Assembly: GCA_024679065.1 (NCBI GenBank) | Contig: JAGIQG010000043.1 | Coordinates: forward strand, 930,001 to 994,000 | DNA from: Sphyrna mokarran | Taxonomy: Eukaryota | Length of the DNA stretch: 64,000 nucleotides | Reading direction: 5' to 3' | Part shown: piece after piece, positions 1 through 64,000 of the stretch | Position numbering within the stretch: position 1 is the stretch's first letter | Layout of the letters: the number at the start of each line of letters is the position of its first letter | Translations under genes and position numbers: made by a program | Notes under the pieces: generated by a model | Seen by the model: only the letters and a program-made list of their open reading frames with translations | What the model was told of the DNA's origin: nothing | The model's database searches: none

Positions 1-572
1 GTTGCAGCTGTACAAAACTCTAGTGCGGCCGCACTTGGAGTATTGTGTGCAGTTCTGGTCCCCGCATTATAAGAAAGATGTGGAGCATTGGAGAGGGTAC
101 AGAGGAGGTTTACCAGGATGTTGCCTGGTATGGAGGGCAGGTCTTATGAAGAGAGGCTGAGGGATTTGAGGTTGTTTTTCGTTAGAAAGGAGGCGGCTAA
201 GAGGGGACCTAATCGAAACATATAAGATGATTAGAGGTTTAGATAGGGTGGACAGTGATAGCCTTTTCCTAGGATGGAGAAAGCTAGCACGAGGGGACAC
301 AGCTTTAAATTAAGGGGTATGAGTTATAGGACGGATATCAGAGGTAGGTTCTTTACTCACAGAGTGATTGGGGAGTGGAATGCCCTGCCTGCAGCTGTTG
401 TAGATGCGCCAAGTTGGGTGGCGTTTAAGAGGTTAGTTGATAAGTATAGGGATGAGAAGGGAATGGTTTAGTTAGGAGGGGCATTGCTTTTTATTTTGGT
501 CGGCACAACATCGAAGGCCGAAGGGCCTGTTCTGTGCTGTATTGTTCTATGTTCTATGTTCTATGTTCTATG
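1..572 (+). mobile_element. CR1 3' end (same young subfamily as the 51248 element)
   Basis: ORF2 C-terminus, stem-loop and (GTTCTAT)n tail. Confidence 0.93.
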
Positions 573-1299
573 ATACCAAGAGCTGATTTTGCATGGCCAT
601 TTCACATAAACTGCATGTATTTTGAGTATGGGAGGGAACCAGAGCACTCAGAAGAAATCCACGGAGACACGGGGAGAGCGTACAAACTCCACACAGGCAC
701 TCGCTCAAGGTCAGAATAAAACATAAGGCTCGGGTTCATTGTTAAGTGTACCCGGGATTAAAGCTGTATTCATTCTTCATTGACAACATGAGCATCTGTG
801 GAGAAGAGTTCTATTCAAGTAGAATGTTAGACTAAATTATCAACTCAGCCCAAAGATAGCGCATAAGAAGCAAAGAGCACAGAGGACAGAATATATTCTC
901 TGAAAATGTTTGCTTTGTCGAAGTTCTTTAATTTATTACATTTACAAATATCTGGAATTAAGAATCTACTGATGACTATGAAATCATTCTCAGTTGCCAG
1001 AAACGCCCATGAGGTTCACTGATATCCTTAGGCAAAGAAATCTGCCGTCCTTATCTGGTCTGGCCTGGATGGGACACAAGAGCCACTCCATTGTGGTTCG
1101 TTCTTAGCCATTCTCCAACTGCAAATAGGGATGGCCAATAAAAGCTAACGAGCCAGCGACGCCCAGGTCCCATGAATAAACAATAAAAAATCATACAATT
1201 CCCATGTAATCACTCCGATATTTCAACGAGATTTGTAGGAGAATTGAGTCAGATCCACCTTTAGATTGTGAGCACGAAAACGGTGTAATCATAACACTG

Positions 1300-2720
1300 T
1301 AAGACCAGAAGGCAAAAGAGCAGAATAAGGCCAATCGGGTCATCTAGTCTGCACCAGCATTCAATCATGGTTGATTTTTTTCATCCCCATTCTCCTGCCT
1401 TTTCCCCAAAAACCCTGATGTCCCTATTAATCAAGAACCTATTTATTTGTCTTAAACACACTCAGTGACCCGGCCTCCACAGTCTTCTGCGGTAAAGAGC
1501 TCCACAGATTCACACTCTCTGGCTAAAGAAAATCCTCCTCATTTCTGTTTTAAGGGATCGTCCCTTCAGCTCCAGGTTGGGCCCTCCAGTTCTAGTTGTC
1601 CGTACTGGTGGAAACATCCTTTCCACATTCACTCTATCCAGGCCTTACAATATGGTGCAATTTTCAATAAGTTCTCGCCTCATCCTTCTAAACTCCACCG
1701 AGTACAGACTTAGACTCCTCAACTATTCCACCTATGACAAGTTCTTCATTACAAGGATCATTCTTCTGAACCTTCTCTGGACCCTTTCGAAGACCAGCAC
1801 ATCCTTCCTTTGATATGGGGCCCCAGACTGCCTGCAATTTTCTAAATGGGTCTGAGTAGAACCTCAGGCAGACTCACAAGCGCATCCGGCTCTTGTACTC
1901 CCGTCCTCGCCACATGAATGCTAAATTGCACTTTTTCTTCTGAACTACCAATGAAACCTGCACGTTAACCTTCGTATAATTTTGAACAAGAACTCCTAAG
2001 TCCATTTGTGTTCCTGATGTCCTCAGCATTTCCCATTTAAAAATGGTGTAAGCCTTCATTTCTCTTTCCAAAGTGCGTAACCTCACGCTTTTCCACATTG
2101 TATTCCATCTGCCACTTCTTTGCCCACTCTCGAACTTGTCCACGTCTTTCTGCAGCTAGCTTCCGACCGCTTCCTCAGTACTCCTGGTCCCTCTCCATAT
2201 TCCTGTATCATCTGCAAACTTAGCAACAGTGCCTTCATTTTTTTTTTTCTTCTAAATCGTTAATGTAAATTTTGAAATGTTGTGGTGCCAGCACCGGAAC
2301 CTGAGTCACACCGCAAGTCACCCGCTTTCATTCTGAAAAAAAAAGATCCATTTATCCCCACTCTATGCCAGTCAGCCAAACCTCTATCCATGCCAGCATC
2401 GTACCCTTAATACCATGGGTTCTCAACTTATTTAATAATATTTAATAGCGGCAGCTTGTCAAAGGTCTTTTGCAAATCTAAATAAATCATTTCCACTGAT
2501 TTTCCTTTATCTAACGTCCTTGTAACCTCCTCAACAAAACTGGAATTGATTTGTCAGACATGACCTCCCTTTGACGAAGCCGTTCTGACTCAGTCCTATT
2601 TTATCAGGCACTTCTAAGAACTCTTCGATTCATTTTTAATAATGGACTCTAAAATTTTGCCAATGACCAAAGTCAGATTGACCAGCCTATCATTTCCCGT
2701 CTGCTCCCTTCTTAATCAGC
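1300..2720 (-). mobile_element. Old degraded CR1 fragment
   Basis: Decayed RT and C-terminal motifs (DLGVLVQ..) on the minus strand. Confidence 0.75.
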
Positions 2721-2840
2721 ACGATACTAATTGTGAACCCAGTTTTTTTTTGGACAGGAAATACCCCTATCTGTGTATCTTCGTTGTTTGGAGGAATGGT
2801 CATGAGCCCGAGATGACACTTGTTGTCTCTCTGTTTCCAG

Positions 2841-3179
2841 TTTCAATGTCTCAACACATATTGTTCCAGTCTCCATGGGTTCAGACACTCCAGGTGGGGA
2901 ATCGTGTTAAACTCAGTTGTCACATCCAGGTCTCAGGTGTTGATTACGTCTACTGGTACAAAGAGAGGGAGAACAGCGGCATGAAGCTGGTTTACACCAC
3001 GAGCAAGCACCTCCCAGCAGAAGGAAGGTTTTCCAGTAAGGTTTCTGACAAAAATGATAATTATTCTCTGATCATTGCGGATACCCAGAAGAACGATTCT
3101 GGAATGTATTACTGTGCAGTGCGCCATTACACGGTCAGAGGATTGATATTCGGAAACGGCTCCATGTTGGTGATCCCAG
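2841..3179 (+). CDS. Gene A VJ exon (V-set domain with germline-joined J motif)
   Basis: ctgtttccag| acceptor; VSMSQHILFQSP..VKLSCHIQ..VYWYKE..YSLII..DSGMYYCAVRHYTVRGLIFGNGSMLVIP; |gtaaat donor; 339 nt, phase 1-1. Confidence 0.93.
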
Positions 3180-6100
3180 GTAAATGTTTTCATTTTTCCA
3201 TTGAATTGAACATTTGAGCAGCAATTAAGACGTTTTCTGTTCCAATTATTCACGTTTTATGTTGATACATTGAAAACACGCGTTGCATGCGCTAATAATG
3301 TAATAAAGTTACTGTGAAAAATTCCATAGTTAATGGATTTTCTGTTTTGTTTTCCGGAATTAGCGGATTCTCCCATCATTTTCCTCCTCACTCCGCCACT
3401 GCATGAGATTCCCACCATGGAAAGAATCCCGTTGTTGTGTTTGGTCAGAGGCGTGTCTCCTGATTCCTTTCCCGTCCGCTGGAATGTTTTGGGGCGGGAT
3501 ATCGAAGGGCAGACCGATTCAGGGGCACTGGAACCGGATGGGACCTACACCATCAGGAGTTACATCAGCGTCTCGGCGGCAAATCGGAGCAGCCGTTCTC
3601 TCTGTACATGCGTCCTTCAGGTCAACTCCCAAGGAAGTAATTTTAGTGAAAGTGTCTCATTTCAGAGAGGTAGCTATTCACAACGACTTCTTAAAATCCA
3701 TTTATTTAATACTAATGTCAGACCACGCAGAGCTGTCTAATGTTATATCATGTCTTTTCTCCCATGTGTTTCCACGTAAATCCAAAACAACTTTGACAAC
3801 CTTGGATCTCTCGTTCGGCTAGAGTTCAGTCTGCTGAAAATTTTACCTGCCCTCTACCAGAGCGCTGTTCATTAGCGCCACTGAGGTAGTTATTTCTGGC
3901 ACAGATAGATGTACAGGTACAAGGAAATCACCGGAAGGTGACATTAAATTAGCCATTTTGTTGTAAAATGCCAGAGAAGCATCGAAAAGTGAATTGGCTT
4001 ATCTTTGCTCCAATTTCCTATTTCCATATCTTCGGCTCCACCATGTTGATACGGTTTGATCTATTATTTTCACATGTAATGGGATACAGTGAAAAGTTTT
4101 GACCCATGCACATTACAAAGACAAAGCTTACTATTGATGGAATACATGGATTTGATTTGCTTTCATTATTGTCATATGTATTTGGGATGCAGCTAAAAAC
4201 ACATTTTCTTGCGTTGTACAGACAAGACATAACGCTCATAGCGTAAATAGATTTGATCTATTACTGTCATATGTTTTCAGATACAAAAACGCAGCATCAT
4301 AGGGTAAATAGATTTGATTTAATTTGATTTTGTTACTGTCACATTTATTGGGATACATTGAAAAGGAAATTTTGCTGTACAGACAAAAAGCATACCGTTC
4401 ATAGAGTTCTTAGATTGTTGCACGGTACACTGGCAAAACTTACCATTTACATAGTACATGTGAGAAAAAGAAAGGAACGGATGTAGCATGCAATACCACA
4501 GGTTACTAGTAACTATAAGAGAGTTAGATTTAAGTTTTAAAAGAGTAACACAACCGTCAATCACAGAATTAATAGGTATTCTGGGGGCAGCTCGCAAGAA
4601 ACAGCCATGTTCAGGCGCCATCTTGAATAGGGTCAGTGGCCCATGTCGGCATGGGTTGAAATGAAATGTATGCTTACATTTCCATCTTATAACGTCATCA
4701 CATCATGCTTATATGTAATGATTGATTCGACCTTTCGTCTCTACTTCGAACTATCACAGTTAAAGCAGCACATGCTATCTGATATATCTGTCCACTTGTT
4801 TAACTTAGCCTTGTTCATTTTCTCTCTCCCTCTGTTAATCATTTTGTTTCTGCCAGACAATCCGTTCTTCACAGTCAGCTAGTCAGCTCGCTGCATATCA
4901 CTACCTTCCGTTTTCTCTTTTCTCTCCATTTTCCGATTGTCTGTGTCGCCTAGTATTAAACTCTGTCTCTCCACGATCCACTCGCCCTCTCCTCTCCCCC
5001 CCCCCACTCCTCCCCACCGCCCCCAAGCCCACAACACCCGCTCCCTTTTCTTCATTCATTCCTGGGACATGGGGTTCGATGGGTGTCCAGCATTTAATGC
5101 CTATCCCTACTTGACAAGGGCAGTTATGCGTCAATCACGTTGTCTCTTAGCTCTATGTCACCAGTTATTAAGTTCTGTCTCGCTCTCGGTCTGTTGATAT
5201 CTGTAATATTCTCATGCTTGCCTGATTCGTCCAGTTAAACGGTGCTCCATTTCAGTAGCCAGCTATCTGTCTCAATGGATTGTTACGTAGGATACTCTCT
5301 TTTTATATGTGTTTCCTTACTTTGTTCCTTCTATCTGTCCCCTTATGTATATCCAAGTGAAACAGTTCTTTATAATATATCTGTTCTATTCCTCTTTTTT
5401 TAATCTCGGAATTACTTTTTCAAATGATTCTATCACTTTCCCTCTCATTGAACGATGAGCTTTCGATTTGTGCTCTCTCTCAGTCGCATTCAGTCTCTCT
5501 CTTTCCTGTGTCCTGTTGAAAAAATGTTCAGCAACTTTTCTGCTCCAACTCATGACTGCAAAACCAATGATCATTTTCGGGGAGGTAGACATGCAGTTTT
5601 GATCAAATTTGTCGCTTATCTATGTTTTCCAAAATTCTAATTGGAGCTGAAAGTAATTTTGTTTTTCTTTTTCAGATATTCCAGTAACCATGTCGTGCAA
5701 TGGCTCACTTTCAGGGATTGTGTTGGCTATGACCCTTCTCCGGTTGGGATTGGTCTTTGTGGCTGGGAGATGGAGCTGCAGGAATCGGCAGAAAGGTAGC
5801 GATTGTTCGGAGAGTTTCTAATCCCACGGCATCCTCAATTATCACTCAATTATTGACACTGTGGACGCAAAGTGTGAAATATGGTCATTTAGCCCGACGT
5901 GTTTTTTTTTTCATATAATCAGGCATTGCAAGAAGTAATGAGGCCTTGACAGCTTCCAGATCGCAGGTAAAGAATGAAGAGGTGCGTTTTATTTCCCATA
6001 ATGTGAGTTTATTTTCACCTTCCTTTTCTCCCAAGGTTCAAAATTGGTAATGGTAATTGGTAATTGGTAATCGTGGCTCTAGAGAAAAAAAAACTGCAAC

Positions 6101-7195
6101 TTCGGCCGCATCTCTGGAGACGGGAATAGAACATAGAACAGTATCACACAGTACAGGCCCTTCGGCCCTCAATGTTGTGCCGAGGTATGTCCAATCCCAG
6201 AGCAAGCTATCCCACTCCCTATCATTCTGGAGTGCTCCATTTGCCTATCCAATAAAGCTTGAAATTTCCTAAAGTGTCCGACTCCACTATCACAGCAACC
6301 AGTGTATGCCACACCCCAACCACTCTCTGAGTGAAGAATCTGACTCAAACATCCCTCCTATGTCTCCCACGATGAACCTTATAGTTATGCCCCCTAGTAA
6401 CAGCTACATTCATCCGAGGAAATAGTCTCTGAACGTACACTCTACCAATCCCCTTCATTATCTTATAACCTCTATTAAGTCGTTTCTCATCCGCCTCTGC
6501 TCTAAAGAGAAAAGCTACAGATCACTCAACCCTTACCTCATTTCGAGCCCTTGGGATGCTTCTTCAGACTAAATTTAAATCATTGGCCGAATTCACCAGC
6601 CCAACCCGCTGGCGCGGTTTTCTGGTCCCTTCGTAAGCAACATACTTGTATCCGTCCCCCCTACCTCCACATCAATGGCATGCAGCCCGTTATTGAACTT
6701 TGGGTCAACCTGGTTTCCCGTCATTTGCACCACTCAGCTGCTGGGGAACTCATGGAGCTTTCTTTTTTTTTGATTTCGGAGGCACTGGCGGGAGGGTATG
6801 GGCGCATGGGACAGCCAGTCATGTCCCTCCAGGGAAACAGAATATTAACTTGGGAGCCACCACATCCATTTACGAAGTTAGTTTTTCACACAATGTGAGT
6901 CAAATATTGGAACACTGTCCCCGGATAAAGCAAAAGCTGATCAGGCCAGTTAACAGTTGGAAATTCCAAAACTGAGATGGCTCGAATTATATTTGAGAGA
7001 TATTAAGGAATATTCAAAAATGTTTCGAGGATATGGGCTAAAGTACATGTTAGTCTTAATGTAGTTGAGTAGAATGCAGGGGTTCAACGGCCTCACGTAT
7101 GCCTATAATAATGGTGTTGAGTACATTGACAGATTACTTTTCATCCACAGATTCTTTATGCTGGTCTGGCCTTCAGTGAGGATCCAACACGCTAA
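2841..7195 (+). CDS. Gene A: non-rearranging VJ-C1-TM-ITIM Ig-superfamily receptor (5' partial). Exons 2841-3179, 3364-3669, 5676-5795, 5923-5966, 7151-7195
   Basis: All introns are GT-AG with compatible phases (1,1,1,0) and no internal stop. V domain with LSC..VYWY..DSGMYYC..FGNGS, C1 domain, hydrophobic TM, terminal ILYAGL. Leader exon lies upstream of the window. Confidence 0.85.
3364..3669 (+). CDS. Gene A C1-set constant domain exon
   Basis: tag| acceptor; SPIIFLLTPP..LLCLVRGVSP..VRWNV..DGTYTIRSYISV..CTCVL; |gtagct donor; 306 nt, phase 1-1. Confidence 0.9.
5676..5795 (+). CDS. Gene A connecting peptide and transmembrane exon
   Basis: gtttttctttttcag| acceptor; DIPVTMSCNGSLSGIVLAMTLLRLGLVFVAGRWSCRNRQK; |gtagcg donor; 120 nt, phase 1-1. 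Confidence 0.82.
5923..5966 (+). CDS. Gene A cytoplasmic exon 1
   Basis: T-run..aatcag| acceptor; GIARSNEALTASRSQ; cag|gtaaag donor; phase 1-0. Confidence 0.75.
6125..6535 (-). mobile_element. CR1 3' fragment in the last intron of gene A
   Basis: Reverse tail and stem-loop (ggcccttcggccc), decayed ORF2 end. Confidence 0.75.
7151..7195 (+). CDS. Gene A terminal exon with ITIM
   Basis: cttttcatccacag| acceptor, phase 0; ILYAGLAFSEDPTR*. ILYAGL fits the ITIM consensus I/V/L/SxYxxL/V. Confidence 0.75.
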   Translation: MLYAGLAFSEDPTR

Positions 7196-7264
7196 TTCGA
7201 GAAGAGAGAGGAAGATATAGAGAAAAGTGTGTTTCCTCTACTTCTAGTATAGAAATATTTTGTT

Positions 7265-7467
7265 AGAACATAGAACATAGAACATTACAGCACAGAACAG
7301 GCCCTTCGGCCTTCGATGTTGCACGACCAATATAAAAAGCAATGCCCCTCCAAACTAAACCATTCCCTTCTCTTCCATATACTTATCAACTAACCTCTTA
7401 AACGCCACCAAACTTGGCGCATCTACAACTGCTGCAGGCAGGGCATTCCACTCCCGAACCACCCAGA
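7265..7467 (-). mobile_element. Short CR1 3' end just downstream of the gene A stop
   Basis: (ATAGAAC)n tail plus WNALPAAVV.. coding end. Confidence 0.9.
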
Positions 7468-10400
7468 ATGTTGTACGGTAAATTTTAAAGGTCCAACTAG
7501 TTTGGCGGCTCAATACTGTGATGGCGCCCAAATGGAAAACGCACTCTCCCGTCATGTCCGCCATTCTACAATGGAACATCGCCTGCATTCTTCTAACTCT
7601 TTATATTGTTTTTAGAATTCCATTCTATATTGCCGACGGTAAACATGCAATAAGCAATTCAAAATGTATATGTATCTGAGTAGCCAATTTATCAAAGCAG
7701 GTTTGGAATACCAATGTAAACTCATTGTTCCAGATTCTACATGGGTTTAGCCCAAATATGTTGCCTGTAACTCTTCAGTTAATTAGCAAAAGCATTTTGC
7801 AGTGAAAGTGTGTGCGTTTGGAAATGACTAAAAAACTGACAGGGCAGTTAAGTCATTCGTTTGGGATTCTTGCTGGATTCATTAAAAATGCAGAATGAGA
7901 GCATTTTTGAACTTGTTGTGCAGTGCTAATGAACACAACTACATTTATTGCTGAGACAAAACCTTTTCCAATCCATGTTCGCTTTTGATAACATCGCTCA
8001 GTGGATTTTGCAGAATGGAATCAGAGAACCTTACCGATGTACAACAGAGGAAGAATCTGTCTTGTATCTGTCGACTGTTTGGATCTGTACTTTTGTTCCA
8101 CATCTGCATGAACATAAGGCTTATTTAGCTTTTTATCAGCGATTACAATTGTTTTCTTCCATCCTATGCATACTAACTGTAGGAGGCCGTACATCACTTC
8201 AGTGGGTTAATTTCCGCCAACCTGGAACAATATCTTAACTCCATCCACACAGCTCGCATGCATAAATCTATCCAGTTCCCAAAAGTCAATCTGTCAATTT
8301 CCATTTTGACAATTTCATTTTAGCCCTGGTCTCAGCAATTATTTGAAGTTAAGAATTAGAGATCCCGCTTTTGCTTTGTTTGGAGAATTGTGAACACTTC
8401 ACATCCAAATACACATTACCTATCAACACCGTATCCATACTGTCGGCCGCGACTTGCCACCACACCCAATTGAATGTTCTTGACATAGTCTACTGTGACG
8501 ATACCGTGCCTTAAACTAATGTATTTTAATCATGTTGATCTGCAGGATGTCTCTAGCAGTCCCTAGTATCTTGTGGGAACCTTTGTCAACAAGGCCATCT
8601 CCCATTGTTACTGAGACATCAAAATTGACACTATGTCTTTTTCAATCTGAACTAGTAATCTGTTTTTGAAAGTTCTCTTGGGCTTGCAGAGCAGACCTTG
8701 GTCAGTATGATTGACAGATCATGTCATATGTCTGGGAACGAATCTTTCACAGAGAATTCCAATTCAGTTGCTATTTCCAGATTTTGTTTGGACTTGAGAT
8801 AGAATAATGTCAGTTTTGACCCTTCTCTGGTGTTGTAGATTCTGCTTTCTGCGTGTAGTTGTTCTGGAAGACGCAGAGAGAGAGAAAAAAGGGAGAGGGG
8901 TATCCTCTTCTGTCCCTCAGATCTGAAATCTCAAAGCTTATGAGACAAGATTTATTTCATTGTTTTGCTGTCTTGGACATGTATACTTCTGTAGAAACTG
9001 TTGTTTGGATTTCTGTCGATTGGTATCAATGGCTGCAAATCTATCATCACGTGAGGACACATGTTTTTGTGTCAAACAATTCTGAGGAAGATTACATGGG
9101 ATAAATTTTTAAATTGGGGCAACAGATATAGATAGTTGTTAATATTATACAGTATGATGTTTATGACTTATAACGGGTGAAAGTTAAGCTACCTCTGTTC
9201 GTTAAATTTTAACCTTTTTTAAAAATAAACTTTATTTGATAAAAGCGTTCGAGTGGGTCAATTGAATCATACTGGAAATAAAACATCTTACGATCACGAT
9301 AATGCCCAAATCAAATATAATACCTTGGGTTTAGGCTAACTACACACAATTTTGAAGCTTCTGGCCAGGATATTCACACACACCTCCCAGACAAAATAGT
9401 CGATCCTAATATATTATTCCGCTATTTTAGGAAAATCGGATCGACCCTTAATCCTCGAAACTCACGGGAATGCAAACGTATTGTCTACATCTGAAAGAGT
9501 CTTCCCCATTCCCTGTGGTATTCTTGCTTATTTCACTCTGCAATGTTCAAAATATAGACATCCACATGATCAACAGTCAAAGTATTCCTCTCATTTGAAC
9601 AGCTTTTTCGGTTCATCAGTTGCATCTTTTCACTTAATCCACTGTTCCTAAAGCCTGCAACATTTCCTAGGTTTGGGAAACCTCCAATGCGTTCCACCGT
9701 GCAACTGAATCATCGATCTAAACTGAGACTAGTTATCAAGAAACACTTAATGTTGGAAACACCTTAAATTGAGGGATGGGAATTAGAGGATGGATGTCAG
9801 AGATAGATTCTTTACTCAGAGGGTAGTAAGGGCATAGAATGCCCTGCCTGCAGCAGTTGTGGACTCGCCAACAATAAGGGTGTTCAAATGGTCAGTGCAT
9901 AGGGATATCGATAGCACTGAAATAGTTTAGTTTAGAGAGTCAGTAGATTGGTCCCACTGGTCAGCGCAACATCGAGGACCGAGGGGTCTCCAGTAAATCT
10001 TTCCTGCATCTTTCTAGGGGCAAGGTTTAAAGGAATTGCGCCATGCAGATCAGCTAGAGTTAGCTTAATGTTGCCCCTATTTAATGTTAACAACTTAATG
10101 TTGCCCCTATTTGTTAATGAGTGACTCTCCGTGTTTTGTATCTGGACATCGGGTTTTGCAGATATTGAAAACACCTTTACGCGATTCCCTATTATATCTT
10201 ACCCCTCAAGCGAAAAAAATGTATTAATAACGTATAAATATTTCCCCACAATATTGCCTCAATATTTATTCCTGAATTATTCGGGCAATGAATATGATTT
10301 AAAGATATTCAATGCCTGTTTAGGTACCTATATAATCCCGGACGTCTGAAAATGCGACTTAATGAACAGTAACGCTGCAAATGTTTGCTTGGGTCAGAAC

Positions 10401-10626
10401 ATGGGCTGGTCCAGTTCCATAGTTATATGCATGAGAACAAACATTGGATAGCCAAACTTCTGTCCTCCGGGGAAGACAAAGATAAACGTGGCAGAGGAGT
10501 AGGCAAGATAAACGTTAAAGTTATGAAATAAATCGGCAGGGTAGACGGAGGCAGTTTGCGAGGAAAGTCTTTACTCATTGGATAAGGATAATGTAGAAGT
10601 AGTCCACAGTAATCCGATCTCCAGAT

Positions 10627-11560
10627 ATAGAACATAGAACATAGAACATAGAACATTACAGCACAGAACAGGCCCTTCGGCCTTCGATGTTGTCCCGACC
10701 AAAATAAAAAGCAATGCCCCTCCAAACTAAACCATTCCCTTCTCTTCCATATACTTATCAATTAACCTCTTAAACGCCACCAAACTTGGCGCATCTACAA
10801 CAGCTGCAGGCAGGCATTCCACTCCCTAATCACTCTTTGAGTAAAGAACCTACCTCTGATATCCGTCCTATAACTCATAACCCTTAATTTAAAGCTGTGT
10901 CCCCTCGTGCTAGCTTTCTCCATCCTAGGAAAAAGGCTATCACTGTCCACCCTATCTAAACATCTAATCATCTTATATGCTTCAATAAGATCCCCTCTTA
11001 GCCGCCTCCTTTCTAACGAAAACAACCTCAAATCCTTCAACCTCTCTTCATAGACCTGCCCTCCATACCAGGCAACATCCTGGTAAACCTCCTCTGTACC
11101 CTCTCCAATGCCTCCACATCTTTCTTATAATGTGGGGACCAGACTGCACACAATACTCCAAGTGCGGCCGCACTAGAGTTTTGTACAGTTGCAACATGAG
11201 GCTGCGGCTCCTAAATTCAATCCCCCTACCAATAAAAGCTAAGACTCCATATGCCTTCTTAACAACTTTATCCACTTGACTGCCTACTTTCAGGGATCTA
11301 TTGACACATACACCAAGATCCGTCTGTTCCTCAACACTATTAAGAGCCCTACCATTAGCCCTATACTCTACACATTTATTGTACCTGCCAAAGTGCATTA
11401 CCTCACACTTTTCCACATTAAACTCCATTTGCCACCTCTCGGCCCAGCTCTGCAGCTTGTCCAAGTCACTCTGTAAACTATAACACCCCTCTTCACTATC
11501 TACCACTCCACCGACTTTAGTGTCATCTGCAAATTTACTGATCCATCCCTCAATACCCTC
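10627..11560 (-). mobile_element. 5'-truncated young CR1
   Basis: FADD to C-terminus, with tail. Confidence 0.93.
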
Positions 11561-11601
11561 ATGAATATGCATTTCATTGGGAAACTGAGTAAAGTGAGGA
11601 A

Positions 11602-11853
11602 AGAACATAGAACATAGAACATAGAACATTACAGCACAGAACAGGCCCTTCGGCCTTCGATGTTGTCCCGACCAAAATAAAAAGCAATGCCCCTCCAAAC
11701 TAAACCATTCCCTTCTCTTCCATATACTTATCAATTAACCTCTTAACCGCCACCAAACTTGGCGCATCTACAACAGCTGCAGGCAGGGCATTCCACTCCC
11801 TAATCACTCTTTGAGTAAAGAACCTACCTCTGATATCCGTCCTATAACTCATA
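11602..11853 (-). mobile_element. Short CR1 3' end
   Basis: Tail, 3' UTR and ORF2 end. Confidence 0.9.
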
Positions 11854-13154
11854 CAAAGAGAAAGAGAAAGGAATGAAATAGTGGGTTAATGATGGAGTGT
11901 GGGATGTGAGTTTGGGGATGGCGGCGACTGTATAGATGTGAGAGGAAGTTCGTATGAAAAATAACGGCCAACCCACAGCGGATGGCCCAAAACCCGCTAA
12001 TCAAAAGATGGAATTATGATACAAAGAGATAGGGAGAATTGTACTGGATGAAACCATCATTAAAACATTTGCGTCCTTTTGAGTACTTCATCATTCGTTA
12101 CTTGTTTGCAGAAAACAGAATATAGTAATGTGTTTGGGATGAATTTAACGTAACATTCTGCTCTCCGCTGTGCCCATTCGAATTTCACAAAGAGTCATGT
12201 TGCGGAATTCAGCCACATTAAATGCTCAAAACAGTTTAGATCAGTCTTAACGTGTATTTAGCACTAGCTAGAAGATGTGTTTCGTTGCAGACTGAGCTGT
12301 GCGCTGCCTCTTCACCTATAAACAGGAAATTCTGAATAGCAATTCGCCGTGCCCTGATATTTTTAGTGCGCTATTTTCACTGCAGCACGCTGTGTCTGCA
12401 AAACGTGCATGTTCACCACGGCTTCCTTTCCCCGCAGCCCAGCAACTTTGTAACAACCCGAATATTGCAGCATCTCTTTGCAGGTTTGTGTCTTCATCAG
12501 TCCTCCATTACTGTAGCGCATTTACAGCGAGAGAACCACTAAGGTAGTAAGCAAGTCAAATAGAAAATTTAGCCAATGCTCACTTCTCATAAAAAGGTGT
12601 TTCATGGTGAAAGAATGAAACATTTCCAGCCGATCAGACGTGTTCACGGGAAACATTCACCAATATATCCCATCTGGACATTTCTGCTCCTCTGGGCTGA
12701 GAACGATTCCATAGCCACCAATAAAAAAAGTTTGTCTCTCTTTATCTTCTTGTTTCTATTTACACGCGGCCATAATCAGTTTTGGAAAGGTCAGCCACAT
12801 TCAGGGCGGCAAGATGGAAGAACATCACGTCTTAAATGGTGGCCATGAGGAGAGAGGACAAATGTGCAACCCATTTACAGAGACTTACCCAAAATAATCG
12901 CTGTTCAAGGAACTGTGGAGTGGCCGCACTCCAGAGGAACATGTCAATCAGACGCATTCAGTTGAGTGAAAAGTGTTAATCGTTATTTCAGGATGGAGAC
13001 TTCCAAGTCGCACCAGGGCAGACGGAGAAATTTAAATTAGTTGGATTAACATCTAATCTAATCCTTGGCAATCATGATTAAAATAATCAATTACTCGTCT
13101 CTTTTCTGGAAGATAATTGACAGTCTATACCTGGTTTGGCCGGAATGTGGCATA

Positions 13155-13610
13155 AGAACATTAGAACATAAGAAATAGCAGCAGCAGTAGACCATCTAGC
13201 CCTACGAGCCTGCCCCGCCATTCTATAAGATCATGACTGATTTGAAGTGGATAAATTCCACTTTCCCACTTTCTTCCCAACATCTGTAATTTCCTTGTCT
13301 ATTAGAAATCTATCCACCCGTGACTTAAATATATTCAACGAGGTAGTCTCCATCACTTCAATGGGAAGAGAATTCCAGAGGTTCACCACCCTTTGAGTGA
13401 AAAAATTCTTCCTCCACTCCGTTCTAAACCGCCCCCCCCCCTATTTTTGAGACTGCGCCGTCTAGTTCGGTTTTCCTTTCTATATGGGAAGAATCTCTCT
13501 ACCTCTACCCTATGTAGCCCCTTCATTATTGTATATGTCTCTACAAGTTCCTCTCTCAGCCTTCTAAACTCCAACGAGTACAGACCCAGTTTATTCAATC
13601 TCTCTTCGTG
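13155..13610 (-). mobile_element. Older CR1 3' fragment
   Basis: YEERLNKLGLYSLEFRRLR-like translation. Confidence 0.75.
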
Positions 13611-13769
13611 GTAGTGGAGGCAGAGCAGTACAAGTAAATCACTGATTTCCAGAGTGGGCAAGAAAAAGAAAACTGGAATTGCAATCTATGCCAGATCATA
13701 CAAAAATTAAACTAAATAAATAAATAAACATTATGACTTCTGACTAGCATAGATGAATCAGGAAAATGC

Positions 13770-14730
13770 CTTACTACCGAAGGACGTGGAGACTTTGGAG
13801 AGAGTGCAGAAGAGGATGCTGCCTGGTATGGAAGGTCTGAGTTACGAGGAGAGGTTGGGCAAATTGGGGCTGTTTTCCTTGGAAAGACTTAGACTTAGAG
13901 GAGATCGAATAGAGGTGTACAAGATTATGAGGGGTATAGGTAGAGTAAACAGGGTTAAGCTAGTTCCGAGGATGGACTCAAATAGCACGAGGGATCACGG
14001 GCTTCGGCTGAGGGAGGTAAGATGTAATTTGGATACTAGGGGGAGTTTTTCACACAGAAGGTGGTGGGTGTATGGAACGCGCTGCCAATTAAAGTGGTGG
14101 AGGCAGGTACTCTGGAGTTACGTGAGAGATACTTGAATGGGCACATGAACAGAATGGGAATGATGAGATACAGAAAACTGATTTAAAATAAGGATCATGA
14201 GTCTTGGAAGTTCCCTGGGAAGAGTGTAAACTGTCGCTGATAGTGATGTATTTGTTTCATCCTACAGGTACTTTGGTCCACATTATTGTCTAACAACGGG
14301 CATATACGCGATGGGTCATGAGAGGTCTGCTCTTGGATTTTCTATTCAGAGTATCCTAGTGCTTCACGTCGGTAGTGTACGCTTGACCTGGACTATTTGA
14401 TGGGCAACATGACAGCTCAGTGACTATCGCTGTGCTGTGCAGATACATGGATTTGGGCCTGTGTCAGTGGGAGTTTGCGCATTCTCCTCGTGCTTGCGTG
14501 AGTTTTCTCCGGGTGCTCCGGTTTCCTCCCACTTCCGAAAGATGTGCTCTTAGGCTGATTGGCAGAACAAAATTTCCATAATTTGTCTCAATTTTGGTTC
14601 AAATGCATAGATCTATAAACATAGACAGGATCATGGGTAAAAGTGGGAACATCGAGGTAGCGGCACGTGCTTGTTGGGCTGAAGGGCCTGTTTTCCGTGC
14701 CGTTTTGTTCTTTGTTCTTTGATCTTTTGT
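13770..14730 (+). mobile_element. Chimeric CR1 with V-SINE-containing 3' UTR, copy 1
   Basis: ORF2 end, unique spacer, V-SINE core (gtttgcgcattctcc..gggtgctccggtttcctcccac), stem-loop and (GTTCTTT)n tail. Confidence 0.85.
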
Positions 14731-16139
14731 TTCCGTATTTCAGTGTGGCCGAACAAGCAATTTCAGAATGGTTGAGTGTGGTCACAGTCAGCGAAGTGGA
14801 GGGGCATGTTCAGCTCATCAATCCTGTTCCCTCTTATATTCACATAGTGCCTGATCTGTGTTTTCACTTTAGCTTCCCGGCTTGGTCCAGTAACTATCAC
14901 TCAGACCCACAACAAAAAATCAATTTCCATATTTTCAATTTCCATCAGCTATCAACTGGAGGAGTTCCAGCTTTGTGAAAAGAAAACCCGTGCTACCTTG
15001 TCTTTATTGCATTACCACGGAATTTGCCCAAGTGACCTGAAGTCACGAAGAGGATAATATTGAGATATCACATCTGGGTGGGTATTGAGTTTCTTTTCAG
15101 CCAATATTTCGCATTCCTTGCTTTCAAAGCGCTGGTGCCAAGCTTGCAACATGGCTTTACTCACAACTGGTTCTGATTTGCTTCAGTCCAAATGTCTTCA
15201 ACCAACCTATGTCAGCATATTGCAATGTCTTTTTCATTCTCAAATGGTCAACGTAAATCATTGGAAATTGATATTAGAATTACTGAGTTTTACTAAAGAG
15301 GGACTAAGTGATTTGCTCCAAACAGATTTCTGTTTCGTTCAACATTCCACAGTAATAGCTGAACCTGCTATAGAACAGCAACAGTGCTTGATTTGGAAAT
15401 GTCTCAGGACTCAAACATCTTAAAGTGAAAATATAATTTAACTTAACAAATATAATGAAGATACATTCGCCCTGATATCATTTAAAGTCACTCATTAAGA
15501 CTTTACTGCAATGCATTCTCTGATCTTGAACAGGGAAATTGAAAAGGGGAATTTAGATACGTCAACATAAATCCCCATTTTCCTCAGTATTGATGGATAG
15601 AACAAATGTCATTGTCAGTGAAAACAAAATCAGAAAATTACAGACAATTGAGTTTAACTCAGTGATAGGGAAATTGTAGGAAAAAATCTGAGGCACAGAA
15701 TTAATCTCCATTCGGGGAGGGAAGTATTAATGAGGAATAATCTTCATGGCTTTTTTAAAGGTAAATCATGCCATACTAATTCAACTAAACTGTTCGAGGA
15801 GGTAATTAGTTGTGTAGATACGGGCAGTGTACGTGACGTGGTCGACATGGACTTCAGAAAGGATGTTGAGCAGGTCCCTCATGGGCGGCTGATGAAGAAG
15901 TGAGAGCCCATGGGATCCAGTCGATTTTGCAAACTGGATCTAAAATTATTTTAGTGGCAGGAGGCACCGCCCGATGGTCGAAAGTTATATTTGTGACTGA
16001 AAGTTTGTGTGCAGTGGGATTCAACTGGAATATATGCTGGGTTCTTTTCTGCTTGTAGTATACTCAAATGATCTAGGTGTATGATCAATAACTTCGTTAA
16101 TGACACAATCATTGGCGGTATGCAAATAGAAAAGCCTTA

Positions 16140-19012
16140 GGCTGGAGCAGGGGATCCGTTTCCTGGATCACAGGGACCTCTTTAGGGGCAGGTGTGACCT
16201 GTACAATAAAGACGGGTGGCACTTAAATCCCAGGGGGACCAGTATCTTGGCGGGAAGGCTGGATAGGACTTCAGAAAGGGGCTTTAACCTAGAAAGGTTG
16301 GGGGGAGGGAATGGAGATGAGGTGACTGGGAGCGAGGAGGTTAGCTCCCAAGTAGAGCATAGTTACAGACAGTATGAGAGGGAAGTTAGACAGGTGATGG
16401 AAAAGGGAAGCGGCCAGACTGAGGTGTGAGGTATGAGGTATATCTATTTTAATGCCAGGAGTGCAGTGAATAAAGTGGATGAGCTCAGGACCTGGATTGC
16501 TGCTTGGAAATGTGATGCGGTGGCTGTTACAGGGACTTGGATGTTTCAGTGACAGCACTGGGTACTTCAGGTGCCAGGATTTAGATGCTTCAGGAAGGAC
16601 AGGGAAGGAGGTAGAAGAAGTGGGGTAGTGGCACTGTTGATCAAAGACAGTGTCACAGCTGTAGAAAAGGAGGATGCCGTGGAGGGACTGTGGACGGAGT
16701 CTCTGTGGATGGAAGTTAGGAGCAGCGAGGGGTCGAAAACTTTGCTGGGTGTTTTTTTTTTATAGACCGCCCAATAGTGACAGGGATGTGGAAGTGCAGA
16801 TAGGGAAACAAATCCTAGAGAGATGTAGAAATAGCAGAATTAGAGGGAATAACAGGAGTAGAGGGAAATATGAAATCATTGGGCAGGAAATTGGAAGAGT
16901 AAACTGAAAGGAGGTGTTCTTGGGGAAAGTACTGAAGGAAGGTGGCATATTTTCAAGGAATGTTTGTCTGGAGTTCTGCACGACTATGTTCTGGTGAGAC
17001 AAGGAAGTTTTGGTAGGTTAAGAGAATCTGGTGCACAAAGGTTTTGATGAACCTAGTTAGGAAGAAAAGAAAGTTGTGCAATAGGTTCAGGGAGCTAGAG
17101 GATGTTGAGGACCTAGAGGCATATAAGATTTGTAAAAGGGAGCTTAAAAAGGAAATTAGAAGAGCCAGAAAGGGTCCCGAGAAGGCTTTGGCGGGTAGGA
17201 TTCAGGAGAATCCCAAGGCATTCAATAAGTATGTGAAGAGTAAAAGGATGAGAAGAGAGAGGACAGGACCAATAAAGAGTGAAGGAGGAAAAGTCTGTGT
17301 GGAAGCAGAAGAAATGGCAGAGGTGCTTAACAAGTACTTTGCTTCAGTATTCACAGTGGAGAGTGATCTGGGGGGTTGTACTACAGGAATGCGGCAAACT
17401 GAAAAGATTGAGTATGTGGACATTAAGAAAGAGGAGGTGTTGGAACTGTTAAATTCTATCAAGGTAGATAAGTCGCCGGATCCGGATAGATGTACCCCAG
17501 GTTAATGTGGGAGGTAATGGAAGTGATTGCAGAGCCCCTGGCGATGATCTTTGCATCGTTGATAGAAACGGGAAAGGTTCCAGAAGATTGGAGGATTGCG
17601 GATGTGGTGCCTATTTTCAACAAGGGGAATAGGGATATCCAGGGCAATTACCGACCAGTGTCAGTAAGTTGATGGAGAGGATTCTGAGAGATAGGATTTA
17701 TGAGTATTTTAAAAAATTCAATATGATCAGGAATAGTCAACATGACTTTGTTAAGGGCAGAATCGTGCCTTATGAGCCTAGTTGAATTCTTTGAAAATGT
17801 GACTGAACACATTGGCGAAGGAAGAGCAGTGGGCGTGGTTTACATGGATTTCAGCTAGGCGTTTGATAAGGTCCCCCATGCAAGATTTGTTGAGAAGGTG
17901 AGAGGGCATGAGATCCAAGGAGCTTTGGCCTTGTGGATCTAGAACTGGCTTGCCTGCAGAAGGCAGAGAGTAGTTGTGGATGGGTCTTCTTCTGCATGGA
18001 GGTCAGTCAGCAGTGGAGTGCCCCAGGGATCTGTTGTAGGACCCTTGGTGTTTGTAATTTTCATAAATGACCTGAATGAGGAAGTGGAGGGATGGGTTAG
18101 TAAGTTTGCTGACGATACGAAGGTTGCTGTGTTGTGGATTGCCTGGAGGGATGCCTGAAGTTGCAGCGATACATAAATAGGATGCAAGCCTGGGCGGAGA
18201 AGTGGCAGATGGACTTCAACGCAGATAAACGTGCAGTGGTCCATTATGGCAGGAACAATGTGATGAACCAGTATAATATCAAGCGTAGGAGTCTTTGCAG
18301 TGTTGAGGAGCAGAAGGATCTTGGGGTCCGGGTCCATAGGTCTCTTAAATCTGCCCTGCAAGTGGAGGATGTGATCAAGAAGGCATGTGGTGTACTGACC
18401 TTCATTAATACAGGAAATGAATTTAGGACTTGGGGGTAATGCTGCAACTTTATATTACCCTTGTCAGACCCCACTTGTAGTATTGTGTGCAGTTCTGGTC
18501 GCTTCACTATAGGAAGGATGTGGAAGCTATTGGGAGAGTGCAGAGAAGATTTACAAAAATTTTGCCTGGATTGAGGGGCATGCCTTATGAAGATAGGTTG
18601 AGAGAGCTAGGTCTCTTCTCTCTGGAGAGACGAAGGTTGAGAGGCAACCCGATAGAGGTTTATAAGCTGTTGAGAGGAATAGATAGAGTGGATTCTCGGA
18701 GGCTATTTCCAAGGGCTGAAATGGTCGCTACGAGAGGACACAGGTTCAAGATGCTGGAGGGGCAAGTACAGAGGAGATGTTAGAGGTAAGTTTTTCACTC
18801 AGAGGGTGGTGAGTGAATGGAATCGGTTTCCATCAGTGGTGGTAGAGGCGAAGTCGCTGGGGTCTTTTAAGAGACTTTTGGCTGAGTACATGGGATGTAA
18901 TGGGATTGGGAGTTTCAGACAGGTCTATGGCCTGGTAAGTATAGATTTGATCAGCACAACTTGTGGGCCGAAGGGCCTGTTTGTGCTGAATGTTCTATGT
19001 TATATGTTCTAT
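16140..19012 (+). mobile_element. Degraded long CR1 (end of ORF1, endonuclease with internal deletion, RT, tail)
   Basis: Many frameshifted ORF fragments collinear with the 51248 element. Confidence 0.9.
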
Positions 19013-19713
19013 TACAGGATGGTGTAGAAGGACTGGCTAGATGGCCAAACCAATGACAAACTGAATTTTTGCGTGGTACTGATAGGATTGATAGAAAGGA
19101 TTTTTTTTTACTAGAGCAGAGGGGTAATGCACAGCCTGGAACATTGATTTAAGCTAAAGAGCTTGAAGTTTACAGCAGATGGGATGAAAATGATTTCCAC
19201 TCAGATGGTAGTAAGAACATGGAAGTCATTGCCTGAATGGGGTAACGTTGGAAAATCTCACGACATTTAAGAAGCATTGAGATGAACTCTTCAAACGCCT
19301 GAGCATGAAAGACTATTGAGTTTGTGGCATGTGAGTTTCTGGATTAATACCAATTTATATAAATCAGGACAGAGCTGGCGACGAAATGACAAGGATTGAT
19401 AAGAAGATCCAGACGCTGCAGAGCGCAAATCGAAATTCATTACTTCTTCCATAACATTTCACTCATCCTATTACTTTGAAATATACAGTTTATGTTAAAA
19501 GCAAACGCTGTGTACAATTTCACTGTGTACAATTGTAACAAACACTGGAAATTCCATGCATTACAATCTGGGCCCATCTCTCATTGAATTCCAATTTGAC
19601 AAATATTCAAACTTCTCACACCTGAAGCATTGGCAAACATCTGAATACTGGACTGAGTGAGTGTCAGTTCAATAGAAATTGCCGCATCAATAAATGTTAC
19701 ATTTAGTTATAAG

Positions 19714-19719
19714 TTTATT
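19714..19719 (-). terminator. Candidate polyadenylation signal of gene B
   Basis: AATAAA on the minus strand (tttatt) about 350 nt downstream of the stop codon. Confidence 0.35.
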
Positions 19720-20071
19720 ATTGATCAAGATCAAGACATCGTTGTAAAGTTAGAATCATTAATTGGTATTCACATGTTGACATTTACAACGAGAAGTGGT
19801 ACAGCTTATGTGATCAACTTGAGTAATACGATCAGCAGAAAATTTTAAGAGAAACTCAGGAAAGTCTCTCAGCATTGCTCGAAGTTTTGTCTACAGCTGA
19901 AGGACACCATTCAGCTGAAATATCCTAAAATCAATTTCCAAGCATTTACAGTAAATGTCAATGATTGGCGGATCCGCGGAGAAAGTATAACTGTTTGAAG
20001 GGAATCTCATTGGTTCCATGGTTACCTCCATGAGACTGCGAAATTTCGGGAAATTCTGCCCCCTTCATAAA

Positions 20072-20161
20072 TCATGGTTTGGATTCTTTTTTTCGATCCG
20101 ACTTCTTTTTTGATTTCTTTTCCAAGGCGGCCAAATCCAGGGAGGCGTAGGTAGGTCCACT
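20072..20161 (-). CDS. Gene B terminal exon with YxxL motif
   Basis: gtttcag| acceptor, phase 0; [29 protein letters not shown]. Confidence 0.72.
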   Translation of the reverse strand, partial: SGPTYASLDLAALEKKSKKKSDRKKESKP

Positions 20162-23100
20162 CTGAAACATTCACAAATCAGAGAATGATCAAGGAGAGCA
20201 ATAGATTCCCGAAAGTGCAGAAGGAGGCGTTCGGCCCATAAATAATTAAGATGATACCAAAACTCAAAAGCGGTACATAAAATCATAAAATGCTACTGTT
20301 TAGATGGAAACTATTCGGCCCAATGAATCCATGTTGGATCTTTGAAAGAGCAATCCACTTTTAATTCATCCGTGGGACGTGGGCATCGTTAGCTTTGCGC
20401 ATTCTTAGTTGTCCTTATTTAGCCACAACCATAATGTTGTGGCTCTGAAGTTGCGTGTCGTCCAGACTAGATATGAATGACATATTTACATCCTGAAGAA
20501 CAATAATGTACCACGTGATTTTCTGATACTTGTTTCTCGTTCATCAGTGGATTCTTAAGATAAGTTTATGGACGAAAAGGGAATGATCTAGGTTAGAAGT
20601 TCATTGCTTTTTCCTAATTGGTCGGCGCAACATTGAAGGCCGAAGGGTCTGTTCTGCGCTGTCATGTTCTATGTTCTATGTTCTATAAATTCCGCCCTCT
20701 GTTGTTGCTAGATTGGAACAGAATCCTCAAAACATTCAGCTGAATAATCTGCTAACGATGAGACCGCAAGGCCATCGCATCCCATTTAATCCAAACTTCA
20801 CTTCAGTTTTCTTCATAATTCTCGGCAATGTTCTTTCAAACAAAAACAGTTTTCCAATTTCTTTTCAATGTGTTTGTTTAGACACTTCTGGTGGCCTCTA
20901 AATCAATTGCAAAATTAATGGCTTAATGCATCTGTGGAAGAATTAGCCCATAATGTGCCCATCGTGCGTGGCACTGTTGCATAGGGGGTAGCACTGCTAT
21001 TTCAAGCTCCAGGGACCTGGGGTCGATTCCCACTCTGGTCACTGTCTGTGTGGAGTTTGCACATTCTCCCCGAGTCTGCGTGTGTTTCCTCTAGCTGTTC
21101 CCGTTTCCTCTGACAGACTAAAGATATGCGGGTGAGGTGAGAAGGATTGGCGGGTAAATATGTAGACATACTGGGATATGGCCCGGGCAGGATTGTTGTC
21201 AGTGCAAACTCTATGGGCCGAATGGCCTCTTTCTGCACTGTTGGATTTCTATGGTTTACCATAAGACACAGAAGCAGAAGTTGGCCGTTCTGCCCATCAA
21301 GTCTGTTCCACTATTCAATGAGCTCATGAGTGCTCCGATATGACAGCTGTCTACTCCACTTTCTGACGTTATGTGCATAACGCTTGATTTCCTTATTTAT
21401 TAAGAACCTATCTCAGCCTTGACCATTCTTAACGACCCAGCGTCAAAGACTGCAATTGACTGAAGGAACGTAATCATAGAGAAGCAGAATTTGGAATGCG
21501 ACTTACACATAAAATGTTTATGACTATCAATTGATTACTATTCAACAGCCAATCCGATTACTATATTTCGATATGTGTTATGTTCAAGATTCCCTGGTGA
21601 GCGTCTCAGAATCTATCGCATCAAGCCCTTCGAGAATCATACATCGTATCACTATCTACTGTGTTAAGCCCCTTCAGAATCATACATCTTTTGGCTGTCA
21701 AGTCTGCACCAATGCTCGGACGGTGTATCTGAACCAGGCCTCGCCCCATCCTTTGCCTGTATCCCCACATATTTACCATGGCTAACTTAACTAAGCTGTA
21801 AATCTTCGCACTGTGGGAAGCCGGAGCACCCAGAGGAGATCCGTGCAGACATGGTGAAAACTTGTAAACTCCACATAGACAGCCACCCGAGGAATCGAGC
21901 TTCGGCCCCTGGTGTTGCGAGGCAGTAGCACTAACCACTGTGCCACCGTGACGCCCTCAATCTTTGAGTTTTGGGAAGTCCCCGACATTTAAACACAACC
22001 AGCCGCAGCATTGAACAACCAAACAGGAACCACGTGGAAAGAGGCCATTACACCATCATATCTTTGCTGGCCAGACAACTGGCAGTCTCTTCTAATTCCA
22101 GTGTCAGCGCCAAATTTCAGGGTACAACAGTTCACAAATATATTCTGGTTCCCTTTAAATAACTAAAACTTCCTCCATCAAACCAGACAATGAATTCAAA
22201 ATACCAGTTACTGTACAATAACTGTGTAATTCCTGAGCTTCTTCAAAGCCTAATCATTGATTGCCACTTGTTGAAGTTGTATTTACCCATCGAAAGTAGT
22301 AAATTTGGCAGCGCCTTTGCCAACAGTATGATTAAATTAAGGAATAATTCAATAATGAGACAGATGAATTGTCATATTTTTAAATGTTTGTTGAGTGATT
22401 AAATACTGACGGGAACAAGAGACCGAAAACTGAACTACATGAACAGAAGCACTTTCACTCCCATACACTCAGGCACTCTTATAAGTACATACACCAGGAC
22501 TCACCTGATGAACCAGCAGCACTCCAAAAGTTCACGATTGCAAATACATCTATAGGACTTTAATGTGATGCCCACCGAAGTCCAAAGCCGATTATGCTAT
22601 CTCATGATATACAAACACACAGAGACACAAACACACAGAAGCGATTTCGTTCACACACGCTCAGGCACACATGCATAGAAACACAGATGCACATACAAAC
22701 ACACACAGTCACACAAGTATTCATTCATTTATGTATCCCTCAAACACGTAGTGTCTCTCTCTCTCTCTCTGAGTCTCCCCCACAGGCACACACACATTCA
22801 CCCGTTCCGCTCAACGGACACAATTTCTCACCGAGATACACAGAAAGAAAATCTAACAATCTCACAAACACAACCTCTCAAAAACACAGACAAAGAGATA
22901 TGCACAGAATCTCTCAAACACACAGGCTCAAAACGACAATATGTAGAATCCTACGGTACAGCATGAAGTCATTCGGCCCATTCAGTGTGCACCACAATGA
23001 CACCGAAGCCCTATCCCCATAATCTCATTCTCGCAAGTCCGCCTGGCATTAATGATAATTCAGCACAGCCAACCCACCTAATACGCACATCTTTGGGCGG

Positions 23101-26100
23101 TGAGAGGAAACTGAAGCACCCGGAGGAAATCCATGTAGGCCCGGGGAGAATGTGCAAACTTCACAGAGACAGTGACCCAAGCCGAGGATTGAACCCGTGT
23201 CCCTCACACTGTGAAGCAGCATTGTTAACCATTATCTCACTGTGAAGATAATCCCAGCAATTAGTACAATTCCAACTGGGTGCGGGTGGGAGGAAACCTG
23301 GAACTGACGGGGGGAGAACTAGATCCACCGCAAAAATAAATAGAGTCAAACGAAACAAAAATCTGGCAATCAACAATGAAAACTGCTGGAAACCGACAGC
23401 AACGTCTGTCTGATATATTGTAACTGGAACATTAACTCAATCGCTGCACGAACATTTGGAAGAGCCGCAGAGATATGTGTTCTGATTCCAAAGTGTGGGC
23501 GAATGTGGTTTCGTTCACAATTAGATGCTTCAGACCGTGAGCTGCATGCTGATAGCCGCATGAAGTATCCCGGATGGGACATCCTGCAACTTATTCTAAA
23601 ATCCAATTTCCTCAATGGTATTAAATTATTCGTAAAGCGCTTACCTGAACTGCACAGTCTTGTGTTCCATTTCCATATGTTTGGCGATAGTCACCTGTGT
23701 AACGAAGTGGAAGATGTCAATTTAGGAAAGCAGTTAGGAATACAGAGAACGGATATCAGAAAGTTCTGTCTGGCAAAAGTAGGGAAAATCCTAGCATAAT
23801 CGATTTGTATATCAAACAGGAAAAGAATAGGGCCCATTAGGCGCGAAGGCGATAAACTGTGGGTGGAGCCAGAGGACATGGGGCCAGGTGCTAAATGAAA
23901 ACATCACATCCTTTTCCACCCAAGAAAATGAGGACTCTGATCCAGAATTCAGGGACTGTGTGGTTCTGGAGCAAATTGACATTGGGTAAGATAAGCTATT
24001 GGAGGTGTTGGCAGTCTCAAAATTGGATATATCTCCAAGTCCAGCTGATTTACGCCCCCAGCAACATTGGAAGGCAAGAGGGGAGATTGCAGAGGCACTG
24101 GCTCATATTTTTCAATTCCTCACTGGCCATGGGAACTCCCAGAAGAACGACAAATATGGTTGGGTTATTTAGGAAAATGTTTTAGAGATGAACCAGGGAA
24201 CTACAGACAAGTGAGTCTCACATCAGTGGTAGGAAAACAATGAAAGAAGAATCTGAAGGAGAAAAATCTATCGACACTTGGAGAGACAAAGCTTGTGCAG
24301 ATATAGTGAGCATGGCTTCGCCAGAGGGAAGTCATGCCTAACACATCTGATTGAATTTTGTGCGGCTGACCAGGCGTGCAGACGAAGGTAGTGTAGCCGT
24401 TGTAGTTTAGATGCATTTCAGCAAAGCCTTTGACATGGTTCCAAATAGGAGACTTGCAAATATTCAAGGTAATTTGATAAAGTGCATCCAGAATCGGATC
24501 AGTTGCTGGAAACAGCAAGTGACGACAGGAGGATGCTTAGTACCTGGAAGCCAGTGTCCCTTGGTGTACCACAAGGTTCTGTTTCCTACCCAACCCCCAC
24601 TTCCCCCCACCACCACCATATTCCGTCATTTATATAAATGTCACTGGTGTCTATGTGGCGGGTAGAGTTAGTTTACAGAAGTCCAAAGATGTGTAGATTA
24701 GGTGGATGGACCGTGCTCATTTATGCTCACTGCCAGGGGCATTCGCTCTGTAAATGTGCGGCACAACAGGGATAGAGCATGGATGGGATTGGTGTCAAAG
24801 CAGGTTTGATGCGCTGACTGGCCTTCTGCACTGATGAAATATCATAGAACCGTACAGTGCAGAAAGAGGCCCTTCTGCCCATCAAGTCTGCACCGACCAT
24901 AAACCCACCCAGGCCCCACCCCCATATCCCTACATATTTTACCTACTAATGCTTCTAACCTAAGCTTCTTAAGACACTAATGGGCAATTTTAACATGGCC
25001 ATTCAACCTAACCCGCATATCTTCGGACTGTGGGAGGAAACCGGAGCACCTAAAGGAAACCCAAGTAGATACGAGGAGCATGTGTAAACTCCACACAGAA
25101 GTGACCCGAGCCGGGGAATCAAACACAGGTTTCGAGCTGTGAGGCAGCTGTGTTAAGTACTGTGCCATCGTGTCGCCCACTGCAAAGTCCCTATGATTTA
25201 TCTGTTCAACGATATTGAATATTTGCCTTCATTTGGATGTAACTTACCCGTTTGTCTCTCTTTCCGCTGTCCTCTGCGCAATTTTTGTCTCAAGCTAAAA
25301 CTACTTGAGAAAATAAACAAAATGAAACAGGTATTATATCCTGCAAAACCTGGCCGGAAATATTTGAGAGAAAGGGTACTTAATTTTAAAACATGGAAAA
25401 TCTCAGTATGTGCCATAGGAATAAATATTGGTTTTGAACTGCGTTTATTATGATATATATAGAGAGATGAACTTTGAAAATGGCTCAATTATTCACCTTT
25501 CAATACCGGTTCCCTCTGCTCGCTCTCCTGAAACAAGACACTGTGATCAGCAATTTAAAACTACAAGGGGAATTACATGAGATGAACAATAATAATGATA
25601 TCCCTACTTAAAATTATTCCTCACCTGATCTGCTGCTCTTCCAAATACAAATGGAAAGAAGGACAAAGAGGAGAATCGGGACCAACAGGATAATTATGAC
25701 AATGGAATGTTCCAGATTGCACCATCCTATAGAGAGAAAACTATTTCAAATTGCTGCTGGGTCAAATAAATCGTTCCGCGTTTCTAGGACGGGAAGCTGA
25801 ACTCAGACACTCTAATTGTTGCCTCTCGTCATGCTATATTATAACCATAACTGAACAACCAATGGCATTTTTTTCAGATTATCATTGATCAAAACTCAAC
25901 TGGAATCCCCAGTTAAACAGAGTAGGTACAAAAGCAGGTCAGAGGCTGGAAATCCTGAGGAAATTTACCAGGATGTTGCCTGGTATGGAGGGCAGGTCTT
26001 TTGAAGAGAGGCTGAGGGATTTGAGGTTGTTTTCGTTAGAAAGGAGGCGGCTAAGAGGGGACCTAATCGAAACATGATGATTAGAGGTTTAGATAGGGTG

Positions 26101-29100
26101 GACAGTGATAGCCTTTTTCCTAGGATGGAAAAAGCTAGCACGAGGGGACACAGTTTTAAATTAAGGGGTGATAGTTATAGGACGGATATCAGAGGTAGGT
26201 TCTTTACCCAAAGGGTGGTCGGGAGTGGAATGCCCTGCCTGCAGCGGTTGTAGATGCGCCAAGTTTGGTGGCGTTTAAGAGGTTAGTTGATAAGTATATG
26301 GAAGAGAAGGGAATGGTTTAGTTTGGAGGGGCATTGCTTTTTATATTGCTCGGCACAACATCGAAGGCCGAAGGGCCTGTTCTGTGCTGTAATGTTCTAT
26401 GTTCTATGTTCTATGAAATTAACTCACCTTCTGACTCCTCAAAACCTGTTCGCCATCTGTAAAGCACAAGTCAGAAGTATGATGGATTACCCCCCACGTG
26501 CCTAGTTGGGTGCAACTCCAACAACGCGAAAGAAACCTGACATCGTCAAAGGCAAATCAGCCCGCTCGATTGGCAACACATTCACTCCCTCCATCAGCCG
26601 ATGCTCAGAAGCAGCAGCGCGTACACTCACTCAGCAATTCACCAATGATCCTTAGACAGCATCTTTCAAACCTATAACAGTTTCATCCAGAAGGACAAGG
26701 ACAGCGAATACAAGGGAACACCGCCACTGCGTTTCCTTCTACAAGCCACTTAGTATCCCGACTTGGAAACATACTGGCATTCTGTCCCAGTTGCTGGGTC
26801 AAAATCCTAGAACTGCATCCCTAATGTCATTATGGGTCAACCCACAGCACGTAGACTGCACCCCATCTTTGAAATAGCTATTGAAATACTGTCACTCTAT
26901 TTAAATTTCCCCCACAGTTTTGCACATTTCTCACTACGAGTCCAAATACAATTCCAGTTGTGAAATGTATTGTAATAGATTCCATTGGCCATGCAGACAT
27001 TCTCTGAATCACAATACCAAATAGCATAAAATAGTCGAAAATGTAATTTATGTGTTGTTTTTCATCTTGATTTTAATGCGATTAGAGTCCAGGTATTAGG
27101 AATTTATACGAAAACAGATGCCAAACGGAACCTAAAAATTCTGGAGTGTTATTATAGAAAATTGAACTAATACCTCAAGGGAAACTAGAAAAGACAGATT
27201 TCGAAAATAGTTAAACATAGAACATAGAACATAGAAGAATACAACACAAACAGGCCCTTCAGCCCACGAGTTGCGCTGATCACATCTACCAATCCACAGA
27301 CCTATCTATAACCCCCTATCCTACTCTTTTCCATATACTCATCCAGAAGTCTCTTAAAAGACCCCAGTGAGTTTGCCTCAACAGCCTCCGACGGCAGTCG
27401 GTTCCATTCACTCACCACCCTCTGAGTGAAAAACCTACCCCTGACATCTCCTTTGTATTTGCTTCCCTGCACCTTAAATCTGTGTCCTCTCGTAGTGACC
27501 ATTTCAGCTCGGGGAAATAGTCTCTGACAGTCCACCCTATCTATTCCTCTCAACATTTCATAAACCTCTATCAGGTCGCCTCTCAACCTCCGTTTCTCCA
27601 GTGAGAAGAGTCCCAGCTCCCTCAACCTATCTTCATAAGGCCTGCCTCTCAATCCAGGCAGCATCCTTGTAAATCTCCTCTGAACCCTTTCAATAGCCTC
27701 TACATCCTTCCTATAATGAGGCGATCAGAACTGCGCACAATACTCCAACTGGGGCCTGACAAGAGTCTTATAGAGCTGTATCATTACCTCCTGACTCCTA
27801 AATTCTATTCCTCGATTAATGAAGGCCAGTACACCGTACGCCTACTTGACCACTTCCTCCATCTGCGAGGCCGATTTAAGAGTCCTATGGACCCGGACCC
27901 CGACATCCTTCTGCTCTACAACACAGCTAAGGCTCCTACCCCTTATATTGTATTCCTTCATCCCATTATTCCTGCCAAAATGGGCCACTACACATTTATC
28001 TGTATTGAAGTCCAATGCTTCCGTTTCTCGATTGCAAAGCGCATCCAGTGTTGCACTGACTTCAAATGGGTTGGAAAATCCAATGTCTGAAAAGGACGAT
28101 GGAAGCAGATTCAATAAAAACTTTCAGCTGGGAAACGGAGTCTACCTTGAAGGGGAGAAGTGACAGGATTCCAGGTGGCACATTGATTACTATTGCCGCC
28201 ATATAGTTCCAGAGAACATGGTTTGATTCGCGGCTTGATTCACTGTCTGTGCAGGTTGGCACCGTCTCCTGCAGGCGATCTAGTTTCCTCCAACTCTCTG
28301 AAGCCATGCTGGTTCGCGGGAATTGGGCAGACTGAATTTTCTGCAGTGCACTCCAATGGGCGCAGGAGTACGGCGAATAGGCATATTTCACAGCAATTTA
28401 TTTGTAGCTTTAACGTAAGCATACGTGTGCCACAAATAAATAATGCAGGTACAATTGGAGATCTCTCTGTGTACGTAACAGACGTCAGTTTCTGAATATT
28501 TGGAATATTACTGCAACTGATTACAAGTTGAATTCAAACCATCATTGTGGAGGTTGACAACTCACCTGAATTGGGGGAGGATACACTTTTCGTCCAATAT
28601 TTGCCTGGAATCCCCATTTGAACAATGCAAGTACAGACACCGCCATTTCTCCAGACTTGCCCCGACACCATGACATGACTTCTGATGCTGTAGGTCCCGT
28701 CCTCCCCAGTTATCCCGGGATCACTCGATCCCTCAGTGACCAAGCCGGAAATATTCCAGAAAACAGCAATCTGCTTGGAAGAAACTCCACTGACCAAACA
28801 GACTAAAGGCACATTATCATTCACATCCAGATCAGCTGGCGGGACAAATACTTGCACAACCGTCTTGTTGGTGGAACTGTCTGGACAGAAATTGGGACAC
28901 AGTTAATGATTAATTTACGCACATAAAAAAAGGATAATGTGCATACTCTGAGTGAATTCACTTTCTCCCTTACCTCCAACCAGGAGTGTGGTTGCATACC
29001 GGAACAGTAAAGACCGATCTATGTATATATACATACAGTAGTAGGAACCAGAGTCATTCATCTGGACATTGCGAATTTTCAGAATCAACACGTTCCCTGG

Positions 29101-29895
29101 ATCGCCTTTTTCAGAAATAAACTTACAGTCGGGCCCAGTACAGGATGTAGTGGTTATTAGAATCGGGGCTTCACCTAGCCGCTGTTTGTACCAAGCATAG
29201 TTGGACACCAAATCCACTTCTTGAGTGTCATGACAGAATAATTCCACCGTTTGGCCTCTCGCAGCTGTCAATGTGAAAGGGATCTGATACAGAGAGGACT
29301 CGGATTCTGTAACTAGAGAGATTATTGTGAGATAAGCAATGATTATTGAAATACCAGAAGCTAACTCTAAAAATCAAATCGTCTCGAATGAAAGTTTATT
29401 TTATTAATGTCAGAAGTAAGCTTACATTAACACTGCAATGAAGTTACGGCGAAATTCCCCTAACTTCCACACTGCGAGCCTGTCCAGATACACTGAGGGA
29501 TATTTTTTAGCACCGTCAATGCATCAACTAGCACCTCTTTTGGACTGTGGGAGCAAACTGGGGCGATCGGAGGAAACCCACGCAGTCTCCACAGTCCACA
29601 CAAAGCTTTGTGACGCTTTGAGGCAGCAGTGTTATCCTCTGCATAATCTCCTCATTCATTTAAATCATTGTTTGTCATTTTTTTTCTTAACTTCATGAGT
29701 AAAACCAATAAATTAACTTATATGATTAGTGCAAATGTCTTCACCCGAACACTGGCTCACTCACGCTTTCAGCTTAGAAAACGCTCATTCGAGTTTATAA
29801 AATCGATTCCGCTTGAAATTCCCACCCGCCTCTTACTCACAGTGAAACCTCAGTATTTGGAAAATGAGTATCAGAGATAGAGATTCTTCGGCCAT
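20072..29895 (-). CDS. Gene B: complete non-rearranging L-VJ-C1-TM-cyt Ig-superfamily receptor, 342 aa. Exons 29895-29841, 29312-28974, 28880-28566, 25726-25625, 25527-25497, 25294-25248, 23694-23645, 20161-20072
   Basis: Eight exons total 1029 nt (343 codons including stop). All introns are GT-AG with phases 1,1,1,1,2,1,0, and the frame is open from a strong-context ATG (aagATGG) to TGA. Confidence 0.85.
20968..21255 (+). mobile_element. HE1/V-SINE-type tRNA-derived SINE
   Basis: tRNA-like head (ggtcgattccc), V-domain tgtggagtttgcacattctcccc, CR1-like tail ggccgaatggcc. Confidence 0.8.
21640..21955 (-). mobile_element. V-SINE
   Basis: Reverse head ggcacagtggttagtgctactgcc and V-domain. Confidence 0.8.
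22600..22930. repeat. Degenerate (CA)n/(CT)n low-complexity tract
   Basis: Repeated acacac/acag units. Confidence 0.8.
22940..23245 (-). mobile_element. V-SINE
   Basis: ggggagaatgtgcaaact and gaggaaactgaagcacccggaggaaa (reverse V-domain). Confidence 0.75.
23645..23694 (-). CDS. Gene B cytoplasmic exon 3
   Basis: cttcgttacacag| acceptor; [17 protein letters not shown]; cag|gtaagc donor; phase 1-0, which bridges the flanking exons. Confidence 0.68.
24840..25180 (-). mobile_element. V-SINE
   Basis: Reverse head, V-domain and tail. Confidence 0.8.
25248..25294 (-). CDS. Gene B cytoplasmic exon 2
   Basis: ttttag| acceptor; [16 protein letters not shown]; |gtaagt donor; phase 2-1. Confidence 0.72.
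25497..25527 (-). CDS. Gene B cytoplasmic exon 1
   Basis: cttgtttcag| acceptor; [10 protein letters not shown]; aag|gtgaat donor; phase 1-2. Confidence 0.72.
25625..25726 (-). CDS. Gene B connecting peptide and transmembrane exon
   Basis: ttttctctctatag| acceptor; [34 protein letters not shown]; cag|gtgagg donor; 102 nt. Confidence 0.85.
25962..26415 (+). mobile_element. Young CR1 3' end nested in an older LINE (about 25880-26860)
   Basis: The host LINE resumes after the tail; gaaatt is repeated at both junctions. Confidence 0.85.
27215..28015 (-). mobile_element. 5'-truncated CR1 (second subfamily)
   Basis: ORF2 C-terminus ..[17 protein letters not shown].. plus tail. Confidence 0.9.
28566..28880 (-). 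CDS. Gene B C1-set constant domain exon
   Basis: ttctgtccag| acceptor; [45 protein letters not shown]; cag|gtgagt donor; 315 nt. Confidence 0.9.
28974..29312 (-). CDS. Gene B VJ exon
   Basis: ctctctag| acceptor; ..[74 protein letters not shown]; |gtaagg donor; 339 nt, the same length as the gene A V exon. Confidence 0.92.
29841..29895 (-). CDS. Gene B leader (signal peptide) exon
   Basis: aagATGG start; [18 protein letters not shown] plus 1 nt; perfect |gtgagt donor; phase 1. Confidence 0.8.
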
Positions 29896-29954
29896 CTTGA
29901 TAGAAATTTCAATGTGTCGTGTCTCACGGGCTCGCTTCTACAGAAACTGTGGAC

Positions 29955-30040
29955 ACACTGACGTGGCCTGCGTCCCATTCAGTTGGGCCTTTACAGATTC
30001 GATGAAAACTATGACGACCTCCGTTGTGGAGATTACGTCA
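29955..30040 (-). promoter_or_regulatory. Candidate gene B promoter with two CRE-like motifs
   Basis: TGACGT at 29959 and TTACGTCA at 30033, 65-145 nt upstream of the ATG. Confidence 0.4.
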
Positions 30041-30229
30041 CCATTGTAGGACATTGTTGGGTGAACACAATATTCGTTTGACATTCCTCAGTTTGTGAGC
30101 CATAACACCCAACTGGTAGAGTACAAATTAACTATTCTCCATTGTAGTTCTGAGTGTTCTATTGAATAGATGCAGGCTGAAAGTTCGGGTGAACTTTTTT
30201 TTAGTTTAAATATCTACGGTTTCAAACAT

Positions 30230-30600
30230 TTGTGGGACATGGGCGTGCTGGTTGGCCGACATTTACTGTCGATGAATTGTTGCACGTGGACGGCATTTCA
30301 GACTCATTGAGACTTCAGCACTACATTACTGTGGCTGTAAAGTCGCAGGTAGGCCAGGTCGGATAAGGACGGCAGATTTATTTCGGAAAGGATTTGAGCG
30401 AACCAGTTCCGTTCATTTCTGAGAGTGAACAATGGTTTCATGTTCATTAGTAGATCCTTAATTCCAGATTTTCTGGATTTTCATGTTGAACCCAAATTTA
30501 ATTAGCACCAGTGTCAGGATTCTAACCGTGTCCCCAGAGCATTAACTGTGTTTCTCGATTAATAGTCTAGCGATAATACCAGGAGGCCATCGCCTCCCCA
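30230..30600 (-). mobile_element. tRNA-derived SINE (non-V type)
   Basis: Reverse head ggggaggcgatggcc..ggtattatcgctagact; same family as 44025-44390. Confidence 0.75.
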
Positions 30601-30697
30601 TAAACCGGAAACTGTCACTGAGTACGTGCTAATGGTCGAATTTTCTGGACATCTATTCTGTTACCCCTCGGCATTACGTTCTTAAATTAAAAAAAAA

Positions 30698-31608
30698 ATA
30701 GAACATAGAACATAGAACAATACAGCACAGAACAGGCCCTTCGGCCTTCGATGTTGTGCCGACCAAAATAAAAAGCAATGCCCCTCCTAACTAACCATTC
30801 CCTTCTCTTCCATATACTTATCAATTAACCTCTTAAACGCCACCAAACTTGGGCATCTACAACAGCTGCAGGCAGGGCATTCCACTCCCTAATCTCTCTT
30901 TGAGTAAAGAACCTACCTCTGATATCCGTCCTATAACTCATACCCCTTAATTTAAAGTTGTGTCCCATCGTGCTAGCTTTCTCCATCCTAGGAAAAAGTC
31001 TATCACTGTCCACCCTATCTAAACCTCTAATTATCTTATATGCTTCAATAAGATCCCCCTTAGCCGCCTCCTTTCTAACGAAAACAACCTCAAATCCTTC
31101 AACCTCTCTTCATAGGACCTGCCCTCCATACCAGGCAACATCCTGGTAAACCTCCTCTGTACCCTCTCCAATGCCTCCACATCTTTCTTTAATGTGGGGA
31201 CCAGAACTGCACACAATACTCCAAGTGCGGCCGCACTAGAGTTTTGTACAGTTGCAACATGATGTTGCGGCTCCTAAATTCAATCCCCCTAACAATAAAA
31301 GCTAAGACTCCATATGCCTTCTTAACAACTTTATCGACTTGACTGCCTACTTTCAGGGATCTATTGACATATACACCAAGATCCTTCTGTTCATCAACAC
31401 TATTAAGAGTCCTACCATTAGCCCTATACTTTACACATTTATTGTTCCTGCCAAAGTGCATTACCTCACACTTTTCACATTAAACTCCATTTGCCACCTC
31501 TCGGCCCAGCTCTGCAACTTGTCCAAGTCACTCTGTAAACTAAAACACCCCTCTTCACTATCTACCACACCACCAACTTTAGTATCATCTGCAAATTTAC
31601 TGATCCCA
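30698..31608 (-). mobile_element. 5'-truncated young CR1
   Basis: RT C-terminus and tail. Confidence 0.92.
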
Positions 31609-33769
31609 TTCTGCTTTACCTTTCATGTTACTAATGGTAGTTCCATTCTGCAATTCTTCTGAGACACTGCGCTAATTCCAGTGTCAGAATTTCCTCTTTG
31701 TACGATGGAGGGGCACAAATGGAGACAGTTCGTCCAAATTGGAAGTAAAGTCTTCTGTACAAAAGTCAACTTATGGGTGTTATAGATGTATGCCCTTGCC
31801 GTTGGGTTTTGCATTTTCCTAGTGAATTGCACAAGCAACTTCATCAAAAGGAGTCGAGAAACAAAAAATGAGGAGCGTAGCTCGAAGTTGAGAGGGCAAC
31901 GTATAGAAGGGTATCGGGGTAAACTGTTTCATACAGAGCGTGGTGCGCATATGGAATGAGATTTCAGAGGGTGTGTTAGTGACAGGTGTAATTGCAACAT
32001 TAAAAAAAAACATTTGTACAAGTACATGGATGGATAAGTTCGAAAGGATATGGTCAAGCTCAGGAAAGTGAGATTAGTTCAGTTTAGGAAACCTGATCAA
32101 CAAGGACGAGTTCGGCAGAAGAATCTGCTCCATGCTGCATTTCTCTCTCTCTAATCATACACAAGCTTATTTTCTGTTTACTCCTAGCCACCCCCGGCGG
32201 GTAACATTCATAAATCTGCAGTTTAACACTTAGTTCCAGTGTTTGACCACCTTATGCGGTTCTGTACATGAAGCGCCTCAACTGTAAAAAAAACAGGAAA
32301 GGCATTGACAACTTCTGGCAAGAACATCATTTTTTTTTCCATCTCAAGCATCAGATGATGAAGTGATCAGAATCTTGGCCAACCGTCTCCAGTTCATGTT
32401 GCAGAGCCCCAATTGGGCTGTGGGTAAGAGTATTTTGAGACTCACAGCGAACAGCCGCAGTCACAGGAAATGTGCCTCGTTGCTACCGGAGCTGGTTCTC
32501 AGCTACTGCCTCTGCTGACTCCCTTCATCATTATTCAAGATCAAACATTTCTGTAAATAGTTCAGACCCTCAGTAAGGCCCAACATTGTCTGCTCATTTC
32601 AGAACCCATTATAACAGTAATCCTTTACACGAGGTCTTCACATTCCTATTAGGACAACTCATTAATGTAAGGGACCAATCCCTTCACCAGCAGCTCACTG
32701 GGGTCACACTGTGTAATATCTACAAAAGTGCACTGTAACAATTCAGCAAAATTGCTATCTGTTGGAAATTGGTGGGAGGAGCACAGGGCACATGGGAATT
32801 CGACAATCTCGGCCCTCCCGGCTGTATCCTGCATTGACTGTATTATTCTGGTTTCCATTGCTGTCTCATAGTTTCAAGGACGCTGGTTCAATTCCCGATT
32901 TGGGTCGTTGTCTGTATGGAGTCTGCACCTTCCTCCCGCATCTGCACCGTTTTTTAGGTGTCAATACTCCAGGATAAGAGAGTCTAAAACTAAGGACCAT
33001 AGCTTGAATTTGAGCGGCGAATTGTTAAAAGGATTTTGAGGAGAGACCTTTTGCAGATATCTAGAATGAACTTCCAGAGGAGGTGGCAGATGCGTACAAT
33101 TACAATATTTAAAAGACACTTGAACAGGTATACGGGTGGAAAAGGCAAATAGGATTACTTCCGATTTGGAAACTTAGTTGGCATGGAGGAATTGATGGAG
33201 TTTCCGCAGGATTTCTCTCTGTCAAATTGTATACGAGCCTGTTGTCTGTTTGATCTAATATACCATAGTGCGGACGCACTCGACAATCTGCATTCTAACA
33301 CTTAGTCCCAGCGTTTGACTACTGCAGGCTGTTCTGAGCCTAAAGCACGACAATTATTGAAACAGGAAATGCACTGATAGCTACAGCTCGAACATCATTT
33401 TCCATCTCTAGCATCAGGTGGTGAAGTGGTCAGAATCTTGGTCAGCGTTCTCCTCCCCTCAGTGCGTTTTGCACAGCACCCAATGGGCTGTTAATAAGAG
33501 TGTTCTGACACTCACAGCAAACAGATGCGATCATAGGCAATGAGCCTCTTTGCTGCCGAGCCCCGCTCTCTGCGGCTGCCTATACCGCCTCAAGCATGTC
33601 TGCAGTTCAGACCCTCAGTGAGGCTCAACATTCACTGCTCATTTCAGAACCATTTTGTCAGTATTTTTTTCTACCAGGCTCTTCACACTCAGATTAATGT
33701 AGCTCATTAATGTTGGGAATAGTCCCTTCATGATGTAGAGATGCCAGCGTTGGACAGGGGTAAACACAA

Positions 33770-34540
33770 ATAACAAAGAATAAAGAATAAAACAGCAAGG
33801 GAAACAGGCCCTTCGGCCCAACGAGCCCGTGCTACCCCGATGTTCCCACCTACACCCGCAATCCCTGTCCATGTTTATAGGTCTATGGATTAAAAACCAA
33901 ATTTGAGACAATTTAGGGAGAATTTGTTTGCCAATTAGCCTAAAAGCACATCTTTGGGATGTGGGAGGAAACCGGAGCACCCGGAGAAAACCCACTCAAG
34001 CACGGGGAGAATGCACAAACTCCCACAGACACAGGCCCAAATCCATGTATCTGCACAGCATAGCAATAGTCACTGAGCTGCCGTGTTGCCCATCAAATGG
34101 TCCAGGTCAAGCGTAAACTAACGACCTGAAGCATTAGGATACTCTCGAAAAGAAATCCAAGTGCCACACTCTCACGACCCATCGCATGTATGCCCCTCAT
34201 TAGACAACAAGGTGGACCAAAGCACCTGTAGGATAAAAACAAGTACATCAATACCATTATCTATTTACACACTTCCCAGGGACTCCCAAGGCTCACGATC
34301 CCTATTTTAAATCAGTTTTCTATATCCCTCCATTCCCATTCTGTTCATGTGCCTATCTAAGTATTTCTTAAATAACTCCAGAGCACCTGTCTCCACCACT
34401 TGGCAGCGCATTCCATACCCCCACCATCCTCTGTGTGAAAAAACTCCTTCTAGCATCCAAATTATACCTTACCCCCCTCACCCTAAGCCCGTGACCCCAT
34501 GTGCTATTCGAGTCCATTCTAGGAAAAAGCTTAACCCTGT
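33770..34540 (-). mobile_element. Chimeric CR1/V-SINE, copy 2
   Basis: Reverse complement of the 13770-14730 structure. Confidence 0.85.
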
Positions 34541-36142
34541 TAAAGATCGAGTATGCGAATATTAAGAAAGAGGAGGTATTGGAACTGTTAAATTCCATCA
34601 AGGTAGATAAGTCGCCAGATCCAGATGGGATGTACCCCAGGTTACTGTGGGAGGTGAGGGAAGTGATCGCTGAGCCTCTGGCCATGATCTTCGCGTCGTC
34701 GATAGAGACAGGAGAGGTTCTGGAAGATTGAGGATTGCGATGTGGTGCCTATTTTCAAGACGGGGAATAGGGATAGCCAGGGCAATTACCGACCAGTGAG
34801 TCTGACCTCAGTGGTCGGTAAGTTGATGGAGGGGATTCTGAGAGATAGGATTTATGATCATTTAGAGAAATTCAATTTGATCAGGAATAGTCAACACGGT
34901 TTTGGTATGGCAGATCGTACCTTATGAGCCGAGTTGAATTCTTCGAAAATGTGACTGAACACATTGACAAAGGAAGAGCAGTGGACGTGGTTTACATGGA
35001 TTTCAGCAAGGTGTTTCACAAGGTCCCCCATGCAAGACTTCTTCAGAAGGTGAGAAGGCATAGGATCCAAAGGGATTTGGCCTTGTGGATCCAGAACTGG
35101 CTTGCCTGCAGAAGGCAGAGAGTAGTTGTGGATGGGTCATCTTCTGCATGGAAGTCAGTCACCAGTGGAGTGTCCCAGGGATATGTTCTAGGACCCTTGC
35201 TGTTTGTCATTTTCATAAATGACGTAGATGAGGAAGTGGAGAGATGGATTAGTAAGTTTGCCGATGATACGAATGTTGGTGGTGTTGTGGATAGTCTGGA
35301 GGGATGTCAGAAGTTGCAGTGAGACACAGACAGGATGCAAGACTGGGTGGAGAAGTGGCAGATGGACTTCAACGCGGATACATGTGTGGTGGTCCGTTTT
35401 GGTAGGACCAATGGAATGAAGGAGTATAATATCAGGGGTAGGAGTCTTTGCAGCGTTGAAGAGCAGAAGGATCTTGGGGTCCGGGTCCATAGGGCTCTTA
35501 AATCTCCCCTGCAAGTGGAGGATGTGGTCAAGAAGGCATATGGTGTACTAGTCTTCATTAATAGAGGAATTGAGTTTAGGAGTCGGGAGGTAATGCTGCA
35601 ACTTTGGAGTATTGTGTTCAGTTCTGGTCGCCTCAGTATAGGAAGGATTTTGGAAGGTTTTGAGAGGGTGCAGATGAGATTTACAAGAATGTTGCCTGGA
35701 TTGGGGGCATGACTTATGAAGATAGGTTGAGAGAGCTAGGTCTCTTCTCTCTGGGGAGACGAAGTTTGAGATGCGACCTGATAGAGGTTTATAAGATGTT
35801 GAGAGGAATAGTAGGGCGGATTCTCAGAGGCTATTTCCCAGGGCTGAAATGGTCGCTTCGAGAGGACACAGGTTCAAAGTGCTGGGGGGCAAGTACAGAG
35901 GAGATGTTAGAGGTAAGTTTTTCACTCAGAGGGTAGTGAGTGAATGGAATCGGTTGCCATCAGTGGTGCTAGAGGCGAACCCGCTGGGGTCTTTTAAGAG
36001 ACTTCTGGACGAGTACATGGGATGTAATGGGATTGGGAGTTACAGATAATTCTATGGCCTGGTAGGTATAGATATGATCGACACAACTTGTGGGCCGAAG
36101 GGCCTGTTTGTGCTGTAGTGTTCCATGTGCTATGTTCTATAT
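34541..36142 (+). mobile_element. 5'-truncated CR1 (second subfamily)
   Basis: RT region through tail, frameshifted. Confidence 0.9.
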
Positions 36143-37049
36143 GTAAGTAAAAAGAAAATATTTCACATGTGATTGACATGCTCATTTGAGCAGACGGCTG
36201 TATTTCTAAACAATTACATTCAAGAGTGTAATGTTTCCATTCACAGCCAATATAACTATAAGTAGTTGTGGCAATAAAAAGAATGTGATTGCGATCATGT
36301 TATTTAGTAGCTTTTTCAAGCAGCTCCTAGTATTGTGTTGGCCATGCTTTGGTCACAGAGACCATCGTCCTCCAATTGCAACTGAAGCAATATAATTGCC
36401 ATCTGGTTCATTTTTAACCTGGACTAATGCAGAATCCTCCGGTGATATGATCCTTTTGAAAGGACGGGGTGGAGTGTGATTCTTAAGTCAGCTGGTGCCT
36501 GGGGACTTTTTTTTTCTTTCGCAGAGAAGTGCAAGTTTTTACTTTTTTTGTTCAGCAGTATCCTGAGGTGGGAAGCAGTTGCCCTTGCTCTGGAGTTTCA
36601 AGTTATGCTGTCTGTGAATTACTGTTAGCAGCTGATGGAGGCTGGCATGTCCCGGTCCATTTCTCTCTCCAGAGGTGTTTTGGAAATTTCTGGGACTCGG
36701 AAGCCTCAGTGATTTAATCCAAAATTCAAAGGATCAGTTCACGATAGGAGTTAAACAGCTGAAAACTCAGCACCACGTGAATATGTTTACGGTTGTTCTA
36801 AGGCTAGAAAGGGATATGTTGTTTGAATTGGAACTTCATAGACAGCTGGCTGGTAAAGTCTATTCTATATCATATTCGAATCGTGTAATTGGGAAACGTT
36901 ATGCAAATTATTTCGATTTAAATTCAGCCATATTCTAAAATAAACTTTGTTTGATACAAGCTTTCATGTTGGTTCTTTGAATCATACACAGAGTGAAACA
37001 CCTTATGCTCAACTGTGCCATAGGATTTAGTGTACTGAATTGTCATCGC

Positions 37050-38560
37050 TGTTCGCCACATGTTCCTCCACTGAAAGTTTGATGACCTGACCGGCCTCAT
37101 TAACCATTTATCAGTCCAGTAAATCATCCTCTCTAGTAGAGCTATCAACGTGTTGTTCCAAAGAAACTTCCTGGGCACATTTCACAAATTCTTTCTCGTC
37201 CAGACCTCCAGTCCTAACGGAATTCAGTCTGTATGAGGGAAATTAAAGTCTTCCACTGCAACCGCCCTATTTTTTCTACACCTATCCAGAATTTTCTTAC
37301 GTATCCGTTCCACAACTTTCCGTGGGCTGTCGGGAGACCTTGTAGTATAACCCCAGAAAAGTGACTGCGTCGTCCCTGGTTCTGAGCTCTACCCAAAGTG
37401 TTTCATTACATGATCCTACCAAATTGTCCACCCTCTGTACCGCTGCAATATACTCCCTAACCAGTATTACTATTCTCCCACCTCTACTATCTCTTCTTCT
37501 ATCACGCCTAAAGCACTTGTACACGGAATATTCGGCTGTCAGTCCTGTCCTTCTTTCAAGTTCCTCTCACTGCAACCACATTGAAGTTTACCACCTGTCT
37601 TAAAGCTCCAAGTTCATCTGCCTTGCGCATTCGCTCCTTAATTTAAGCAGATGCACTACAGAACTCCAGGCTGACTGAGTTTATCCTTCCCGAGATTGCT
37701 GTTCCTCTTGGGTAGCCTTGACTTGGCCCCGTGCTCGCCCCCCCCCCCCCCCCCCCCACCCCCGAGTCTCTTCTCTTGCTGACCTGTTCTGATTCCCACC
37801 CCATTGCCACATTAGTTTAAATTTACTCGAAACACAATAGTAAACCTCCCAGCCAGGATATCGATGCCTCTCCAGTTCAGGTGTAATCCTTCCTTCTTGT
37901 ACAGGTCCCATCTTCTCTGAAAGACATTCCAGTTATCCACAAATCTGAAACCCTCCTTCCTGCAGCAGTTCTTTATCCATGTGTTCAGCGGCACTATCTC
38001 CCTATTCTCAGCCTCACTAGTATTTGGCACGGGGAACAATCCAGAGATTTCTACACGTGAAGTCTTGTTTTTTAGCCTTTTACCTAAAGCCCTAAATTGT
38101 CCTTGCTGGATTTCCCTATTTTCTGTCTATGTCATTTGTAGCAAGGTAGACAATGACAATGACCCCTTTTAGGGTGCTCTCTACTCGTTCAGAGACAACC
38201 AGGATCGTAGCACCAAGGAAACAGTCGACCATCCTGGAGTCTCGTTCACGCTCACAGAACCACATGTCTCTGCCTCTAACGACTGAGTCCCCCACTACTA
38301 TGACTCTCATATTCTCCCCCTATTCCTTCTGACCCATAGAGTCCAACTCGGCACCAGAGACCTGGTCACTAAGACATACCCCTGGAAGGTCATCCTCCCC
38401 TGCAGTATCCAAAAAGGTATACTTATTTTGGAGAGAATAATCACAAGGGATTCCTGCACTGATTGCCTCCTCTCCTCCGTTCTCCTGACTGTCACACAGC
38501 TAGCTTCATTTTTAGGTGTTACCGCTTCTCAATAACTACTATCCATCACCCGCTCTTCCT
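37050..38560 (-). mobile_element. Old CR1 5' half (ORF1 esterase and endonuclease remnants)
   Basis: VVGDSVVRG, EGLHLN and YKCFRRDR remnants. Confidence 0.8.
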
Positions 38561-38749
38561 CCTGGATGCTCTGTGAGCTGATAGTTGTTTAAGATTCGGC
38601 TACTCGAGTCTGATGAAACATGAATGAAACTCATCGGCAATCGTTCACTTCTCTTCGTAACACCTTCACTTCCTTCCTCCAAGTTATACTATACTTTGAA
38701 AAGATGTCCTCCCTCGTGGACAATCCAGAACGAGAGGCCATATATATAT

Positions 38750-39555
38750 ATAGAACAATACAGCACAAACAGGCCCTTCGGCCCAGGTGTTGCGCCGATC
38801 GCATCTACCAATCCACAGACCTATCTATAATCCCCTATCCTATTCGTTTCCATATACTTATCCAGATGTCTTTTAAAAGGCCCCAGTGAGTTTACCTCAA
38901 CGTCTCCGACGGCATTCGGTTCCATTCACTCACCACCCTCTGAGTGAAAAACCTACCCCTGACATCTCCTTTGTATTTGCTTCCCTGCACCTTAAATCTG
39001 TGTCCTCTCGTAGTGACCATTTCAGCTCGGGGAAATAGTCTCTGACAGTCCACCCTACCTATTCCTCTCAACATTTTATAAACCTCTATCAGGTCGCCTC
39101 TCAACCTACGTCTCTCCATTGAGAAGAGTCCCAGCTCCCTCAACGTATCTTCAAAAGGCCTGCCGCCCAATCCAGGCAGCATCCTTGTAAATCTCCTCTG
39201 CACTCTCTACATCCTTCCTATAGTGAGGCGACCAGAACTGCTCACAATACTCCAAGTGGGGTCTGACACGAGTCTTATAGAGCTGCATCATTACCTCCTG
39301 ACTCCTAAACTCTATTCTTCGATTAATGAAGGCCAGTACACCGTACGCCTTCTTGACCACTTCCTCCACGTGCGAGGCCGATTTAAGAGTCCTATGGACC
39401 TGGACCTCGAGATCGTTCTGCTCTACAACACAGCTAAGACTCCTACCCCTTAGATTGTACTCCTTCATCCCACTATTCCTGCCAAAATGGACCACTAGTC
39501 ATTTATCCGTTTTGAAGTTCATCTGCCACTTCTCCGCCCAGTCTTGCATCCTATC
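38750..39555 (-). mobile_element. 5'-truncated CR1 (second subfamily) flanked by (TA)n
   Basis: ORF2 end and tail; tatatata on both sides. Confidence 0.88.
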
Positions 39556-42244
39556 TATATATATAGTGGAGTGATAAGTTCAAAACAGCGAGAAAAAGAA
39601 ACTGCTTCTCTCAGAGGATTGTGAATCAGTGGAACCCACTGTCCCGAAGTGCAGTGGAGATAGAATCAGTGAATTCAGTTACACAACATAAATTGACGGT
39701 TATTTTTCATTCGATCATTGAATCATTGATAGGTCATGAACAAACCTAATCGTCAATTTTCGAATCAAGTTCAGTTCCCATTGGGATCTTACATATCCTG
39801 TTTATTTTTGTCTATCAATCCATTTGATTGATTGAGCATCTACAGTGTCTCTGGGATATAGATAGCAAATAGAATAAAAAATACAGTGATTTAAATTGAG
39901 TAAAATTGAGACATCTGCAGTAGCTACTGATTAACAGGGACACACATAGAAAAGGGATCCCTTGTAATTTGATAAATTGGTCCACTTTAACAAATGTCAC
40001 ACCTCACTATTCCATAAATTGGGAAACGGTCACTAGCAATACCTCGCCCTCTGTAATGGAAAATGAATCTTGACATTTATTGCAAAAGGTCTAGATTGTG
40101 ATACATAGAAGTGTTTTTTTTTAGAATTGAATAAGGCGTTGGAAGTCCTCGCATGGAGCATTCTGTCCAATTTTGTCCTCCCAGCTTGACGAAGGATGTG
40201 GTGACGCCGGAGGAAGTTCACAGGAAGTCCACAAGATTGATTTCGGGGACGAAGTGTCCATCATACGAGAGACAGTTGCGTTGCTTGGGCTTATGGATTT
40301 AGAAGAATCGGGGCGGGGTGGGGGGCGTGGGTGATCAGATCGGGTATATAACATGCTGAAGGAATTGATATGGTGAACGTTCAACAGATGACCCCCAAAT
40401 GGGACAGTCTAGGACAAAAGCTCAGAGATATAGCGAGAGAGGGGATAGATTCGAAACTACGATGAGGAGAAACTATTTCTCTCAAAGGGTTGTGTATCTG
40501 TGCTCCAGCTGGCAGTGAAGGCAGAATCAGTCAACAAGATCAAGAAAGAAATTAATACTTGGCTAATGAAAAGCCGGATAAAGAACTATGGGTAACAGAC
40601 AGGTCAGTGGAGTTGAGGTCAGAAAAAACACAGCCATGGTCATGTAGAATTCGGAGCGTCCTCGAAGGTCTGAATTGTGTACTCCCCGTCAAACTATTAT
40701 GTTGCTTTCTAATAGACACTTCCATTCATAAGACTTCCACGGGAGTTAATTTCAACAGTGGAAGTATAGAGAGTGTCATTGAACCAAACTTCCATAGAGA
40801 GGCCGATGTCGAAGTTTCTGCCTGACTCGCTGGACCTGAAATCGATCCGCTAATAGATATCCCAGGGTATATTCGAGGTGACGGGAATGCAATCAATTGA
40901 AAAAAAAAGTCTGATCAAATATATCAAAAATAGAGCCCCTGCAGTCCAGTAAGGAGCAATACGATGGTGGTGGTGAGTGAGTGGGGGTGGAGGGTGGGTG
41001 GGTGGGGGGGAGGGCGGGGTGGCAGAAGTGGCCGGGAGGGAGGGGGGAGGGCAGTGGAGCAGGCTAAACCCCGAGAATCAAACCGAAGCTCCAGTATTAG
41101 TCAAAACAACGAAAACACGTTTTGATTGATGTAGAATAGAATAATAATGTTTTTTTTTCAGTATTTTCACAGTTATGGATGCATTTCCGAATAGTAGGCA
41201 ATTGTTTTGCCTTCAGCGAAACCTCTTCGAATAGTTTCTCGCTTAGAGTAAGCACGGATGTACAGTAGACAATAAAGAACGGAAATGATACCTTGGCCTT
41301 CAGAGCGAGAGGGTTTGAGTATCGAAATAGGGATGCTTTGGTGTAATGTTATCGGTCTTGGTGAGATCACGCCTGGAGTATTCTTGTAAAGAATGATTTG
41401 TCGCCATGAATCAATGACAGACACCCCTCCCAGAATGAAGACGTGGCCAACGTTTGACAAAGAAAGCGAAAGGGGGAGAAGGAAAGGCAGCAGACAATAT
41501 TTCACTGCAGGAGGACTGGGTAATAGGGAAATACAAGGGTAGAGTTTGAGCGGCACGGTGGGGCCAGGACGAGAAATTGCAACAACCACAGTGAGTTTAA
41601 CATACTGAAACATGTTAAATAAAGACTTCATTCGATCTCCATTAGGCGTTTAGATCCTGACTGTACATTAATTCCACATTGCCTTGGTTCCTCGCAGAAT
41701 CGGTCTGTCTCTTCAATGATCATCCAGAGCTCTTATTGCAGAATATCTCAAAAGCTCACAAATCTATCAATGAAGGATTACCCGCTCATCTCAGTATGTA
41801 CTCTGAGACTATGAACGCGATGTTCTGGACTCACCAGCAAGGCACAAACAAGTTCTCAATCCTAATACTGAAATCGTAGCCCGAATCTTCTCATTTACAC
41901 ACATTAAGTTTCCGAACTCCAGCTAACGTTGATCCAAACTAATGAATGTGCCCGGACAGGACAAACCTTTCCTACCAGGCATGAAGCTTCAGGATCTTAC
42001 CCAAAAGGCAAATGCAGCTTTCTGCTGTAAAAAAAAAACAACTAAACGGCAATCAATATTCTTGGCACAGTCTCACTGACATGAGGCTTGCTTGCAGTAG
42101 CATTCCTTACTCATCGATCACCACAAATACTTCATCCATTGCAATAAATCTCAACCAAGGAATGTTTTTATTTCCAAATTGTTTGGGTACTTTCTGGTAA
42201 ATGTATGTTCTGCACAAGAATATGAAAGCTATCTGAATCGTAAA

Positions 42245-42590
42245 ATCATAGAACTTGTGCATATGGCTCATTGAGCCTGCAATAGCAGCAGATCCCTCCA
42301 GGCCCATTTCCCGTAAACCCAGGTATTCACGGCGCTAATCTCCCTGAACATAGGGGGAAATTAGCAGGGCAATTCAATCTAACCTGCCCATCTGTGGACA
42401 CTAAAGGGCAAATAGCATGGCCAATCCGCCCAATAAGCACCCGTTTGGTTTGTGGGAGGAAACTGAAGCACCAGTGGAAACCCGCGTAGACACAGGGAGA
42501 GGTGCAAACTCCACGCAGATGGTCACCCAAGGGTGTAACCAGACAGGGTCCTTGGCGCTGTGAGGCAGCAGTGCTGACCGTGCCGCTCAA
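42245..42590 (-). mobile_element. V-SINE
   Basis: Reverse head gcggcacggtcagcactgctgcctcacagcgcca and V-domain. Confidence 0.78.
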
Positions 42591-44024
42591 ACTGGAATAT
42601 CAGAATGTCCTAATCCTTCAGGCTTTTAAAGAATCCTCATTTTTAGATTTTCCATTCGAGCGGGTTGTTTCACATGTTTCAATATCATACACCACCTGCC
42701 AGTAATTAGTCAATTAATTAAGGTTACAGTTAGAACGGGAAGTGAAGCCAGGTATCCTCAAGCATGTGACAACAACTGTGGAGAGTTCATTGTGATCTGC
42801 TGCCATACCTAATATGAGCAAATATTGCACCGAAATGAACTGAGTAGGGAGTGCAATGATAGTTTCAACAAAGGGAATCCTGTCCGATGAATGTGCTTAG
42901 GAGTTTACGAACCAGTGAGATAGTAAATTCTCTCTGAATCATAAGTGCATGATTTTCCCACAAGGTGACCAATAACTCATCCGCACTGGATGAGTTAAAA
43001 CTTTCAGATTGTGATTGCCAATTGATTGAGAGGTTGGGAGCAGAGAGTGGAGATTAAATCATTGATGGGTGGTGGTACATTTGATCAAATGTACCTCAAA
43101 TCAAGTGAAGAATTGAGGTACATTTGCTCTTTGATCATATTTAATGATGCTTCTGATGAAAGAATTGAAAGCTGCATATTTGTGATTTTGTGTAATCAGT
43201 TCAAAGGGAACGTGAACACGTGGCGGGTGGGAACGGTAAGTTCCAAACAGACTCGTAAAAGTGGTGAGCAAGCTGAATTTTAATGGGGTGTAGATGGACT
43301 AGGCAAACCGACATTACAAATTTTCCTGTTCCCATGGTCCTGGAGTAGGTGGCAAAAGTTCCAATATGAAATAATTATGTTTGTCAACTTGTCATAGAAA
43401 TATAGAGACAAAAAAAAACATGAGTAGGTCATTCGGCCCCTCTAGCCTGCCCCACCATTCATCTTGATAGTGGCTTATCAACGCATAAAATATCCTGATT
43501 CCCCCCCCCTCCTTTCCCGCAAGTCGTTTCATCCCTTTAACTACAAAGCTAAATCTTATTTATTCTTGAAATCACGCATCGCTTTGGCCTCAGCTATCTT
43601 CTGAGGGAGTGAATTCTGCGCATTCACACTCTCTGGGTGAAGAAACTTCCCCTCATTCCATTTCTGAATGGTTTACCCCCTTCTACCTAAACTCTGACTT
43701 CTAGTTCTTGACTCCCCCACCACTGGGGATATTTTTGTTTCCTGAATCAACCCTGTCTACACCTACTGGAATTTAATTTGATTCTATAAGATCCCCTCTC
43801 ACTTTTCTAAACTTTAGTTATATGATTCCCTCTCACTCTTCTAAACTTTAGTGAATACAGCACGAACGGATTTAGTCTCTTTTCATAGGACGGATCCAGG
43901 AATCAGCTTGGCAAACCTTTGTTGTATTCCCCTTTTCGCAAGGTCATCATACAATAGACAAATACTGCCATCACTGAGGATGTACAGGATTGTTTCTTTT
44001 TTGGAATATAGGGAGTAAATATGG

Positions 44025-44390
44025 GAGGCGATGGCCGAGTGGTATTCTCGCTAGTAATCGAGAAACTCAGCTAGTGTTCTGGGGACCCGCGTTCGAATTC
44101 CGTCATGGCCGATGATGGAATTAGAATTCAAGAAAAAAAATAAAGAAGTGCAATTAAGAATTTTCTGACGATCATGAAATTACAGTCATCTATTGAAAAA
44201 AAAATCCCATATGGTTCACTAATGTCCTTTATGGAAAGGAATCTGCTGTCTTTACCAGGTCTGTCCTGCATGTAACTCCAGAGCCACGGAGGTAGGTTAG
44301 TCTCAACTGCTCTCGGGCAACTAATGATCTACAATAAATGCTGAACACCTAGAAATGCCCATATCCAAAGATGAACAAAAAGAAAGTAGA
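44025..44390 (+). mobile_element. tRNA-derived SINE (non-V type)
   Basis: A-box tggccgagtgg, B-box gttcgaattcc, A-rich end. Confidence 0.75.
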
Positions 44391-44689
44391 TGCATATCTG
44401 CAGATTAATCATGTGTGGTAATAATATGATAACAACCATGTGGGCAAACCAGAATAACCCAGGAACTTCAATTTAAATGGTATTGTCTATGCAATAAATA
44501 GATGTGCTTGCTTTCCAGAACCGCCTTGATAAATAACGACCATGACTCTATTTACTAGTTCGTCTTAAAGGGAAGGTTCTGGATCATTCTGAGAACAATT
44601 ATTTCTTTGAATTTTGAATTGAGAACCTTCCTGGATCTGTGCTTTACCTGCCTGGCTTACTTATAGTAGTGAGAAATCTCACAACACCA

Positions 44690-45520
44690 GCTTAGAAAGA
44701 CATAGACTTAGAGGAGATCTAATAGAGGTGTGCAAGATTATGAGGGTTATAGAGTAAACAGTGTTAAGCTTTTTCTTAGGATGGACTCGAGTAAGATGAG
44801 GGGTCACGGGCTTAGGGTGAGAGGGGTAAGGTATAGTTTGGATGCTCGAGGGAGTTTTTTTCACAAGAGGGTGGTGGGGGTACGGAATGCGCTGCCAAGC
44901 AAAGTGGTGGAGGCAGGTACTCTGGAGTAATTTAAGAAATACTTAGATGGGCACATGAACAGAATGGGAATGGAGGGATATAGAAAACTGATTTAAAATA
45001 GGGATCATAAGCCTTGGGAGTTCCTAGGAAATGTGTTAATAGATGATGATATTGATGTACTTGTTTTTATCCTACAGATGCTTTGGTCCACCTTGTTGTC
45101 TAACAAGAGGCATACACGCGATGGGTCGTGAGAGGGCTGCTCTTGGATTTTTTTCGAGAGTATCCTAGTGCTTCACGTCGTTAGTGTACGCTTGACCTGG
45201 ACCATTTGATCGGCAACACGACAACTCAGTGACTATCTGCTGTGCAGATACATGGATTTGGGCCTGTGTCTGTGGGAGTTTGCACATTGTCCCCGTACTT
45301 GCGTGGGTTTTCTCCAGGTGCTCCGGTTTCCTCTTAGGCTAATTGGCAAAACAAATTCTCCCTAAATTGCCTCAAATTTGGTTTTTAATCCATAGATCTA
45401 TAAACGTAGACAGGGATCACGGGTAGAGGTGGGATCATCGGGGTGGCGGCGCAGGCTCGTTGGGCCGAAGGGCCTGTTTCCCTTGCTGTTTTGTTCTTTG
45501 TTCTTTATTCTTTGTTAATC
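44690..45520 (+). mobile_element. Chimeric CR1/V-SINE, copy 3
   Basis: Same order of blocks as copies 1, 2 and 4. Confidence 0.85.
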
Positions 45521-45814
45521 CAAAACCGGCATCTCCACATCATTACTTATAATAGACTACAAGTAGGCCAACATGTATTTGTGAAAAAAGATATTAAAAA
45601 CTGCAGGTGATTTAAAAAAAAAGTCAACCATTCTATCCCACATAGACAATGTTTAAGTTTTGGATTATGCTGTCTCAGAGCGATGGAGTACTATTGACTC
45701 AAAATTATTGAGATTAGAATTGGATGCTTTTCTGACGTTAAGTAAATGCAGGGCTCTGGGAAAAGCCATTGGAGTTCCAGGAAAGGCGCAGGAAACAAAG
45801 ACATCGGAGTCGAA

Positions 45815-45830
45815 AAACAGGAAGTGAAAT
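45815..45830 (+). promoter_or_regulatory. ETS-IRF composite element (EICE) motif
   Basis: aaacaGGAAGTGAAAt matches GGAANNGAAA in non-repeat sequence. Confidence 0.35.
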
Positions 45831-47806
45831 TTCAACCCGTCGAGATGGTCCTGACGTTCCGTTAGGTGAGAGGTGATGACTGACCTTATCTGCATTTCCC
45901 AACAGGATCACTATTTCACTTAATGCCATCCGTCTCTAGGGATCCAGAGACTTTTGCCTTCAACCTTCCTAATGACCCGTTTTGTCAGCTCTCTAGAGTA
46001 GACAATTCAAAGATTCATCACTTTGATTGGATAATTTCTCCACCTTCTTTGTTCAAAATGCCCACTCCACCTCCTGAAATTAGCCACCCCAGCCGCAGGT
46101 ATTTCATTAATCAAGCACGGGGAACCTTATCTAGTCCACCCCTTTGCAATCTGTCACACCATATGCAGAATTAAGCGTTCGCCTCATTCTTCAAAGCTGT
46201 TGGAAATATGGATTATGTGTCATCAATCTCTCCTCAGACAAATCCCTATACAAAGCATTGATCTGCTAACCATGCATTGCACTACATCTCTGGGATGTAT
46301 GTCACAGCTGGGAGAAGGGGAATAAATTGGATGCAAAACTCCAGGCGAGGTCTCATTAGGATCTTATACAAGTATAGCAAGAAATCCTTATAAGGGTACA
46401 TAAATCTCCTCGTGATGACGTTTACCAAACCTTCAAAGGCTTCTGACTTGCTTATACATTCACATGCTATAGCTGAAAACAAAGATACCTAGGTTCCGTT
46501 GTCTAGTCACAATTGCCAATTTCCCATTTAAGGAACAATCTGCCTTTGGTATTATTTGTCAAAGTGAAAGTTGACGTTCAGACAATGGCCAACAGAGCAT
46601 TATGCCACTCTGTACGCATGACATGATTCTAAAGAGGAATTTCAACATGGTTACATAGTAGTATTGAACACAGAAGTAAGTGTCGGCCATTCAGCCCTTC
46701 GAACACGGTCTGCCATTTATTTTGGTCATGGGTAATCATCAAATTCATGCCTTGATTCGCCTGAACTCCATATCCTTTATTTCCTTAAGCACTGAAAGTT
46801 ATATCTAATTTCTTCGAGAAATCACACAATGTTTTGTCGTCAACTATTTTTCTGTGGTAGTAAATTCGACACATTCACCGCTCTCTGAATGAATAAATTT
46901 CTCCTCACCTCAGTACTATTAGGTAAACATTTATCCTCAAAATATGACCACTAGTTCTGGACTCCCCTACCATGGGTAAATTCCTTTCTGCACCCATCAT
47001 CTCAAACCCATTAAAAGATTGATACGTTTCCATGAGATTCCTTTTCAGTCTTCCCAACTCCAGTGAATATAATCCCATATAACATATCTTCTCATGTGAC
47101 AGACATGCCATCTCAGGAATCAGCCTGGTGAACTTTTGCTGTACTCTCTCTACATCTTTCCTCAGACAAGGATATCAGAAGTGCACAAAATGCTCCAGCT
47201 GCGGTATACCAACGCGCAATGCAATTGCCTCAAAACATCCTTATCCGTATATTCAAATCCTGTCGCTATGAAGGCCAGCATACCATTTTCCTTTTTAAAT
47301 TCCCGCTCTATTTACGCACTTACTTTCTGCCACTGATTCCCGAGGACACCAAGGTCTTGCTGAGTAACTACTTCTGTCAAGTTAGACCTATACAATAATA
47401 TTCTGCCTTCCTATTTTTGCTATCAAAGTGGATGACCTCACGTACATCCAGATTATTAAGCATCTGCATCCATATGCCCACACCTCCCGATCCCTCACTC
47501 CAAAGTGTACCGGTGCACCTTGACTCAAAATGTTTAAATGTTATGAGATTTTTGACTAATATTCACCTCTGTTAAGTAGGAAACATTGGCCTCGTTATAA
47601 TTTCCTGGACCCTTAATCCCGAAATTTAGCTAATGTTCTTGGGATCCGGATTCGTTCCTTATCTCGCAAGTTCTGTCGTTACATCCGTGCATTGCTGAGG
47701 GAGCACTGCATTGTGGCAGGGGGCAGATATAAAAGTAGAAAATGAAATTATGTCAGAAGAACGTAAAGACCGGTTTCTGGTCTAATGTTCACATCTTATC
47801 AAAGAG

Positions 47807-49143
47807 GAACATAGAACACAGAACATAGAACATTACAGCGCAGAACAGGCCCTTCGGCCTTCGATGTTGCGCTGACCAATATAAAAAGCAATGACCCTCC
47901 ATACTAAACCATTCCCTTCTCTTCCACAAACTTATCAACTAACCTCTTAAACGCCACCAAACTTGGCGCATCTACAACTGCCGCAGGCAGGGCATTCCAC
48001 TCCCTAACCAACCTCTGGGTAAAGAACCTACCTCTGATATCCATCCTATGACTATCACCCCTTAATTTAAAGCTGTGTCCCCTCGTGCTAGCTTTCTCCA
48101 TCCTAGGAAAAAGGCTATCACTGTCCACCCTATCTAAACCTCTAATCATCTTATATGTTTCAATAAGGTCTCCTCTTAGCCGCCTTCTTTCTAACGAAAA
48201 CAACCTCAAATCCCTCTGCCTCTCTTCATAAGACCTGCCCTCCATACCAGGCAACATCCTGGTAAACCTCCTCTGTACCCTCTCCAATGCTCCACATCTT
48301 TCTTATAATGTGGGGACCAGAACTGCACACAATACTCCAAGTGCGGCCGCACTAGAGTTTTGTACAGTTGCAACACGACGTTGTGGCTCCGAAATTCAAT
48401 CCCCGTACCAATGAAAGCTAAGACTCCGTATGCCTTCTTAACAACATTATCGACTTGTCTGCCTACTTTCAGGGATCTATGCACAAATACACCAAGATCC
48501 CTCTGTTCATCAACACCATTAAGAATCCTACCATTAGCCCTATACTCTACACATTTATTATTCCTGCCACAGTGCATTACCTCACACTTTTCCACATTAA
48601 ACTCCATTTGCCACCTCTCGGCCCAGCTCTGCAACTTGTCCAAGTCTCTCTGCAAACTATAACTCCCTTCTTCACTATCTACCACTCCACCGACTTTGGT
48701 GTCATACGCAAATTTACTAATCCATCCTTCAATACCCTCATCCAGATCGTTTATAAAAATTACAAACAGCAAGGGCCCCAAAACAGACCCCTGAGGCACA
48801 CCACTTGTCACCGAACTCTACGATGAATATCTCCCATCAACCACCACCCTCTGTCTTCTATCTGCTAGCCAATTCCTAATCCAATTAGCTAAATCATCCT
48901 CAATCCCATAGATCTGCATTTTCTGCAGAAGCCTTCCATGGGCCACCTTATCGAACGTATTACTAAAGTCCATATATACCACATCAACTGCCTTACCCCC
49001 ATCCACCTCTTTGGTCACTTTTTCAAAAAACTCAATAAGGTTGGTAAGGCACGACCTACCCTTCACAAAACCATGCTGACTATCCCCAATCAATTCATTT
49101 CTCTCTAAATAGCTATAAATCCTACCCCTAATAATTCTCTCCA
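47807..49143 (-). mobile_element. 5'-truncated young CR1
   Basis: RT ORF fragments and tail. Confidence 0.92.
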
Positions 49144-51043
49144 GGAGAATTATCTGGATGTACAGGAGGCGGTTGTCTCATGGTATTTTCGCTGGACTGT
49201 GTGAAACTTCGTTTAGGCCGCATTCGGAGTATGGCATTCAATTCTGGTCGCCGCACTATAAGCGGAGGGAGGGGTGGCATGCTTTGGAAAAAGTGCAGGA
49301 GAAGTTGACCAGGAATGCTGCCTAGATTAGGACGCTCAAGCAAAACGTTTTGATAAACTGTTAAGTTTAAGGATTGTTTTAAACATGGATAGAGGCAGAG
49401 CGATTTAAGGTGAGAGCCCAATACCTGAGGTCCGAGTCAGCTTACTATAAATCAGGAATGTTGGAGTGATGGAAATTGTTGGATGTGCAAGACACCAAAA
49501 TCACTTTCAATCCCTTTTCCCGGAGTCCACTTTCAAGATTAATTTAGGCATTGCTCTTAGGGTTAAATAAATCAAGGGATATGGTGGGGGGAGGTGATAT
49601 GGAGAATAGAGAGGTGGGAAGAGGGGGGCAGGTAGTTGGAAGAGAGGACAAGGATATTGAATAGGATAATGACCAATAATCAAAATGAATGGCGAAGCAG
49701 TTTCAAAGTTCCGAATGATCTACTCTTATTCTAGTTTGTGAGTTTCTAAATCATAACACCCTGGCTTTCGAATTATCAATTCGATTCTTGAAACTTTGGC
49801 AGTTGATCCATGTCGTTACATCCGTGCATTGCCGAGGGAGTGCTGCACTATTGATGAGATGCTGTCTTTAGCAGAAGGCAGATGTAAATGTGGAAAATGA
49901 AATTGTCAGAAGAAAATAAAGACAGGATTCTGGACTAATACTTACCTCTTATCAAAGAGGAGTTGATGGTGTCGCGGTATTTTCGCTGGAAGTTTGATCC
50001 AGAAATGTTAATCAATACTCTGGTGGCCCATGTCCGATTCCTCCCTCGACAGATACTGGAATTTCCAAGTATTTCAAACTGGATTAGACCGCTTTTGGAG
50101 TATTGACTTTAATTCTGATCGCCATATTTCACGAAGGATGTGAATGCTTTGGAAAGGGTACAGAAGATTTTATTTGGGATGTTGCCCACATTCGAACATG
50201 GAAGCTGTAAGTGAGGAGCGGGGGTGGGGGGGGTGGTGTGGTGGGATGGCTGGAGAAATTGTGTACTTGCACTGGCGAAGGCTGCTGAGAGACTTGATAG
50301 AAGTCTATAAAAATTTTGAGACGCTCACATAGTGTTGACAGCTCGAGTATTTTCCCCAGAGTTGAAATATATAGTTGAGTGCAGGTCACTTAGACATGGA
50401 ATTTCAATGGCGATGAGAGGTGCAAGTTTTTTTTTACACAGTGGTATGTGTCTGAAACTCACTGATAGGGTTGGTGGCAGAGGAAAATACGACTGGAGTG
50501 TTTATGGAGCTTTTTTTTCGATGAGAACATCGATATGCACGGAATAGATGGAAGTGGAAGAAGGGAAGACAGAAAAGTTTAGTTTAACTTGGTGTGACGT
50601 TCCGCACAACAGCCTGAGCGGAATGGCCTACATCTGTGTTGCACTTTTTCCATGTTCTAATAAAAACAGTCAGGAATTAAGACTTTACTGATGACCATGA
50701 AACCAATCTCGATCGTAATGAAAACTCGTTTTGTTTATTAATGCCCTTTAAGGAAGGAAATCTGGCGTCCTGACCTGGAACGCCTGACATACGGCTCCAA
50801 ATGCGCAGCTTTGTTTCTCAAATGCCTGTCAAATTGATTATCAAATGCCTTCCAAGAGTAACGAAGGATAGGCTTAAAATACTGGCTAACTAGCGTCGCT
50901 CATGTGCTACAATTCAATAAAAATAAGAGTTCAAAGTTAGCTTATCAAGTCATTAGCAAATTTCTGTTCCAAAGATGTTGTATTGGAAAGTCTATTATTG
51001 AGTACAGAAGTACAAACGTCACTGCCGTTCCAAATATGCTTCA

Positions 51044-51247
51044 TAGAACATAGAACATAGAACATTACAGCACAGAACAGGCCCTTCGGCCTTTGATGTT
51101 GTGCCGACCAAAATAAAAAGCAATGCCCCTCCAACTAAAACATTCCCTTCTCTTCCATATACTTATAATTAACCTCTTAAACGCCCCAAACTTGGCGGCA
51201 TCTCAACTGCGCAGGCAGGGTCATTTCCACTCCCTAATCACTCTTTG
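51044..51247 (-). mobile_element. 3' end of an antisense CR1 copy that hosts the full-length insertion
   Basis: (ATAGAAC)n tail and reverse 3' UTR; the sequence resumes at 56804. Confidence 0.9.
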
Positions 51248-52756
51248 ATTGTTCCATTGGAGCAGCACGGAGAGGCAGCGATTTGGGAGAGCGAGAAGTT
51301 CGATTGATAAGTAGCTTTTTAACTTTTCTCTTTGTTTAAAACAGCGAGCGGGAGTAGTTTTTGCCGTTTTTATTTTAAACTAACTTGTAACCGGAAGTCG
51401 TCACTAGGAGGCTGCCGGTAGTTGTAGTTTTTAAGCTATATAAGTACTAACCTCTGGGTATCGGCCTCATTGTTCCATTGGAGCAGCACGGAGAGGCAGC
51501 GATTTGGGAGAGCGAGAAGTTCGATTGATAAGTAGCTTTTTAACTTTTCTCTTTGTTTAAAACAGCGAGCGGGAGTAGTTTTTGCCGTTTTTATTTTAAA
51601 CTAACTTGTAACCGGAAGTCGTCACTAGGAGGCTGCCGGTAGTTGTAGTTTTTAAGCTATATAAGTACTAACCTCTGGGTATCGGCCTCATTGTTCCATT
51701 GGAGCAGCACGGAGAGGCAGCGATTTGGGAGAGCGAGAAGTTCGATTGATAAGTAGCTTTTTAACTTTTCTCTTTGTTTAAAACAGCGAGCGGGAGTAGT
51801 TTTTGCCGTTTTTATTTTAAACTAACTTGTAACCGGAAGTCGTCACTAGGAGGCTGCCGGTAGTTGTAGTTTTTAAGCTATATAAGTACTAACCTCTGGG
51901 TATCGGCCTCATTGTTCCATTGGAGCAGCACGGAGAGGCAGCGATTTGGGAGAGCGAGAAGTTCGATTGATAAGTAGCTTTTTAACTTTTCTCTTTGTTT
52001 AAAACAGCGAGCGGGAGTAGTTTTTGCCGTTTTTATTTAAACTAACTTGTAACCGGAAGTCGTCACTAGGAGGCTGCCGGTAGTTGTAGTTTTTAAGCTA
52101 TATAAGTACTAACCTCTGGGTATCGGCCTCATTGTTCCATTGGAGCAGCACGGAGAGGCAGCGATTTGGGAGAGCGAGAAGTTCGATTGATAAGTAGCTT
52201 TTTAACTTTTCTCTTTGTTTAAAACAGCGAGCGGGAGTAGTTTTTGCCGTTTTTATTTAAACTAACTTGTAACCGGAAGTCGTCACTAGGAGGCTGCCGG
52301 TAGTTGTAGTTTTTAAGCTATATAAGTACTAACCTCTGGGTATCGGCCTCATTGTTCCATTGGAGCAGCACGGAGAGGCAGCGATTTGGGAGAGCGAGAA
52401 GTTCGATTGATAAGTAGCTTTTTAACTTTTCTCTTTGTTTAAAACAGCGAGCGGGAGTAGTTTTTGCCGTTTTTATTTTAAACTAACTTGTAACCGGAAG
52501 TCGTCACTAGGAGGCTGCCGGTAGTTGTAGTTTTTAAGCTATATAAGTACTAACCTCTGGGTATCGGCCTCATTGTTCCATTGGAGCAGCACGGAGAGGC
52601 AGCGATTTGGGAGAGCGAGAAGTTCGATTGATAAGTAGCTTTTTAACTTTTCTCTTTGTTTAAAACAGCGAGCGGGAGTAGTTTTTGCCGTTTTTATTTT
52701 AAACTAACTTGTAACCGGAAGTCGTCACTAGGAGGCTGCCGGTAGTTGTAGTTTTT
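51248..52756 (+). repeat. Tandem array of about 6.8 near-identical 220-221 bp monomers forming the LINE 5' UTR
   Basis: Unit starts (attgttccattgg) at 51248, 51469, 51690, 51911, 52131, 52351, 52572. Confidence 0.97.
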
Positions 52757-52900
52757 CTCTCTGACTCTATAAATTCTTACAGAGAGGTAACCCGATACTC
52801 TACACAGGTAGAGTATCCCACCCTCCCCCCTCCTCTAACCTAATAATAATAGTGTGTGTGTAGGTTTTTTTTTTCTCTCCTGCAAATTAAAGTAACAGTG

Positions 52901-53824
52901 ATGGCAGTGCAGGTAGTACATTGCACCTCCTGCGGTATGTATGAGGTAAGGGACACCAGTGGTGTTCCTGCTGATTATACCTGCAGGAAGTGTGCACATT
53001 TGCAGCTCCTTGAGGATCGTGTTAAGGAGCTGGAGCTGGAATTAGAGGAGCTCAGAGTAATTCGAGAGGTTGAGGAGGATATAGGCAGGAGTAACAAAGA
53101 GATTGTAACTCCTATAAGTGATAATTGGGTAACTATTAGGAGGAGGGGTAAGAAGCAATCGGGGAGACAATCCCCTGGGGCTGTTCCCCTCCAAAATAAA
53201 TTTTCTGTCTTGGAGGCTACAGTTGAGGAAGAATCAACTGGAGCTGACCAAAGGGAGCAGGTCTCTGGGGGTGAGACTGCTGAGAATGCTCAGGTGGGTG
53301 GGGGGAATAAGAGATTAGGCCTAGTTATAGGAGACTCCATAGTTAGAGGGACAGATAGGAGGGTAAATAGTAATAAACAGGACTCAGGGCTGGTGTGTTG
53401 CCTCCCAGGGGCTGGGGTCCAGGATGTTGCAGATCGGGTTTTTAGGATTCTTAAGGGTGAGGGGAGTCAGCCCCAAGTCATTGTTCATGTGGGGACACAT
53501 GATGTAGGTAGGACAAGGGAAGGGGATATTAAACAGAAATTTATGGAGTTAGGGTGGAAGCTTAGGTCCATAACAGGCAGAGTGGTTATCTCTGGACTCT
53601 TGCCTGTGCCAAGGGATAGTTTAGAGATGAACAGAGAAAGGGATAGTTTGAACTCATGGCTGCGTGGATGGTGCAGGAGGGAGGGGTTCAGGTTCCTTAA
53701 CAATTGGGACTCATTCTGGGATAGGTGGGACCTCTTCAAGAGAGATGGTCTACACCTGAACCAGAGGGGGACTAATATCTTGGGGGGAAAATTTGCTAAG
53801 GCTATGATGGGGGCTTTAAACTGA
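52901..53824 (+). CDS. CR1 ORF1p (Cys zinc finger, coiled coil, SGNH-type esterase domain)
   Basis: CTSC..CRKC, LELELEEL heptads, VIGDSIVRG, VHVGTHD and DGLHLN motifs; ORF intact. Confidence 0.9.
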   Translation: MAVQVVHCTSCGMYEVRDTSGVPADYTCRKCAHLQLLEDRVKELELELEELRVIREVEEDIGRSNKEIVTPISDNWVTIRRRGKKQSGRQSPGAVPLQNKFSVLEATVEEESTGADQREQVSGGETAENAQVGGGNKRLGLVIGDSIVRGTDRRVNSNKQDSGLVCCLPGAGVQDVADRVFRILKGEGSQPQVIVHVGTHDVGRTREGDIKQKFMELGWKLRSITGRVVISGLLPVPRDSLEMNRERDSLNSWLRGWCRREGFRFLNNWDSFWDRWDLFKRDGLHLNQRGTNILGGKFAKAMMGALN

Positions 53825-53925
53825 TTCGGGGGGGGGGTGGGATCCTAAGTAGTTGGGGTGCTGAGAGGGATGAGAGTAAGGGGGTTATAGAAGAGAGTTG
53901 TAAAACACAGCGGCGTACGGGTGGG

Positions 53926-56707
53926 GTGGGGCATGGTTTGAAATGCGTATACTTTAATGCAAGGAGTATTCGCAATAAGGGGGAGGAACTTGCAGCTTGG
54001 ACCAGTACCTGGAACTTCGATGTTGTGGCCATTTCAGAGACTTGGGTAGAGCAGGGACAGGAATGGATGTTGCAGGTTCCGGGGTACAAATGCTTTAGTC
54101 GGAGTAGAGAAGGAGGTAGAAGGGGGGGAGGAGTGGCGTTATTGGTCAAAGACTGTATCACGGTGATAGAAAAGAAGTTTGATGAGGACTTGTCTGTTGA
54201 GGTAGTATGGGCTGAGATTAGAAACAGGAGAGGAGAGGTCACCCTGTTGGGAGTCTTTTACAGACCTCCTAATAGTTCTAGAGAGGTTGAGGAAAGGATT
54301 GCGAAGTCAATTCTGATTAGGAGTGAAAGTAGTAGGGTAATTGTGATGGGGGACTTTAACTTTGCTAATATTGATTGGAATAGCTATAGCTCTAGCTCGT
54401 TAGAGGGGTCAGTTTTCGTACAGAGTGTGCAGGAAGGTTTTTTGACTCAGTATGTAGATAGGCCAACTAGAGGTGAGGCTACATTGGATTTGGTGCTGGG
54501 CAATGAGCCAGACCAGGTGTTAGGCTTGGAAGTTAGTGAACATTTTGGTGATAGTGACCACAATTCGGTTACGTTCACCTTAGTGATGGACAGGGATAGG
54601 CATGAAGCTGGGGGCTGTAGTTATAGCTGGGGGAAGGGTAATTATGAGGCCATCAGGAGAGAATTAGGGTGCGTAGATTGGACTAGGGAACTACAGGGAC
54701 TGGGAACATCTGGAATGTGGTGCTTATTCAAGGAGCAGCTGCTGAGAGTCCTTGATAAGTATGTCCCTGTCAGGCAGGGAGGAAATGGTACGAGTAAGAG
54801 AGCCTTGGTGTACGAAAAGAGTTGATTTGCTGGTTAAGAAGAAAAAGGAGGCTTATGTCAGGATGAGGCTTGAAGGCTCAGGTAGTGCAATGGATAGCTA
54901 TAGATTAGCTAGGAAGGAGGTAAAAAGTGAATTGAGGAGAGCTAAGAGGGGACACGAGAAGATGTTGGCTGATAGGATTAAGGAGAATCCTAAAGCTTTC
55001 TTTCGATATGTTAAGAATAGAAGATTGGTTAGGGCAAGATTAGGGCCAGTCATAGATAGCAGTGGGAAGTTGTGCGTGGAGCCTGAAGAGATTGGCGAGG
55101 CACTGAATAAATATTTCTCTTCGGTATTCACGCAGAGTGCTGGAAATGTAGCTGTGGAGAGCACTGAGGTACAGGGTTGCAAATTGGGGAGTATTGTAGT
55201 AGATAGGGAGGATGTGTTAGAAATTCTCGAGGGTTTGAAGTTGGATAAGTCCCCTGGGCCGGACGGGATTTACCCTAGGATTCTCTGGGAGGCAAGAGAG
55301 GAGATTGCAGAGCCTCTGGCTCTGATCTTCAGGTCCTCGTTGGTTACGGGTGTGGTTCCGGAGGACTGGAGGATGGCGAATGTGGTCCCATTGTTTAAGA
55401 AGGGGAAGAGAGACCTTCCTGGGAATTATAGGCCAGTGAGTCTTACTTCTGTTGTGGGCAAGGTATTGGAGAGAATTATTAGGGATAGGATTTATAGTTA
55501 TTTAGAGAGAAATGAATTGATTGGGGATAGTCAGCATGGTTTCGTGAAGGGTAGGTCATGCCTTACTAACCTCATTGAGTTTTTTGAGAAAGTGACCAGA
55601 GAGGTGGATGGGGGTAAGGCGGTTGATGTAGTATATATGGACTTTAGTAAGGCTTTTGATAAGGTGGCCCATGGAAGACTTCTACAGAAAATGCAGATGT
55701 GTGGAATAGAGGGTGATTTAGCTAATTGGATTAGAAATTGGCTGGCAGATAGAAGACAGAGGGTGGTGGTTGATGGGAGATATTCATCGTGGAGTTCGGT
55801 GACGAGTGGTGTGCCTCAGGGGTCTGTTTTGGGGCCCCTGCTGTTTGTAATTTTTATAAATGATCTGGATGAGGGTATTGAGGGATGGATCAGTAAATTT
55901 GCAGATGATACTAAAGTTGGTGGAGTGGTAGATAGTGAAGAGGGGTGTTTTAGTTTACAGAGTGACTTGGACAAGTTGCAGAGCTGGGCCGAGAGGTGGC
56001 AAATGGAGTTTAATGTGGAAAAGTGTGAGGTAATGCACTTTGGCAGGAACAATAAATGTGTAGAGTATAGGGCTAATGGTAGGGCTCTTAATAGTGTTGA
56101 GGAACAGAAGGATCTTGGTGTATGTGTCAATAGATCCCTGAAAGTAGGCAGTCAAGTGGATAAAGTTGTTAAGAAGGCATATGGAGTCTTAGCTTTTATT
56201 GGTAGGGGGATTGAATTTAGGAGCCGCAGCATCATGTTGCAACTGTACAAAACTCTAGTGCGGCCGCACTTGGAGTATTGTGTGCAGTTCTGGTGCCCAC
56301 ATTATAAGAAAGATGTGGAGGCATTGGAGAGGGTACAGAGGAGGTTTACCAGGATGTTGCCTGGTATGGAGGGCAGGTCTTATGAAGAGAGGTTGAAGGA
56401 TTTGAGGTTGTTTTCGTTAGAAAGGAGGCGGCTAAGAGGGGATCTTATTGAAACATATAAGATGATTAGAGGTTTAGATAGGGTGGACAGTGATAGCCTT
56501 TTTCCTAGGATGGAGAAAGCTAGCACGAGGGGACACAGCTTTAAATTAAGGGGTATGAGTTATAGGACGGATATCAGAGGTAGGTTCTTTACTCAAAGAG
56601 TGATTAGGGAGTGGAATGCCCTGCCTGCAGCTGTTGTAGATGCGCCAAGTTTGGTGGCGTTTAAGAGGTTAGTTGATAAGTATATGGATAGGAAGGGAAT
56701 GGTTTAG
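53926..56707 (+). CDS. CR1 ORF2p (APE endonuclease and reverse transcriptase), split by one frameshift near 54790
   Basis: YFNARS, ISETW, MGDFN, SDHN endonuclease motifs; GVPQGSVLGP and FADD RT motifs; two overlapping ORFs, 53926-54825 and 54752-56707. Confidence 0.92.
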
Positions 56708-56803
56708 TTAGGAGGGGCATTGCTTTTTATTTTGGTCGGCACAACATCGAAGGCCGAAGGGCCTGTTCTGTGCTGTATTGTTCTATGTTTCTATGTTCTA
56801 TGT

Positions 56804-57263
56804 TCTTTGAGTAAAGAACCTACCTCTGATATCCGTCCTATAACTCATACCCCTTAATTTAAAGCTGTGTCCCCTCGTGCTAGCTTTCTCCATCCTAGGA
56901 AAAAGGCTATCACTGTCCACCCTATCTAAACCTCTAATCATCTTATATGCTTCAATAAGATCCCCTCTTAGCCGCCTCCTTTCTAACGAAAACAACCTCA
57001 AATCCTTCAACCTCTCTTCATAGGACCTGCCCTCCATACCAGGCAACCTCCTGGTAAACCTCCTCTGTACCCTCTCCAATGCCTCCACATCTTTCTTATA
57101 ATGTGGCGACCAGAACTGCACACAATACTCCAAGTGCGGCCGCACTAGAGTTTTGTAAAGCTGCAACATGATGCTGCGGCTCCTAAATTCAATCCCCCTA
57201 CCAATAAAAGCTAAGACTCCATATGCCTTCTTAACAACTTTATCCACTTGACTGCCTACTTTT
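56804..57263 (-). mobile_element. Remainder of the antisense host CR1 copy
   Basis: Reverse ORF2 C-terminus that continues the 51044-51247 piece. Confidence 0.9.
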
Positions 57264-58764
57264 CAATTACTATAAAGAACCATGAAACATCCTGTGGGCG
57301 GGATTGTTTCTATCTGAAGCAGGACGCTTACCATCTTACGGAAACAATGACAAATATGCCCAGTTGAAGACCATACAAAGAAAAGAGGCAGTGCTAACTG
57401 CTTGCATGTTAGCCCTTCAATGCTTTTGATCAGCACAACTTTCAATGCATATTTTTTGTTACACAATTGTATAAAATGTAGAGCGCAAATTGGGATCATT
57501 CGGCCCATCTGCTCTGTGCTGTTTTTATTGTCCACCTTTGCCTCATCGTATTTCCTCATCATATCACCTCATCAACTATTCTTCTATTCATTTCTCTCTG
57601 CTCCCTCTCTCCAACTCATTCATTACATTCCCTTCTGCTATTCATCTCAAATATTTCCTGTCATAGTGTGTTCTACACACTTCCACTTTTTGTTCACTTT
57701 GGTTTGCCGGGTTAAAAAAAAAGGTAAAGTCTACGAACAGGTAAGAAGCGACTCGAGAATAGCTCTTTCTCTGCCGCCATCGGACTTTTGAATGGCCGGA
57801 CCTTATATTTGTATGATCTTTCTCAGCAACCTAATTGTGACTGTGGCGTTATGATCTGCACCCTCCCCTTTCAAAGAACAAAGAAAAACAAAAAACAAGA
57901 CAGCACGGAAACAGGCACTTCGGCCCCACAAGCCCGCGCCGCCATTTTAACATTGTGAGTCCCCTCCTCTACCTATGACCTTTGTCTACGTCTTTTGAAC
58001 TCCACAATAAAGGAACCATAACCAGATTCAAGGAAGAGTAATTTAGGGACAATTTGTTAACACCAATCAATCTAAGAGCAAGTTTTGGGGTATGGGAGGG
58101 AACTGGAGCACCCGGAGAAAACCCACGCAAGCACAGGGAGAATGTGCAAACTCCTACAACTTTCCATCTCCCCATGTACTCTATGTTCGGTATGCTTTGT
58201 CACTGTAGCACACAAAAAAAAAACAATACTTTTCATTGCATATCAATACATGTAAAAGTATTGAATCAAATCTATGCACATCATGAACGGTATGATTTGT
58301 CTGTATAGCGCGTGAAATGATACTTTTCACTGTGCGCCAAGAATACATATTAACTGTGGCAATAATCGATTGCATCAATTCGAATCAAATCCAATCAAAT
58401 TCTCCCGAGTGTCTCGAATTTCCTATTTAATTTACTAGTGACTAGCTTAAACTGTTGACCCATTCATTAGAAATCCTGCGTCAGCATTTTAAACATTTCT
58501 GTATTCGTAATTGTCTCTTTCCTTACAATCCTCAGTAGTCATTTGTTTTAGAGAGAAGAGCTCCTGCCTATTCAATGCTGTCAGATAGTTAGGGCCTATC
58601 AATTCTGCTGTCAATCTTGTGAAGTATTTAGAACACTGTTCCATTGACATCTTTATCATTATCAGATTAAGAGCCTCCGTGCTCTGTTTTCAAACTCTGG
58701 TCCACCTGATATGGGTAGGTATTTTGGAAAATGTGCTCAGTGCGTTGCCACACTTGGGCCTGTA

Positions 58765-58782
58765 GTAAACAGGAAAACCACA
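58765..58782 (+). promoter_or_regulatory. Candidate promoter element: overlapping FOX/ETS/RUNX motifs
   Basis: GTAAACA, CAGGAA and AACCACA (reverse TGTGGTT) are contiguous about 175 nt upstream of the leader ATG. Confidence 0.5.
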
Positions 58783-58954
58783 GAGAACTTTCTACATCAG
58801 TTTTATTTTCCAAAACCAATTGTGTATGTATTAATAAGCACAGAGCACAGCATTCACACTGCATATTTCACACCTCCTTCACAGAGAGGACAAGAGCAAT
58901 TTCGCAGTGAGATTCGGATTGAGATTCACACTCCCACCGATCGGGTCAAGGACA

Positions 58955-58997
58955 ATGCGTTTGTTTGGCGTTTGTGTATTGTTCCATCTCTTCCAGG
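58955..58997 (+). CDS. Leader exon of a third gene (paralog of gene A). The rest lies in the N gap or beyond the window
   Basis: acaATG; MRLFGVCVLFHLFQ plus G; cagg|gtgaga donor, phase 1, compatible with an A-type V exon (..FQ-VSMSQ). The downstream intron is a duplicate of the sequence preceding gene A's V exon. Confidence 0.75.
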
Positions 58998-59749
58998 GTG
59001 AGATATCCTTGCCAAATTAAGGTAGAGTGCATACGGATTTGTATGTTGTAAATATGGAGATACTATTTTAATTGTGGGTCTGTGATCAGAGAGAAGCAGT
59101 TTGAAGTAAATCGGGACAAGTAACATATTATTGCCAAATGAAACCGTTGTTAAAACGGGAGGTGTAAGCAGATCAAAGAGCAGATTTGGATCAAAAATGT
59201 GTCATGAACAAAAATTGCAGAGATATGGGGGAAACAAGAAAAGTCGGAGCTAGAACTAATTAGATAAATCTATCAAAGGTGCAGCAGAGTTACTGGTGGC
59301 GGAATGGTCTCCAACTGTGCTCTGCGGTGATGTGATTATGCAGTTTGGCATGCACATTTAATATGAAACAAAACAAATATTAACGAAGGGGAAAATGTTG
59401 TGTATTAATCAATAACAATTAATGAAAATGATATAAAGCGAATCATCAAATGCCTCCAGTAGAGGAATAGGATATTCGATCCATTGAACAATCACCATCA
59501 ATAATCTCAAATGGGTATATTTATCCAACTAATCTCGCTGATATTGGGAATAGTTGAGCATGTCCAATCGACATTACCTGCGTATCTTTGGACACGAAAG
59601 CGCGATTTTGTTTGGCCAATCCCCCTAACCCGCACATTTGTGGAAAATAAGGGGTAATTTTGCATGGCAAATGCTCCTATCCTACTCATCCTTGGCCTTT
59701 AAAGGGCAATTTAGCATGGCCAACCCACATCGCCGACATGTTCTGGGAC

Positions 59750-61955
59750 ACCAAGACAGGATTTTGCATGGCCAATCCATGCATTTTGCGTATGGGAGGG
59801 AACCAGAGCACTCAGAGGAAACCCACAAAGACACGGGGAGAACGTTCAAACTCCACGCAGGAAATCGCTCAAGGCCAGAATAAAACACGAGGCTCGGGTT
59901 CATTGTTAAGTGTACCCGGGATTAAAGCTGTAAATTTTATCCAGTGAAAATATAGGCATCTGTGGAGAAGGGATCTATTCAAGTAGAACGTTCGACTAAA
60001 TTACCTACTTTGCCCAAAGATAGTGCATAAGAAGCAAAGAGTATAGATGACAGAATATATTCTCTGAGAAGTGTTGCTTTGTTGAAGTTCTTTAATTTAT
60101 TACATTCACAAATATCTGGAATTAAGAATTTACTGATGACCATGAAAACATTCTCAATTGTTAGAAACCTCCCCCCCCCTCCCCCGTGGTTCACTGATGT
60201 CCTTAGGCAAAGAAATCTGCCGTCCTTATCTGATCTGGCCTGCATGTGACATCCGAGCCATTCCATTGTGGTTGAGGAGATCTGCTAGATGTGTACAAAA
60301 TTTTGATGGGAATTGATAGAGTAAACAGGCCCAAGCTTTTTCCTAGATGGACTCAAATACCACGAGGGGTCACGGGCTTAGGGTGAGGGGGTAAGGTATA
60401 ATTTGGATGCTAGAGGGAGTTTTTTAACACAGAGGGTGGTGGGGTATGGAATACGCTGCCAAGTAAAGTGGTGGAGGCAGGTACTTTGGAGTTATTTAAG
60501 AAATATTAGATGGGCACACGAACAGAATGGGAATGGAGGGGTATAGAAAACTGATTTAAAGTAGGGATCATGAGCCTTGGGAATCCCTGGGAAGTGTGTA
60601 AATAGATGATGATATTGGTGTATTTTATCCTACAGGTGCTTTGGTCCACCTTGTTGTCTAATGAGGGGCATACACGCGATGGGTCGTGAGAGGACTGCTC
60701 TTGGATCTTTTTCGAGAGTATCCTACTACTTCACGTTGTTAGTGTATGCTTGACCTGGACCATCTGATGGTAACACGACAGCTCAGTGACTATCGCTGTG
60801 CTGTGCAGATACATGGATTTGGGCTTGTGTCTGTGGGAGTTTGCGCATTCTCCCCGTGTTTGCGTGGGTTTTCTCGGGAGCTCCGGCTTCCTCCCACATC
60901 CCAAAGATGTGCTCTTAGGCTAATTGGCAAAACAAATTCTCCCTAAATTGTCTCAAATTTGGTTTTTAATCCATAGATCTGTAAACATGAACAGGAATCG
61001 CGAGTAGAGATGGGAATATCGGGGTTGCGGGGCGGGGTCGTTGGGCCGAAGGGCCTGTTTCCCGTGCTGTTTTGTTCTTTGTTTTTTGTACTCTCCAACG
61101 GCAGACAGGGATGGGCAATAAAAGCTAACCAGCCATCGACGCCCAAGTCCCATGAATAAATAATAATAAAAAAATATATAATTCCCATGTAACCACTCCG
61201 GTGTTTCAACGAAACTTGTGGGAGAATTGAGTCAGATTCCGCCTTTAGAATGTGACACGAAAACGGTGCAATCATAACACTGCAAGACCATAAGACAAAA
61301 GAGCAGAATAGAGCAATCGACCCATTGAGCCTATTCTACCATTCAATAATGGTTATTTCTTTCTCTCATCCCCATTCTCCTATCTTTTCCCATAAGCCCT
61401 AATGCCCTATTAATCAATAATCTATTTATCTCTGTCTTAAACGCACTTAATGACATGGTTTCCACAGTCTTCCGTGGCAGAGCTCCACGGATTATCTGGC
61501 TAAAGAAATTCCTCCTCATTTCAGTTTTAAGGGATTGTCCCTTCAGCGTGTGGTTGTGCCCCCTGTTTCTAATTTTTCCTGCTAGTGGAAACACCCTTTC
61601 CACATCCACTCTATCCAGGCCTCACAGTGTTGTGCAATTTTCAATAAGTTCTCGCCTCATCCTTCTAAACGCCACCCAGTATAGACCTAGAGTCCTCAAT
61701 CTTTCCTCATACGACAAGCTCTTCATTACAGGGATCATTCTTGTGAAACTTTTCTGGATGTCTTCCAAACGAGCACATCTTTCCTTTGATATGGGGCCCC
61801 AGACTGCTCGCAATGCTCCAAATGGGTCTGACGAGAACTTCATGCAGACTCCCAATTACAATCCTGTGCTTGTATTCCAGCCCTCTCGACATGAATGTGA
61901 ACATTGATTTTTTTTTCTTCCAAATTGCCGACGAACCCCTGCACGTGAACTTTAG
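59750..61955 (+). repeat. Segmental duplicate of about 575-1980 (leader-to-V intron of A-type genes)
   Basis: Collinear unique sequence, e.g. ggctcgggttcattgttaagtgtacccgggattaaagctgta, cccaaagatag.gcataagaagcaaagag and gagaattgagtcagat occur in both places. Confidence 0.9.
60274..61090 (+). mobile_element. Chimeric CR1/V-SINE, copy 4
   Basis: Same structure; absent from the paralogous site near position 1100. Confidence 0.88.
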
Positions 61956-61973
61956 GAGAACATAGAACATAGA

Positions 61974-62073
61974 NNNNNNNNNNNNNNNNNNNNNNNNNNN
62001 NNNNNNNNNNNNNNNNNNNNNNNNNNNNNNNNNNNNNNNNNNNNNNNNNNNNNNNNNNNNNNNNNNNNNNNNN
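61974..62073. other. Assembly gap (100 N)
   Basis: Run of exactly 100 N, typical of a gap of unknown size. Confidence 0.99.
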
Positions 62074-62089
62074 CATCTCCATTGAATGT

Positions 62090-64000
62090 ACATAGAACAT
62101 AGAACATAGAACATAGAACATTACAGCGCAGAACAGGCCCTTCGGCCTTCGATGTTGCGCCGACCAATATAAAAAGCAATGCCCCTCCAAACTAAACCAT
62201 TCCCTTCTCTTCCATATACTTATCAACTAACCTCTTAAACGCCACCAAACTTGGCGCATCTACAACTGCTGCAGGCAGGGCATTCCACTCCCGAACCACC
62301 CTTTGGGTAAAGAACCTACCTCTGATATCCGTCCTATAACTATCACCCCTTAATTTAAAGCTGTGTCCCCTCGTGCTAGCTTTTCCCATCCTAGGAAAAA
62401 GGCTATCACTGTCCACCCTATCTAAACCTCTAATCAGCTTATATGTTTCGATTAGGTCCCCTCTTAGCCGCCTCCTTTCTAACGAAAACAACCTCAAATC
62501 CCTCAGCCTCTCCTCATAAGACCTGCCCTCCATACCAGGCAACATCCTGGTAAACCTCCTCTGTACCCTCTCCAATGCCTCCACATCTTTCTTATAATGC
62601 GGGGACCAGAACTGCACACAATACTCCAAGTGCGGCCGCACTAGAGTTTTGTACAGTTGCAACATGATGTTGCGGCTCCGAAATTCAATCCCTCTACCAA
62701 TAAAAGCCAAGACTCCATATGCCTTTCTAACAACCTTCTCGACCTGACTGCCTACTTTCAGGGATCTATGCACATACACACCAAGATCCCTCTGTTCATC
62801 TAGACTACTAAGAATCCTACCATTTGCCCTATACTCTACAAATTTATTATTTCTGCCATAGTGCATTACCTCACACTTTTCCACATTAAACTCCATTTGC
62901 CACCTCTCGGCCCAGCTCTGCAACTTGTCCAAGTCCCTCTGCAAACTATAACACCTCTTTCCACTATCTACCACTCCACCGACTTTAGTGTCATCTGCAA
63001 ATTTACTAATCCATCCTTCAATACCCTCATCCAGATCATTTATAAAAATTACAAACAGCAGGGGCCCCAAAACAGACCCCTGAGGTACACCACTTGTCAC
63101 CGAACTCCAAGATGAATATCTCCCATCAACCACCACCCTCTGTCTTCTATCTGCTAGCCAATTCCTAACCTAATTAGCTAAATCACCCTCTATCCCATAC
63201 ATCTGCATTTTCTGCAGAAGTCTTCCATGGGCCACCTTATCAAACGCCTTACTAAAGTCCATATATACCACATCAACCGCCTTACCCCCATCCACCTCCT
63301 TAGTCACTTTTTCAAAAAACTCAATGAGGTTAATAAGGCACGACCTACCCTTCACAAAACCATGCTGACTATCTCCAATCAATTCATTACTCTCTAAATA
63401 ACTATAAATCCTATCCCTAATTATTCTCTCCAACACATTGCCCACCACAGAAGTAAGACTCACTGGCCTATAATTCCCTGGTAGGTCTCTCTTCCCCTTC
63501 TTGAACAACGGGACCACATTCACTATTGTCCAGTCCACCGGAACCACACCCGTAACCAACGACGACTTGAAGAACAGAGCCAGAGGCTCTGCAATCTCCT
63601 CTCTTGCCTCCCAGAGAATCCTAGGGTAAATCCCGTCCGGCCCAGGGGACTTATCCAACTTCAAACCCTCGAGAATATCTAGCACACCCTCCCTATCTAC
63701 TTCGATAGCTTCCAGTTTGCTACCCTGTGCCTCAGTGTTCTCCATAACTACATTTACATCACCCTGCGTGAATACCGAAGAGAAATATTTATTCAGTACC
63801 TCTCCAATCTCTTCAGGCTCCACGCACAACTTCCCACTGCTGTCTATGACTGGCCCTAATCTTGTCCTAACCAATCTTCTATTCTTAACATATCTAAAGA
63901 AAGCTTTAGGATTCTCCCTAATCCTATCAGCCAAAGTCTTCTCGTGTCCTCTCTTTGCTCTCCTCAATTCACTCTTTAGCTCCCTCCTGGCTAATCTATA
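62090..64000 (-). mobile_element. Young CR1 (ORF2 RT half), continuing beyond the window
   Basis: ORFs 63967-63170 and 63136-62192, with one stop codon between them; tail present. Confidence 0.95.

What the first reader, a model, noticed from the sequence alone, without database searches (positions are those of the whole stretch)
5676..7195. Gene A combines a transmembrane Arg with a cytoplasmic ITIM
Seen: TM GIVLAMTLLRLGLVFVAG has an Arg, and the last exon starts with ILYAGL. Established: a basic TM residue recruits acidic adaptors (FcR-gamma, CD3-zeta, DAP12), and LLRLGL resembles the Arg context of NKp46/LILRA-type TMs; ITIMs recruit SHP-1/2. The two together are rare (KIR2DL4 is an example). 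Caveat: the Arg is mid-helix and CGG is one base from CTG (Leu), so it may be copy-specific.
Basis: partly seen in the sequence, partly recalled or inferred. Interest (0 to 1): 0.7.

Follow-up and report, generated by a model that had tools for sequence, protein, structure and literature searches.

The report
Shark receptor: membrane arginine plus brake
This intact shark gene for an antibody-shaped surface receptor carries both a membrane arginine and a braking motif, but the arginine sits too deep for the usual activating partners, so it likely still works mainly as a brake.

Summary
Both features are real. Gene A is an open VJ-C1-TM-tail gene in a large shark cluster of non-rearranging, PRARP-like receptors. 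The Arg (CGG, 5741) is not an error or unique to this copy. At this site 4 of 41 TM exons have Arg, 36 Leu and 1 Phe. Arg arose at least twice, and gene A shares it by descent with one paralog. The family motif is TxYxxL (19 of 20 intact genes); Ile is gene A's own. The activating reading is weaker. The Arg lies 9 residues from the cytosolic edge, whereas the shark zeta/gamma Asp lies 16 from it. Other cluster copies have an in-register Arg (17-18) and have lost the Tyr motif, the classical activating design. The LLRLGL likeness to NKp46 is coincidental: the family has LLLLGL. Gene A is also a chimera whose V domain was copied from its inhibitory head-to-head neighbour. Arg plus ITIM is known (KIR2DL4, NKp44, 15 of 103 chicken CHIR loci). 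Verdict: new variant; likely inhibitory (0.5), possibly bifunctional (0.33).

The parts
2841..3179 (+). Germline-joined VJ exon (V-set; J-like FGNG motif in the same exon), phase 1 to 1
   Evidence: (PF07686 E 1.6e-16)
3364..3669 (+). C1-set exon; the E-T-W motif of the paralogs is replaced (Arg codon at 3585), creating an N-x-S sequon
   Evidence: (PF07654 E 3e-6)
5676..5795 (+). Stalk (one Cys), transmembrane helix and basic stop-transfer exon, phase 1 to 1
5741..5743 (+). Arg codon CGG; exon residue 22, about 12th of 20 TM residues, 9 residues before the first cytosolic basic residue
5923..5981 (+). Conserved 59-nt cytoplasmic exon (phase 1 to 0) that puts the ITIM in frame; an extra in-frame donor lies after 5966
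   Evidence: homologous segment in annotated shark proteins
7151..7195 (+). Last coding exon, phase 0, ILYAGL (family TxYxxL) and stop
1976..3600 (+). Approximate tract (intron, V, most of C1) closest to the Leu-type head-to-head neighbour G000:C1027:914879; inferred old gene conversion. The leader exon lies outside the window, about 1.6 kb upstream (L088:2818-2863)

Best explanation
Gene A is an intact shark VJ-C1 receptor gene with an inherited mid-membrane Arg and an in-frame ITIM-type motif, and it likely signals mainly as an inhibitory receptor because the Arg is out of register for the FcR-gamma/CD3-zeta adaptors. Shown: exon structure, open frame, Arg and motif distribution, tree positions, depth of the Arg. 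Inferred steps: (1) The chain is expressed as a type I protein, probably disulphide-linked through the stalk Cys to itself or to a B-type chain. (2) Ligand binding by the V domain leads to Src-family phosphorylation of the single Tyr and to SHP-1/2 recruitment. (3) The Arg is tolerated by snorkelling to the inner leaflet or is masked by a partner helix, tuning assembly or surface delivery rather than docking gamma/zeta. The cluster's classical activating members are other copies, with an N-terminal Arg and no Tyr.
For: Register: Arg is 9 residues from the first cytosolic basic residue in all 3 intact central-Arg genes; the Asp of both zeta/gamma-family adaptors found in this genome is 16 from it. 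Internal control: 4 TM exons have Arg at 17-18. Two of them (1329335m, 1062444m) are open V-C1-TM genes with a short Tyr-free tail; two have a frameshifted V and a disrupted motif. Horn shark P0017 is annotated with the N-terminal Arg and a Tyr-free tail. By contrast 3 of 3 intact central-Arg genes keep xxYxxL, and gene A moved from Thr to the canonical Ile at Y-2. In mammals gamma needs an N-terminal Arg and DAP12 a central Lys; the K9R change cut KIR-DAP12 assembly to 15% and gave none with gamma (PMC1440944, passages). A neutral TM plus Tyr motif is the family default: 17 of 20 intact genes; 0 of 18 TM-bearing close shark homologs have Arg at this site. Recurrence at one codon is not beyond chance (P 0.26-0.67 for 4-7 gains over 21 codons).
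Against: A buried Arg is costly, yet it arose at least twice (AU test rejects one clade, p 1e-90) and was kept in two paralogs through a synonymous change (CGT/CGG). Gene A's N-terminal TM half is more hydrophobic (KD 2.34 against 1.17-1.78 in 18 of the 19 other intact genes; one has 2.37), as compensation would give. Gene A belongs to the tail clade that also produced the two classical activating copies, and its ectodomain was copied from an inhibitory neighbour, a pattern typical of activating partners (recalled for Siglec and KIR pairs). The mammalian rules may not hold in fish: a catfish LITR bound adaptors even with its TM charge neutralised (PMC4810170, passages). Tail dN/dS is 0.7-0.8 against 0.28 in one inhibitory control pair, on small counts.
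Confidence: 0.5

Rival explanations
1. True bifunctional receptor, working like KIR2DL4, NKp44 or CHIR-AB: the central Arg docks an acidic adaptor with a deeper Asp pair (DAP12/DAP10-like) or gamma/zeta after the helix slides, while the ITIM restrains the signal. Skipping the 59-nt exon would give an Arg-only activating isoform.
For: At least two origins and retention of Arg; more hydrophobic N-terminal TM half; chimeric ectodomain shared with the inhibitory neighbour, V 89% and C1 85% nt against 61-67% in the TM, tail and flanking-intron segments; zeta/gamma-family adaptors present; exon-skipped Tyr-free isoforms are annotated in two other sharks (P0001 against P0191; P0192 against P0018).
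Against: Register 9 against 16; central Arg in a type I chain fits neither gamma nor DAP12 in mammalian assays; copies with an in-register Arg lost the Tyr motif while central-Arg copies kept it; recurrence is not above chance.
Confidence: 0.33
2. A drifting or decaying copy: the Arg is a tolerated or harmful change in a birth-and-death cluster, and the protein is retained inside the cell or is not important.
For: The cluster holds many broken copies (19 of 39 models not auto-called intact, some through my exon picking). Gene A lost the C1 E-T-W motif kept in 16 of 16 other intact genes where the pattern matched (3 unmatched). Broken exons also carry odd TM charges. No ortholog with this Arg among 18 close homologs.
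Against: Leader, six exons, all splice sites and the frame are intact. dN/dS is about 0.46-0.5 for V, C1 and TM against the nearest paralogs. The Arg is shared with an intact sister gene.
Confidence: 0.14
3. Sequencing or assembly artefact: the Arg codon or the chimeric structure is not real.
For: The region holds exact duplicates on small contigs and an N run at 61974-62073.
Against: CGG is two changes from the family CTT and three other exons carry CGT. Both halves of the chimera are 11-20% diverged from their nearest paralogs, which a mis-join of present-day copies would not give.
Confidence: 0.03

Closest known systems
PRARP (Fu et al. 2019, J Immunol 202:1992) and tetrapod VJ-C1 genes (Ohta et al. 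2019). Titles seen in the reference list of PMC10751288; neither paper held; content recalled
   Same: Germline-joined VJ, V-C1 ectodomain, stalk Cys, ITIM/ITSM-type tail, two partner-like types (A and B); relatives in turtles, sturgeon and lungfish
   Different: Expanded here to at least 80 C1 matches, mostly on one contig, with Arg-bearing variants; orthology to chicken PRARP not tested
KIR2DL4 and NCR2/NKp44 (named as combining both features in PMC1458963; positions in PMC8102735)
   Same: Basic TM residue plus one cytoplasmic inhibitory motif in one chain
   Different: KIR2DL4 has Arg at TM position 4 and uses FcR-gamma; NKp44 has a central Lys and uses DAP12. Gene A has a central-to-inner Arg and a V-C1 ectodomain, and is not a homolog of KIR
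Chicken CHIR-AB / CHIR1C-2C bifunctional receptors (PMC1458963, passages)
   Same: Expanded cluster with inhibitory, activating and bifunctional classes; Arg gained more than once from an inhibitory ancestor, at shifted positions
   Different: LRC family related to LILR; dual-motif class is 15 of 103 loci there, 3 of 20 intact A-type genes here
NKp46 / NKp30 / LILRA / Fc-alpha-RI type gamma/zeta-coupled receptors (PMC1440944, PMC13107469; passages)
   Same: Arg in the TM helix; NKp30 also has a joined VJ domain
   Different: Their Arg is in the top half of the helix; gene A's is not. Copies 1329335m and 1062444m fit this class better than gene A
Shark UrIg / UrIg2 (PMC12227049, PMC10751288; passages)
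   Same: Non-rearranging VJ-C1 antigen-receptor-like gene of elasmobranchs
   Different: UrIg2 has nine C1 domains; 'ITIM' does not occur in either main text; gene A has one C1 and a Tyr-motif tail

Membership tests
ITIM receptor | (I/V/L/S)xYxx(L/V) in the cytoplasmic tail, in frame (consensus recalled) | tested here: met
   ILYAGL is in frame through exon 5923-5981; splice inferred from paralogs and annotated shark proteins
ITIM receptor | Phospho-Tyr recruits SHP-1/2 and inhibits | not testable with these tools
   needs biochemistry; single motif only
FcR-gamma/CD3-zeta-coupled Arg receptors (NKp46, LILRA, Fc-alpha-RI, KIR2DL4) | Arg within the TM helix | tested here: met
FcR-gamma/CD3-zeta-coupled Arg receptors (NKp46, LILRA, Fc-alpha-RI, KIR2DL4) | Arg in the N-terminal part, level with the adaptor Asp | tested here: not met
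   9 residues from the cytosolic edge against 16 for both shark adaptors; rule
FcR-gamma/CD3-zeta-coupled Arg receptors (NKp46, LILRA, Fc-alpha-RI, KIR2DL4) | Adaptor genes present | tested here: met
   2 PF11628 matches over cut-off
DAP12-coupled type I receptors | Central basic residue is Lys | tested here: not met
   Arg; K9R cut assembly to 15% in human KIR
DAP12-coupled type I receptors | DAP12/DAP10 gene present in this genome | tested here: inconclusive
   PF07213 (DAP10) gave no match over cut-off, but exons are tiny; DAP12 itself was not searched
Bifunctional architecture (KIR2DL4 / CHIR-AB like) | Basic TM residue and ITIM in one open reading frame | tested here: met
   3 of 20 intact genes
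Bifunctional architecture (KIR2DL4 / CHIR-AB like) | Both arms signal | not testable with these tools
   needs cell assays
PRARP / VJ-C1 non-rearranging family (features recalled) | V and J in one germline exon followed by one C1 | tested here: met
PRARP / VJ-C1 non-rearranging family (features recalled) | Stalk Cys, ITIM/ITSM tail, two partner types in one locus | tested here: met
   B type has stalk Cys and neutral TM; its tail was not resolved
PRARP / VJ-C1 non-rearranging family (features recalled) | Orthology or synteny with chicken PRARP1/2 | not tested
   reference sequences and papers not held
UrIg | Multiple C1 domains | tested here: not met
   one C1 exon between V and TM; UrIg2 has nine

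The most novel reading that the evidence does not exclude
A germline, TCR-shaped shark receptor family has twice evolved a third signalling class: a central Arg that docks an adaptor other than gamma/zeta, joined to an ITIM that one exon skip switches off. In gene A this module was grafted under the V domain of its inhibitory head-to-head neighbour, giving a tunable partner for the same ligand.
Probability: 0.2. Interest if true: 0.7.

Novelty: new variant of a known kind. Interest (0 to 1): 0.4.

Why it matters
If the central Arg recruits an adaptor, it breaks the mammalian rule (N-terminal Arg for gamma, central Lys for DAP12) in the oldest jawed lineage and in a receptor family shaped like the antigen-receptor ancestor. 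If it does not, the cluster still gives a natural series in one family (Leu plus Tyr motif; N-terminal Arg without Tyr; central Arg plus Tyr) for testing how activating receptors arise from inhibitory ones. It also warns that 'TM Arg means activating' cannot be annotated without the depth of the residue.

Tried and rejected
Sequencing runs for 2841-3669: no RNA holder listed; this is no evidence either way, and no reads were laid. Complex prediction of the gene A TM exon with two copies of the L132 adaptor TM exon: no verdict (score 0.06, mark 0.34), no evidence for or against. Homolog search with the TM exon alone: 14 candidates, none at E <= 10, weak evidence. An 11-nt micro-exon at 6036-6046 would also restore the frame but is not conserved in paralogs: rejected. 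The degenerate pattern scan gave 52 matches against 27 for its control, so it was used only to find extra exons on the cluster contigs. Same-codon recurrence as proof of selection: not significant. A single origin of all Arg copies is rejected on the tail tree, but a micro-conversion of about 30 nt around the codon cannot be excluded. Gene B's tail motif was not found. Paper searches for a description of this shark family found none: 0; 6 listed; two read in passages, about UrIg and the MHC; 2; 30 of 106 listed, all unrelated; 6, none on it; 0. One search found 0 and one search found 5 on CHIR. Three key papers are not held, so absence from print is not established. Supplements were not opened; those of PMC12227049 and PMC10751288 might list these genes.

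Full report
Observation. The TM exon (5676-5795) and the last exon (7151-7195) are as described; the Arg codon is CGG at 5741. Upstream lie a joined VJ exon (2841-3179) and a C1 exon (3364-3669), confirmed by Pfam. The leader is about 1.6 kb before the window. The TM exon ends in phase 1 and ILYAGL begins in phase 0, so a direct splice loses the motif. A 59-nt exon at 5923-5981 bridges the phases. It is conserved in length and splice sites in most paralogs and appears in annotated proteins of Cetorhinus, Mustelus, Heterodontus and Scyliorhinus. With it the model from V onward is open for 288 residues. The splices are inferred, not observed.

Family. The V search scored 150 of 474 candidates and returned about 40 A-type copies, nearly all on contig C1027. 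The C1 search scored 150 of 244 and gave 85 matches, including a second, B type, so counts are lower bounds. The closest homologs are cartilaginous-fish proteins with automatic names; more distant V-C1-TM-Tyr proteins come from turtles, sturgeon and lungfish. The anatomy matches what I recall of PRARP/VJ-C1 genes. I saw only their titles and brief mentions.

Is the Arg copy-specific? I examined 41 TM exons: 39 of the 43 hits (four copies on small contigs C782, C868 and C1404 dropped as likely duplicates) plus two. At gene A's site 36 have Leu (35 CTT, 1 CTC), 1 Phe and 4 Arg: gene A (CGG), 1709158 and 789336 (CGT), and a frameshifted orphan exon at 649555 (CGT) (three mis-parsed rows re-read). 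Of 39 V-anchored models, 20 were auto-called intact; the rest are broken or unresolved by my script. Three of the 20 have the Arg and all three keep the Tyr motif. On a tree of TM and tail DNA with the Arg codon removed (30 genes; nine models lacking an exon call or mis-assigned were left out), gene A and 1703445 are sisters (93/86) in a five-gene clade (100/100). One clade of all three Arg genes is rejected (p-AU 1e-90). So there were at least two gains, barring micro-conversion. Two gains at one codon are not beyond chance. None of 18 TM-bearing close homologs from other sharks has this Arg.

The tail motif. Among the 20 intact genes it is TLYARL in 13, another TxYxxL in 6 and ILYAGL only in gene A. 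The family motif thus lies between ITIM and the ITSM consensus TxYxxV/I (PMC11599192, passage). Gene A's canonical Ile is one base from the family Thr codon.

Does the Arg fit an adaptor? Mammalian data say gamma takes an N-terminal Arg and DAP12 a central Lys, and a central Arg in KIR kept 15% of DAP12 assembly and bound no gamma (PMC1440944, passages). NKp30 and NKp46 have Arg in the top half (PMC13107469, passage) and KIR2DL4 at position 4 (PMC8102735, passages). This genome has two zeta/gamma-family genes whose Asp is 16 residues from the first cytosolic basic residue; gene A's Arg is 9 from it. Only eight residues follow the Arg before the helix ends, so LLRLGL is not the start of a helix; it is the family's LLLLGL with one change. 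The cluster supplies its own control. Four TM exons have Arg 17-18 residues from the edge. Two belong to open genes with short Tyr-free tails, two to V-frameshifted genes with disrupted motifs. A fifth such exon lies at C1027:622628 (tail not resolved), and horn shark P0017 has the same design. In-register Arg goes with loss of the Tyr motif; central Arg goes with its retention. The lineages are few, so this is a pattern and not a statistic.

Points for the bifunctional rival. Gene A is a chimera. Its V and most of C1 group with the Leu-type neighbour 914879m, head-to-head 17.6 kb away (100/98; V 89% nt), while TM and tail group with 1703445 (TM 87.5%, against 66% to the neighbour). Both alternative groupings are rejected (p-AU 1.5e-10 and 1e-5), and the switch lies near 3540-3640. 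Borrowing an inhibitory neighbour's ectodomain is typical of activating partners (recalled). The N-terminal half of its TM is more hydrophobic than in 18 of 19 other intact genes. Annotated isoforms in Mustelus and Heterodontus skip the 59-nt exon and lose the Tyr; in gene A that would leave an Arg-only chain. A catfish receptor does not follow the mammalian charge rule (PMC4810170, passages). Points for decay: gene A alone lost the C1 E-T-W motif and its tail dN/dS is 0.7-0.8; V, C1 and TM are about 0.46-0.5 (small counts).

Comparison and novelty. A basic TM residue with an ITIM is known in KIR2DL4 and NCR2, and in 15 of 103 chicken CHIR loci, where Arg also arose independently at shifted positions (PMC1458963, passages). 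Gene A has that architecture but fails the positional test for the gamma/zeta class and the residue test for the DAP12 class. My searches found no description of this shark cluster, but three key papers were not held. Earlier scan notes describe the family and its on and off forms; they are leads, and none listed describes a central-Arg-plus-Tyr class. Verdict: observation confirmed, interpretation partly supported, new variant of a known kind. Inhibitory with a non-canonical Arg 0.5, bifunctional 0.33, decaying 0.14, artefact 0.03. Interest 0.4.

Noticed in passing
G000:C1027:1329335 (-) and 1062444 (-); loci L055, L058: Open V-C1-TM genes with Arg at TM-exon residue 13 (18 from the cytosolic edge), a 60-nt cytoplasmic exon with a stop and no Tyr: classical activating-type candidates.
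   Followed up: partly
G000:C1027:1989600 (-), 2681310 (-), 622628 (-); protein P0017: Further copies with Arg at exon residue 14. The first two have a frameshifted V and a disrupted Tyr motif; horn shark P0017 is annotated with a Tyr-free tail.
   Followed up: partly
window 28978-29304, about 28579-28857, 25625-25726 (-): Gene B: second subfamily, VJ-C1-TM with stalk Cys and a neutral TM; its TM exon has 100% identical protein matches on C851, C852, C853 and at C1027:1212013. Tail motif not resolved.
   Followed up: partly
window 58955-59000 (+): A-type leader exon, 88% identical over 300 nt to gene A's leader region, with no A-type V found after it in the window or the next 10 kb; an N run lies at 61974-62073.
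   Followed up: partly
G000:C1027:1172925 (-) and 1029214 (-); loci L072, L074: TM, cytoplasmic and last exons of gene A's tail clade with no A-type V or C1 found in the fetched stretch: likely deletion remnants.
   Followed up: partly
proteins P0001/P0191, P0018/P0192/P0194: Annotated isoforms in two other sharks skip the 59-nt exon (Tyr motif lost) or also the TM exon (predicted soluble).
   Followed up: partly
window 3579-3596 (+): Gene A's C1 lost the E-T-W and nearby Gly kept in most paralogs and gained an N-x-S sequon.
   Followed up: no
G000:C894:2365054 (-) and 2385565 (+): A separate head-to-head B/A pair on a 26.5 Mb contig, about 20 kb apart, the A gene with a TxYxxL last exon; useful for synteny.
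   Followed up: no
window 1-570 and 11048-11734: Stretches that look like reverse-transcriptase ends of LINE-type repeats flank the gene; label from recall, not tested.
   Followed up: no

Follow-up and report, generated by a model that had tools for sequence, protein, structure and literature searches.

A young CR1-type LINE of a shark genome with tandem 5′ monomers that likely serve as upstream TATA promoters, apparently at the cost of one monomer per round

The window, by which we mean the whole 64,000-nucleotide stretch of DNA that was analysed, carries a CR1-type LINE that begins with a tandem array of monomers and lies within an older CR1 copy. The features of the locus are as follows.

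51042..51247, minus strand: left part of an older CR1 copy (a 3′ fragment), the insertion target, with a 92% match to the element's own 3′ end
51242..51248, plus strand: left target-site duplication, TCTTTG(A), read from both junctions, its last A common to the element start
51248, 51469, 51690, 51911, 52131, 52351 and 52572, plus strand: unit starts
51248..52571, plus strand: six full monomers of 221, 221, 221, 220, 220 and 221 bp, each closed by a TATA segment that the next unit follows
51391..51403 in unit 1, plus strand: CCGGAAGT and CGTCA motifs, candidate sites
51437..51444 in unit 1, also 51658, 51879, 52099, 52319 and 52540, plus strand: TATATAAG
52572..52756, plus strand: last, partial unit of 185 bp, stopping before the TATA box; the sole unit left in most genomic copies
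52757..52900, plus strand: tether to ORF1, 144 bp, with TATAAA at 52768
52901..53824, plus strand: ORF1, 307 aa, with N-terminal cysteine motifs, a coiled-coil-like stretch and an SGNH/GDSL esterase
53800..56707, plus strand: ORF2, AP endonuclease and reverse transcriptase, in two frames in the assembly, split at about 54790
56708..56806, plus strand: short 3′ UTR and (TGTTCTA)n tail, from the sequence and the tails of other copies
56804..57262, minus strand: right target-site duplication (56804-56810) and remainder of the older CR1 fragment

Intact relatives at 10824 and 11798 run on across the insertion point. The uninterrupted minus-strand fragment reads ...CTCTTTG-A-GTAAAG, so the target duplication may be 6 or 7 nt long and the 5′ end of the element may be 51248 or 51249. 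The first-pass annotation had placed this end exactly at the A at 51248; that position stands as one of two, but the A may belong to the target-site duplication instead. The same insertion with the same flanks occurs at five places in the assembly, three of them on small contigs; the five include C1027, C851, C852 and C853, C1027 holding two of them, separated by about 200 kb and oppositely oriented. Their flanks show 0 mismatches in 1500 bp, and two places compared in full show 0 in 6709 bp. Because the flanks are identical, the five are not independent copies and were counted as one insertion, reflecting either a recent segmental duplication or assembly redundancy. The element body has 0 private substitutions in 4023 sites, which indicates a very young copy. 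The window is otherwise rich in 5′-truncated CR1 copies, often nested one in another and of two ages, with an identity to the element of 93-98% for the younger class and about 68% for the older, and it contains a 100-bp N gap at 61974-62073.

ORF1 matched Pfam Lipase_GDSL_2 (E 1.3e-9) and PDB 4c1b (E 8.7e-26), an ORF1 protein that we take to be that of zebrafish ZfL2-1, and ORF2 matched Exo_endo_phos (E 1.7e-20) and RVT_1 (E 2.4e-37). An ORF2 with AP endonuclease and reverse transcriptase, an SGNH esterase ORF1, a short-repeat tail, a short target duplication and 5′ truncation together place the element in the CR1/L2 group; we call it CR1-type, the choice of CR1 over L2 being provisional and following the architecture. 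At 54790 the window copy has, side by side, two bases that alternate in 110 of the 113 records listed, which may be real or a consensus error. Both ORFs were open in 11 of 123 copies overall and in 2 of the 16 multi-junction copies of the tree described below. In the window copy, and likewise in five others whose ORF2 is open, no in-frame ATG precedes the endonuclease (53800-53950); in the same interval the ORF1 stop is followed by a G run. The tether holds donor-like, branch-like and pyrimidine-rich motifs at 52800-52900, directly before the ORF1 ATG; copies missing this stretch were not noticed among 79 loci. In 16 of 144 records (about 15 loci; L064, L128, L126, L107, L181 and others), a Penelope-like element, or fragments of one, is inserted at one and the same CTATAAATTGG site, which lies behind the monomers and ahead of ORF1. 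By eye it has a reverse transcriptase and a GIY-YIG-type C terminus, and the CTATAAATTGG site is duplicated, an apparent target preference directly behind the promoter region of the LINE. At this site (52764-52780) the window copy carries a variant with 22 exact matches that is similar to the end of the insert.

The array at 51248-52756 was reported by TRF with a period of 221, 6.8 copies and 99% matches, bearing out the earlier description of about 6.8 near-identical 221-bp units. Six of its units are full and the last, of 185 bp, ends right before the TATA box; the units differ by one T in a run and nothing else. The motif names ETS, TATA and initiator (consensus BBCABW) are assigned by resemblance; CCGGAAGT is presumably ETS-like and CGTCA CRE-half-like. 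These two motifs had been placed in each unit along with a TATA box, and they are indeed present in seven of seven, but the box is in six of seven, the last unit lacking it. TATATAAG and CCTCATTG are confined to the six full units or the junctions; GCCATCTT is absent from the unit as printed, which holds TATATAAG. The proposed spacing was exact: from the first T of the TATA box to the A of the next unit is 32 nt in all six cases, and to the C at −3 it is 29 nt. In shuffled units, a match to TATAWAWR at any place arose in 34 of 2000. The leader contains no ATG (shuffles were also ATG-free in 132 of 2000), which lends weak support. Between TATA and start, both this family and the diverged family described below have TACT(A/C)ACCT (window 51445-51455 and each unit; L225, L229, L234), which resembles a branch point when read in sense and a splice donor when read in antisense. 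In the diverged unit a further donor-like motif, GGTGAGT in sense orientation, lies about 57 nt past the start; spliced copies were not seen.

We located the starts of genomic copies with a tether pattern that has 1394 exact matches genome-wide. The unbiased sample comprised the 96 tether matches on one contig (C1), less one that was not anchored, five of the diverged family and three in which a large insert hid the start, leaving 87. The copies began at the last border in 42 cases, at the border before it in 6, inside the last unit in 19, inside the unit before in 15 and in the tether in 5, with none further up; 48 of the 87 near-full-length copies therefore have their 5′ end at a unit boundary. 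For a 15-nt window at the last of these borders, the truncation rate inside the last unit predicts 1.3 ends; the count was 42. TATATAA was kept in 18 of the 87 copies and missing from 69, and genome-wide there were 389 exact matches to the TATA segment and 330 to the junction. The monomer-number distribution proposed earlier as a check came out in favour of monomer loss in that most copies carry one TATA-less unit. Two junctions were found in 0 of the 87. The TATAAA of the tether, considered as a second promoter, was rejected: no start cluster lies behind it, and 3 of the first 100 of the 1394 matches begin in the 14 nt before the anchor. The seven RNA runs considered were all contigs, which carry no information on starts, strand or level; in the four that were aligned, the depth gradient resembled copy number.

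The fine structure of the ends was read from a pooled set of 120, with 10 records left out as local duplicates or rearranged. Its 69 border starts fell at −6 (2), −3 (13), −2 (8), −1 (6), +1 (19), +2 (16), +3 (4) and +4 (1), and the peaks at −3 and +1 lie 29 and 32 nt past the first T of the preceding unit's TATA box. At least 3 nt of the end of the lost unit were carried by 15 of the 69 (p 1e-14). In a hand count of the first 100 of 430 genome matches, CTC preceded the A in 35, of which 21 read GCTC, and 7 had 4-11 templated nt. Many copies hold 1-6 nt of the lost unit together with an untemplated G. The clustering of 5′ ends at the monomer A that the first-pass annotation had expected thus exists as a clustering at borders, but with two main starts and not at the A alone.

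A focused TATA-initiator RNA polymerase II promoter has TATAWAWR about 28-34 nt before the start, and here TATAWAWR stands 29 and 32 nt before the two main copy starts. About half of the near-complete copies begin 29-32 bases after a TATA box that they do not have, so one promoter unit is likely spent per round. We therefore favour, with a probability of about 0.72, the reading that this is a young CR1-type LINE whose full monomers are likely upstream TATA promoters, with capped RNA starting at the border of the next monomer and each new copy giving up at least the monomer that drove its RNA. The copy starts would then be RNA polymerase II starts directed by the upstream TATA, TATA-less copies would be poor sources, and the few copies with at least two TATA segments would sustain the family. 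The monomer loss per round that had been postulated thus gains from the border clustering, the mostly single TATA-less units and the remnants of the lost unit with G, while the single start it presumed became two. One observation is not accounted for by this reading: the density of ends in the second unit is 4.1 times that in the last (p 1e-4). Capped starts dispersed over the second unit were considered and found unsupported, there being no excess of G at these ends (5 of 21).

LINEs are held to need internal promoters, as sequence upstream of the start is lost on copying. An internal promoter, made of an initiator and downstream elements in each unit, might determine where transcription begins, as it does in mouse L1 and in LINEs of Drosophila; the TATA box would then be a booster or incidental, and single-unit copies would be fertile. 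The −3 starts keep the initiator-like CTCATT whole, and an internal promoter could use it. The majority of copies have a single unit and long arrays are rare, the position of the TATA box varies between families, and both ORFs are open in 4 of 54 single-unit border copies, all of which suit such a promoter. The 7 starts in 100 that include 4-11 nt from the unit upstream, however, require a parent that had that unit. A GCTC parent should moreover yield GG starts, yet G precedes GCTC in only 1 of 21, and in 10 of 37 non-T cases; and the TATA segment is retained across the whole tree even though 69 of 87 copies are without it. We consider an internal promoter unlikely.

A G lay directly before the start in 11 of 13 ends at −3 and 10 of 19 at +1; the corresponding figures were 10 of 38 for ends in mid-unit and 21% for flanks. 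The split between −3 and +1 was made post hoc, after inspection of the data; over all border ends the count was 27 of 69 against 10 of 38 at mid-unit ends, which is not significant (p 0.21), and some of the Gs at +1 are part of the target duplication. The templated base at −4 is C in the main family and mostly T in the diverged family, GCTC starts occur in both, and an internal GGCTC junction was found in 1 of 30 junctions. At full-length L1 and SVA insertions an untemplated G has been taken as a copied cap, according to the portion of PMC4859970 available. The extra G at the starts of the shark element may likewise be a copied cap.

Border starts could also arise at integration. Each unit begins with ATTGTTC, which is similar to the (TGTTCTA)n tail and through it to the target site; truncated cDNAs might therefore join there by microhomology, or the enzyme might stall at some structure formed by the border. 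Overlap with the target duplication is indeed seen at several +1 and +2 junctions, the window locus included, and T precedes 10 of the 16 starts at +2. Such an artefact nevertheless leaves unexplained the GCTC starts and the untemplated G in two families; the target duplications of copies are mostly 2-5 nt, the predicted fold of the border is no stronger than that of shuffled sequence (z −0.70), and Rfam gave no match. We regard it as very improbable. A ribozyme-processed 5′ end of the R2 kind was rejected on the same fold score, on the lack of any Rfam match at E up to 1 and on the heterogeneity of the starts. At 5′ junctions the element start or the flank is commonly duplicated over a short length, in direct or inverted orientation (L062, L063, L068, L109, L123, L127, L152), which shows that the cDNA end slips often.

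The diverged family (91 matches, 30 of them read) has the same layout with a unit 63% identical to that of the main family (126-129 of 202 positions). Its units are about 208 bp long, with a partial last unit and with border starts that include GCTC in four. Where the main family has TATATAAG, its A/T box is TTTAAAAAG, a non-canonical sequence that does not match TATAWAWR, and this speaks against TATA as a fixed signal. The distance from the box to the A is 34 nt in 11 of 13 and 33 nt in 2 of 13, which puts TTTAAAAAG at 31 and 34 nt from the two main starts. There were 10 partial second units as against 3 complete two-unit copies. Comparison of the two families suggests that the layout is old and the exact box not fixed. 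A tree of 124 bodies, each with at least 2500 aligned bases, was ladder-like with junction-bearing copies at every depth, and a 90%-identical copy had 5.7 mutually homogenised units with the TATA box TATATAAG intact.

Arrays with at least two junctions are rare, amounting to at least 23 insertions among the best 40 of 1430 candidates plus one found elsewhere, and this rarity counts against the reading we prefer. The long arrays that were read have about 2 to 5.7 units, frequently show the −3 to +1 start signature and are mosaics of unit alleles. We also weighed whether the promoter logic holds while the length of 6.8 units arose in the assembly or through a single expansion following insertion, and is not an inherited reserve, a reading compatible with the one we prefer. 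The five identical places, three of them on small contigs, fit such an origin, as do the two alternative bases adjacent at 54790, which a consensus error would give. The 220-bp unit variant is, however, a common family allele, independent insertions hold 2.8, 3.8, 5.3 and 5.7 units, and with 0 private substitutions in the body, identical units are to be expected in any case. We consider this origin of the length quite unlikely. A late expansion of the window array, long after insertion, is likewise unneeded with so unaltered a body. The notion of the array as a consumable reserve was nonetheless overstated: 6.8 units are exceptional, no sampled copy has two junctions, and ORF2 of the window copy is split.

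Under the upstream-TATA reading, arrays would have to regrow. One deletion is present in 20 of the 36 last units examined, is absent from all 50 upstream units and is found with both alleles of another site; units therefore recombine, and at that position the last unit is not the template for those upstream. Regrowth could proceed by unequal exchange, or by a template slip in which the end of the cDNA anneals again one unit further back and an upstream unit is thereby duplicated. We infer that arrays regrow through duplication of an upstream unit and not from the last unit, the least secure part of our account. The alternative that a TATA unit is regained from a random genomic copy was rejected, no chimera of old and young sequence being seen, by eye, among the two-unit copies listed. 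A stricter version, to which we give rather less than even odds, is a LINE that depends exclusively on an external TATA promoter: some three quarters of near-full-length copies would be promoterless at birth, and the family would persist only through the few percent that regain upstream units by duplication at insertion, in effect the LTR trick played at one end. Regrowth would then have left its footprint in the four-fold excess of ends in the second unit.

Our search of the open literature found no CR1 with tandem TATA monomers; Repbase and Dfam entries, supplements and subscription papers lay beyond its scope and may describe one. In Dictyostelium, the A-modules of TRE5-A occur in tandem. 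The shark element resembles TRE5-A in having a 200-bp 5′ module, there with promoter activity, on a non-LTR element, and differs in clade and in its TATA geometry, which the consulted part of PMC3159450 does not describe for the A-module. HeT-A and Penelope use an upstream copy as promoter, according to the part of PMC2377424 available; in the same part, the upstream portion in Drosophila HeT-A is the 3′ end of another element, unlike the dedicated 5′ monomer here, and the Penelope promoter is described as internal and TATA-less, whereas the shark monomers have TATA. With the esterase-ORF1 LINEs of the CR1/L2 group (PDB 4c1b) and the shark and ray HER1 (PMC3747384, from the portion available), the element shares an esterase ORF1, an endonuclease-reverse transcriptase ORF2, a short-repeat tail and heavy 5′ truncation. 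A tandem TATA monomer front end was not found for either in the literature search.

The closest likeness is to mouse L1Md A, Gf and Tf, which also have tandem monomers of about 200 bp and a tether to ORF1, a variable monomer number and 5′ ends clustered at one monomer position. In the mouse arrays the promoter activity of the monomers is additive. In the accessible parts of the mouse papers, daughters have 0.6-1.8 fewer monomers than their donors and are less active, with starts clustering near YY1 sites (PMC10620060); truncation sites coincide with CAGE peaks, and the mechanism of monomer duplication is called unclear (PMC6454616); and young copies mostly retain at least two monomers (PMC9022269). 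Second-strand priming and unequal crossing-over have been proposed as routes of regrowth for the three families (PMC10620060, PMC6454616, PMC9022269 and PMC5381506). The shark element is instead CR1-type with an esterase ORF1, and its sharp start window lies behind a canonical TATA of the previous unit, whereas mouse L1Md starts cluster close to sites for YY1 or AP-1, and the main texts of PMC6454616 and PMC9022269 nowhere contain the word TATA. Of mouse copies with a 5′ UTR, 61% are given more than two monomers in the parts of these sources available, in contrast to 0 of 87 shark copies with two junctions. The shark element is thus not an L1-clade element with a YY1-directed, TATA-less start. 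Belonging to another clade, with TATA in the sacrificed unit and a last unit without it, the element is mouse-like in its working and not a member of the mouse group. Monomer loss per round is already established for mouse L1, which anticipates the concept. The shark case is well supported at the DNA level, and its novelty lies in the TATA build and the clade: a LINE apparently driven from a conventional upstream TATA box, at the price of one monomer per round. With a sharp start and a TATA-less last unit, its copies record start site and promoter loss far more cleanly than those of mouse L1, and this clean record makes the question of array regrowth raised for the mouse (PMC6454616) testable from more than 1000 genomic copies and a simple reporter.
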